The notes below the pieces were generated by a model. That model was not told the DNA's origin and ran no database searches. It worked only from the letters and a program-made list of their open reading frames with translations. 45,746 nucleotides of DNA from IMG/VR virus record IMGVR_UViG_3300030059_000930, positions 1-45,746 of that record. The stretch is one strand, 5' to 3'. The translations under genes were made by a program, and so were the position numbers. Origin of the DNA: a virus (taxonomy: Duplodnaviria > Caudoviricetes). Below are positions 1 to 45,746 of the stretch, piece after piece. The first letter of the stretch is position 1; every line of letters begins with the position of its first letter.

Positions 1-1
1 A

Positions 2-61
2 AATGAACTTAAAGAAGTTGTTGTGTATTATAGAAAGGTTACTATTAAAGAAGAGGAGTAA
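2..61 (+). CDS. 3' end of a truncated upstream gene (NELKEVVVYYRKVTIKEEE*), possibly a lysis accessory protein
   Basis: Open frame from position 2 to TAA at 59-61, ending just before the endolysin ATG; function guessed from position only. Confidence 0.45.
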   Translation, partial: NELKEVVVYYRKVTIKEEE

Positions 62-65
62 AGAT

Positions 66-509
66 ATGAATATATCACAAGAAGGGTTATCATTAATTAA
101 AAAATTTGAAGGTTGCGAATTAAAATCCTATAAATGTGCTGCAGGAGTATGGACTATTGGATATGGGTCTATAAAGGGAGTTACTGAAAATATGCAGATA
201 ACTAAAGAAGAAGCTGATAAGTTATTACTTCATGAAATGGATGAGTATGAAGGGTATATTAATGATATGGTTACTGTAGATCTTAATCAAAATCAATTTG
301 ACTCTTTAGTTAGTTGGGTATTCAATCTTGGTCCATCTAATTTAAAATCATCTACTATGCTTAAAGTAATAAATAATAATGAACTTGATGAAGTACCTTC
401 CCAGATAAAACGTTGGAACAAAGCAAATGGCAAAGTATTAGAAGGTCTTATCAGACGTAGAGAAGCAGAAGCTTTACTGTTCCAGAATAAAGAGTGGCAA
501 GAGGTGTAA
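66..509 (+). CDS. Endolysin, GH24 (T4/P21-type) lysozyme
   Basis: IKKFEGC..Y.C.AGVWTIGYG catalytic region, QNQFDSLVSWVFNLG, GLIRRREAE; GAGGAG RBS at 53-58 favours ATG 66 over the ORF-track start at 3. Confidence 0.93.
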   Translation: MNISQEGLSLIKKFEGCELKSYKCAAGVWTIGYGSIKGVTENMQITKEEADKLLLHEMDEYEGYINDMVTVDLNQNQFDSLVSWVFNLGPSNLKSSTMLKVINNNELDEVPSQIKRWNKANGKVLEGLIRRREAEALLFQNKEWQEV

Positions 510-510
510 T

Positions 511-2376
511 ATGCCGTTAAGTAAATTTGTATTTAAACCAGGAATATTCAGAGAAGGTACTGCCTACGATAACGAGGGTGGTTGGTTTGATTCTAATTTA
601 GTTAGGTTTAATGCTGGTAGACCAGAGAAAGTAGGTGGTTGGCGTAAGGATACAGAAAATAGTTTTTTAGGTACTTGTCGTGCTTTACATTCTTGGGTAT
701 CTTTAGACGGTAGTAAATTCCTAGGATTAGGAACTCATTTAAAATATTATGTGTTAGAAGGTGATACTTTTAATGACGTTACCCCTATTAGGGCTACTAC
801 TACTAATGGTATTGTTTTTTCTGCTACTAATAATAGTAGCACTATAACAGCTACTGATTCTAATCACGGAGCAGTTTCTGGTGATTTCGTTACTTTGTCG
901 GGTGCTGCTACTTTAGGTGGTTTAATTACTGCTGCTGTATTGAATCAAGAATACCAAATACTTGCTGTTCCAAGTGTGAACACGTTTACGTTTACAGCGA
1001 TTGACGCAAGTGGTAATACTGTGGTTGCTAATTCTAGTGATAGCGGTAACGGTGGAGCTGGAGTAGACGGATCATTCCAAATAAACGTTGGATTAGATGT
1101 GTATATTCAATCTACAGGTTACGGCTCTGGTGCTTGGAATGAAAATACTTGGGGCTCAGTTAATGCTTTATCTAAAACTAATCAATTACGTAATTGGTCT
1201 CACGATCACTTTGGTGAAGATCTAATAATAGCTGTACGTAATGGTGAAATTTTCTATTGGGATAAAACTGACGGAGTTCAAAATAGAGCTGTTGCTTTAA
1301 CTGGTATAAATGGAGCTAGTTTTGTTCCTACTATATGTTTAGGGGTTACTGTTTCAGAAACTGATAGACATGTTATAGTTTTAGGTGCCGACCCAATAGT
1401 GGGTAACGCTAGGTCAGGTGTACTTGACCCTATGCTTATAGCTTTTAGTGACCAAGAGGATCCACTTCAATTTGAACCTTTAGATACTAATACGGCTGGT
1501 GACTTACGATTATCAGAAGGTAGTTTAATAGTTGGTTCTGTTAAAGCTAGACAAGAAACGTTAGTGTGGACTGATACTGCTTTATATAGTGTGTCATTTA
1601 TTGGACCACCTTTTACTTTTGGTCTCAATTTAATCAATAATAACACAGGTCTTATATCTCCTAACGGGGCTATAACTTCACCTAGTGGTGTGTATTGGAT
1701 GGGATATGATAATTTTTACGTGTATACTGGTAGCGTTCAAAAAGTACCTTGTAGCGTACTCAGTTATGTTTTTGATGACCTTAATGGCGGTCAAGCATAT
1801 AAAATATGTTCCTTTACTAATAATGCACATGATGAAGTAGGTTGGTTTTATCCATCTGCTAACTCTATAGAAGTAGATAGATATGTTGTATTTGATTATA
1901 ACGATAACGTCTGGTCTTATGGAGAGTTAAGTAGGACAGCTTGGTTAGACGAAGGCACAGTAGACTATCCTAGAGCTGTGAGCGAAAATTATCTATACGA
2001 ACATGAGTTTGGTTATAACGATGACGGTAGCCCTATGACTAATGTGTTTATAGAAAGTAGTGATTTTGATATAGGAGACGGCGAACAATTTTCTTTCTTA
2101 AATAAAATTATCCCTGATATTAAGTTTTTAAGTAACAGTAACGAAGGTAAAGTTAACATGGTTTTAAAAACTAGAAACTTTCCTGGTGATACTTTAACCA
2201 CTAACAGCACTAATTCTATAGCTAGTACAACTCAACAAGCACACATAAGAGGTAGAGCAAGACAAGCAGTACTACGTTTAGAGTCTGAAGATAATAATAC
2301 AAACGGTAGTAATGATGATACTGGTTGGAGATTAGGTGCTACTAGGATAAATATAAGAAGCGACGGAAGAAGATGA
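511..2376 (+). CDS. Virion tail hub/stabilisation protein (P22 gp10 / T7 gp12-like beta-propeller)
   Basis: 621 aa, beta-rich, Trp/Gly repeats, FSDQED and NTAGDLRL motifs, C-terminal WRLG...DGRR, which I associate with this protein in marine podoviruses; precedes ejection-type genes. Confidence 0.7.
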   Translation: MPLSKFVFKPGIFREGTAYDNEGGWFDSNLVRFNAGRPEKVGGWRKDTENSFLGTCRALHSWVSLDGSKFLGLGTHLKYYVLEGDTFNDVTPIRATTTNGIVFSATNNSSTITATDSNHGAVSGDFVTLSGAATLGGLITAAVLNQEYQILAVPSVNTFTFTAIDASGNTVVANSSDSGNGGAGVDGSFQINVGLDVYIQSTGYGSGAWNENTWGSVNALSKTNQLRNWSHDHFGEDLIIAVRNGEIFYWDKTDGVQNRAVALTGINGASFVPTICLGVTVSETDRHVIVLGADPIVGNARSGVLDPMLIAFSDQEDPLQFEPLDTNTAGDLRLSEGSLIVGSVKARQETLVWTDTALYSVSFIGPPFTFGLNLINNNTGLISPNGAITSPSGVYWMGYDNFYVYTGSVQKVPCSVLSYVFDDLNGGQAYKICSFTNNAHDEVGWFYPSANSIEVDRYVVFDYNDNVWSYGELSRTAWLDEGTVDYPRAVSENYLYEHEFGYNDDGSPMTNVFIESSDFDIGDGEQFSFLNKIIPDIKFLSNSNEGKVNMVLKTRNFPGDTLTTNSTNSIASTTQQAHIRGRARQAVLRLESEDNNTNGSNDDTGWRLGATRINIRSDGRR

Positions 2377-2744
2377 GTAGACTTTTAGCTACTAGGCTTC
2401 CACAATCTGTAGGTGAGTCAGTCAATTCTGAAACATATAATAGATTAATAAGAGTTTTAGAACTTAATTTAGGCACATTTGACCCTGATAACACAAGGCA
2501 AATGGATCAAATTACAAGAGATACAGTACGATTTAACGTTGGTAGTCTTATATGGAACACCAGCATTGGAGTACTGCAAGTATGGACTGGTCAATATTGG
2601 TTAGACATCGGTGAACGGTTAATCGACCTTGGCTACGAGGCTACAGCCAGTTTAGGTAACATAACAGTGACTACTAATGGTGCCGTTTCTATAAACGCTG
2701 GTACTAATAACGCTGGTTATGATGTTGAAGCATACTATACATAG
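2373..2744 (+). CDS. Hypothetical virion protein
   Basis: ATGA overlap with the previous gene; GSLIWNT...LQVWTG.W motif seen in tail-associated proteins. Confidence 0.6.
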   Translation: MSRLLATRLPQSVGESVNSETYNRLIRVLELNLGTFDPDNTRQMDQITRDTVRFNVGSLIWNTSIGVLQVWTGQYWLDIGERLIDLGYEATASLGNITVTTNGAVSINAGTNNAGYDVEAYYT

Positions 2745-2790
2745 TATAAAGTTGTATATATAATAATTAGATGATCATAGGAATCGTGTA

Positions 2791-4272
2791 ATGGGTGGTT
2801 TAAAAAGTGCATTTAAAAGCATAAAAAGGTTCGTTAAAAAGAACACACGAGACATCGCCACAGTTATAGGTTTCGCTATCGGTGGTCCAGCAGGTGCTGC
2901 TATTGGGCAAGGCATAGGTTCCTTAGGTGAAGGCAGAGATTTTAAAGATTCAGTGATGAGTGCTGGTAAAGTCTACGCTGGTGCCAGTATGGCACAAGGT
3001 GCTGGTCTTCAAGGTGGTCAAGGTTTTGGTCAAGGAACAGCAGGCACAGGCATTAGTTTTGGTGACCCAATAACAGGTAGTGGCGGTATAGGTGGATTTT
3101 TTGAAGACGTAGGGGCTACAGGTAGAGATATGTTTGGTGGTGGCGACGCAAGTCTTGGACCACAACAAAAATTCGGTAGTGGTGATTTGATGGGTGGTTT
3201 TGAGGACTTAAACATGCTGCAAAAAGCAGGTGTTTTAGGTATAGGTGCTAGTGCACTAAGTGGTGGTGATGATGCTCCTGCTGAGATGCCTGGACCAATA
3301 GACCAAAGCGGATATCTTCAACAAGGTTTAACTCCTGCTGTACTTAGTGATGTATATGGTCCATCAGGCGGTAGTAGTGGTATTGCTGGTTCAATGCCTA
3401 GTTTAGCTAACTCTTATGACTATGACCCAGTCAACTCAAGTTTAGAAGAATTTTTACGTAAACAACAAGAATACGAACTTGATTTCCCAGAGTTCGATAG
3501 AATACAAGTAAGAGGTGGTGGAGAAATAGGAAACATGATGCAGCCAATTAATTTAATGCAAGATTTTAAAGGCGGAGTACTTCAAGGTGACATTAATGGT
3601 AGATACGGACTCGGTGGCGGTCCCAAACGAGGCGGAGGGGTAATGGAACTTTTACAACCTGTCGGAGATTTTATTGAAAATAGAATAGGAAGTAATGAAA
3701 TACAACCTACACTACAACAGTTCGCTACTACTATAGACAAAAAGTTTCCTGCAAATAATCAAGGTGGTGGTCAAGGTGAAATAGCTGGTGACTTAAGTGG
3801 GATAAGTAATGGTGATATAAATTATGGTGGTCAAGGTGAAATAGCTGGTCTTATAGATGCACAACCAATGCCTATGCCTATGCCTGTAAATAGACCTCCA
3901 CCTATGAGTCAACCTTTACCTGTAACTCCTACTCCAGGAATGCTACAACCAGTTTCTCCTTCACTTGATCAACAACCAACAAATGCCGAATTACCTGAAG
4001 CTGGTAATTTTGTAGCAAGACTAGCAGACGGTGGTCAAATACCTCAAGGAGATTTAGATTTAAGAGAAGACGGTGGAGATATTAATGACCCTGAAGGTTC
4101 AGGGGATGAAGATACTGTACCAGCACTACTTGCTGACGGTGAGTTTGTTATGACTAAACAAGCTGTAGCTGGAATAGGTGATGGCGACCATGAGTTTGGT
4201 ATTGCTCAACTTTATGATATGATGAATATGAACGAAGACAAAGCTCAGGGCATGGGCATAGGCAGGGCATAA
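2791..4272 (+). CDS. Putative internal virion/DNA-ejection protein
   Basis: Gly-rich N-terminal amphipathic/hydrophobic segment, Pro-rich linker, C-terminal G.G.ED.VPALLADGEFV domain. Confidence 0.6.
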   Translation: MGGLKSAFKSIKRFVKKNTRDIATVIGFAIGGPAGAAIGQGIGSLGEGRDFKDSVMSAGKVYAGASMAQGAGLQGGQGFGQGTAGTGISFGDPITGSGGIGGFFEDVGATGRDMFGGGDASLGPQQKFGSGDLMGGFEDLNMLQKAGVLGIGASALSGGDDAPAEMPGPIDQSGYLQQGLTPAVLSDVYGPSGGSSGIAGSMPSLANSYDYDPVNSSLEEFLRKQQEYELDFPEFDRIQVRGGGEIGNMMQPINLMQDFKGGVLQGDINGRYGLGGGPKRGGGVMELLQPVGDFIENRIGSNEIQPTLQQFATTIDKKFPANNQGGGQGEIAGDLSGISNGDINYGGQGEIAGLIDAQPMPMPMPVNRPPPMSQPLPVTPTPGMLQPVSPSLDQQPTNAELPEAGNFVARLADGGQIPQGDLDLREDGGDINDPEGSGDEDTVPALLADGEFVMTKQAVAGIGDGDHEFGIAQLYDMMNMNEDKAQGMGIGRA

Positions 4273-5921
4273 TGGCAACAGAGCAGACAACAGGGCGTAC
4301 CGAGAGTTTACCACCAGAGTATTATAGACAGTTTATGGCGGGTGTTCCAGGAGCAAATATTCCTGGCATAATGCCACTATTAAATCAAGACTTAGTTAAT
4401 AAACTACAAGGCATGGGCGTAGAAGGTGCTACACCATACAGTTATCAAGGTGACAGAATAGCCGACTTTACTCCAGCTCAACGTATGGCTATGCAGATGA
4501 CAGGTGAAAACGTAGGTTCGTATCAACCTTATTTTGATGAAGCTACAGACATGGCTAGACAAGGCTATGGTGACGCTAGAACTAGTGCTGCTGAAGGTAT
4601 GGATTTTATGCGTCAAGGTGCACAAGCAGGTGCAGCAGGTATAGGTGAAGCTCAAAATTTATTAAGACAAGCTCCTGGAGTTGCTAGAGATGCAACTTAT
4701 GAAGGATTAGGTGCTTTACGTGGTGGTCAAGATACTTTAGGTCAAGCTGGTCAAATGGTAGGTGGAGCTAACGCTGACTTATCTCAAGCTCAAAACACTT
4801 TAAGTGGTTCTTTAGGTAATATCGGAGCTAGTGCTCAAACTGGTTTTGGTTCTACTCAAGGTTTTAACCCTGGAGATATTTCTAGTTTTTCTAATCCTTA
4901 CGAAGATCAAGTAGTACAAAGAGCTATGCAAGATCTTGAAGACCAAGGTGCTAAATCACAAATAGCAGGCAGAGCAGAAGCTATAGGCTCAGGTGCTTTT
5001 GGTGGTAGTAGAGCTAGACTAGGTGCTCAAGATAGAGAAGAAGCAATGAGAGAAGCTCAATTAAAAACTGCAGCAGGGTTACGTAGTCAAGGTTACGAGT
5101 CTTCAGCAGGTAGAGCACAACAAGCATTTGAATCACAACAAAACAGACAAGCACAACAAGCAGGATTACTAGGTAATTTAGCAGGTCAACAAGCTAACAT
5201 AGGTAGCCAGATGGGTACGTTAGGTTTAGGTCAACAAGGTGCTCAATTAAATCAAGCTAACGCTTTAGCTAACATAGGTCAAGGTCAAGCTGGCATGGGT
5301 GCACAAATAGCTGGCATGGGGCAAAACTTAGCAGGTACTATGGGTACTGCTGCTGGAGGACTAGGTAGTCTTGGTACAGGATTAAGTAACGTTTATGGTG
5401 GCACAGGTCAAAACTTAGCTCAAACAGGTATGCAATCTGGTACTATGGGTTCTAATACAGCTGGTCAAATGGCTGGGTTAGGTCAAGGGCTTTCTGCTTT
5501 ACGTCAGGGTGACGTAAATAATATGATGGGTGTAGGTGGTATGCAACAAGGACAAAATCAAGCTGGTATGGACTTAGCTTACCAAAACTTTGTTGGTCAA
5601 TATAACTTACCTGCTCAATTAATAGGTCAGGCAGGTCAAACTGCAGCAGGAATGGCACCGACATTAGGCGGAACTACATTAGCACAAGGTTCTAGTAGTG
5701 GTGGTTCTAACTCAATGATGCAAGGGTTAGGCGGAGCAATAGCAGCATACGGTGCACTGAGAGGTCAACCTGGACAACAACAAACAATGCAGAATATGGG
5801 TCCTCAACAAGTTGGTCCAGGTGGTGGACAACAAGGAACTAATCCAGCCAATAATAGAATGGCTAATGTGGGTAATAACATGCCAGTGAGAGACTTTACT
5901 CCACAACGTAGAGCTTTTTAA
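4272..5921 (+). CDS. Putative DNA-transfer (ejection/pilot) protein
   Basis: G/Q/A-rich helical protein with NPYEDQVV and GAFGGSR motifs typical of podovirus DNA-transfer proteins. Confidence 0.65.
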   Translation: MATEQTTGRTESLPPEYYRQFMAGVPGANIPGIMPLLNQDLVNKLQGMGVEGATPYSYQGDRIADFTPAQRMAMQMTGENVGSYQPYFDEATDMARQGYGDARTSAAEGMDFMRQGAQAGAAGIGEAQNLLRQAPGVARDATYEGLGALRGGQDTLGQAGQMVGGANADLSQAQNTLSGSLGNIGASAQTGFGSTQGFNPGDISSFSNPYEDQVVQRAMQDLEDQGAKSQIAGRAEAIGSGAFGGSRARLGAQDREEAMREAQLKTAAGLRSQGYESSAGRAQQAFESQQNRQAQQAGLLGNLAGQQANIGSQMGTLGLGQQGAQLNQANALANIGQGQAGMGAQIAGMGQNLAGTMGTAAGGLGSLGTGLSNVYGGTGQNLAQTGMQSGTMGSNTAGQMAGLGQGLSALRQGDVNNMMGVGGMQQGQNQAGMDLAYQNFVGQYNLPAQLIGQAGQTAAGMAPTLGGTTLAQGSSSGGSNSMMQGLGGAIAAYGALRGQPGQQQTMQNMGPQQVGPGGGQQGTNPANNRMANVGNNMPVRDFTPQRRAF

Positions 5922-8362
5922 TGATAAACGAACAAGATTTACAAAGTAGTTTCGATCAATCTGGTGTAATCCAGCAAGCTAGACAGATGCTGGACGCTGG
6001 TCAACCTATGGAGTTTATAGCTCAACAAACAGGACTTGATAGACAAACTATAGAAAATCTATTACTAACTAATCAACAAATACAAACACCGCCCATAGCC
6101 CCTCCACCTCAAGTAGATCAAATGGACATGGGTATTATGTCAAACCCGATGTCTAACGGTGAAACTCAAAGTTCAGTGACTGAAATGAATGCTGGTAATA
6201 CAGATACTAATGATGTTATGGCTTTTCTAAATGAAAGTCTGGGTCTTGATAAAGGTGATGATGAAACCATGACTTTATCTCAAGCACTTAATAGCGGTAG
6301 TATAGCAGGTGTAGGAGATAACTCAGAAGCTTTTAGTTCTTTTGTTGATAACGCTAGTATGTTTGAAGATTTAGCTGACCCAGAAAAACTACAGATTTAT
6401 AAAGATGCAGCAGCATCTATTATAGGTGAACCAGATTACGAAAGTTTAATTGAACAACCCGACAAGGTGATGCCGTACTTAGCAGCTGGACTTTCAATGA
6501 TTAACTCTGGTGAAAAAGGTGAGGACTGGGGTGCAGCATTAGGTAAAGCATTTATTACTGGTAAAAGTACAGCTATAAAAGAAGATAGCGATTATGCTAA
6601 AAGTAAAGCTGTATTATTATCATCTTATCAAGGTAATATTAATAACTTAGTTACTTCATTAGCTCTAACAGAAATGAAAGATAGAATGGCATACAATAAA
6701 ACTATGCAGATGGCTAAACTCAAAGCTCCTAAAATGTATGATTTTGTTGGAGCTTCAGGTACTTACGCAGATAAAGAAACTATACCTTTAGATGAGTCAA
6801 CATATACTCAGTATGCTAAAGCTTTTCCTGGTTTGGTGAGACCAGCTGAGGATTTACCACTCAAACCATACACAGTATCTTCTAGTTCAGACAAAGGTTC
6901 AAGTTCTAGAATGAATGTGTTCCTTGACCAAGACCAATTAAAATTTTATCAAAGTGATCCTAAGTACGCTGGTAATATAAGGGCTGGTCATGATGAAGCT
7001 ACTAACATGAAACTTTATTCAGTTGATCAAGGTGACGGTTCTAAAATAGAAAAGTGGTTAACTCATGAACAATTCAATGATCTACCAGAAGATCAATCAG
7101 GTACTATTATATCTACCGCAGGTCAACCAGTTTATGTGTACGATAAACTTAACGGTGGAACTGATTTTGTTAGCTCTATGGAGCTGACTCGTAATGGTGC
7201 TAGGTACGAAAAGATAAGTGCTTTTAGTGGTAGCATGACCACCAGCGACGGGGCTGTTATTGAATTTGGTAATGATAGTACTGGTAGTAGAGCTACTGAA
7301 CGTCAAGGTATAAAACAATTTGATACTGTTAAAACAAAACTAGCTGGTATTGATAGAGCTGTAAGTAATTATTTTATTTCAGCTGATAACCTAGATAGTA
7401 ATATTAATGATTTTGTAAATCAAAACCCAGCACAAGCAGATTTAATATTTAATAATATGGCGGGTAGTGCTGCTAAGTTAGCTGATAATTTTGTTATAGG
7501 TATTAAAGGCTTTGGTCAGCTTTTCCAACTTGCTCCTGAAAAAGGAGGCAGCAGTTTTTATCAAGATAAAAACAAAGTGACTTATGATAAGTTTAAAAAC
7601 GATATTATGAGTTCTAGTGAGTTTGAAACTTTTAGAGAAAGTCCTTTAGCTAAGTTTTTAGAAGAAAGCGGAATAACAGGAGCTAGACTTGATGCAGCAA
7701 TGTTTGATATGGCTATGATAGGTGCGGGTGCATACTCTACTGAAAAAGGTTTAGACCTTAGAGCTATATCAGATTTTGACGCTAAACAGTTTATGAAAAT
7801 GCAAGGTGCTGAAGCAGCATCATTAAAACAGTTTCAAGCTGTTACTAATGATTTTAGAACTAAACTAGTCAATAGAAACATAGCCGAAATAAAAAGAACT
7901 ATGATGCCTAGTAATCTATATCAAATCAAAAAGAAAGACGGTACACCTGATCTTGAAGCTATTGAGGTTTTAAAATCAGACTCCGAAATATACATGGAAA
8001 AGTTATTAAAGTTTAAAGAGAAACTTTCAACCAGTATCCCCGACCCTAAAATAAAAGGTAATTCAACTTTTGTTGCTGACACTAGTATTGACCCTGACAA
8101 TGAACAAGTTAAACCACTTAATATATCAATACCACCAACATCTGTTTTTGCTCAAAAGTTAGGTATAACTGAAACAATAACTACAGACACAGTAACCCCA
8201 ATAGAAGGTAGTTACCGTCAGATGATTAACAAATACGCTATGTTTCAAGGTAGAATAGACGAGCAAGATGATTACGTAACCCAATTAGAGAAAAACTTAA
8301 CAAAAGCAGAGTTCGAAATTTTTAAAGCTCACGTTTTGCAGGCTCAAAAACTAGGATTATAG
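5921..8362 (+). CDS. Large putative internal virion protein
   Basis: 813-aa ORF, TAATG-coupled, within the ejection-protein block; no family recognised. Confidence 0.55.
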   Translation: MINEQDLQSSFDQSGVIQQARQMLDAGQPMEFIAQQTGLDRQTIENLLLTNQQIQTPPIAPPPQVDQMDMGIMSNPMSNGETQSSVTEMNAGNTDTNDVMAFLNESLGLDKGDDETMTLSQALNSGSIAGVGDNSEAFSSFVDNASMFEDLADPEKLQIYKDAAASIIGEPDYESLIEQPDKVMPYLAAGLSMINSGEKGEDWGAALGKAFITGKSTAIKEDSDYAKSKAVLLSSYQGNINNLVTSLALTEMKDRMAYNKTMQMAKLKAPKMYDFVGASGTYADKETIPLDESTYTQYAKAFPGLVRPAEDLPLKPYTVSSSSDKGSSSRMNVFLDQDQLKFYQSDPKYAGNIRAGHDEATNMKLYSVDQGDGSKIEKWLTHEQFNDLPEDQSGTIISTAGQPVYVYDKLNGGTDFVSSMELTRNGARYEKISAFSGSMTTSDGAVIEFGNDSTGSRATERQGIKQFDTVKTKLAGIDRAVSNYFISADNLDSNINDFVNQNPAQADLIFNNMAGSAAKLADNFVIGIKGFGQLFQLAPEKGGSSFYQDKNKVTYDKFKNDIMSSSEFETFRESPLAKFLEESGITGARLDAAMFDMAMIGAGAYSTEKGLDLRAISDFDAKQFMKMQGAEAASLKQFQAVTNDFRTKLVNRNIAEIKRTMMPSNLYQIKKKDGTPDLEAIEVLKSDSEIYMEKLLKFKEKLSTSIPDPKIKGNSTFVADTSIDPDNEQVKPLNISIPPTSVFAQKLGITETITTDTVTPIEGSYRQMINKYAMFQGRIDEQDDYVTQLEKNLTKAEFEIFKAHVLQAQKLGL

Positions 8363-8363
8363 A

Positions 8364-10541
8364 ATGGCACAAAATGATATTATAGACATCGACGAAATTA
8401 TAGATGCTAATATAAATTTAAATCAGCCTATACCTCAAATGAACGTGCCTCCTGCACCACAGGAAATTATACCACAAGCATATGGTCCTGAAACAACACC
8501 AGGACAGTTTATACCTAATGATTTTAAAAATTTTTTAGTAGACAAACTAAACATACAACCTCAAGTAATTGATAAAATGTTTGGTCAACCTTATGGCGTT
8601 AGAGATCGTTTTATAAACGCAAACCCTAAAGATCTTGTGCGTGATATCATGAGATTTCAACTCCCAGGAACACAACCTCTCGACCCAGAAACTCAACAAC
8701 CTTTTGGTTTAAACATAAACGAGTTGTTTAGTCCTAGTAGCCCTGATATCCAAGCAGCAGAAGAAGCAGGAGTAAATCCAAAAGAAGGTGCACCTTATCA
8801 AGTACAAAAAGACGCTAGTTACTTACCGCCTGACAATTACGAAAGAGGTGTAAAAGTTTTACTAAAAGAAGCTTTTCCTAATGTGCCGTTAGAAGCTTTA
8901 GAAATTAAAAAAGAACCACGTACAGGTAGAGTAGTTTATAAAGATCCTGAGTCTGGTGAAGTTCAGTTTCTTCAACCTCCAGGTATTGACTTTGCTGACG
9001 TTACAGCATTAATGGAACCTGTGATGTTAGAAATTGGTGCGGGTGTAGGTGGATTTTTATATGGTAATACTGCTGGTAGAGTTCAAGGTGGATTAGCAGG
9101 TGGAGCAGCAGGGTTAGCAACTGCCTCACAAATGACAGATAACCCGTTTTTTCAAAGTTTAGGAGCAGTAGGTGGTGCTGCAGCTGGGGCGATAAACCCA
9201 GTTAGACCTTTAGCTTTTACTGTGATGGGAGAAAGTTTAGCTCATTTTGTTTGGAGATATAATAATTTAAGAGGTATGAAAGAAAGAGGTATACTTGACG
9301 AAACTTACACACCAGAAAAAATAATGAGTACTGCTATATCAGACGCTAAAATGGTTGGTGCGTTTAGTTTAGGTGGTCAAGCTGCTTTTGGTACTTTAGC
9401 TAAATTCTTAGGCAATAACCCATCTAGTATTCTGGGTATTGATCCTGATGGATTTGTTAAAGCTTTTGAAGAAGTAGAAAACATAAAAAAGACAGGTTCT
9501 AAAGCTCAACAAGAAGCGGTAGAAGATCTTACTACTCCTCAAGTTTTAGGTATGATGGATGAATCTACGCCAATACGTAGAGAAGCTATGCAAAAAGAAG
9601 TTGATGATGCTGTTTCAACGTACCCTGAAATTGAACAAAGAATTTTAAACCAAGAAGATAAAATCAATATAGGCTACGAAAAAGTTTTTGCTGACGAAGG
9701 TATTAACCCAGATATTCTTATTATCCCTGATGTCACTAAAATAAAACAAACCTTTGGTAGAGATATTGGTGGGTATTTTGATCCAAAAAATATAGATAAA
9801 AAAGCTGGTAGAGGTGTAAACCCAACCGATAGAAAAGCAATGGCAAATAAAATTACTGGTCTTATAGAAGGAGCTGACCCAGAAGGTGTATTTGAGATTG
9901 TGTGGAGAGAAGGTAAAGTAACTAACACAGAAACTTTCTTAGATATGATGCCTGCTAGTAAAGTAGATGATTTTAAAACTTTAATTTATAGAGACTTTAT
10001 TGATTCTACAGATGGTTTCAATCCTAATGCTATTCAAGCATATCTTAATAAACACACAGACGGACTCAAAGCTGTTTATGGTGAAGAGTTTGTAGATGGA
10101 CTACGTTCATATAATAGACTTATAAAAGATATAAGCGTAGCAGCCAGTAGAGAATCCATACCAGAAGATGCAGCGATTAAATTAGCTACAGGTTTAGCCA
10201 GAGCTTATTTAGGTATTTTCACTAGACCAGGAAGGGTGATTACCGCTGGAACTCAAGTAACTTCTAAAAGCAGAAAAACTAATTTTCAGAAAATGATACT
10301 TGACCCTGAATTATTATACAAGCGTATCATGAAAGGAAAATTTTTAAGTGATCCTAACTTTTACACCACAGCTAGAGCTATAGCTAGAACATACGAAGAA
10401 CAATCATCATCTGTTGACCCAGAGTCACCAACTAGTTTTCCTACTCAAGAAAGAATAATGGATGTAGACTTTGAAGATTTACAACTTAATAGGGGCGGAA
10501 GCCCAATGATTGAGTTAAACTATGGCTATGGAGATAAGTAA
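8364..10541 (+). CDS. Large putative internal virion protein with Gly/Ala-rich hydrophobic segments
   Basis: 725-aa ORF with a glycine-zipper-like stretch (GGLAGGAAG..GAVGGAAAG); position in the block. Confidence 0.55.
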   Translation: MAQNDIIDIDEIIDANINLNQPIPQMNVPPAPQEIIPQAYGPETTPGQFIPNDFKNFLVDKLNIQPQVIDKMFGQPYGVRDRFINANPKDLVRDIMRFQLPGTQPLDPETQQPFGLNINELFSPSSPDIQAAEEAGVNPKEGAPYQVQKDASYLPPDNYERGVKVLLKEAFPNVPLEALEIKKEPRTGRVVYKDPESGEVQFLQPPGIDFADVTALMEPVMLEIGAGVGGFLYGNTAGRVQGGLAGGAAGLATASQMTDNPFFQSLGAVGGAAAGAINPVRPLAFTVMGESLAHFVWRYNNLRGMKERGILDETYTPEKIMSTAISDAKMVGAFSLGGQAAFGTLAKFLGNNPSSILGIDPDGFVKAFEEVENIKKTGSKAQQEAVEDLTTPQVLGMMDESTPIRREAMQKEVDDAVSTYPEIEQRILNQEDKINIGYEKVFADEGINPDILIIPDVTKIKQTFGRDIGGYFDPKNIDKKAGRGVNPTDRKAMANKITGLIEGADPEGVFEIVWREGKVTNTETFLDMMPASKVDDFKTLIYRDFIDSTDGFNPNAIQAYLNKHTDGLKAVYGEEFVDGLRSYNRLIKDISVAASRESIPEDAAIKLATGLARAYLGIFTRPGRVITAGTQVTSKSRKTNFQKMILDPELLYKRIMKGKFLSDPNFYTTARAIARTYEEQSSSVDPESPTSFPTQERIMDVDFEDLQLNRGGSPMIELNYGYGDK

Positions 10542-12205
10542 TGGCAGGACTTAAAGACTTAGCAGCAAGATTAAGAATGGCAGACGGTGGCGATATTAAA
10601 AAAATGTTGCCTAAAGATTTACGTAAAGCACTTAGAATAGGTAGACCACCAAATGAAGACCCAATTCCGTTTCTACCTCCAGGTCGCAAACCACCTCCTA
10701 ACAGACCTCCAATACGTCCACCATCAATAGGTAAAGACAATCGTATTATAAAAGATTCAGGGTTAGGTGGTTATTTAAACGCTGAACAACTTAGAATGTT
10801 TAGTAACCCACCTTCTCGTAGAGATAGGGCAGGTGAAAAAAACATGTCTGATTTACTTCAACAACAAAAAGATACGTTTGGTTCTATGTTTACTTCAGGT
10901 GGCGGGGGCGGAACTCCGCCACCAATAACTCCGCCACCAATAACTCCGCCACCAATAACTCCGCCACCAAAGTATCCACCACCTGGACCACCACCTATTG
11001 AACCGCCTCCAGGAAGACCACCTATTGAACCGCCTCCAGGAAGACCACCTAGACCACCAGGATTTCCTCCAGGAAAACTACCTATGCCACCAGGAATAAC
11101 ACCGCCTCCAGGATTTCCTCCAGGAAGACCACCTGTGTTACCACCTATTGAGCCACCTATTGGCAGACCACCTATGCCTATTGGTGGTCCAGTTGAGCCA
11201 CCTATTGGCAGACCACCTATGCCACCATCTATCGGTGGTCCAGGTGGAGGAATGATAGATCCTCGATACGAAGAAATGATGAAAAGACTTGAAGAAATGG
11301 AGAATAAATATAAAGACTATACTCCACCGTCTTTTGATGATAGCGAACTTAGAGACCTTATCAATAAAAACAAGGAAGGTATTGGCAGTATTCCAGGCTT
11401 TGATGACAGTGAAATTAGAGATCTTATTAATAAAAACAAGGAAGGTATTGGCAGTATTCCAGGCTTTGATGACAGCGAACTTAGAGATCTTATAGGGGGT
11501 ATTCCAGGCTTTGATGACAGTGAGATTAGAGACCTTATCAATAAAAACAAGGAAGGTATAGGTAATATCCCAGGCTTTGATGACAGTGAGATTAGAGATC
11601 TTATCAATAAAAACAAGGAAGGTATTGGCAGTATTCCAGGTTTTGATGATAGTGAGATTAGAGACCTTATTAATAAAAACAAGGAAGGTATAGGTAATAT
11701 TCCAGGTTATGATGACTCCGACATAAGAGATATGATTGGTAATATTCCAGGTTTTGATGACAGTGAAATACGAGATATGATTGGTAATATCCCAGGCTAT
11801 GATGATAGTGAGATTAGAGATATGATTGGTAATATTCCAGGTTATGATGACTCCGACATAAGAGATCAAATAACTTCAATAGGTCAACGTCCAGGTTATG
11901 ATGACTCAGCTATAAGAGATCAAATAACTTCAATAGGTCAACGTCCAGGTTATGATGATGCAGGTATACGAGATATGATTGCTTCAATTCAAGAAGGTCA
12001 GGAAACTAAAGAAGGTAATTATCGTGAACCAGATAAATATGATGACTCAGAACTGAGAAATATAATTGCTCAACTTCAAGAACAGATGGGCGGTATTGGT
12101 AGTATTGCTCCACCTCCGCCAACTAGAGCACCAAGAAGAGTTAGTGGTATAGAAGCCATGGTTTCTCCAAGAGTTTTAAGAGGTGGCGGAAGGCGTAGAA
12201 ATTAA
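10541..12205 (+). CDS. Proline-rich, tandem-repeat protein (probably virion-associated)
   Basis: 554 aa; polyproline region followed by 13 [FY]DD..[IL]R units; codon-position variation among repeats supports this reading frame. Confidence 0.75.
   Translation: MAGLKDLAARLRMADGGDIKKMLPKDLRKALRIGRPPNEDPIPFLPPGRKPPPNRPPIRPPSIGKDNRIIKDSGLGGYLNAEQLRMFSNPPSRRDRAGEKNMSDLLQQQKDTFGSMFTSGGGGGTPPPITPPPITPPPITPPPKYPPPGPPPIEPPPGRPPIEPPPGRPPRPPGFPPGKLPMPPGITPPPGFPPGRPPVLPPIEPPIGRPPMPIGGPVEPPIGRPPMPPSIGGPGGGMIDPRYEEMMKRLEEMENKYKDYTPPSFDDSELRDLINKNKEGIGSIPGFDDSEIRDLINKNKEGIGSIPGFDDSELRDLIGGIPGFDDSEIRDLINKNKEGIGNIPGFDDSEIRDLINKNKEGIGSIPGFDDSEIRDLINKNKEGIGNIPGYDDSDIRDMIGNIPGFDDSEIRDMIGNIPGYDDSEIRDMIGNIPGYDDSDIRDQITSIGQRPGYDDSAIRDQITSIGQRPGYDDAGIRDMIASIQEGQETKEGNYREPDKYDDSELRNIIAQLQEQMGGIGSIAPPPPTRAPRRVSGIEAMVSPRVLRGGGRRRN
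10913..10969 (+). repeat. 15-bp tandem repeat ACTCCGCCACCAATA (TPPPI), ~4 copies
   Basis: Directly visible in the sequence. Confidence 0.9.
11330..11990 (+). repeat. Coding tandem repeat array of 66-, 45- and 54-bp units
   Basis: Units encode GFDDSEIRDLINKNKEGIGSIP (22 aa), GYDDSEIRDMIGNIP (15 aa) and GYDDSAIRDQITSIGQRP (18 aa). Confidence 0.92.
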
Positions 12206-13647
12206 GTTAACCAATCTTTTAGGTTTTCTTCACCTAGTATTGTACTGGCTATAGATTGTTTTTTACGTAAAGCTTTTACTATCTTTTCATCAACTGTTTT
12301 TTCACAGACAATATCAATATATGTTACTCTATTAGTTTGACCTATACGATGAGCACGGTCTTCTGATTGTAAACGTTTTTCTAAGTCGTAATTATTACTG
12401 TAATAAATAACTGTGCTGGCAGCAGTCAATGTAATTCCGTAACCACCAGTTTGAGTGTTGCCCACAAAAAATCTCATGGGACTATCTGGGTTTTGAAACT
12501 CATTTATAACAAATTCTCTACGTTCTTGAGGTACGTCACCATAATAAGTACCTACTGATTCTGGACCATAAGCATCACTTAGTAATTTTTCTATCTTTAT
12601 TATGTCGTGTCGGTAATTAGCCCAAATGATTGCTTTACCGTCTGTTTCCTCTAAAATAGAGGACAATTCTGACTCTCTTTGATTGGATAACTCGGTAATA
12701 CTACCGTCATCAGTCCCTATGAATCCACATGATATCTGGTGTAAACGTATGATTTGAGTCATGATGTGATTTATAGTAACAAGCTTATTATTTTTTAATT
12801 GAGTGGCTGCAAAGTTCTGTAACTCTTTATAAGCTTTAGATTGTTCAGGTGTCATTTGTATTTCACGACGTATATATATTTTTTCAGGTAGGTCTAAGCA
12901 ATCTTTTTTCAAAACTCTGTGGCTAAACTTACCTAGTGTTTCATTTAACTCTTCTAAATTTTTATAACCTGTCACCATTTTAAAAGTTCTACCATTACCA
13001 GTCATTTCTTTTAAATCTGCATATCTAGCTCTAAATGAAAAATAACTACTGAACCCAAGTAAAGCTGGATCTAGAAACATACACTGACTATATAAATCTA
13101 ATGGACTCTTAGTAATAGGTGAGCCTGTTAGTATCCTTCTGTAGTGTGCGTACTTACCTAACCTTACACAGCTAATAGTACGTTTAGCGGAAGGGTTTTT
13201 TATTGTAGTGCTTTCATCTATGATAAACATAGTTTTATTAGCTTGTATAAATTTATTGGCATACTGACAACCTTTCTTGGTACTAAATGCCTCTATGTTC
13301 ATGACTAGTATCTTTAAGTTATCATCGTATACAAATAGTTTTTCTAAATCTTTAAGAAATTTTTGAGTATGCCCTGCAGTCCACTTAACTATGTCGTATG
13401 CTACGTGGTCGGGTAGGTGTGTTTGTATTTCTTTATTGACCCACGTGCTGTACACACCCTTGGGTGCTACTATTAATATATTATTAACTTTACCTTGACC
13501 ATACAGATGAACAAAGTTATCAATTATTACTTTTGATTTACCACAACCCATCTCCATAAATAGAGCGTACTCTTTCTTATCACAGGATTCTACTAAAGCC
13601 TCTACTTGATGATCATAGGGTTTAGTCTTATAAATAAAGTTGTTCAT
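12202..13647 (-). CDS. SNF2-family (SF2) helicase/ATPase
   Basis: EMGCGKS Walker A, IIDESTTIK, LTGSP, GGYGITLT, QSEDRAHRIGQ motif VI. Confidence 0.93.
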   Translation of the reverse strand: MNNFIYKTKPYDHQVEALVESCDKKEYALFMEMGCGKSKVIIDNFVHLYGQGKVNNILIVAPKGVYSTWVNKEIQTHLPDHVAYDIVKWTAGHTQKFLKDLEKLFVYDDNLKILVMNIEAFSTKKGCQYANKFIQANKTMFIIDESTTIKNPSAKRTISCVRLGKYAHYRRILTGSPITKSPLDLYSQCMFLDPALLGFSSYFSFRARYADLKEMTGNGRTFKMVTGYKNLEELNETLGKFSHRVLKKDCLDLPEKIYIRREIQMTPEQSKAYKELQNFAATQLKNNKLVTINHIMTQIIRLHQISCGFIGTDDGSITELSNQRESELSSILEETDGKAIIWANYRHDIIKIEKLLSDAYGPESVGTYYGDVPQERREFVINEFQNPDSPMRFFVGNTQTGGYGITLTAASTVIYYSNNYDLEKRLQSEDRAHRIGQTNRVTYIDIVCEKTVDEKIVKALRKKQSIASTILGEENLKDWLT

Positions 13648-13934
13648 ATATCTCGTCTCTTATATAAGTAATAGTAAACTAGGTCAGTAAAAATAAAAAG
13701 GTTATTGCACGTTTTAGCTTAATAGCCCCTTAATAGCTTTAGCTAATAGCCCTAAAACCCTCTCTAATACAATCTTTATTCTGTAACCTATTACCGATAT
13801 TACCGTTTACGTAAGTATTTAAAGATTAAACTTTATTAATTTTTAATTACCCCTTATAGTAATAGGTAAGTTAAATAACTATTTATTTAATTACTTAACT
13901 TTCACCTAGTCATATGGGTGAGCCTTAAAAGGTA

Positions 13935-13976
13935 GAGTGAGAGCTCTGGAACTACGCGTAACTCTCACTCGTTTTT
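13935..13976 (+). terminator. Hairpin GAGTGAGAG...CTCTCACTC followed by GTTTTT (terminator/attenuator-like) in the leader of the replication operon
   Basis: 9-bp perfect inverted repeat plus T-run; long loop is atypical for a terminator. Confidence 0.4.
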
Positions 13977-13998
13977 GATAAAAGATAAAAGAGACAAG

Positions 13999-14310
13999 AT
14001 GAGTGTATATATAGTAGAGAAGCCAGGAGATAATAAAAATATTTCTTCCGCTTTAGAATATGGTGACTTCGAATTTATATTAGACAATCGTTCTAATATG
14101 ATGTATAGTCCTGTACCCACAGTAAATAGAATACGTAAAAAACTTCAAGACTTTAGCGACAATGATTACCTATTACTAATAGGTGACCCCGTAGCGATTG
14201 GAGTGTGTATGCATTATGCTTTACTTTATAACCGAAGTAAAGTTAAATTATTAAAGTGGGATAACCGTGACTATAAATATAATACTATAGAGGTAAATAT
14301 AAATGTTTGA
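13999..14310 (+). CDS. Hypothetical phage protein
   Basis: First gene of the replication operon; ATG 13999 preferred over TTG 13975; overlaps the next gene. Confidence 0.7.
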   Translation: MSVYIVEKPGDNKNISSALEYGDFEFILDNRSNMMYSPVPTVNRIRKKLQDFSDNDYLLLIGDPVAIGVCMHYALLYNRSKVKLLKWDNRDYKYNTIEVNINV

Positions 14311-14836
14311 CGACATAAAAACAGAGGTTAGTGAGATCTCTTTAAAGACGCTCACCGAAAAAGCTACAGAGATGATAAGGTTAGAGGAGTTAGTTGAAGA
14401 TAAACAGGCTAGTTTAAAAGCTACCCAAAAAGAATTAAAAATATTAGCTGAGGAAGAAATACCTTCTTTATTAAGTGAAGTAGGACTCAGCGAAATTACT
14501 TTATCTAATGGTGCTAAAATTAGTACCAATGCATATTACTTTGCAAGGATAACAGAACATAACCGTGATGAAGCTTTCACATGGTTACAAGATAATGGAC
14601 ATGGAGATATTATAAAAAATACTGTGTCCGTAAGTTTTGGTAGAGACGAAGACGTCGATGCTGAAAAGCTCTTAACAAACCTTCAAGATGATGGGTTTAC
14701 TACCAGCGGTAAAAAGTGGGTAGAGCCTATGACTCTTAAGGCGTTTGTGAGGGAACAAGTTGAGAATGGTAACGACCTGCCATTGGAAACTTTTAATGTA
14801 TACATAGGTCAAAAAACAAGGATAATTAAAAAATGA
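14303..14836 (+). CDS. Phage coiled-coil protein commonly found next to SSB genes
   Basis: N-terminal coiled coil, AFTWL..NG.GDIIK and VEPMTLKAFVRE motifs; GAGGT RBS. Confidence 0.65.
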   Translation: MFDDIKTEVSEISLKTLTEKATEMIRLEELVEDKQASLKATQKELKILAEEEIPSLLSEVGLSEITLSNGAKISTNAYYFARITEHNRDEAFTWLQDNGHGDIIKNTVSVSFGRDEDVDAEKLLTNLQDDGFTTSGKKWVEPMTLKAFVREQVENGNDLPLETFNVYIGQKTRIIKK

Positions 14837-15603
14837 CAAGTAAAAAAGAACCAAGCGACAATAAAACTACAGACATAGCCATATCGTCAGCTTTCCTAGA
14901 GGATGCTGGTAGTGGGCTAGAGAATATAGGTGCTGATGATGTTACTATACCACGTTTAAAAATACTACAGGCTATGAGTCCTGAAGTTAATAAACACGAT
15001 GGTAAGTATGTTGAAGGTGCTAGTACTGGTGATATCATCAATACTGTAAGTAGTGTGCTCTATAACGATGATAACCCTATGGTAGTATTACCTGTGGCTT
15101 ATAAACGTTTATTCCTAGAGTGGACTCCTAGAGAATCTGGTGGTGGGTTAGTAGCTCAGCACGACGACGCTAATATTTTAAGTAGTACAACTAGAAATAA
15201 AATGGGTCAAGATGTTCTAGAGAATGGTAATTATATTCAAACTTCAGCTACTCACTTTGTGTTAGTAATGAATAAAGAAGGTGGTTATGACACAGCTATG
15301 ATATCTATGGCGGGTACTCAATTAAAAAGGTCTCGTACGTGGAACTCTATGATGGCTAGTGTTAAGATGAAGCAGGGGGATAAAGTATTTACTCCGCCCA
15401 GCTTTAGTCAAAAGTATCAACTAGGTTGTGTACAAGAGTCTAACGACCGTGGTACATGGTTTGGTTGGGGCATAACTGCATTAGGTCAAGTATCTGATAA
15501 CGAGATGACATACTACCAAGCAGCAAAAGACTTTGCTGAGCAAGTAGGTGGCATAAATCTATCCACTGATAAAGTCGGTGGCTCAGAAGACGCACCATTC
15601 TAA
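14833..15603 (+). CDS. Putative single-stranded DNA-binding protein
   Basis: IPRLKILQAMSP N-terminus, beta-rich core, acidic C-terminal tail ending EDAPF typical of SSBs. Confidence 0.6.
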   Translation: MTSKKEPSDNKTTDIAISSAFLEDAGSGLENIGADDVTIPRLKILQAMSPEVNKHDGKYVEGASTGDIINTVSSVLYNDDNPMVVLPVAYKRLFLEWTPRESGGGLVAQHDDANILSSTTRNKMGQDVLENGNYIQTSATHFVLVMNKEGGYDTAMISMAGTQLKRSRTWNSMMASVKMKQGDKVFTPPSFSQKYQLGCVQESNDRGTWFGWGITALGQVSDNEMTYYQAAKDFAEQVGGINLSTDKVGGSEDAPF

Positions 15604-15646
15604 TTAACTAGGGGGAGTAAAATCCCCCGTCCATTTCGGGGAGCAT

Positions 15647-17155
15647 GTGTTGGAATTACACAAAACTTTATACGACATTTTTGAGGGTTCACGTAGAGCA
15701 CATGGTATATTTAATGTCAATCAAAACGGTAATACACAAAAACAACAGGGCGTAGCTAAAACTATTAAAACAGCTGGTCCAACTTCAGAACATTGGCTTT
15801 CGCACTTAGAGGGCAAAAGCGGATTAGGTATCATACCTATCAATGAGGAGAATCAAGTACGTTGGGGTGCTATAGATATAGATACATACCCACTTGATAT
15901 ACCTGAGTTAGTCAAAAAGATTGAATCATTTAAACTACCTTTAGTAGTATGTAGATCAAAAAGTGGTGGTGCACACGTGTTTTGTTTTATAGAAGAGTTT
16001 ATCCCTGCTGGCGACATGCAAGATAAACTTAGAGAATTAGCAGCAGGATTAGGTTACGGTGGAGTAGAAATATTTCCCAAACAAAGAGAAGTTTTAGTAG
16101 ACAGAGGTGACATAGGTAGTTGGTTAAACATGCCATATTTTGAAGGAGAAACTTCAGTAAGATATGGGCATAATCCTAATGGTGTTGCTTTATCCCCTGA
16201 GCAGTTTATAGCTTATGTACGGAGTAAAACTATAACCCATGAAATACTATTAAATTTATCAGTACCAGAAGTTGACGATATAAAAGGTGGACCACCTTGT
16301 CTAAAGACTCTATTGAAACAAGGTTTTCCAGAAGGTACACGTAATAATGGACTATTTAATGTAGGTGTCTATCTTAAACAAGCCACTCCAGATAAATGGG
16401 AAAATCAAATAGAGGAATATAATCGTAAGTATGTAACTCCACCACTACCTGCTCAAGAAGTGCTGACTTTAATCAGCACCCTTAAAAAGAAGGAGTATAA
16501 CTATAAATGCAGTGATGAGCCTATACGTTCTTATTGTGATGCTCAAAAATGTAGAACCTGTAAGTTTGGTGTTGGTCAAGGTAATACAACACCTACTTTT
16601 TCAAGCCTCGCTAAACTAGATGCTACTCCACCACTATGGTTTTTATCTATTGATGATAAGCGTCTAGAATTAACTACCGAAGAGTTACAGAATCAAACTA
16701 AGTTTCAAAGAGTCTGTATGGAAACGCTCAACCTTATGCCACCTAAGACTAATGAACGTGCATGGCAAGCTCAAATACAATCATTGATGGACTCGGGTAT
16801 GGAAATTATTGAAGTTACTTCAGACGTATCTACAGAAGGACAGTTCTTAGAGTTACTTGAATCATTTACTACCGATTTAGCACAAGCCAGTACAAGGGAA
16901 GAAGTATTACTAGGTAAACCTTACAGTGAAGGTGGATACACATATTTTAGAATAAAAGATTTCAGGGAATTCTTAGTTAAGCATAGGTTTACTGAGCTAG
17001 AGACTAATAGAATAGCATCTAAGCTTAGAGACATGAAGGCTCATACTAAGTTCTGGAATTTAAAAGGTAGGGGTACTAACGTCTGGTACATTAAAGAGTT
17101 TGAGTATAAAGAAGACACTTTAGATGGACATAACTTTGAGGAAGATATGATATGA
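15647..17155 (+). CDS. Archaeo-eukaryotic-type primase-polymerase with PriCT-like domain
   Basis: AIDID (motif I), RSKSGGAH (motif II), PPCL...EGTRNNGLF, Cys cluster; GTG start with GGGGAG RBS. Confidence 0.85.
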   Translation: MLELHKTLYDIFEGSRRAHGIFNVNQNGNTQKQQGVAKTIKTAGPTSEHWLSHLEGKSGLGIIPINEENQVRWGAIDIDTYPLDIPELVKKIESFKLPLVVCRSKSGGAHVFCFIEEFIPAGDMQDKLRELAAGLGYGGVEIFPKQREVLVDRGDIGSWLNMPYFEGETSVRYGHNPNGVALSPEQFIAYVRSKTITHEILLNLSVPEVDDIKGGPPCLKTLLKQGFPEGTRNNGLFNVGVYLKQATPDKWENQIEEYNRKYVTPPLPAQEVLTLISTLKKKEYNYKCSDEPIRSYCDAQKCRTCKFGVGQGNTTPTFSSLAKLDATPPLWFLSIDDKRLELTTEELQNQTKFQRVCMETLNLMPPKTNERAWQAQIQSLMDSGMEIIEVTSDVSTEGQFLELLESFTTDLAQASTREEVLLGKPYSEGGYTYFRIKDFREFLVKHRFTELETNRIASKLRDMKAHTKFWNLKGRGTNVWYIKEFEYKEDTLDGHNFEEDMI

Positions 17156-18654
17156 CACCATGGAATATCGTCCTTGGACCACCAGGCACAGGTAAAACCA
17201 CCTACCTTTTAAATACTGTAGAAAAGTTATTTGACTCTGGTATCGGACCACATGAATTAGCATATGTTGCATTTACTAAAAAGGCTGCAACTGAAGCATT
17301 AACTAGGGCTGTAGAGAAGTTCGACTATTCTGAGGATTCTTACACGTACTTTAGAACTATACATTCTTTATGTTATTTTTGGCAGGGTTTAACTAAGTCA
17401 GATATTATGGATCGTAAAGACTTACGTGCGTTTAGTAAGGGCGTAGGTGAAAGGATTAGTAGTGCTTGGGATGGTGAAAATTTAATGGCATTAAACTCTA
17501 AAGGTGACAATATGCTCTTCTTAGAAAACATGGCACGTAACACATGTGTAGATTACCGACGCACATGGCAGTTAGCTAATAGTGATATAAGTTGGATACA
17601 TTTTGATTGGTTTGTTAAAAGTTATACAAACTATAAACAGACTAACTTTTTAATGGATTACACCGACATGTTGTCTGGGTTTTTAGGCATGTCAACCACA
17701 CCTAATTTAAAAGCTTTGATAGTAGATGAAGCTCAGGACTTATCAGCTTTACAATGGAAGTGTGTTCATAAGTTAGCTCAAAACGTAGACCATGTTTATA
17801 TAGCTGGTGATGATGACCAAGCTATATATAAATGGGCAGGTGCAGATACAAATCATTTTATAAACTTAGCAGGCAAAGAAATATATTTAGACCAATCTTA
17901 TAGAGTCCCCAGAAAAGTGCACGACGTAGCTTTAAACATAGTTAGCCGTATAAAACACAGGCGTCAAAAAACATGGATACCTAAAGAAGAAGAAGGTTCA
18001 GTAAATTACCATAAAAGTTTTGAGCACATAGACATATCTGAAGGCGAGTGGTTGATCCTTGCAAGGAATAATTATCTATTGATTAAAGTAGAAGAGCATG
18101 TAAGAAATGCTGGGTATTTCTACACTAAAAGTGGTAAACCTAGTGTTACTGATAATCTAATACAGGCTATAAAAGACTGGGAAAATTTACGTAATGGCAC
18201 GAGTATAGAAGCATACAGAATTAAAAAGATTTACGGCTACATGAAAGCTGGTAAAGGTGTTAAGGTAGGTTTTAAAACTATGAAACAAGCAGACCCAGAA
18301 GCTTTTTTTAATATCAATCAACTTAAAAAAGACTATGGTCTTATGGTAGATGGAATATGGCACGAGTGTTTTGACCTGTTGGGGGATACAAATAAACAAT
18401 ACATTATTAGTGGTTTAAGGAAGGGTGAAAAAGTAAACTCTTCACGAATTAAAATGAATACTATACACGCCACTAAAGGAGGCGAGTGTGATAACGTCAT
18501 ACTTTTAACTGACGTAGCTACCAAAACTTATGACGAGCTTATAAGAAGCCCTGACAACGAGTGCCGAGCGTTTTACGTAGGTGTTACACGGGCTAAACAG
18601 AACCTACACATAGTACAAGGGAGGACTAGAAAAGAGTTTACTATTATGATTTAA
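17152..18654 (+). CDS. UvrD/Rep-family SF1 helicase
   Basis: GPPGTGKT, VDEAQD, GDDDQAIY, QSYR, TIHATKGGE, YVGVTRA. Confidence 0.93.
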   Translation: MTPWNIVLGPPGTGKTTYLLNTVEKLFDSGIGPHELAYVAFTKKAATEALTRAVEKFDYSEDSYTYFRTIHSLCYFWQGLTKSDIMDRKDLRAFSKGVGERISSAWDGENLMALNSKGDNMLFLENMARNTCVDYRRTWQLANSDISWIHFDWFVKSYTNYKQTNFLMDYTDMLSGFLGMSTTPNLKALIVDEAQDLSALQWKCVHKLAQNVDHVYIAGDDDQAIYKWAGADTNHFINLAGKEIYLDQSYRVPRKVHDVALNIVSRIKHRRQKTWIPKEEEGSVNYHKSFEHIDISEGEWLILARNNYLLIKVEEHVRNAGYFYTKSGKPSVTDNLIQAIKDWENLRNGTSIEAYRIKKIYGYMKAGKGVKVGFKTMKQADPEAFFNINQLKKDYGLMVDGIWHECFDLLGDTNKQYIISGLRKGEKVNSSRIKMNTIHATKGGECDNVILLTDVATKTYDELIRSPDNECRAFYVGVTRAKQNLHIVQGRTRKEFTIMI

Positions 18655-18729
18655 CTTTACTTTTACTTTACAAGTAAAGTAAAATTTTAGTAACAAATTA
18701 TAAATAATACTTTACTTTTGAGGAATACC

Positions 18730-19224
18730 ATGAATATATTTTACGTACACAAAGACCCTGTTTATGCAGCAATGTGCTTACCCGATAAACTAGTAGTCAA
18801 GATGCCTCTAGAGTCAGCTCAGATGCTTAGTACTGCACACCGTGTACTTAGTGGTGATGATTACTGTAACGAGCGTGGGCTATATAAAACTGCTCATATC
18901 AATCACCCATGTAGTATATGGGCTAGGGAAACTAGTGAAAACTATCACTGGTTATACTGTCATTTTCTTGCTTTATCTAAGGAGTATGAAAACAGGTACG
19001 GTAGAAAACACCTTAGTTACGTAAAGTTAAAAGACTGCTTATTAGAAATGCCCCTTACTATTAAAGACGGTAACTTAACTCCTATGGCTCAAGCTATGCC
19101 CGACCAGTATAAAAACACTGACCCTGTTAAAGCCTACCGTGATTACGTAGTTAACGAAAAGCATTACGCTCAGTGGAATAAACTACCTGATAGGCAACCA
19201 GACTGGTGGCAACATGCGTCCTAG
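18730..19224 (+). CDS. Pyrimidine-dimer DNA glycosylase/endonuclease V-like protein
   Basis: MNIFY...DKLVVKMPLESAQMLST, H.NHPCSIW, AYRDY motifs; GAGGA RBS before ATG 18730. Confidence 0.7.
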   Translation: MNIFYVHKDPVYAAMCLPDKLVVKMPLESAQMLSTAHRVLSGDDYCNERGLYKTAHINHPCSIWARETSENYHWLYCHFLALSKEYENRYGRKHLSYVKLKDCLLEMPLTIKDGNLTPMAQAMPDQYKNTDPVKAYRDYVVNEKHYAQWNKLPDRQPDWWQHAS

Positions 19225-19546
19225 TAGTGCTAAAGCTAAAGGTCGTAAACTACAGCAATGGTTTGCTAGTAAGTTAGTAGAGATACTAGGTCTTGACCCA
19301 GAGGATTTAGAAAGTAGACCTATGGGTAGTCAAGGTGAGGACATTATAATGGGTAAACAGTCTAGGAACATATTTCCTTATTCAATCGAGTGTAAAAACC
19401 AAGAAGCTGTTAACGTATGGAAAGCCTATGAACAAGCTGAGAGTAATTGTGGTAAATATGAACCACTAGTCGTAATTAAACGTAACCGAAGTAAACCATT
19501 AGTATTAGTAGAAGCGGAATACTTTATTAAACTACATAAGGATTAA
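19214..19546 (+). CDS. PD-(D/E)XK nuclease, Holliday-junction resolvase-like
   Basis: SAKAKGR N-terminus, GEDI...SIECKNQE catalytic motif. Confidence 0.75.
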   Translation: MRPSSAKAKGRKLQQWFASKLVEILGLDPEDLESRPMGSQGEDIIMGKQSRNIFPYSIECKNQEAVNVWKAYEQAESNCGKYEPLVVIKRNRSKPLVLVEAEYFIKLHKD

Positions 19547-19547
19547 C

Positions 19548-20402
19548 ATGACAGATGACATTAATTTAAGGCGTGTACAAGATTTTAATAACTTTATGAT
19601 CGAGCGTCATAACATTTTTATAAAGAAGGAGTTAAACAATGATCCCTATCCATGGAGCGATGATCCTATTCTTACTGAGTACAGCTTTTGTAACGTGTAT
19701 CGTGAGTTAGACAGAGTAACTATCTGGATACGAGAAAACTGGAGAGAGCCACATGCTGACCACCCTAACCTACCTTTTGCTATGGCTATGGCTAGGCAAA
19801 TCAATTGGCCACCCACTTTAGAAGCTATCGGCTTTCCTGATACTTTTGACTCAGAGCGTATTAAAGGTATTATGAAAGAGCGTAAAGATAAAGGTGAGAA
19901 AATTTACACAGGTGCGTATATGTTAACAGGTACATTAGGCGGAACTAAAATAGAACAAACAGTTGACAAAATACTTACACCACTATATGCTAACTATCAC
20001 GGTGATTTTGATTTTAGTAGTATAGAAAACTGTTGGAAAAGTTTTTTACCTTATCCTGGATTTAGTGATTTTATGTCTTACGAGGTAGCTACTGATTTAC
20101 GTCATACTAAATGGTTACGTAACGCACCTGATATCATGACTTGGGCTAATCCTGGACCAGGAGCTATGAGAGGACTTAATAGAATATTCGGTAGAACGTT
20201 AGACAGTAAACAAAAGAAGCCCCTCTTTATACAAGAGATGAGAGACTTACTAGCCTTACTCAATAACACACCATTACCGCTAGAAATGAGAGACATAGAA
20301 CATTGTTTATGCGAGTTTGATAAATATGAGAGGACACGTTTAGGTCAAGGTAGACCACGATCCAGATATAAACCACGTGAATATGAGGAGGACATACTAT
20401 AA
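19548..20402 (+). CDS. aGPT-Pplase clade 1 / 5-hmdU DNA kinase helical-domain family protein (thymidine hypermodification)
   Basis: ERH.I..K....PWS.DPIL..Y.FCNVYRELDR, YTGAY, F.SYEV.TDL, GPGA.RGL, DIEH.LCEFDKY motifs. Confidence 0.8.
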   Translation: MTDDINLRRVQDFNNFMIERHNIFIKKELNNDPYPWSDDPILTEYSFCNVYRELDRVTIWIRENWREPHADHPNLPFAMAMARQINWPPTLEAIGFPDTFDSERIKGIMKERKDKGEKIYTGAYMLTGTLGGTKIEQTVDKILTPLYANYHGDFDFSSIENCWKSFLPYPGFSDFMSYEVATDLRHTKWLRNAPDIMTWANPGPGAMRGLNRIFGRTLDSKQKKPLFIQEMRDLLALLNNTPLPLEMRDIEHCLCEFDKYERTRLGQGRPRSRYKPREYEEDIL

Positions 20403-21184
20403 TGATAATTTATATTCCAACTAGAGGCAGAGCACACGATCAAGTTACCCTGTCATTTTTTCCAGAGGAGATGCGTAAAGAAGTAGTCCTCGTTATTGAT
20501 GATGATGAGGAGCATTTATACAAAGATAAATACGATTGTAAATACATGGTTATCCCTTCATCTATAAAAGGTATATCAGGTAAACGTAAATTTATACACG
20601 ATAACACCACCGACCCTAAGATAGTTATGTTAGATGATGACCTACGTTTTTATATACGTAAATCTCCTACAGACTGGCATTTAAGGTACATGGAACCTGA
20701 AGAGTATCCTGCTTTATTTGGGTTACTGGATAAGTGGCTTGATGACCATGCACATGTAGGTGTTAGTGGTAGAGAAGGTAATAACCGAGTAGAGCACTTA
20801 TCAGTAGAGAATACTAGGTACATGAGAGTACTAGGGTATAACCTAGATATGTTCGAAGGCATTGAGTTAGCTAGAACTGAAGTTATGGAAGATTTTGATA
20901 TAAACCTACAGTTATTGCGTCAAGGTAAAGGTAGTAAAATTAGTTATTATTATGCTCAAGGTCAAAAGTCTTCTAATGCTGCTGGCGGTTGTAGTGAGTG
21001 GCGTACTGAAGAAGTACAGTCAAAAGGTGCTGAATTACTACATGAGCTACACCCTGACTTTGTTAAAATAGTTGAAAAGGAAACTAAAACAGCATGGGGT
21101 GGTGGCATACGTAAAGATGTAAACGTACAGTGGAAAAGAGCATACAATAGTGGTGTAAGTAAACAATCAGGGGAGTTATTTTAA
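20402..21184 (+). CDS. GT-A fold glycosyltransferase, TET-associated (TAGT/GREB1-like) type
   Basis: IYIPTRGR, MLDDDL (DxD), EDFD..LQLL..G, N..GGC motifs. Confidence 0.8.
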   Translation: MIIYIPTRGRAHDQVTLSFFPEEMRKEVVLVIDDDEEHLYKDKYDCKYMVIPSSIKGISGKRKFIHDNTTDPKIVMLDDDLRFYIRKSPTDWHLRYMEPEEYPALFGLLDKWLDDHAHVGVSGREGNNRVEHLSVENTRYMRVLGYNLDMFEGIELARTEVMEDFDINLQLLRQGKGSKISYYYAQGQKSSNAAGGCSEWRTEEVQSKGAELLHELHPDFVKIVEKETKTAWGGGIRKDVNVQWKRAYNSGVSKQSGELF

Positions 21185-22218
21185 TGGATGTAATTAGATG
21201 TAGAAACGTTAATGATGGTTTTATAAAAGCTATGGATATGCTTTCTTTTGATCAAGAAGATATAAAAGAAAGTCGAGTAGGTAACGTAGTAGAACATGAG
21301 TGTGCTGTGAGCACAGTATATGATAAACCTTGGGAAAGAGTTTTATTTGAAGAAGTAAGAGATGCTAATCCATTCTTTCATTTTATGGAGGGTTTGTGGA
21401 TGTTGGCTGGTCGTAATGATTTAACTTTTGTTAAACAGTATAACAATCGTATGAGTGATTATAGTGATGATGGTGAAACACTACATGGTGCTTATGGTTG
21501 GAGATGGATAGACTATTTCCGTGATGGTTCTAGTGTAGCTTTAGGTACTATCAACCAGTTAGAAATCATTATTGAAAGACTAAAGAATGATCCTACCGAT
21601 AGAAGATGCGTGTTACAGATGTGGGATCCCGTAAATGACTTAGATCGTAAAGGCGTAGATGTACCTTGTAACACTACTATTTATTTTAAGATACGTAATA
21701 ACAGGTTATTAATGACAGTTTGCTGTAGGTCTAACGACGCTATATGGGGCACATTCGGGGCTAACGTAGTACATATGTCTATGTTACAAGAATACGTAGC
21801 TAGTGCTATAGATGTAGAAATAGGTGAGTACACTCAAGTTAGTGATAGTTTTCACGCATACACTAAAGTATTTGATGAAATGCATTCTAGGCTAGAAGAG
21901 TCTGACGCTTTTGACTACTATTCAATTAAACATTTTGAGAACCCATATGATAATAAATCCATTAATTATTTCCCTATGTTTAATAGCGATAACATAGAAG
22001 ATTGGAATAAAGATTTAGTAAAATTTTTAGATCGTAAACCTTTTCAAGATATAGAGTTTGATGACGTATTTTTTAGTGATGTAGCTGTGCCTTTACAAGA
22101 TGCATGGTTTTTACATAAGCAAGGTGATACTGATGATGCTATGTCTGAGGTTCAAAACTGTGCTGCTACTGATTGGGCAACCGCTGGTTTTGACTGGTTG
22201 TTGAGGAGGACTAAATGA
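21184..22218 (+). CDS. Thymidylate-synthase-superfamily enzyme, probable dUMP hydroxymethylase
   Basis: GAYG.RW, DPTDRRCV, catalytic PC, RSND..WG...N; the Asn indicates a uracil substrate; divergent from canonical ThyA; context of modification genes. Confidence 0.75.
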   Translation: MDVIRCRNVNDGFIKAMDMLSFDQEDIKESRVGNVVEHECAVSTVYDKPWERVLFEEVRDANPFFHFMEGLWMLAGRNDLTFVKQYNNRMSDYSDDGETLHGAYGWRWIDYFRDGSSVALGTINQLEIIIERLKNDPTDRRCVLQMWDPVNDLDRKGVDVPCNTTIYFKIRNNRLLMTVCCRSNDAIWGTFGANVVHMSMLQEYVASAIDVEIGEYTQVSDSFHAYTKVFDEMHSRLEESDAFDYYSIKHFENPYDNKSINYFPMFNSDNIEDWNKDLVKFLDRKPFQDIEFDDVFFSDVAVPLQDAWFLHKQGDTDDAMSEVQNCAATDWATAGFDWLLRRTK

Positions 22219-22901
22219 GTGATAAAATACATCAATGGTCATATAGTAGATTAGGTACTTTTGAAAAGTGCCCTAAGAAAGCACACTATGCTTACATTAA
22301 ACGTATAAAAGAGCCAGGAAATAAAGCTATGGATAGAGGTAAAGATATCCATACTATGTGTGAAGATTATATAAGAGGTCGTTATGATGAGATACCTAAA
22401 CCTTTAGCTGACTTTGAAGAAGCTTTTGATGCATTAAAAGAACTTCACCTTAAAAGTTACGTGACATGTGAGGGTGATTGGGCTTTTGATAAAGATTGGA
22501 AACCTGCTCCATGGTTTGGTGAAACTACATGGGGTAGGGCTAAAGTAGATGCTTTTGTACACATAGACGGCACAGATACCGCTAGAGTTATAGACTTTAA
22601 AACAGGTAGATATGACGGCAATCAAGAAACACATAGAGAACAGTGTGAGTTATATGGTGCGGTTGTACTAGAACGTATGCCTGAAATTAAAACTATAACT
22701 ACAGAGCTGTGGTATTTAGACCATGGTAAAATAGATAGGTACGAATATAGTGCTGATAACATAGTTCATAAACAAAAGAAGTTAAATGACAGAGCCGTAG
22801 CCATGACAACAGCTACAGAGTTCCCAGCTAAACCTAGTACGTTTGGTTGTAAATGGTGTTACTTTGGTAAGGAGAAAATGTGTAATGACAGATATGAATG
22901 A
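22215..22901 (+). CDS. PD-(D/E)XK RecB/Cas4-like exonuclease
   Basis: WSYSRL..F..CP, KVD...IDFKTG, Q..LY, terminal CKWC......C cluster. Confidence 0.85.
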   Translation: MSDKIHQWSYSRLGTFEKCPKKAHYAYIKRIKEPGNKAMDRGKDIHTMCEDYIRGRYDEIPKPLADFEEAFDALKELHLKSYVTCEGDWAFDKDWKPAPWFGETTWGRAKVDAFVHIDGTDTARVIDFKTGRYDGNQETHREQCELYGAVVLERMPEIKTITTELWYLDHGKIDRYEYSADNIVHKQKKLNDRAVAMTTATEFPAKPSTFGCKWCYFGKEKMCNDRYE

Positions 22902-23385
22902 TTTATTTAATATGATACGTGGTGGAACTATTAAACGTTACCACACACTAGAAACTATAGGTGAGCAATCAGTAGCTTCTCATTCTTGGGGCGTAGCTAT
23001 AATACTACAATATCTTGAGCCTAACGTAAGTAAAGAAGCTATATTAAGAGCTTTAACTCATGACGTAGCTGAACTATTTACTGGTGATATTCCTGCCCCT
23101 GTCAAGTGGGCTAACCCTGATTTAGTAGAAGTATTAAAAAGGATAGAAGATAAGTATGAAAGTGACATAGGCATTAGTTATAAGCTCGACCCAATAGAAA
23201 CTAAGTTGGGTAAACAGGCGGACATGTTTGAGTTACTAGTATTTTGTGTACGTCAAAGGCGTTTAGGTAATACTAATATGAATGAAGTTTTTAGTAACGG
23301 TGTTGAGTTTTTAGCATCAAACGATTTAAACAATAAAGGTAAACAGTTACTGGGTTATCTTATTAAGATATACGGAGGTATATAA
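22894..23385 (+). CDS. HD-domain 5'-deoxynucleotidase (YfbR-like)
   Basis: KRY...QSVASHS, THDVAE.FTGDIP.PVK, ADMFE; start uncertain (22885 or 22894). Confidence 0.85.
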   Translation: MNDLFNMIRGGTIKRYHTLETIGEQSVASHSWGVAIILQYLEPNVSKEAILRALTHDVAELFTGDIPAPVKWANPDLVEVLKRIEDKYESDIGISYKLDPIETKLGKQADMFELLVFCVRQRRLGNTNMNEVFSNGVEFLASNDLNNKGKQLLGYLIKIYGGI

Positions 23386-23678
23386 TGTCGGGTAGTGATT
23401 TTGATAAAATACACGATTTAGGTGTAGGTGATGCAGTAGCTTTGCGTAAAGCTCAAGAAAGTTATGGTGATAGTTGGCGTATGAGAGGTGGCGTAGGTGC
23501 TTTTATGATGCTGGCTCGTAAATGGGATAGGATAGAAAACCAAGCTAAAGATAACGATTATGACGTATTTAAAACTATTGAGATGGATCCTAGTACCAAT
23601 GGTATACTAGATGACATACGTGATTTACGTAGATATCTGTTATTAGTTGAAGCTTATTGTGTCAACACCGATGATTAG
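23385..23678 (+). CDS. DUF1599 / nucleotide-modification-associated all-alpha (MazG-like) protein
   Basis: YGDSW...G.....RKWDRI.N...D...DL..Y pattern. Confidence 0.6.
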   Translation: MSGSDFDKIHDLGVGDAVALRKAQESYGDSWRMRGGVGAFMMLARKWDRIENQAKDNDYDVFKTIEMDPSTNGILDDIRDLRRYLLLVEAYCVNTDD

Positions 23679-24072
23679 AGGTATAACATTTGGGGCGTTT
23701 GATTTATTTCACGCTGGGCATATACTTATGCTGGCTGAAGCTAAAACTGTGTGCGACCATTTAACAGTTTGTATTCAAAAAGACCCAAGCTTAGATAGAC
23801 CAGAAAAAAATGTACCTATACAAAATATAGTTGAAAGACAGATTCAAGTTAAAGCGTGTAGATATGTTGAAGACATATTAGTTTACGAAAGGGAAGAAGA
23901 CTTATTAAATATATTAAGAGGCGTACAGTGGGATATAAGAATAATAGGTGAGGAGTACTATAGAAAACCATTTACTGGACGTGATGAGTTTGGTGTTGAA
24001 AAAATACATTGGAATGAAAGAAAACATGAGTTTTCATCTACGGAGTTGCGTAAAAGATGCCTAGACAAGTAA
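23671..24072 (+). CDS. TagD-like (glycerol-3-phosphate) cytidylyltransferase
   Basis: TFGAFDLFHAGH (HxGH), ER..QV.ACRYV, R.H.FSSTELR. Confidence 0.85.
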   Translation: MIRGITFGAFDLFHAGHILMLAEAKTVCDHLTVCIQKDPSLDRPEKNVPIQNIVERQIQVKACRYVEDILVYEREEDLLNILRGVQWDIRIIGEEYYRKPFTGRDEFGVEKIHWNERKHEFSSTELRKRCLDK

Positions 24073-25943
24073 GTTTATTTATACCAGAGGTGGATTGGAC
24101 TCCTCCTAGTAGTCTACCAGACCTAAGTAATTATAGTGAAGTAGCTGTAGACTTAGAAACATATGATCCACTATTAATGTCTCATGGTCCTTCTTGGGCT
24201 TTTGCTGATACTGGTTATATAACTGGTATAGCTATAGCCACTAAAGATTTTAATATGTACTTTCCTATTCAACATGAAGGTGGTGGTAATTTAGATAAAG
24301 ACTTAGTTATTAAATGGATGACTAAACAAATGAGCCACAGTAACGATAAAATATTTCATAACTCTCTTTATGATATGGGTTGGCTTAAACGTTATGGCAT
24401 AGAAGTTAAAGGTAAAATACAAGACACTATGTTTGCTGCTCCTCTTATAGATGAGAATCAATATAGTTACTCACTCAATAATCTTGGTGAAAAATATTGC
24501 GGTGAAACCAAAGACGAAACTTTACTTATTGAGGCAGCAAATGCTTACGGACTTAACCCTAAAAGTGAAATGTATAAATTACCAGCTAAGTATGTTGGTC
24601 CATATGGTGAAAAAGATGCAGGGTTAACACTACAGTTATGGCAGGTATTTAAAGAGTTAATTAAACTAGAGAACGTAAGTAAGATTTATGCGTTAGAGAC
24701 ATCATTAATACCTATTTTATTAGATATGAGATACACAGGCGTACCAGTAGATTTAGACGTAGCGGAACAAGTAAGTAAAAAGTTAAAGAAAGAGGAAGAT
24801 ACTATTTTGACCTCTATCCATAAAGAGTTCGGTATGAAGCCTGACTTATGGGCAGCACAGTCTATAGCTACAGTATTTGATAGAGCAGGACTAAGCTACC
24901 CACGTACACCTAAAACTAATGCACCATCTTTTGCTGGGGACTGGCTAGAGGCTCATGACCATAAGTTAGCAAACAACATAGTAAGAGCACGTAAGTTAAA
25001 TAAAGCTAGAACTACCTTTATAGATAAGATGATACTAGAACATAATGTTAACGGCAGAATACACGGAGAACTTCATCCTTTACGTAGCGACCGTGGTGGT
25101 ACTGTAACAGGTAGATTCAGTAGTAGTAACCCTAATCTACAGCAAGTACCAGCTCGTAATGATTATATTGGTCCACTCATACGTAGTATCTTTATACCCG
25201 AGAAGGATCATTACTGGGGGTGTTTTGATTATTCTCAACAAGAACCTAGATTAACAGTACACTACGCGTCAGCTACTGAGCAAGAAGGTGCTGAGGATGC
25301 AGTAGATGCTTATCGCAATAAAGACGCAGACTTCCATCAAGTAGTAGCAGACATGGCTAACATAAGTCGTAAAGAAGCTAAGATTATAAACTTAGGATTA
25401 AGTTACGGCATGGGTAAAGACAAACTAGTTAAACAGTTAGATTTGTCAATGCAGGAAGCAGAAATATTATTTGATACATATCATAAAAGAGTACCTTTTA
25501 TCAAAGGTTTACGTGATCAATGTGCTAGGCTTGGTGCTAACCGTGGATACATTACTACCATAGCTGGTCGTAAGTGTAGATTTAATTTATACGAGCCTAT
25601 GAATGATAGGCAACCAGCTTACCCATATGAAAAAGCTGTTACTGAGTATGGTAGTCAAGTTAAAAGAGCTTTTACTTATAAAGCTATGAATAGATTAATA
25701 CAAGGCTCAGCAGCAGATATGACTAAGCAAGCTATGATAGAGTTATACAAAGAAGGTATACTCCCTCATACTCAAGTACATGATGAATTAGATATTTCGG
25801 TTACTGACCCTGACCAGTGTGAGCTTATTATGCAGGTCATGGCAGATTGCACACCTTTATGTGTCCCCAATAAAGTTGATGCAGAGGTAGGTAATAGTTG
25901 GGGAGAAGCTACAGTACATTATAAGGAGTTTTTTAATGAGTAG
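24057..25943 (+). CDS. Family A DNA polymerase with 3'-5' exonuclease domain
   Basis: VDLET ExoI, TVTGRFSS..PNLQQ, DYSQQEPR (motif A), AKIINLGLSYG (motif B), VHDE (motif C). Confidence 0.95.
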   Translation: MPRQVSLFIPEVDWTPPSSLPDLSNYSEVAVDLETYDPLLMSHGPSWAFADTGYITGIAIATKDFNMYFPIQHEGGGNLDKDLVIKWMTKQMSHSNDKIFHNSLYDMGWLKRYGIEVKGKIQDTMFAAPLIDENQYSYSLNNLGEKYCGETKDETLLIEAANAYGLNPKSEMYKLPAKYVGPYGEKDAGLTLQLWQVFKELIKLENVSKIYALETSLIPILLDMRYTGVPVDLDVAEQVSKKLKKEEDTILTSIHKEFGMKPDLWAAQSIATVFDRAGLSYPRTPKTNAPSFAGDWLEAHDHKLANNIVRARKLNKARTTFIDKMILEHNVNGRIHGELHPLRSDRGGTVTGRFSSSNPNLQQVPARNDYIGPLIRSIFIPEKDHYWGCFDYSQQEPRLTVHYASATEQEGAEDAVDAYRNKDADFHQVVADMANISRKEAKIINLGLSYGMGKDKLVKQLDLSMQEAEILFDTYHKRVPFIKGLRDQCARLGANRGYITTIAGRKCRFNLYEPMNDRQPAYPYEKAVTEYGSQVKRAFTYKAMNRLIQGSAADMTKQAMIELYKEGILPHTQVHDELDISVTDPDQCELIMQVMADCTPLCVPNKVDAEVGNSWGEATVHYKEFFNE

Positions 25944-26232
25944 ACGTACAGAAAAAGATGAGATGTATTTTAAAATATTCATGCACACCATGAACAGCGG
26001 AATGACACTAGAAGAGATGGGTATCAAGTATGGGATCAGTAAACAACGTGCTTGGCAGATTGTTAGGTTTAACCATCTAGGCAAAGGAGATTATTACAAA
26101 GGTTATAAGATGTACATGGATAAAAAGTCTGAAATAGACAACACACCTAAAATAGACACAGCAGAAAGAACTGCTAAATTAAGAGAGTGGTTAAACCTTC
26201 AGGATATACGGCTTATTAAAGGTAAATATTAA
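25936..26232 (+). CDS. HTH DNA-binding protein (sigma70 region 4-like)
   Basis: MTLEEMGIKYGISKQRAWQIV. Confidence 0.65.
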   Translation: MSRRTEKDEMYFKIFMHTMNSGMTLEEMGIKYGISKQRAWQIVRFNHLGKGDYYKGYKMYMDKKSEIDNTPKIDTAERTAKLREWLNLQDIRLIKGKY

Positions 26233-26239
26233 GTTTATT

Positions 26240-26273
26240 TTGACTATGCTAGTAAAGATTAACGACCTATAGT
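26240..26273 (+). promoter_or_regulatory. Putative sigma70-like promoter
   Basis: TTGACTATGCT, with TATGCT-N17-TATAGT, upstream of AAGGAG RBS and ORF 26307. Confidence 0.45.
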
Positions 26274-26306
26274 TTAATTAATATAGTTAATTTAAAGGAG
26301 AAAAAT

Positions 26307-26573
26307 ATGTTAGAATTAAACGGTGATATATGGAAAGCTGCAGAGGACGGAGGGCACTACTTAGAGAAGATGCATACTATGCGTATGGTCACAGCTTTAA
26401 TAGGGTTAAGGCTAGAGGCTAATTCTAAAGGTCTTAAGTTTACTAGAATATCTAGCTTTAAGGTTTTAAAAGAATACTTTCATGGTCTTAAGAAAAGTAA
26501 AAAAGCAGCATACGACCAGTTAGTAGAAGCAGGTATCTACGATCACTACACTAATAATGCACCCAGCGTATAA
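26307..26573 (+). CDS. Hypothetical protein
   Basis: AAGGAG RBS, 88 aa. Confidence 0.7.
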   Translation: MLELNGDIWKAAEDGGHYLEKMHTMRMVTALIGLRLEANSKGLKFTRISSFKVLKEYFHGLKKSKKAAYDQLVEAGIYDHYTNNAPSV

Positions 26574-27132
26574 TATAAACTTTGTTTACTTCTTACCTGA
26601 CTCTCCTAGTCGGGTAGTGAAGTTCAATATGACTGAGATGCATAAAGTCAAAGGTGGTGGTGTTCATATAGGAGATCCTATGATGATGTCACCGTCTTTA
26701 GGCATAGTACAAGCTGAACGTTGGTATAAAGAATACACAGGTAAAGCTAAGAAATTTGATACGGCTAAGTGTGGACAGTTTGCCTTATACAAAGTATTAA
26801 TGAAGAAAGCTAAACCTATAACCGAGGATGATATGAAAAATTTATATAAACAACAAAAAGTAGATATACCTAAACCAGATAACCATTGTAAAACTGTACG
26901 TGGTCGTGACCCTTGGGATATAGACTGGTTAATAGAACGTACTGATAAAAACCCTTTAAGTCAAAAAATAAAAAATAGGTTATCTAATTACATAGACGTT
27001 AATAAAGGTAAACCCACTATAGAAGCAATATTAAAATTTACCGAACTAAACATTAACGATATTAAGTATGATATTAAATTAGGTTACATCAAAGCTTACC
27101 GAATAGTAAATGATAAGAAAAAATACAAATAA
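26557..27132 (+). CDS. Hypothetical protein with C-terminal 'D[IL].YD[IL]K.G' domain
   Basis: C-terminal motif shared with ORFs at 31109, 35087 and 35638. Confidence 0.7.
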   Translation: MHPAYNINFVYFLPDSPSRVVKFNMTEMHKVKGGGVHIGDPMMMSPSLGIVQAERWYKEYTGKAKKFDTAKCGQFALYKVLMKKAKPITEDDMKNLYKQQKVDIPKPDNHCKTVRGRDPWDIDWLIERTDKNPLSQKIKNRLSNYIDVNKGKPTIEAILKFTELNINDIKYDIKLGYIKAYRIVNDKKKYK

Positions 27133-27382
27133 TTTTGTCTCTATAGCTGAAGTAGTTTACTACAACCCTGACGCAAACATACACGGACCAATAAGATTAG
27201 ATATACAAGTAGATCTGTCTGAGACTTCAAGTATGCACAAATTTGATTTGCCTAACTGGTTGGAAGTCTATAGAGATCAGATAAGTAAATCAATATTTAA
27301 AGCATCGAAAAACTCTACTGGAGAAAGTAAGTTTCGATTTGTTAGGGTTAAAAAAATACCTTTTTATTCTAAGGTTATTTAG
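27110..27382 (+). CDS. Hypothetical protein
   Basis: 90-aa ORF overlapping the previous gene in the same direction. Confidence 0.5.
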   Translation: MIRKNTNNFVSIAEVVYYNPDANIHGPIRLDIQVDLSETSSMHKFDLPNWLEVYRDQISKSIFKASKNSTGESKFRFVRVKKIPFYSKVI

Positions 27383-27485
27383 GCTTACTGTGAGCCGTTT
27401 TAAGCCTTTGATTACTTAGTTAAATACTAACGCCTTACCTAGTAAATCAAACGGTCTCGACTTATATATTACTTTTTGAATATCC

Positions 27486-27514
27486 TTTACTTATATACCG
27501 AACATTTATATTAT
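27486..27514 (+). promoter_or_regulatory. Putative sigma70-like promoter
   Basis: TTTACT-N17-TATTAT upstream of AGGAG RBS and ORF 27543. Confidence 0.55.
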
Positions 27515-27542
27515 ATAAGGTATATATTAATAGGAGTTAATT

Positions 27543-27758
27543 ATGACAAAAAAGACTTGGGTAGTAAGTTACGGCACTAAATCACTTGACAATAGGTCAG
27601 AAGTACTCTGTTGCGACGAGAGTGAATCAGAAGTATGGTGTAACGTTTTAGATAAAAGGTTTAACCCAGAAACTATTTATGTGTTCACAAGACCAGATGA
27701 TAAAACCCAAGATGCATATTTCTGGAAAGGTGGAGAGGTACTTGTAAATGGAAAATAG
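27543..27758 (+). CDS. Hypothetical protein
   Basis: AGGAG RBS, 71 aa. Confidence 0.7.
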   Translation: MTKKTWVVSYGTKSLDNRSEVLCCDESESEVWCNVLDKRFNPETIYVFTRPDDKTQDAYFWKGGEVLVNGK

Positions 27759-27984
27759 TGCTCAAATACCTATCCCAGACAGATCAGAAACTGCTCATCA
27801 GAAATACCATTTCTATAAATTAAATATAGGTGATCACATGGACATTGAATACAATGAGCCTAAAGAAGCAGCGAAGATACGCGTAGCAGCCAGCAATTAT
27901 GGCATAAGAAATAATAAAACTATGGTCACTAGAACGTATAAAGAAGAAGTACCTTTCATACTTAGAATATGGAGACAGTCTTGA
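27748..27984 (+). CDS. Small putative DNA-binding phage protein
   Basis: IPIP...KY.F..L.IGD...IRVAAS.Y...LRIWR pattern recurrent in phages. Confidence 0.6.
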   Translation: MENSAQIPIPDRSETAHQKYHFYKLNIGDHMDIEYNEPKEAAKIRVAASNYGIRNNKTMVTRTYKEEVPFILRIWRQS

Positions 27985-27988
27985 TCTA

Positions 27989-28480
27989 ATGCTTTGTGCC
28001 TATGTTAAATGTGTAAAACAACGTCGAGAAAAAAGTATTTACTGTAGCGACCGTTGTACATATAAGATGCAGAATAAAAGCAATCAAAAAATGTACAAAA
28101 ATGTTTTTAACAACACAGGTGGAATAAAAGCAATGAGTGGATCTAGTTCTATTAAGCACGACGAGATTTTTGGTGGTGTTAATATGATTTTTGGCACTCT
28201 TGATGACTACCCTATAGACCAAGATATACTAAATGTGGCTATTCATAATCACGACCTTCAGCAAGAAGCTAAAATAGAACATGAACTTTTAGTAATATAT
28301 GACGGTTTTGAACAACTACAACTTTCCCATAAAGAACATTGTGGTGTTGGATTAGCTACGGCAAGTTATCGTAGGCTAAAAGAAAAGAATGATAAAAAAT
28401 ATAAAGAGCGTTTAGAATACCACAGATGCGCACAACGGAAACAAAATGACAAAAGAAAAAGCAAAAAAACTAACTCCTAA
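27989..28480 (+). CDS. Hypothetical protein with N-terminal Cys4 zinc finger
   Basis: CAYVKC...YCSDRC. Confidence 0.6.
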   Translation: MLCAYVKCVKQRREKSIYCSDRCTYKMQNKSNQKMYKNVFNNTGGIKAMSGSSSIKHDEIFGGVNMIFGTLDDYPIDQDILNVAIHNHDLQQEAKIEHELLVIYDGFEQLQLSHKEHCGVGLATASYRRLKEKNDKKYKERLEYHRCAQRKQNDKRKSKKTNS

Positions 28481-28922
28481 ACAAGAAAAATATGCGCAAA
28501 ACGTAGCCAAAGGCATGAAAAAGAAAGATGCTGCAGTTGATGCAGGGTACAGTGAGAAAAACGCTACACGTGCTGGGTATTTATTAGACTCAGAGGCTAA
28601 CCCACTTGTTAAACAAAGAATAGGAGCATTACAAGAAAAAGCTGCAAATAAAGTTGAGCTCAACTTAGCTACCCATCTTACTGATCTGCGAGATATAAGA
28701 GAAGGTGCTGTACGTAATGGTGCATGGTCTGCTGCGGTAACTGCTGAAGTTGCTAGGGGTAAAGCAGCAGGACTTTATGTTAATCGTAGTGAGTTAACAG
28801 TTAATAGAGTTGACACTATGTCAAAAGAAGAAGTGTTAGATAGAATGAAACAAATGTATTATGATACTGGCGGAATACTACCAGCAGGTAAAATCATAGA
28901 AGGAGAAATAGAAGATGAGTAA
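28446..28922 (+). CDS. Terminase small subunit-like protein
   Basis: LTPKQEKY......KKDAAVDAGYS HTH followed by a helical oligomerisation region (A.....GK..GL). Confidence 0.75.
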   Translation: MTKEKAKKLTPKQEKYAQNVAKGMKKKDAAVDAGYSEKNATRAGYLLDSEANPLVKQRIGALQEKAANKVELNLATHLTDLRDIREGAVRNGAWSAAVTAEVARGKAAGLYVNRSELTVNRVDTMSKEEVLDRMKQMYYDTGGILPAGKIIEGEIEDE

Positions 28923-29076
28923 AGGTAGTAAGCGACGTCCTGAAAATACTAACAAGATACTCAAAAGCTGGGATAGAATATTCAAAAAGACACCGAAGAT
29001 CAGTAAGTTAGCAGATAAATTATTAGAGCGTTCGTTACAAAAAAGTGCGGACAAATTATTTAAAAAGGATAAATAA
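28915..29076 (+). CDS. Small basic protein (53 aa, MSKGSKRRPE...WDRIFKK), not in ORF track
   Basis: Fills the gap exactly, overlaps the TerS stop and is TAATG-coupled to the next gene; AAGGAG upstream. Confidence 0.65.
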   Translation: MSKGSKRRPENTNKILKSWDRIFKKTPKISKLADKLLERSLQKSADKLFKKDK

Positions 29077-29774
29077 TGGATAGATCAAAACCCTATAGAA
29101 TTAAAAACACTATGTTAGCTATACAGTCAGATTGGATGATAGATAAAACCACATTAGCATTAATACAAGACTCTGAGCTTGAAATTATAAAATTCCATGC
29201 GGGAGATGGTACTCAAGAATTAAATATACCTTTACAAGAATATATAAAAGAAGAACTACCTGACGTTTACTCAGTGCCTCTGTTTACGGAAGATTTCTGC
29301 GATATGATGTTAGACGAAATAAAAAACATCGAACATTATTTAGGTTTTACCGAAAATGATGACGAGGATGAGTTACGACAGATCCCTGAAGTTACTCTAC
29401 AAGATAACATCCCACAGTTATCTGAAAATCTACACAGCGTGGTATTAAATCACATGAACCCTTTATTCACCGCAGTATGGCAACGCTACAGTTTAAAAAT
29501 TAATTCAATACAGTTAGCCAACTATAATTTAGCTAAAAGAGAGCAGGGAGAGTGGCATCACGACGCTAGTGCTGATATAAGCGTAGTTGTACCTTTAAAC
29601 ACAGGTAAGTATCAAGGCGGAGGTACTGAGTTTCATGGTCGAGGAGTTGTACCCCCTTTACCACGAGGACATGCGTTATTTTTCCCTAGTTTTACACACA
29701 TGCACCGTGGTCTTAAAGTAGACAAAGGTGATAGGTATCTACTGGTTTTTTGGTTACTAGGTGCATACGATTAA
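29076..29774 (+). CDS. 2OG-Fe(II) dioxygenase (prolyl/lysyl-hydroxylase-like)
   Basis: HHD...LN...Y.GGGT.F...H.G..V..G.RY.LV (HxD...H...R) as in PLOD-type domains. Confidence 0.85.
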   Translation: MDRSKPYRIKNTMLAIQSDWMIDKTTLALIQDSELEIIKFHAGDGTQELNIPLQEYIKEELPDVYSVPLFTEDFCDMMLDEIKNIEHYLGFTENDDEDELRQIPEVTLQDNIPQLSENLHSVVLNHMNPLFTAVWQRYSLKINSIQLANYNLAKREQGEWHHDASADISVVVPLNTGKYQGGGTEFHGRGVVPPLPRGHALFFPSFTHMHRGLKVDKGDRYLLVFWLLGAYD

Positions 29775-29776
29775 GC

Positions 29777-29805
29777 TTTACTATGTTAGGGATGTAAGTT
29801 TTAAT
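29777..29805 (+). promoter_or_regulatory. Putative sigma70-like promoter
   Basis: TTTACT-N17-TTTAAT before a structured leader and ORF 29906. Confidence 0.45.
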
Positions 29806-29905
29806 ATATTTAGTTAGTTAGTAACTAGTCAGGCGTTCGGTGACTATAAAAGGTAATGTTCGAGTGTGGGTATCACTATAACTACCCACTTAATTAGGAG
29901 CGTAT

Positions 29906-30214
29906 ATGAAAGACAAAACAAAACTAAAATTAGTTAGTAATAACCCTAACTTGAAGACATATTATATTCCCCTTACCACTATACACGTAGAGATGTACCC
30001 TGTTAAAGCCAACTCACTAGACGACGCAGTTGACCGAGCTAATAAAGGTTTTACCGACGGCATAGTAAGAAAGGTAACGTTAGAAGAAAGTTTTACCAAC
30101 GAAGCCTATACAACTCCAGAAGTACCAACACCTACTTTATTCGCTAGGCAGATTGACCATTTTGATCTAGATATAAAAGATTTTGACTATCCTATACCGA
30201 GTAAAAGATCTTAG
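29906..30214 (+). CDS. Hypothetical protein
   Basis: AGGAG RBS; V.A.S.DDA motif. Confidence 0.7.
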   Translation: MKDKTKLKLVSNNPNLKTYYIPLTTIHVEMYPVKANSLDDAVDRANKGFTDGIVRKVTLEESFTNEAYTTPEVPTPTLFARQIDHFDLDIKDFDYPIPSKRS

Positions 30215-30255
30215 TTATAGTTTACTTAGTAATTAATAATATATAGGAGATATAT

Positions 30256-30462
30256 ATGGATGAAGAAACTAAAAAGGAGCTAGGAAAATCTTTAGCCCTT
30301 ATAAATAAAGTAATGGACGCGAGTATGAATGACTCTAATGACATAGAAGGCAGTTTAGCTAACTATGGTGCTTTTATACAAATTAAATTATGTGTAGAAT
30401 CACATATAGAGCTTGCTGAAGCTATTAATAATAGGGTTGTTAATGGGGATTATAATGGATGA
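30256..30462 (+). CDS. Hypothetical protein
   Basis: AGGAG RBS, 68 aa. Confidence 0.65.
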   Translation: MDEETKKELGKSLALINKVMDASMNDSNDIEGSLANYGAFIQIKLCVESHIELAEAINNRVVNGDYNG

Positions 30463-30640
30463 TGCTTGTAAACATGACTGGCGTAATAGTATAAATATCA
30501 ATTCAAAAGGAACTTTAGATAGTGTTATGGAGTGCGAGGACTGTGGTGTGAGACACTACTTAGATAGTCGTCCTAGACCTACGCACTTACAACATGTTCC
30601 CACAGAAAGATACGAAAGTTTAGTAAAATTATTTTCATGA
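30455..30640 (+). CDS. Small zinc-ribbon protein
   Basis: CKH.W...CEDCG; start 30455 overlaps the previous stop. Confidence 0.6.
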   Translation: MDDACKHDWRNSININSKGTLDSVMECEDCGVRHYLDSRPRPTHLQHVPTERYESLVKLFS

Positions 30641-30644
30641 TGTT

Positions 30645-30980
30645 CGGCTTTACTCGCCAAACAACAGCTGTTCCGTAAGTACACAGCGAAATCATTCTAG
30701 GATGTGTGCGACACCAGAGAGTAGAGCTTGTTTAAAAAGTTTTAGACAGCTTTTTAAACTTCATAATAAAACTGGTTAATCTTAGAAAACTTGCAAAGTC
30801 AGCCATCGGGTGCGAGGAAGTTATCCCGAGAAGTGACTCTAAACTACTAGACTTCCAAGTGGCTAGTGCTTGGTGTTTTTACTGAGCCAATGCCACCCTA
30901 TTTCTCTTCACGAGGGTTAATATTTTATCCGCTCGTTTGGTGGCGGATTGAGTTGTTGAAGTTCCTCGTGAGGGGCTCCA
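30645..30980 (+). ncRNA. Putative structured non-coding RNA(s)
   Basis: No ORF of 60 aa or more; six consecutive stem-loops, several with G-U pairs valid only on the + strand. Confidence 0.5.
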
Positions 30981-31021
30981 AAATTGACTTTAATAACACA
31001 CCAAACACCTCATTTAAAACC

Positions 31022-31062
31022 TTTTGACTATGGTTTACTTTACTTTTGATCTAACCTATTAT
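31022..31062 (+). promoter_or_regulatory. Putative promoter, repeated family
   Basis: TTTTGACT, then TTTACT-N17(GATC)-TATTAT. Confidence 0.65.
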
Positions 31063-31108
31063 TATCTAGTAACTTTAATAACTAACCTTTTAAAGGAGGG
31101 CAAATAAT

Positions 31109-31375
31109 ATGACAAAAGCTACAGCAAAAAAATCTACATTGGTAAAAAGCCAAGTAAAAACAGCCAAGACTACACCTAATGTGAAGTTTGGTAAATTTCA
31201 TCCTGACGCTAAATTAAGAGCGACAGGCAAAAAAGTAACCAGTGACGAGAATAACGCAAGAGTTAAATCGGTTAATGGTAGAACTATAAAAGAGGCATTA
31301 GCTGGTGGTTTATATACTGCTACTGACCTTAACTATGATATCAATAAGATTAAAACCTTAGAGATAGTAACTTAA
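31109..31375 (+). CDS. Small basic protein, 'DLNYD' paralog family
   Basis: AAGGAGG RBS; N..R.K.VNG.T...AL...DLNYDI. Confidence 0.8.
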   Translation: MTKATAKKSTLVKSQVKTAKTTPNVKFGKFHPDAKLRATGKKVTSDENNARVKSVNGRTIKEALAGGLYTATDLNYDINKIKTLEIVT

Positions 31376-31394
31376 TAATTTATAGGAGTAAATT

Positions 31395-31580
31395 ATGTCA
31401 AAACCAAAAGAGTGTGTCATTTGTAAAGGTGACATTGAACAGAAAAAAACCCCAGAAGGCAAAGTCTACTGGGACTCAGGTGAAAATGCTGAGCCGTACA
31501 AAGAAGGTAGATGTTGTGCTATGTGTAACGCTGTCTTTGTTTTACCTTTAAGAATGTCTTTAATGGGGTTAAAAGTATGA
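31395..31580 (+). CDS. Small zinc-finger protein
   Basis: CVIC...NAEP...GRCC..CN; AGGAG RBS. Confidence 0.7.
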   Translation: MSKPKECVICKGDIEQKKTPEGKVYWDSGENAEPYKEGRCCAMCNAVFVLPLRMSLMGLKV

Positions 31581-31960
31581 GTAAATTATATAACTGTTTA
31601 CTTGTTGACCCATTCAGTGAGTCAGTAGTAAGAATACAATTACCTAAAGAAAACTTTATAGACCACTGTAAAGATGTGATGGGTATCACTAGTCCCGTAG
31701 ATATAGTGACTTTACATCCTAAACATATGGTTATAGTAGATGACGAGGGTCTATTTAACGAAGTAACTCAAAGATACTTTAAACTACACGAAATACCACA
31801 ACCTTTAGCAGGACGTGCTGTTATAGTTTCCTTTGACGAGGAAACAGGTGATACAGTCAGTATAGATAAAGAAGCTTACGATTATCATAGTTCTACCATA
31901 AACTTTAAACCTGACGGTTATGTACAGTCACCATATATGGAGTATGTTCCCATCTCATGA
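31577..31960 (+). CDS. DUF3846-like protein
   Basis: IVDDEGL...PLAG.AVIV motif. Confidence 0.6.
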   Translation: MSKLYNCLLVDPFSESVVRIQLPKENFIDHCKDVMGITSPVDIVTLHPKHMVIVDDEGLFNEVTQRYFKLHEIPQPLAGRAVIVSFDEETGDTVSIDKEAYDYHSSTINFKPDGYVQSPYMEYVPIS

Positions 31961-32259
31961 ATATAGAAGAGAGTAAAAGTATATTAATAAATGCTATATC
32001 AGATCTACCCTTTAGTGAAGGAGGAGTAGTACATATAGCACCAAAGGTGGTTTTATCATTCGAATTAAGTTTTACTGATGCTAATAAATCTGTAACATGG
32101 CTGGGCGATAAATATGTGATATTACATTATACAGGCTATGACAGTGGTAGATTTACTAGGCATCGCTCAGTGCATAGTGTTATAAATAACATACCTGAAG
32201 TGGTTATACTAGCATGGGTTAAAGAACTTCCTTTACCCAAATTACCATCAATTTTATAA
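31957..32259 (+). CDS. Hypothetical protein
   Basis: ATGA-coupled, 100 aa. Confidence 0.55.
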   Translation: MNIEESKSILINAISDLPFSEGGVVHIAPKVVLSFELSFTDANKSVTWLGDKYVILHYTGYDSGRFTRHRSVHSVINNIPEVVILAWVKELPLPKLPSIL

Positions 32260-32378
32260 TATAGGTTATATAAATATAACAAGGATTTAGTGTGGATCGT
32301 ACTGATCGTAGAATTATTAAAGTAGCTCTATGGACCATGTTCTTATTATTTCTCGACTCTATAACCAGTTTTTTATCT

Positions 32379-32419
32379 TTTTGACTATGCTTTACCATGT
32401 AGGTGATCAAAACTATTAT
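32379..32419 (+). promoter_or_regulatory. Putative promoter, repeated family
   Basis: TTTTGACTATGC TTTACC-N17(GATC)-TATTAT. Confidence 0.7.
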
Positions 32420-32449
32420 ATAGGTATATTAAATAAAAGGAGTATTAAT

Positions 32450-32674
32450 ATGAATAATGTTACATGGCCAACTACTAATAACGAATTATTAGAAGAATGG
32501 TCTATAAACCAAGCTACTAGATTCTTAGTCTATAAAGCTAACTCACTAGACGAGGAAGTCTACACCGACCTTACCAATAAACCAGGACTTATTACTATTT
32601 ACTGTATGTTAGGTAAAGAGTTATGGGGTGCGGGTTCATTAGGTGAAGGTGATTTAGTAGAGGGGTTAATATGA
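32450..32674 (+). CDS. Hypothetical protein
   Basis: AAGGAG RBS supports ATG 32450 rather than 32330. Confidence 0.65.
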   Translation: MNNVTWPTTNNELLEEWSINQATRFLVYKANSLDEEVYTDLTNKPGLITIYCMLGKELWGAGSLGEGDLVEGLI

Positions 32675-32853
32675 AAAAATATATAAACCCATACATTGAT
32701 TGCCCAGAGTGCAAAGACCATGAATCTTTTGTAGCAATAAACCCAGAAATAGGTGCTAAGGAAGGTGGTCATTGTCAATCGTGTGAGTATGAAGTTGTTA
32801 CACCATTGTGGCTTTCAGCTACAGGTAAAGTTTTCGGGAGGGATTACTTATGA
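32671..32853 (+). CDS. Small zinc-ribbon protein
   Basis: CPEC...CQSC; ATGA coupling. Confidence 0.65.
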   Translation: MKKYINPYIDCPECKDHESFVAINPEIGAKEGGHCQSCEYEVVTPLWLSATGKVFGRDYL

Positions 32854-33056
32854 AGCCAGAAGATTTAATGACAATACGCACTACTACCAAACTAGATGAG
32901 CAGATTGCTAGGTGGCGACTGGCTAAGTTTTTAGCAGATGAAGTATTAAAGATACTAGACTTAGATGGTAACTGGTTACCCGAAGATGAGGAGTACCAAT
33001 CATTTGAAGATGAAATGTTTAAGCTTTTATATAAATGGGAGACTAAAGATGAGTAA
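32850..33056 (+). CDS. Hypothetical protein
   Basis: ATGA coupling, GGGAGG RBS. Confidence 0.65.
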   Translation: MKPEDLMTIRTTTKLDEQIARWRLAKFLADEVLKILDLDGNWLPEDEEYQSFEDEMFKLLYKWETKDE

Positions 33057-33261
33057 AATAACAGGAAAAGACATATTAGAAAAAAATCAGAAGATTTGCT
33101 GGACCAAAGAAAAGAATGGTTGGAGTAACCAAAACATAATCGAAAGACCAAGAGGAGATGAAGAGATTATTTTTACATTCTCTAATCCTTTAAACTTAGA
33201 TAATTGTAACAAACAGGCTAAAACTCTTAATCGTATAAATGGTGTAACTAAAGATGAGTAA
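33049..33261 (+). CDS. Hypothetical protein
   Basis: GGGAG RBS before ATG 33049 (MSKITGKD...). Confidence 0.6.
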   Translation: MSKITGKDILEKNQKICWTKEKNGWSNQNIIERPRGDEEIIFTFSNPLNLDNCNKQAKTLNRINGVTKDE

Positions 33262-33334
33262 TGATGATTTTGAGACTTTATTTTTATTATGTATCCTGTT
33301 CTCTGGTCCTATATACCTAGTGTTTTTCTTTTGA
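33254..33334 (+). CDS. Possible 26-aa membrane peptide (MSNDDFETLFLLCILFSGPIYLVFFF)
   Basis: Same overlap junction as the previous gene; single hydrophobic helix. Confidence 0.4.
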   Translation: MSNDDFETLFLLCILFSGPIYLVFFF

Positions 33335-33369
33335 CTCTCCTATACCATGTAGGTGATCAACGTTAAAAT
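33329..33369 (+). promoter_or_regulatory. Putative promoter, repeated family
   Basis: TTTTGACT, then TATACC-N17(GATC)-TAAAAT; shares TACCATGTAGGTGATCAA with the 32379 copy. Confidence 0.65.
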
Positions 33370-33403
33370 TACCTTAGTAATTAAATAATATAAGGAGAAA
33401 ATT

Positions 33404-33517
33404 ATGAGAGTCACTAATAAAGAATATTTCAGGAATATGCAAGGTGTGGAATGGTTCAGCTGGTTTATACTAAAACCAATAGCGTTACTACTATGTGTGG
33501 TTGTGTGGTGGTTATAA
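33404..33517 (+). CDS. 37-aa membrane peptide (MRVTNKEYF...IALLLCVVVWWL), not in ORF track
   Basis: TAAGGAG RBS, TAATG coupling to the next gene, C-terminal TM helix. Confidence 0.6.
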   Translation: MRVTNKEYFRNMQGVEWFSWFILKPIALLLCVVVWWL

Positions 33518-33870
33518 TGATTAACGAGAATGTAAAAGCCGAAGATTTTGAAGAATGTCAACCTGACGATCGCCCTCATGAGACTGGGTATTTATTCAAT
33601 ATCGAATACCCTAAAGAACTTAATGAATTACTGCTGGGTAGTAATAAACATCGTATAAGTATCACCTATTATGACTTCAATAAGGGTAGCGTTAACGATC
33701 CTAATTGGTTTACTTACTCTCATGTTAACGGTGGTTATCAGGCTCATCACTGGTCGGTTACTAAAGGTAAGTTCGATGAATTTCTACTTAAAGCTGTGGC
33801 TCATGAACTATTTGCGGAAGATTATAGGTACGTTCAAAGTGCTTATAATCTAGAAGATGGTAGGGCGTAA
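33517..33870 (+). CDS. Hypothetical protein
   Basis: TAATG-coupled start at 33517. Confidence 0.65.
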   Translation: MINENVKAEDFEECQPDDRPHETGYLFNIEYPKELNELLLGSNKHRISITYYDFNKGSVNDPNWFTYSHVNGGYQAHHWSVTKGKFDEFLLKAVAHELFAEDYRYVQSAYNLEDGRA

Positions 33871-33874
33871 ACCC

Positions 33875-33914
33875 TTTGACTATGCTTTACCATGTATAGG
33901 ATCCCGCCTATTAT
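33875..33914 (+). promoter_or_regulatory. Putative promoter, repeated family
   Basis: TTTGACTATGC TTTACC-N17(GATC)-TATTAT. Confidence 0.7.
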
Positions 33915-33948
33915 TAATATAGTTAATAAATAATATACGGAGCGAATT

Positions 33949-34125
33949 ATGAATATAGAATATATGGATTTAGAACAAAAACAACAATACCTAGATTATC
34001 TCAAACGCCTAAAGCTAGACCAAGATGAGGCTATAGCTAATGGTGATAGTTATATCAATAAAAGTTGGAGATTCCATGCTAAGCTTACCATCAAACAACT
34101 AACTGCTAGCATCGCCAAGGGATAA
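33949..34125 (+). CDS. 58-aa hypothetical protein (MNIEYMDLEQKQQYL...), not in ORF track
   Basis: GGAG RBS downstream of the promoter; stop lies 2 nt before the next ATG. Confidence 0.65.
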   Translation: MNIEYMDLEQKQQYLDYLKRLKLDQDEAIANGDSYINKSWRFHAKLTIKQLTASIAKG

Positions 34126-34127
34126 TT

Positions 34128-34568
34128 ATGAATGAATATAAAGTTGTTGACGGTTGGGAGATTATTCCCAAAGGTCTAGTGAGTGAGAATATAAAAGATA
34201 TTACTTCTCGTGACGGCGATGATGGTAAGGAACAAGATAGGTTGGTTGATATTCTTGAAGACTTACTTACTTATGCTCCTGATGAGATTAGTTATTATTT
34301 TTCTGAAGACCATAACGGTCGTGAAGGATTTATGGATTCTGATGAGTTCTATAAAATCTGGGGAACTGTTGAAGGTTTAAGAACCGTGTATGACAGTTCA
34401 CTACTTAACTGTGTTCCTGATACTGGGTACAATATTGTTGAAACAGGCTACGCTAAATGGGATGAAGAAACTAAAAGCCGTGATGTGTATGTAGCTTTAT
34501 CTATGAACGGTTGTAGTTTAGCTAGTGCCTTGACTGAATATTATAAGTTCACTTTAACTTTTGATTAA
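34128..34568 (+). CDS. Acidic hypothetical protein
   Basis: 146-aa ORF, D/E-rich, last gene of the + strand accessory region. Confidence 0.7.
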   Translation: MNEYKVVDGWEIIPKGLVSENIKDITSRDGDDGKEQDRLVDILEDLLTYAPDEISYYFSEDHNGREGFMDSDEFYKIWGTVEGLRTVYDSSLLNCVPDTGYNIVETGYAKWDEETKSRDVYVALSMNGCSLASALTEYYKFTLTFD

Positions 34569-34839
34569 GCTGTTACCTATATAGTATTGTGGAAAAAAGA
34601 AAAAACAAAAACGAATTTACTAGGTGTTTAGCCAATAGGGCAATAGGTGAGAGTGTATGAAGCATCTCTCATGGTCCTTTTGTTGGGGTTATTGGCTGAT
34701 GTATTACGAGGCTATTAGCAAAGAAGAGGTAATAGGGTAGTTAATGGGTGGTTCATGGTACTAGTTTAAATAAAGCATGGGGTAGGATTAAGGAAGACAT
34801 ATAGCATCTCCACTGATCCCTTATAGTAAAGAACTAAGA

Positions 34840-35045
34840 AACCATGAGCTAAGACACAAGAACCAAAAACCTACAGCTATATTACATTGACCATGAACCA
34901 TGGTTCAAGACACAAGAACCAAAGAAAACGCACCATTAGCCAATACGATCAATAGTCCACAGATCTAGATCATGATCGTGAAGACAAAGACAAAGAACCA
35001 TGGATCATGATCGTGATGTTCTAGATCATGATCTGTTATTCATGC
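34840..35045. repeat. Non-coding cluster of GATC/CATG palindromes and AAGACA(C)AAGAACC repeats
   Basis: 8 GATC within 34947-35033, including three GATCATGATC; repeated AAGACACAAGAACCAAA at 34851 and 34907. Confidence 0.8.
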
Positions 35046-35047
35046 AC

Positions 35048-35072
35048 AAAAAATGGGGGGCTAACGCCCCCC
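35048..35072 (-). terminator. Rho-independent terminator
   Basis: Minus strand GGGGGC-GTTA-GCCCCC-A-TTTTTT just downstream of ORF 35087-35320. Confidence 0.85.
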
Positions 35073-35086
35073 GACCATAGCCCAGT

Positions 35087-35320
35087 TTACCTGAGTACTA
35101 AACTACCGATTTTAAGATCGTAGTTAAGGTGAGTTTGAGCACCTTTAGCATACAGAGTACCATAGTGAGCCAAAGCATTTTCAACGGACATACCATTGAC
35201 AGCTTTAGCACGCTTGATATTATGTTCTGCGCGTGACTTACCTGAGATATAGGTAAGGGATTGAAGAGCCACCTTAGGAGTGACCACCGCAGAAGCGGAT
35301 TTAGTTTTAGTATTATTCAT
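35087..35320 (-). CDS. Small basic protein, 'LNYD' paralog family
   Basis: HNIKRAKAVNG...NALA.Y.TL...LNYDLK.G.L; has its own promoter and terminator; ATG 35320 aligns with the paralog start. Confidence 0.8.
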   Translation of the reverse strand: MNNTKTKSASAVVTPKVALQSLTYISGKSRAEHNIKRAKAVNGMSVENALAHYGTLYAKGAQTHLNYDLKIGSLVLR

Positions 35321-35386
35321 AATAATTACCATGAGGCTTAGTTAGTTAGCAATGATTAGTAAGCCTTATTACCTAACCATTAGGTT

Positions 35387-35416
35387 ATTATAACCCTGAT
35401 CTATAAGTAAAGTAAA
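35387..35416 (-). promoter_or_regulatory. Putative sigma70-like promoter
   Basis: Minus strand TTTACT-N18(GATC)-TATAAT. Confidence 0.65.
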
Positions 35417-35503
35417 GTAATATCTAAAAAGAAGTATATATAATTTATATATAAAAACTATACATAAAGTTCCCTGCGGGGCACACAGATCGTCGCCTAT
35501 CGG

Positions 35504-35547
35504 CGACACACAAAGACACAAAGACAAAGACAAAGACACAAAGACAA
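35504..35547 (+). repeat. Short tandem repeat (AAAGAC/AAAGACAC)n
   Basis: GACACACAAAGACACAAAGACAAAGACAAAGACACAAAGACAAC. Confidence 0.85.
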
Positions 35548-35598
35548 CAGATCTTGCATCATGATCACGATCGTCTTGGTTGTTGGTGCTTGGGTAAT

Positions 35599-35621
35599 AA
35601 AAAAGGGGGCGTAAGCCCCCC
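35599..35621 (-). terminator. Rho-independent terminator
   Basis: Minus strand GGGGGC-TTAC-GCCCCC-TTTTTT downstream of ORF 35638-35880. Confidence 0.85.
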
Positions 35622-35637
35622 ATTTAGTAACTAGGTA

Positions 35638-35880
35638 TTAACCTAGCGTTAGCCTACCACCCTTAATATCGTAGTTTAAATCTGCCTTACCGTAGCCTAA
35701 CGTTTTATACGTAGCTAAAGCGTTAGCGTAAGTAGTACCGCTTACCTTACTAGCCCTATTAATATTGTGACTAGCCCCGCCCTTAGTAACGTAAGTTAGT
35801 TTAGTATTAGTAGAAACACTAGTACTGACGTTAGTAGTAACGCTAGTAGTAGCAACCTTTTTATTATTAGTATTTGACAT
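35638..35880 (-). CDS. Small basic protein, 'DLNYD' paralog family
   Basis: HNINRASKVSG...NALATY.TL...DLNYDIK.G.L; has its own promoter and terminator. Confidence 0.8.
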   Translation of the reverse strand: MSNTNNKKVATTSVTTNVSTSVSTNTKLTYVTKGGASHNINRASKVSGTTYANALATYKTLGYGKADLNYDIKGGRLTLG

Positions 35881-35946
35881 AATAATTTACCTATAGGGTT
35901 TAATTAGTTAGTAATAGTAAGTACCCTTTTAACTTACTATACACTA

Positions 35947-35975
35947 ATGATACTAACATATATAAGTAAAGTAAA
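35947..35975 (-). promoter_or_regulatory. Putative sigma70-like promoter
   Basis: Minus strand TTTACT-N17-TATCAT. Confidence 0.6.
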
Positions 35976-36427
35976 GTAATAAAGTATATATAATTTATAT
36001 ATAAAAACTATACATAAATTGTCCTACACACCACCCTAACGGGCGGACGCACTACTATACATAAGTATGAAAGTAAAGTATTAAAGTATATATAAATTAT
36101 ATATAATAACTATACATAAATTCTTAGAACGTTGCCTGAAAAAGTTCCCTGCGGGGCACACAGACCGCCTGACGGCGACCCAGACCCACTAGAGATTAAG
36201 GAGAGTAGAAAAATGTTCCCTGCGGGGCAACACGCAGCACAGCTGCGACACACAGACCCACCACCTAAGTCGCTATAAATCACCCCCCACCCCCCTTATT
36301 GCATAGTTGTTGTGAGTTTGGTCGTAGCTCGCATTTAAAGAGCCATAAGCCATGACTTTTACTTTTTGATTAAATAGGCTAGAATTAGGGACTCATCATC
36401 AAAATTTTTTGCAAATTTACAGAGGCT

Positions 36428-36784
36428 ATGAGAGAATATTTCGAACACATAAATTCCGTATGTCCTCACTCACTAGAGTCCTACGACCAAGATCGGTTAC
36501 TCGTGTACGACTATGACCCTACCCTATTATCTGTCTACTATGAGACACTACACAATTACGACGCAGTTTTATTCAAGTGTCATCCCTCGACCAATCGCGA
36601 TGACCTTATAGCCATAGTCCAAGATCTAAACGACGATAGACCAGAAGCTGAGTGGTTTTGGTCACATCCTGACGACGAACATTATTCTACCCCTGTCCCT
36701 AGTATTATCATGCAAAATAAAGAAACTTTACTAAAAGCCCGTAAAGAGTATAAAATAAAACTACAGGAGATAAACCATGGCTGA
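36428..36784 (+). CDS. Hypothetical protein (DUF1415-like motifs)
   Basis: VCP...SHP...P.P pattern; first gene of the head module. Confidence 0.55.
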   Translation: MREYFEHINSVCPHSLESYDQDRLLVYDYDPTLLSVYYETLHNYDAVLFKCHPSTNRDDLIAIVQDLNDDRPEAEWFWSHPDDEHYSTPVPSIIMQNKETLLKARKEYKIKLQEINHG

Positions 36785-37283
36785 AAGTTTTTTAGAAAAG
36801 TACGAATCTCAAAAAGATTCTGACGCACTACAACGTCTTAATAAAGTATTGGCTAAAGATAATCTTTTACAATCTATGGAACCTGGACTAGTAAATAAAA
36901 TGGCAAACATGGCAATGGGTCCTGGAAAATTCACAGGTCCAGCTAAAGGTCTATTAAAACTTTTTCCTAAAGGTCTAGATACAGAAGAGGCATTTCCTGC
37001 ACTCCAAAAAGTTGTTAACGCTTTAAAAGGCATGGGCAAAGGAGAACAAACAGCAGCATTCAAAGTAATAAAGCCTAAAATTATGAAAGATAAAATGAGG
37101 CTTGATGATATTTACAACAACGACATAATGAATAATCCCAACGCAAGCGGACGATTAGGTACTCTTATAGGTAAGAACCAAGAAGCATATTCCAAGTTAG
37201 ATGATTATTTAGAAAACTTAGTAAACCCCAAGAAGATGAACTATGGTGGAATAGCAAGTATGCCGTTGAAGTATGGACTCTAA
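36777..37283 (+). CDS. Hypothetical protein, possibly virion-internal
   Basis: AGGAG RBS; C-terminal KMNYGG motif shared with virion-block proteins. Confidence 0.65.
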   Translation: MAESFLEKYESQKDSDALQRLNKVLAKDNLLQSMEPGLVNKMANMAMGPGKFTGPAKGLLKLFPKGLDTEEAFPALQKVVNALKGMGKGEQTAAFKVIKPKIMKDKMRLDDIYNNDIMNNPNASGRLGTLIGKNQEAYSKLDDYLENLVNPKKMNYGGIASMPLKYGL

Positions 37284-38787
37284 TTTAAACGAACTGCCCG
37301 AGTCGGTACTAAAAGAACATCTAGAACTAGCTGAAAGGTTAGAACAAATAGAAAAAGTAGAACGCTGTCAAAGTGGATTTATGAACTTTGTTATAGACCA
37401 ATGGCCATCGTTTATTGGCGGTGCTCACCACAAAAAGATGGCAGACGCCTTTGACCGTATAGCCACAGGTAAAATAAAACGCCTCATTATCAATATGCCT
37501 CCACGTCATACTAAAAGTGAGTTCGCTAGTCATTACTTTCCTGCGTATCTAGTAGGTCGTAACCCAGCTTTAAAAATACTACAAGCAACCCACACGGCAG
37601 ATTTAGCCGTTAAGTTTGGTCGTAAGATTAGGGATTTAATGTTAACCGAAGACTATGAAAAGATATTCCCTGACGTACTAATTAACCCAGACTCAAAAGC
37701 AGCAGGTAAGTGGGAAACTCAAATGAAGAGTAACCCTAAACTAAAAGGTGAATATTATGCTGCAGGTGTTGGTGGAGCATTAGCGGGTAGGGGAGCGGAT
37801 TTATTCATAATCGACGACCCACACAGTGAACAAGACGCCATGAACCCAAAGTCCATGGAAGATACTTACGATTGGTACACCTCAGGTCCACGTCAGAGGC
37901 TACAGCCAGGAGGAGCCATAGTTATCGTTATGACGCGTTGGAATATCAACGACTTAACAGGTAAACTATTAAAAGATGCAGCACGTGATCCTAAAGCTGA
38001 TCAATGGGAAGTTATAGAATTACCAGCGATACTGCCGAGTGGTAAACCACTATGGCCAGAATACTGGAAACTTGAAGAACTAGAAGGCGTAAAAGCTAGT
38101 CTACGTGGCGGTCCTAAATGGCACGCTCAATACATGCAGAATCCAACTAGTGAAGAGGGTGCACTAATAAGGCGTGAGTGGTGGAAACAATGGGAAAAAG
38201 ATAAACCACCAACCTGTGATTATTTAATACAAAGTTACGATACTGCTTTTTTAAAAAGTTCTACTGCAGATTACTCAGCTATAACTACATGGGGAGTATT
38301 TTACCCAGAAGGCACAATAGGCGAAAATATATACGACGGCAGAACAGCCCACATTATTCTACTTGACTGTATTAAAGGTAAATATTCGTTCCCTGAATTA
38401 AAAGGCGTAGCTCTAGAACAATATCACGAATGGAACCCCGACACAGTAATTATAGAAGCTAAAGCAACAGGAATACCACTGACCCAAGAACTACGAAATA
38501 TAGGTATTCCCGTTCAAAACTTTACTCCTTCTAAAGGAAATGATAAGATTGCTCGAGTAAACGCTAGTACCCCTTTATTTGAATCAGGTATGGTTTGGGC
38601 ACCTGACACTAAATGGGCTAACGAAGTTATAGAAGAGTGTGCTGTATTTCCAGCTGGTGATCATGATGACCTAGTGGACTCAACCACTCAAGCTATGTTA
38701 AGATTTAGACAAGGTGGTTTTGTAAAACTACCTAGTGATTGGGAGGAAGACGACCTATACTACAAACGTAAAATAAGTTATTATTAA
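37273..38787 (+). CDS. terL: Terminase large subunit
   Basis: MPPRHTKS Walker A, IIDDP Walker B, IVMTRW, nuclease SYDTA, IEAKA.G, HDDLVD. Confidence 0.95.
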   Translation: MDSNLNELPESVLKEHLELAERLEQIEKVERCQSGFMNFVIDQWPSFIGGAHHKKMADAFDRIATGKIKRLIINMPPRHTKSEFASHYFPAYLVGRNPALKILQATHTADLAVKFGRKIRDLMLTEDYEKIFPDVLINPDSKAAGKWETQMKSNPKLKGEYYAAGVGGALAGRGADLFIIDDPHSEQDAMNPKSMEDTYDWYTSGPRQRLQPGGAIVIVMTRWNINDLTGKLLKDAARDPKADQWEVIELPAILPSGKPLWPEYWKLEELEGVKASLRGGPKWHAQYMQNPTSEEGALIRREWWKQWEKDKPPTCDYLIQSYDTAFLKSSTADYSAITTWGVFYPEGTIGENIYDGRTAHIILLDCIKGKYSFPELKGVALEQYHEWNPDTVIIEAKATGIPLTQELRNIGIPVQNFTPSKGNDKIARVNASTPLFESGMVWAPDTKWANEVIEECAVFPAGDHDDLVDSTTQAMLRFRQGGFVKLPSDWEEDDLYYKRKISYY

Positions 38788-38789
38788 TT

Positions 38790-41228
38790 ATGGCTATAGA
38801 AAAATTACCGTTGAATGTTGATCAAGAAGGAAACATAGATATTGAGATAATGGAGCAACTGGCTGCTGAACCTATGATGGAAGGAGCACCAACTGAAGTA
38901 ATGCTACCAGAAGAAATGGATATTCAAGGTGAAATGATGTCATCATTTGAACTTGACAATGAAGGTAACGTGTCACAATTATTTGATGACGAAGAGTCAG
39001 AAGTAGTAGATCATCAATCTAATCTTGCAGAAACTTTAGATCCCTCAGACTTATCAACATTAGCTAGTGAACTTTTAGACGCTTACGATTCAGATAAAGA
39101 TTCACGTAAAGACTGGCTAGAAACGTTTACTAACGGTTTAGATTTACTAGGAATAAAAACTTCAGAAAGAGAAGAACCATTCCCAGGAGCAACAGGCGTC
39201 CACCATCCACTATTAGCAGAAGCAGCAACCCAGTTTCAAGCACAATCATACAAAGAGTTATTACCCCCAGGAGGTCCAGTCAAAACTAGGGCTATGGGTG
39301 CAGAAACTCCAGAGATAATGGCACAGAGCCAACGTGTTAAAGAGTTCATGAATTATGAAATTACTGAGGTCATGAAAGAATATGACCCAGAAATGGACAG
39401 CTTATTATTTTATCTACCTTTAGCTGGTAGTGCATTTAAAAAAGTCTACTACGACAACTTACTAGGTAGAGCAACTAGCCGTTTAGTAAAAGCAGAAAAC
39501 TTAGTGGTAGCTTATGAAACTACTGATTTAGAGACCAGCCCACGTTTTACCCACGCTATGACCATGACTGGTAATGATTTAAAGAAATTACAGATGAATG
39601 GCACCTACCGAGAAACCGAAATAGGTGACGCAGACGCAGATTTGGACTACAACGAAGCAAAAGAGAAGATCGATGAGCTACAAGGTTTATCCCCTTCAAT
39701 GACAGATTATGATGAATATTCAGTTTTAGAGATGCATGTCAACCTGGAACTCAGTGAAGACGACGAATATGGTTTTGCTGTACCTTATGTAGTAACAATT
39801 TTAGAAGAAAAGAACGAAATACTTTCAATAAGACGTAATTGGGAAGAAGAAGACCAACTATACGGCAAAAAAGAGTATTTTGTACACTATAAGTTCCTCC
39901 CAGGACTTGGATTTTACGGTTTTGGCTTAATTCACATGATTGGAGGGCTAACTAAGTCTGCTACATCAATTTTACGTCAATTAGTAGACGCTGGCACACT
40001 AAGTAACCTACCAGCAGGGTTTAAAGCACGTGGAATGAGGATTCAAGGCGAAGATGAGCCACTTAGACCAGGAGAATTTAGAGATGTTGACGTTCCAGGA
40101 GGCGTAATACGTGATGCATTGATGCCTTTACCATATAAAGAGCCTAGTAACGTGTTAAGTCAACTTTTAGGCACAATTATTGACTCTGGAAGACGTTTTG
40201 CTTCAATTGCGGACATGAATGTAGGTGATATTGGCTCTCAACAGCTACCAGTAGGCACCACAGTAGCTATGTTAGAGCGTGGAACTAAGGTTATGAGTGC
40301 TATACACAAACGTATGCACTATGCACAGAAAAAAGAGTTTAGAATGTTAGCTAACATATTTTCTAAGAGTTTACCCCCTGTTTACCCATATGACGTCCCT
40401 GGAGCCTCTAGAGAGGTAAAATCAACCGATTTTGACGCAAAAGTAGACATTTTACCAGTTAGTGACCCAAATATCTTTAGTATGGCACAAAGGGTAATGT
40501 TAGCCCAACAAGAGCTTGAAATGGCTCGTGCAGCACCAGAATTACATGATTTACGAGAAGCATACAAACGTATGTATGAAGCCTTAGAAGTTAAAAATAT
40601 AGACGGTCTTTTACCTCCTCAAGCGGAAGTGCCAGCCCGAGATCCTATTACTGAGCAACAATCAGCACTAACAGGACAGCCTATACAGGCGTACATATTC
40701 CAAAATCATGACGCGTACATAACTTCTCATAGTTCTTTTTTACAGAACCCAATGGTTCAACAAAACAAAACTGCTCAAACTACTATTCAAGCTAATATAC
40801 AAGAACATCAAGCTATGAAGTATAAACAACAGATAGAACAAGCTATGGGTCAACCATTACCAGAGATGGGTGAAGGTGAAATGCCTCCAGAAGTTATGAA
40901 CCAGATTGCAACTCAAGCAGCACAAGCTACACAACAAGTAACTGGTCAAGCACAAGCATTAGCAGAAGCAGAACAAATAAAAGCACAACAAGCACAAGTT
41001 CAACCTCTGGTACAATTAAAACAAGCAGAAATAGAACAGAAATCACAAAACGATCAAGCAAGAGCACAAATTGATGTAGCTAAGATACAATCAACAGAAG
41101 CGATAGCTGAAATGAAAATAGCCCAACAAAGGGAAGATTCCCTAATGAAAGAAAAAGGTGAAATGCGTAAGGATTATCGTGATATACTAAAAGACGTCAG
41201 AGATTCTGACAATAATACCCAGAGGTGA
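38790..41228 (+). CDS. Portal protein
   Basis: 812 aa directly after TerL; HPLLAEA..QFQA, GSAFKKVY, FYG.GL, long Q/A-rich C-terminal barrel helix as in P22-type portals. Confidence 0.88.
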   Translation: MAIEKLPLNVDQEGNIDIEIMEQLAAEPMMEGAPTEVMLPEEMDIQGEMMSSFELDNEGNVSQLFDDEESEVVDHQSNLAETLDPSDLSTLASELLDAYDSDKDSRKDWLETFTNGLDLLGIKTSEREEPFPGATGVHHPLLAEAATQFQAQSYKELLPPGGPVKTRAMGAETPEIMAQSQRVKEFMNYEITEVMKEYDPEMDSLLFYLPLAGSAFKKVYYDNLLGRATSRLVKAENLVVAYETTDLETSPRFTHAMTMTGNDLKKLQMNGTYRETEIGDADADLDYNEAKEKIDELQGLSPSMTDYDEYSVLEMHVNLELSEDDEYGFAVPYVVTILEEKNEILSIRRNWEEEDQLYGKKEYFVHYKFLPGLGFYGFGLIHMIGGLTKSATSILRQLVDAGTLSNLPAGFKARGMRIQGEDEPLRPGEFRDVDVPGGVIRDALMPLPYKEPSNVLSQLLGTIIDSGRRFASIADMNVGDIGSQQLPVGTTVAMLERGTKVMSAIHKRMHYAQKKEFRMLANIFSKSLPPVYPYDVPGASREVKSTDFDAKVDILPVSDPNIFSMAQRVMLAQQELEMARAAPELHDLREAYKRMYEALEVKNIDGLLPPQAEVPARDPITEQQSALTGQPIQAYIFQNHDAYITSHSSFLQNPMVQQNKTAQTTIQANIQEHQAMKYKQQIEQAMGQPLPEMGEGEMPPEVMNQIATQAAQATQQVTGQAQALAEAEQIKAQQAQVQPLVQLKQAEIEQKSQNDQARAQIDVAKIQSTEAIAEMKIAQQREDSLMKEKGEMRKDYRDILKDVRDSDNNTQR

Positions 41229-41231
41229 AAA

Positions 41232-41426
41232 ATGCTGAATAAAGCTAACTTTGAAGAAATGATGGGCGGTAACGCTAATCGTAGACGCATGAAAAACGGT
41301 GGAGAAGTACCTAAAGGGTATCATAAAATGTCTGACGGTTCTATAATGAAAAATTCAAAAATGAAGAAAATGAACATGGGTGGAATTTCAATGACAGACA
41401 CCAAAAAACAATTAAGGAGACCGTAA
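41232..41426 (+). CDS. Small basic protein with M.xGG motifs
   Basis: GAGGTG RBS; VPKGYHKM.DG..MK. Confidence 0.65.
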   Translation: MLNKANFEEMMGGNANRRRMKNGGEVPKGYHKMSDGSIMKNSKMKKMNMGGISMTDTKKQLRRP

Positions 41427-41608
41427 TGAATAGAGGCATGCAAAAAATGAACCGTGGTGGCGAAAAGAAAAAGATGATGAACGGAGGCAAAGCCAAAATG
41501 ATGAACGGTGGGATGCCAGTTGTCAAATTGGAGAACGGTGGTAAAGTTAAAAGAGGAATGGCTAGAGGTTGCGGAGCAGCAACACAAGGCAAGGGGTTTA
41601 ACAAATAA
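41426..41608 (+). CDS. Small basic protein with M.xGG repeats
   Basis: AAGGAG RBS, TAATG coupling, RG.G.A..G C-terminus. Confidence 0.7.
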   Translation: MNRGMQKMNRGGEKKKMMNGGKAKMMNGGMPVVKLENGGKVKRGMARGCGAATQGKGFNK

Positions 41609-41901
41609 TGCCAGGACCAGGACTATACGCGAACATAGATGCCAAACGTAAAAGAATAGCAGCAGGCTCAGGTGAAAAAATGAGAAAACCTGGATCTAAA
41701 GGTGCACCTACTTCACAGAATTTTAAAGACGCTGCAAAAACTGTTAAGAAATCACACGGTGGAGAACTACACGGTGGTCAGAAAAAATTAGATAAAAACA
41801 AAGATGGTAGAATATCAGGAAAAGATTTTAAGATGATGCATAAAGGCGGAGAAGTAATGGCAGGTAATGCCAACCGTAGAAGATCACAAAATCATGGCTA
41901 A
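41608..41901 (+). CDS. Small basic protein with EF-hand-like DKNKDG.I...DF
   Basis: GLYANI.AKRKRI...GE.MRKPG.KGAPT motif; TAATG coupling. Confidence 0.7.
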   Translation: MPGPGLYANIDAKRKRIAAGSGEKMRKPGSKGAPTSQNFKDAAKTVKKSHGGELHGGQKKLDKNKDGRISGKDFKMMHKGGEVMAGNANRRRSQNHG

Positions 41902-42157
41902 AACAACACCAAGAAGAGGTAAGGCAAAAGTTAAAGTAACTAAGTCTGGTAAAAAGGTTAGTTATGGACAAGCAGGCAACGCCAAGGGTGGTGGACCCAG
42001 AGTTAAGCCAGGAACTTCTAAAGGTGATTCATATTGTGCGAGGAGTTTAGGTATCAAAAAAAGACTTTCTAAAAAGAAACAAAATGACCCTAACACTCCT
42101 AACAATCTATCACGTAAGCGTTGGAAATGTTCAGGTGCGAAGTCAAGGAAAAAATAA
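41894..42157 (+). CDS. Small basic phage protein (DUF6321-like)
   Basis: SYCARS.G...DPN.....SRKRWKC. Confidence 0.65.
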   Translation: MAKTTPRRGKAKVKVTKSGKKVSYGQAGNAKGGGPRVKPGTSKGDSYCARSLGIKKRLSKKKQNDPNTPNNLSRKRWKCSGAKSRKK

Positions 42158-42162
42158 TTGAA

Positions 42163-42336
42163 ATGTTAGATAAGTTACGTAAACAAATTATAGAAAGACA
42201 AGAGCAATTAAAAACTGCACTTGCTGGTGGCGGTGTTCAAAATTTTGAAGGTTACCAAAAGATAGTAGGCGAAATTACAGGTCTGTCGTTTACTCTCTCA
42301 TTATTAAAAGACCTGCACAAGGATAATGAAGAATAA
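42163..42336 (+). CDS. Hypothetical protein preceding GroES
   Basis: Helical, Y...VG.I.GL motif; TAATG coupling to GroES. Confidence 0.65.
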   Translation: MLDKLRKQIIERQEQLKTALAGGGVQNFEGYQKIVGEITGLSFTLSLLKDLHKDNEE

Positions 42337-42797
42337 TGTCGAAAAACATAAAAGCCTTTGGTTCAGGCGGAGAACCAATTCCAAATAAAGTAGAGCGATT
42401 TATAGAACCTACAGAAAAACAAGAAACAGTAAACCCCGAAAGTGTTCACGAAGATAAAGAGTTACAATCTAAACTTCCTAAACCTACAGGGTATAGAATA
42501 TTGATACTTCCTTTTAGTCCTAAACAGAAAACAAAAGGCGGTATTTATTTAGCAGACTCAGTACTAGAAAAAGAACGTATTGGTACTAATGTTGGGTTTG
42601 TGGTATCACTCGGTCCAGACGCATATCGTGATGGGAATAAATTCCCTGAAGGTCCATGGTGTCAACCTAGAGACTGGGTTATATTTGGAAGGTATGCAGG
42701 AGCTAGACTCAAAATTGAGGGTGGCGAACTGCGTTTATTAAACGATGATGAAATTTTAGCTGTTGTCTCGAATCCCGAAGACATACAATCAGCTTAA
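42336..42797 (+). CDS. groES: Phage co-chaperonin GroES (Cpn10)
   Basis: P.GYRIL..P....TKGGI.L...G.VV.LGP...F..YAG....LLNDDEILAV. Confidence 0.9.
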   Translation: MSKNIKAFGSGGEPIPNKVERFIEPTEKQETVNPESVHEDKELQSKLPKPTGYRILILPFSPKQKTKGGIYLADSVLEKERIGTNVGFVVSLGPDAYRDGNKFPEGPWCQPRDWVIFGRYAGARLKIEGGELRLLNDDEILAVVSNPEDIQSA

Positions 42798-42824
42798 TTT
42801 CATTACGCACACAAGGAGTAAAAC

Positions 42825-43727
42825 ATGGCAGAAGAAGCTATGCAATCAATAGAAGAAGATGATGAAGGTACTGAAGTAGAACTTCCCGAGAGTGAAACTG
42901 ATGAACTAGAATCTGAAGTACAAGAAGCAGTAGTTAAGAAATCAGAACAAGAAGACGAGATTGAAGACTACAGCGAAGGCGTTAAAAAACGTATCAATAA
43001 GCTAACTTATAAAGTTAGAGAATCCGAAAGAAGAGAACAAGCAGCAATAGATTATGCTCAGTCTGTTCAAGAGGAATTAAACAAAACCAAAAATAAACTT
43101 TCAAAAACTGATAAGAACCTATATGATGAATACAGTACACGAGTATCTTCTCAGCTAGACTCAGTTCAAGAGAAATACAAAAAAGCATATGAATCGGGTG
43201 ATACAGATGCTTTAATGGAATCTCAGAAAGAGTTAGCAAAGTTGGCGGTAGAGGAAGAAAGTTTAAAAAGGGTAAGACCTAATGAACCAGAACCTCAAGT
43301 CCAACAACAGGTTACTCAGGTAGAGCAACAGGTAGCTCCTAGATATAATCAACAACCTGCCGAGGCTATTAAGCCTGATCCAAAAGCAAAAGCTTGGGCA
43401 GATAAAAATGATTGGTTTGGGGATGACCTAGCTATGACAACTGCAGCATTTGCGTTCCATAGACAGCTCACAGAAGGCGAAGGTTACGATCCAACTTCCG
43501 ATGAATATTACAAGGAAGTGGATAAAAGACTTGCTGAGTCGTTTCCTCATAAACTAGGGAATACTCAAAAAGGAGTGAAAGAGAATGTAGTTGGTTCAAG
43601 CAAAGGTGTTGGAACTACTAGAACTCGATCACGTAGAACTATAAAACTCACACCGAGTCAAGTAGCGATAGCGAAAAGATTAGGTGTGCCACTAGAAGAA
43701 TATGCTAAGCATGTTAAGGAGGACTAA
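42825..43727 (+). CDS. Putative capsid scaffolding protein
   Basis: Acidic N-terminus, long coiled coil, W...N.WF, C-terminal LT..Q..IA..LG...EEY helix-loop-helix; position before the capsid genes. Confidence 0.7.
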   Translation: MAEEAMQSIEEDDEGTEVELPESETDELESEVQEAVVKKSEQEDEIEDYSEGVKKRINKLTYKVRESERREQAAIDYAQSVQEELNKTKNKLSKTDKNLYDEYSTRVSSQLDSVQEKYKKAYESGDTDALMESQKELAKLAVEEESLKRVRPNEPEPQVQQQVTQVEQQVAPRYNQQPAEAIKPDPKAKAWADKNDWFGDDLAMTTAAFAFHRQLTEGEGYDPTSDEYYKEVDKRLAESFPHKLGNTQKGVKENVVGSSKGVGTTRTRSRRTIKLTPSQVAIAKRLGVPLEEYAKHVKED

Positions 43728-43729
43728 AA

Positions 43730-44209
43730 ATGGTAGATGAAATTAAAACTACTGAATCAGATCGTAGTCCACGATCTGCTGAGAGTCGAGATAAAGTATC
43801 TCGCCGAAAACCATGGCAACCCCCGTCTTTATTAGACGCACCTACACCACCACAGGGCTATGTGTACAGATGGATACGAGAATCAATGATAGGGCGAAGT
43901 GACCCAGCGAATATGTCAAAACGTATTCGTGAAGGTTGGGAACCCGTAAGTGCAAAAGATCATCCCGATTTTGAAGCACCTACTGTTGATGAAGGTAAAC
44001 ATGCTGGCATTATAGGAGTCGGTGGCTTAATTCTCGCAAAGATGCCCATGGAGACTGTTGAAGAAAGGAGAGCATATTATCAAAATATGGCTAACCAACA
44101 GATTCAAGCAGTTGATAATGATCTTATGAGAGAAAGTAATCAAGTGATGCCTATTAGTAACCCTAATAGGTCAACTAAGGTTACATTTGGTAAAGGTGGT
44201 TCTGAATAA
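43730..44209 (+). CDS. Conserved head-module hypothetical protein
   Basis: W.PP..L..P...GY.YRWIR...GWEPV...GLILAK; AAGGAGG RBS. Confidence 0.7.
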   Translation: MVDEIKTTESDRSPRSAESRDKVSRRKPWQPPSLLDAPTPPQGYVYRWIRESMIGRSDPANMSKRIREGWEPVSAKDHPDFEAPTVDEGKHAGIIGVGGLILAKMPMETVEERRAYYQNMANQQIQAVDNDLMRESNQVMPISNPNRSTKVTFGKGGSE

Positions 44210-44256
44210 GTATTCAGAGCTTAGATAAAATTTATTTTATATAAAGGTGAATTAAA

Positions 44257-44796
44257 ATGGCAAATATAAACGCCCCAGATGGATTCACACCAGCTTATCA
44301 TATGTCAGGTGGTACAATCAGACCTCAAGAATTTGCAATAGCAAGTGCTACAGATGCCTCGATCTTTTCAGGCGACGTAGTAAATCTAGCGAGTGGTTTG
44401 GTTATACAAGGGACTGCTACAGGCACCCCACTAGGCGTATTTTACGGTGTAGAATACCAAGCAGCAGACGGTTCAGTAGTGTTTTCGAACATGTGGACAG
44501 CGGATGTTGTGACTTTAGGTTCTGCAAATGCTAGAGCATTTGTTTATGTCGATCCAGATATTGTTTATGAGGCTCAGTCTACTGGGACTCCTACTCAAGC
44601 ATCTATCGGCACAACAAATACTATTAGTACAACTGCAGGTAATACAAACAACGGTCGATCAAAAGAAGGTGTAACAGTTACAACTTCTAGTGGTATTGCA
44701 ACAGTAGTAGGTTTCCCAGAGAAACCAAATAATACTATTGGGCAACACGCTAGAGTCTATGTAACGTTCCCAGCTTCTGTCTTCGGCAATAGCTAA
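44257..44796 (+). CDS. Capsid decoration/cement protein
   Basis: MAN..AP.GF.P, IFSGD.V, GVF.G, DPD.VYE; small-residue beta-rich; directly upstream of the major capsid gene. Confidence 0.65.
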   Translation: MANINAPDGFTPAYHMSGGTIRPQEFAIASATDASIFSGDVVNLASGLVIQGTATGTPLGVFYGVEYQAADGSVVFSNMWTADVVTLGSANARAFVYVDPDIVYEAQSTGTPTQASIGTTNTISTTAGNTNNGRSKEGVTVTTSSGIATVVGFPEKPNNTIGQHARVYVTFPASVFGNS

Positions 44797-44809
44797 AAGG
44801 TGAATTACA

Positions 44810-45718
44810 ATGGCAATTAACAGAGCTCAATTAGTAAAAGAACTCGAACCAGGACTGAATGCACTTTTTGGTCTAGAGTACGATAGATACGAAAACGAAC
44901 ATACTGAAATCTTTGATACAGAGAATTCAGACAGAGCGTTTGAGGAAGAAGTAATGTTATCAGGTTTCGGACAAGCCCCCGTCAAAGGCGAAGGCTCATC
45001 TGTAACTTATGATACAGCTCAAGAAACTTTCACAGCAAGGTACAGCCACGAAACTGTAGCTTTAGCATTTGCGTTAACTGAAGAAGCAATAGAGGACAAC
45101 CTTTATGACAGTCTTTCTTCAAGATACACAAAAGCTTTAGCCAGATCAATGGCGACTACTAAGCAAGTGAAAGCAGCAAACGTGCTTAACAATGGTTTTT
45201 CAAACTCCTTCCCAGGAGGAGACGGAAAAGCACTTATGGCAGCTGATCACCCTACCTTATCAGGTGGAGATCAGTCAAATGAGCCAAGCGTGGCAGCTGA
45301 CTTGAATGAAACTTCGTTAGAAAATGCAATGATCGACATCTCAAAGTTTGTTGATGAAAGAGGCATTAAAGTAAATGTTCAAGCTAGAAAACTAATCATA
45401 CCACCTCAACTACAATTTGTAGCTGAGAGAGTTTTAAAGACTCCAGGTAGAGTTGGTACTTCTGACAATGACATCAACGCGTTGAAAAATATGGGAATGC
45501 TCCCTGAAGGATATACCGTTAATCATTACTTGACTGACACAGATGCATTCTTTATCAAAACAGATGCACCTAATGGACTTAAACACTTCGTTAGATCTCC
45601 TATGTCAACAGGCATGGAAGGTGATTTTGAGACTGGAAACGTTAGATACAAAGCTAGAGAGAGATACTCTTTCGGCTTTAGTGACTGGCGTGGAATCTAT
45701 GGTTCCCCAGGAGCGTAG
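44810..45718 (+). CDS. Major capsid protein (HK97 fold, Mu gpT-like)
   Basis: MAINRAQL.KELEPGL, ITEEAIED-like motif, DG..L....HP, LIIPP.L, RERYSFG.SDWRG; strong RBS. Confidence 0.88.
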   Translation: MAINRAQLVKELEPGLNALFGLEYDRYENEHTEIFDTENSDRAFEEEVMLSGFGQAPVKGEGSSVTYDTAQETFTARYSHETVALAFALTEEAIEDNLYDSLSSRYTKALARSMATTKQVKAANVLNNGFSNSFPGGDGKALMAADHPTLSGGDQSNEPSVAADLNETSLENAMIDISKFVDERGIKVNVQARKLIIPPQLQFVAERVLKTPGRVGTSDNDINALKNMGMLPEGYTVNHYLTDTDAFFIKTDAPNGLKHFVRSPMSTGMEGDFETGNVRYKARERYSFGFSDWRGIYGSPGA

Positions 45719-45746
45719 TTCATTCACTTGAACAAACTAAAGGGAG

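Follow-up and report, generated by a model that had tools for sequence, protein, structure and literature searches.

A candidate kinase-free route to glycosylated hydroxymethyluracil DNA in a marine phage gene cluster

From observed gene identities, residues and co-occurrence, we infer that a gene cluster in the phage record IMGVR_UViG_3300030059_000930 (Caudoviricetes; about 77% complete) probably specifies a base-J-like, kinase-free modification of DNA in which a sugar is joined through oxygen to 5-hydroxymethyluracil (hmU). The window, the whole 45,746-nt stretch analysed, covers positions 1-45,746 of that record. In the proposed pathway, a thymidylate synthase (TS) homolog would convert dUMP to 5-hydroxymethyl-dUMP, the family A DNA polymerase (PolA) would incorporate hmdU in place of T, and a TAGT-type GT-A glycosyltransferase would then act on the DNA, attaching to the hydroxymethyl oxygen a sugar taken from an NDP-sugar that the host probably makes. 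An HD-domain enzyme and a 97-aa protein would probably deplete dTMP/dTTP. A clade 1 aGPT-Pplase would flip hmU and attack its C6 through Cys255 and, as a guess, turn residual hmU into thymine.

The cluster and its predicted enzymes

Seven ORFs lie between a resolvase gene and PolA; neighboring ORFs overlap by 1-16 nt, and the first begins 1 nt past the resolvase. The ORF coordinates and Pfam matches thus confirm a preliminary description of seven coupled or overlapping genes followed by PolA.

19214-19546: resolvase, directly before the aGPT-Pplase1 gene
19548..20402, + strand: aGPT-Pplase clade 1 protein, 284 aa (HMUDK_hel/aGPT-Pplase1, PF18723, E 5.6e-49)
20402..21184, + strand: TAGT GT-A glycosyltransferase, 260 aa (PF20691, E 2.3e-23; phrog_842)
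21184..22218, + strand: TS homolog, predicted dUMP hydroxymethylase, 344 aa (Thymidylat_synt, E 1.8e-22)
22215..22901, + strand: PD-(D/E)XK (Cas4-like) exonuclease (PDDEXK_1, PF12705, E 8.6e-20)
22894..23385, + strand: HD-domain YfbR-like 5'-deoxynucleotidase (PF12917, E 7.3e-17)
23385..23678, + strand: conserved 97-aa protein (no Pfam match)
23671..24072, + strand: cytidylyltransferase-like protein with HxGH, 133 aa from ATG (CTP_transf_like, PF01467, E 1.2e-12)
24057..25943, + strand: family A DNA polymerase, HTVC023P type (DNA_pol_A, PF00476, E 1e-59)

The aGPT-Pplase1, TAGT, TS and 97-aa genes were jointly present in 77 of 77 related viral loci, most of which belong to one phage lineage, so that these counts are non-independent. 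The trio of aGPT-Pplase1, TAGT and TS also occurs in distant phages (PhiJL001, LuckyBarnes, RSL1, and loci L056-L060 and L062). The PD-(D/E)XK gene, left unnamed in the preliminary description, was found in 76/77 loci and is a replication-module gene embedded in the modification cluster. By PolA, the phage is probably of the HTVC023P type; the best PolA matches are 023Pt_psg01, DSL-LC04, HTVC023P and HTVC027P (48-52% identity; 51.5% to 023Pt_psg01 and 48.5% to HTVC023P).

The expected signature of a dUMP hydroxymethylase is a catalytic Cys with an acidic residue at the position of E. coli L143, Asn at N177 and Asp at D169 (PMC13326640). The window's TS homolog carries C162, D159, N194 and D185 at these positions, a pattern common to M6 gp58 and SPO1 gp29, and D159, C162, N184, D185 and N194 were kept in 79/79 loci scored. 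Its identity is 45% to M6 gp58 and 46% to PhiJL001 gp24. The features of a conventional dTMP synthase were missing: Asp159 replaces the hydrophobic L143, and every NCBIfam thyA model scored below its cut-off. The homolog is predicted from these residues to make hmdUMP, which supports, as a prediction, its earlier designation as an hmdU synthase. Chemistry on dCMP or 5-hydroxy-dCMP was rejected on the basis of N194 and D185. The scanned window proteins included no dNMP kinase or dCMP deaminase, and the pathway would have to draw on host enzymes.

The glycosyltransferase scored 83.7 bits against the TAGT profile PF20691 (cut-off 27.5), is 45% identical to PhiJL001 gp22, and contains the acidic GT-A motifs LDDD and EDFD, with D78-D79 and D164 invariant across 19 sequences. 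It was located between aGPT-Pplase1 and PolA in 77/77 spanning loci, and is thus tightly linked to TS, in support of the glycosyltransferase proposed previously. We predict from its family and context that it glycosylates hmU in DNA. A PDB sequence search with the TAGT profile returned one weak match only, and our literature search found no test of a TAGT from a TS-encoding phage on hmU-DNA. Because the family also takes in the T-even beta-glucosyl-HMC alpha-glucosyltransferase, which extends a sugar already present, TAGT is possibly not the first-step enzyme. Iyer et al. in 2013 are said to have defined both TAGT and aGPT-Pplase, and reportedly proposed that TAGTs in such settings glycosylate hydroxymethyl-pyrimidines; that prior prediction may be fuller than is credited here.

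The two putative nucleotide-depleting genes differ in their distribution. The HD gene, whose longest frame opens at 22843 and whose ATG is at 22894, was present in 22/77 loci and is accessory, occupies an equivalent slot in M6, PhiJL001 and Pam3, and likely encodes a dTMPase. The 97-aa ORF is a core gene (77/77 loci) with 3107 homologs; in Pam3, a homolog (gp54) follows the HD gene. Neither DUF1599 (PF07659) nor any other Pfam family matched it; the name "DUF1599-like" comes only from an ESM Atlas search, which pointed with a score of 0.97 to a cluster where DUF1599 is present in 25% of the members. The protein is possibly an all-alpha dNTP pyrophosphatase (DUF1599/Nmad1-like).

The clade 1 protein and its partner modules

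Neither the 5-hmU DNA kinase (PF18748) nor the clade 2 amino acid:DNA transferase family AADT (PF18724) was found in the window's own record (77% complete), bearing out the absence of a kinase and a second transferase noted earlier, and neither occurred in the 77 related loci. Searches of 32 records with a TAGT gene, of which 6 have a completeness of at least 90%, gave no kinase and no AADT above cut-off, while the positive controls M6 and Pam3 matched; the sole extra AADT match, below cut-off, fell inside the PhiJL001 clade 1 gene. The kinase was likewise found in 0/5 further records, in a search run without a positive control of its own. General profile scans, one of 20 and one of 41 window proteins, gave no PLP or radical-SAM families. 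Across 79 aGPT-Pplase1 rows, 61 had TAGT only, 10 the kinase only, 8 neither and none both. In 3 of the 8 rows with neither, a GT-B glycosyltransferase gene lay beside the clade 1 gene, indicating that GT-B can stand in for TAGT. This lack of any co-occurrence of TAGT and kinase (0/79), the GT-B replacement, and the AADT-like fold and ExxxC motif of the clade 1 protein are new here.

The clade 1 protein matched PF18723 over its full length (167 bits; cut-off 25) and is 39.9% identical to M6 gp55. Its structure model (pLDDT 90) is all-helical with a helix-hairpin-helix (HhH) fold. The top structural match, the PaMx11 gp46 AADT (8z2m; Z 10.4, rmsd 4.2, 215 aligned), was tied with HhH DNA glycosylases (Z 10.1-10.3); a PDB sequence search with the aGPT-Pplase1 profile gave no matches. 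The protein contains the motif E251-H-x-x-C255, with C255 in 78/78 loci and E251 in 75/78. This matches the AADT-like E-x-x-x-C of PaMx11 gp46 (Glu243/Cys247), an equivalence drawn from the motif and the fold match, together with an hhalign match that is weak (E 0.14). Of the earlier label "aGPT-Pplase1/HMUDK-like", the family assignment stands (E 5.6e-49) and the kinase is rejected, as the model is all-helical HhH whereas the characterised kinase is a P-loop protein, gp54.

As its model is closest to the AADT fold and the ExxxC motif is kept, the clade 1 protein is a candidate for an hmU-to-thymine step. We infer that it flips out hmU and attacks C6 via Cys255, and we guess that its role is to turn hmU that has escaped glycosylation into thymine. 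Lee 2018 (PMC5889632) names the conversion of 5-hmdU to thymidine in phage DNA as an open question. The full proposal is tentative and on balance rather doubtful: that abundant marine phages make true base-J-type glycosyl-hmU from pre-replicative hmdU, and that the enzyme long sought for turning leftover hmU in DNA to thymine is the clade 1 aGPT-Pplase, acting through an AADT-like Cys and an exocyclic methylene, with no hmU kinase.

The clade 1 gene usually adjoins TAGT. One genome with TS and TAGT (MW202897) has no clade 1 gene; SPO1, where hmU is retained, likewise has no such gene, whereas ViI and M6 have one and their virions are without hmU.

The cytidylyltransferase and alternative readings

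The cytidylyltransferase belongs to the TagD/HldC/ECT class, with HxGH fold motifs and with H14, H17, D38, K46 and S122 invariant in 9 sequences. PDB matches included ECT (E 7e-14) and TagD (1.4e-8). The TagD model TIGR01518 gave 41.8 bits, below its cut-off of 165.4, and the heptose adenylyltransferase model TIGR02199 scored higher (53.1 bits) yet also fell below cut-off (181.5). The preliminary description made this gene a pathway member and proposed co-occurrence in related genomes as a test. The gene fails that test: we found it inside the cluster in 23/77 loci, with at least 4 other positions seen; among 9 near-complete relatives it was in the cluster in 1 and absent in 6. In locus L152, TAGT is 99% identical to the window's and the cytidylyltransferase only 65%. 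In a tree, the copy from the window branches with copies located near terminase genes (96/94). Polyphyly of the in-cluster copies is not claimed, since an AU test did not reject a single clade (p 0.43). The gene is most likely a mobile, accessory passenger.

An improbable alternative is that the cytidylyltransferase nonetheless provides the donor in this sub-clade, either as an unusual NDP-sugar for TAGT, which taken by itself is very improbable, or as the CDP-polyol of the preliminary description, with polyol-phosphate placed on DNA, a scarcely credible form. GT-A enzymes as a rule transfer sugars rather than polyol-phosphates. Every one of the 17 loci whose PolA is at least 87% identical has the gene translationally coupled within the cluster, as do 6 others; in 54/77 loci, where TAGT shares 65-76% identity with that of the window, the gene lies elsewhere or is missing, and PhiJL001 has none. 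Its family occurs among NDP-sugar genes in 8/67 other loci, one of them with TAGT, and a different cytidylyltransferase-cupin fusion immediately precedes a 54%-identical TAGT in loci L052-L054. Elsewhere, homologs adjoin terminase, portal, clamp-loader and recombination genes without TS or TAGT, which were found in 0/67 cases by tblastn and in 1/34 whole records by HMM, many of these being fragments. Heptosyl-5hmC requires a CTP-transferase-like gene (Pyle et al., 10.1101/2023.12.21.572611), and the SP-15 modification cluster has a TagF-like gene; in our material, a search for the two families TagF and LicD, with controls matched, found 0 in 5 records (2 complete), and the window proteins scanned included no sugar kinase, isomerase or epimerase. 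With the cytidylyltransferase mostly outside the cluster or missing and no TagF or LicD partner found, teichoic-acid-like CDP-polyol chemistry on DNA is unsupported and was rejected as the main reading. What survives of the earlier idea that T is replaced by hmU and then decorated is the hmdUMP-type TS and its linked TAGT.

It is also unlikely that the clade 1 protein is a group transferase working with TAGT, either with a sugar or a bare hydroxyl as leaving group instead of phosphate, or with TAGT glycosylating a group that clade 1 adds, so that the final base is not a simple sugar-O-hmU. The AADT top match, the fit of E-x-x-x-C to gp46 Glu243/Cys247, the usual position beside TAGT, and the listing of SP10, a glutamyl-T maker, with a single aGPT-Pplase all favor it. 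An O-glycoside, however, is a poor leaving group, glycinyl-T forms without M6 gp55, and the clade 1 gene accompanies kinase/AADT modules as well as TAGT and GT-B ones, a distribution that a shared housekeeping role fits better. Quite improbable, too, is that the DNA is not hypermodified, the phage having plain hmU (or a TS that makes dTMP) and a TAGT whose acceptor is something other than DNA. No base-modification neighbor is present in about 65% of the phage contigs that encode such glycosyltransferases, and three close loci (L052-L054) have TAGT in another context; there, however, its neighbors are a ParB-TET pair of thymine-dioxygenase type, which is also predicted to yield hmU, and the TS-TAGT linkage in 77/77 loci and the lack of the hydrophobic L143 residue in TS argue against this reading.

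Comparison with known systems

Wittmers 2022 (PMC9599517) places TS, aGPT-Pplase1, a deoxynucleotidase and a glucosyltransferase beside PolA in HTVC023P-type pelagiphages, which by PolA are probably the phage group of the window. In its main text, this combination is an annotation with no product proposed or tested, and the word "cytidylyltransferase" does not appear. The earlier remark that no characterised pathway with this combination was known holds as to characterisation, although the set minus the cytidylyltransferase was already published.

M6, PaMx11 and ViI (Lee et al. 2018, PMC5889632; 2022, PMC8989533) share with the window the hydroxymethylase (45%), clade 1 aGPT-Pplase (40%), HD enzyme and PolA in identical order; where they have the P-loop 5-hmU DNA kinase and clade 2 AADT, the window has a GT-A enzyme instead. 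Phage GT-A relatives add sugars to 5hmC in DNA and are similar to the glucosyltransferase of base J synthesis (10.1101/2023.12.21.572611); these TET-associated enzymes, base J and the window have a common TAGT Pfam and, by prediction, a C5 sugar-O-CH2 linkage. The substrate of the phage enzymes tested is 5hmC produced by TET, and base J carries beta-D-glucose on hmU produced by JBP, whereas the window's hmU presumably comes from its pre-replicative TS homolog; Tet_JBP matched none of 20 window proteins, and a TET query matched none of the related loci searched. The window system is base-J-like at the glycosyl step only. SP-15 and Carin-5 (PMC5977210, PMC12686479) likewise have glycosylated T analogs, and in SP-15 genes of teichoic-acid type have a precedent within a cluster for DNA modification. 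The window showed neither the large sugar-nucleotide clusters and pentyl-phosphate linker of these phages nor the TagF-like gene of SP-15.

If the sugar-O-hmU reading is true, a common ocean phage group protects its DNA with base-J-type glycosylated thymine, a chemistry for which the only characterised cases we found are those of kinetoplastids and, where the linkers differ, of SP-15-like phages. The route would form a third branch from hmdU, bypassing the phosphorylated intermediate. Kinase-free clusters isolate the clade 1 aGPT-Pplase and make the 5-hmdU-to-thymidine question directly testable, and cultured phages bearing the trio exist. PhiJL001 and LuckyBarnes, from other lineages, combine clade 1 aGPT-Pplase, TAGT and a hydroxymethylase-type TS in one cluster in which no kinase was found; our literature search found no report on the DNA chemistry of either. 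LuckyBarnes has two TAGT-type genes.

Gene anatomy of the cluster

Seven ORFs lie between the resolvase gene and PolA (positions 19548 to 25943, PolA included), with successive overlaps of 1–16 nt. Their layout and Pfam names bear out the gene anatomy proposed in the preliminary description. The Pfam calls, in gene order, are:

aGPT-Pplase1/HMUDK_hel
TAGT
thymidylate synthase (TS homolog)
PD-(D/E)XK nuclease
YfbR-like HD protein
97-aa ORF, for which the Pfam search gave no family
CTP_transf_like (cytidylyltransferase)

For the 97-aa ORF, DUF1599 is no more than a lead. The window, an entire IMG/VR virus record of 45,746 bases estimated to be 77% complete, also carries terminase, portal, capsid, primase and UvrD helicase genes. 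Because its PolA is closest to those of 023Pt_psg01 (51.5%), DSL-LC04, HTVC023P and HTVC027P, the virus is probably an HTVC023P-type marine podovirus. A DenV-like pyrimidine-dimer DNA glycosylase gene (18718..19224), two genes upstream of the cluster, is kept in most relatives. The window further holds a 2OG-Fe(II) oxygenase gene and a GroES-like co-chaperonin gene (29076..29774 and 42336..42797).

A conserved core with alternative partners

The cluster is genuine and conserved, and represents an uncharacterised hmdU hypermodification branch without a kinase that annotation had noted before. A TAGT-profile scan gave 266 confirmed stretches, and among the best 80, 77 span aGPT-Pplase1 to PolA. 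Between these two genes, TAGT, TS and the 97-aa ORF were each present in 77/77 loci, the nuclease in 76/77, HD in 22/77 and a dUTPase in 17/77. Queries for the P-loop 5-hmU DNA kinase and the clade 2 amino acid:DNA transferase (AADT) found no match in these 77 loci; neither scored above cut-off in whole-record HMM searches of 32 TAGT-bearing records (6 at least 90% complete), which detected M6 and Pam3 as positives. The TAGT loci come mostly from one lineage, and the association recurs at a distance in PhiJL001, LuckyBarnes, RSL1, L056–L060, L062, L296, L298 and L306. In 6 of the 77 loci (L021:9306..9893 and relatives) the cluster contains an AlkB-like 2OG-Fe(II) oxygenase where the HD gene would be; a further 27 loci have this oxygenase outside the cluster.

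An aGPT-Pplase1-centred scan (best 80 of at least 579 confirmed stretches) was tabulated as 79 rows, comprising 78 new loci and L229, which is on the same contig as L309; two loci from the earlier set were left out. TAGT alone accompanied the gene in 61 rows, a kinase without TAGT in 10, neither in 8 (two of them short or cut), and both in none. A GT-B glycosyltransferase adjoins the clade 1 gene in 3 of the 8. The kinase/AADT module, GT-A and GT-B are therefore alternative partners of one TS and clade 1 core. FkbM-type methyltransferases occupy this partner slot in L276, L280, L292 and L298.

Several loci, some of them already counted above, carry related gene sets:

L303:6650..10403 and L310:2065..5998, kinase, AADT-like gene and myo-inositol-1-phosphate synthase adjoining aGPT-Pplase1; L303 adds an FkbM methyltransferase
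L292:7817..9154, L305:4764..6011 and L311:4713..5972, GT-B (Glycos_transf_1) adjoining aGPT-Pplase1 and a hydroxymethylase-type TS; kinase, AADT and TAGT not found
L052:4714..7777 (also L053, L054), ParB-N, TET/JBP dioxygenase, cytidylyltransferase-cupin fusion and a TAGT 54% identical to the window's
L298:7121..11394, FkbM methyltransferase, acyl-carrier protein, radical SAM/SPASM protein and GT61 glycosyltransferase between aGPT-Pplase1 and TAGT
L141:8105..16499 (phage RSL1), TS, clade 1 aGPT-Pplase, three TAGT-type genes, two nucleotidyltransferases, sulfotransferase and APS kinase
L299:7476..11337, AADT-like and kinase-like genes and a sulfotransferase beside aGPT-Pplase1 and TS

From gene content, L303 and L310 may encode an inositol-thymidine pathway, the GT-B loci are candidates for a second glycosyl-hmU branch, L052–L054 are predicted to reach the same glycosyl-hmU post-replicatively, and RSL1 is predicted to place a sulfated oligosaccharide on hmU.

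Predicted roles of the TS homolog and aGPT-Pplase1

The TS homolog shares 45% identity with M6 gp58 and 46% with PhiJL001 gp24, versus 21–22% with two conventional phage synthases, and among PDB entries it matches the CMP hydroxymethylase MilA best. PMC13326640 names three diagnostic sites: hydroxymethylation is linked to an acidic residue at the E. coli L143 position, use of dUMP to Asn at N177, and 5-hydroxy-dCMP synthesis to the D169N change. On the pattern D159, N194 and D185 with catalytic C162, found in 79/79 scorable related loci and in SPO1 gp29, the protein is predicted to be a dUMP hydroxymethylase.

The clade 1 aGPT-Pplase is 40% identical to M6 gp55, which was dispensable in Lee 2022 (PMC8989533); there the kinase was the P-loop protein gp54 and the transferase the clade 2 protein gp51. 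In a structural comparison with its AlphaFold model (pLDDT 90), PaMx11 gp46 ranked first (Z 10.4, rmsd 4.2, 215 aligned), level with HhH glycosylases and a queuine salvage enzyme. As gp46 is described as using Glu243, Thr244 and Cys247, and the window protein keeps a matching E251-H252-x-x-C255 motif (Cys in 78/78 loci, Glu in 75/78), the enzyme looks catalytically intact. The window cluster holds no kinase to make 5-PmdU for it. A candidate role would be conversion of hmU to T. Lee 2018 (PMC5889632) calls the route from 5-hmdU to thymidine unknown; Lee 2022 reports these phages' virions to be free of hmdU, and thymidine as the product of gp51 plus borohydride. The family is present in ViI, RSL1 and LuckyBarnes and absent from SPO1 and the TS and TAGT genome MW202897. 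Alternatively, the family may transfer groups, for which the reported single aGPT-Pplase of SP10 argues. Titles and abstract openings, with few subscription journals, gave no function for clade 1 and no TS-made, TAGT-glycosylated hmU in phage DNA; Pyle et al. (10.1101/2023.12.21.572611) collected numerous GT-A genes that neighbour TS homologs. The product is most likely a sugar-O-hmU, a prediction we hold with reasonable confidence.

The cytidylyltransferase

The cytidylyltransferase keeps intact HxGH motifs. Since it scores under the cut-offs of both the TagD and heptose adenylyltransferase models, its substrate is not readable from sequence. The proposal that hmU receives a CDP-activated polyol-phosphate fared poorly, and we consider CDP-polyol chemistry on DNA highly improbable: the gene lies inside the cluster in only 23/77 loci (best 80 of 266; a further 12 loci have it elsewhere in the retrieved flank) and in 1 of nine IMG/VR relatives with a completeness of 90% or more (present in 3/9), and searches of five records turned up neither TagF nor LicD. 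PhiJL001 lacks the gene, and relatives carry it directly after PolA, ~5 kb after PolA or before the terminase. The homolog set comprised 80 loci, 13 from the window's own clade; in the other 67, tblastn found no TS, TAGT or aGPT-Pplase1, and an HMM search of 34 whole records, most of them fragments, found one TAGT that tblastn had missed. Cyanophages, vibriophages and a roseophage also carry homologs, and phage glycerol-3-phosphate cytidylyltransferase appears in the literature sampled alongside auxiliary metabolic genes.

On the other side, the enzyme might supply a donor, more likely an NDP-sugar than a CDP-polyol. Each of the 17 closest loci has the gene as a coupled member of the cluster; in 8/67 loci the family has genes for phosphomannomutase, an epimerase or UDP-glucose dehydrogenase as neighbours; and a distant (24%) cytidylyltransferase-cupin fusion precedes the TAGT of L052–L054. 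Pyle et al. report such a gene to be needed for heptosyl-5hmC, and one common origin for the in-cluster copies is compatible with an AU test.

In the same slot (L152:11298 and window 23671), the L152 enzyme is 65% identical to the window's, though TAGT is 99% and PolA 93% identical, which suggests allele exchange. In seven T4-like contigs (L106–L111, L114), members of this family share the region downstream of the family B polymerase with phosphomannomutase and UDP-glucose dehydrogenase; T4-like L097:2900..9368 has the same arrangement, plus TAGT and an epimerase.
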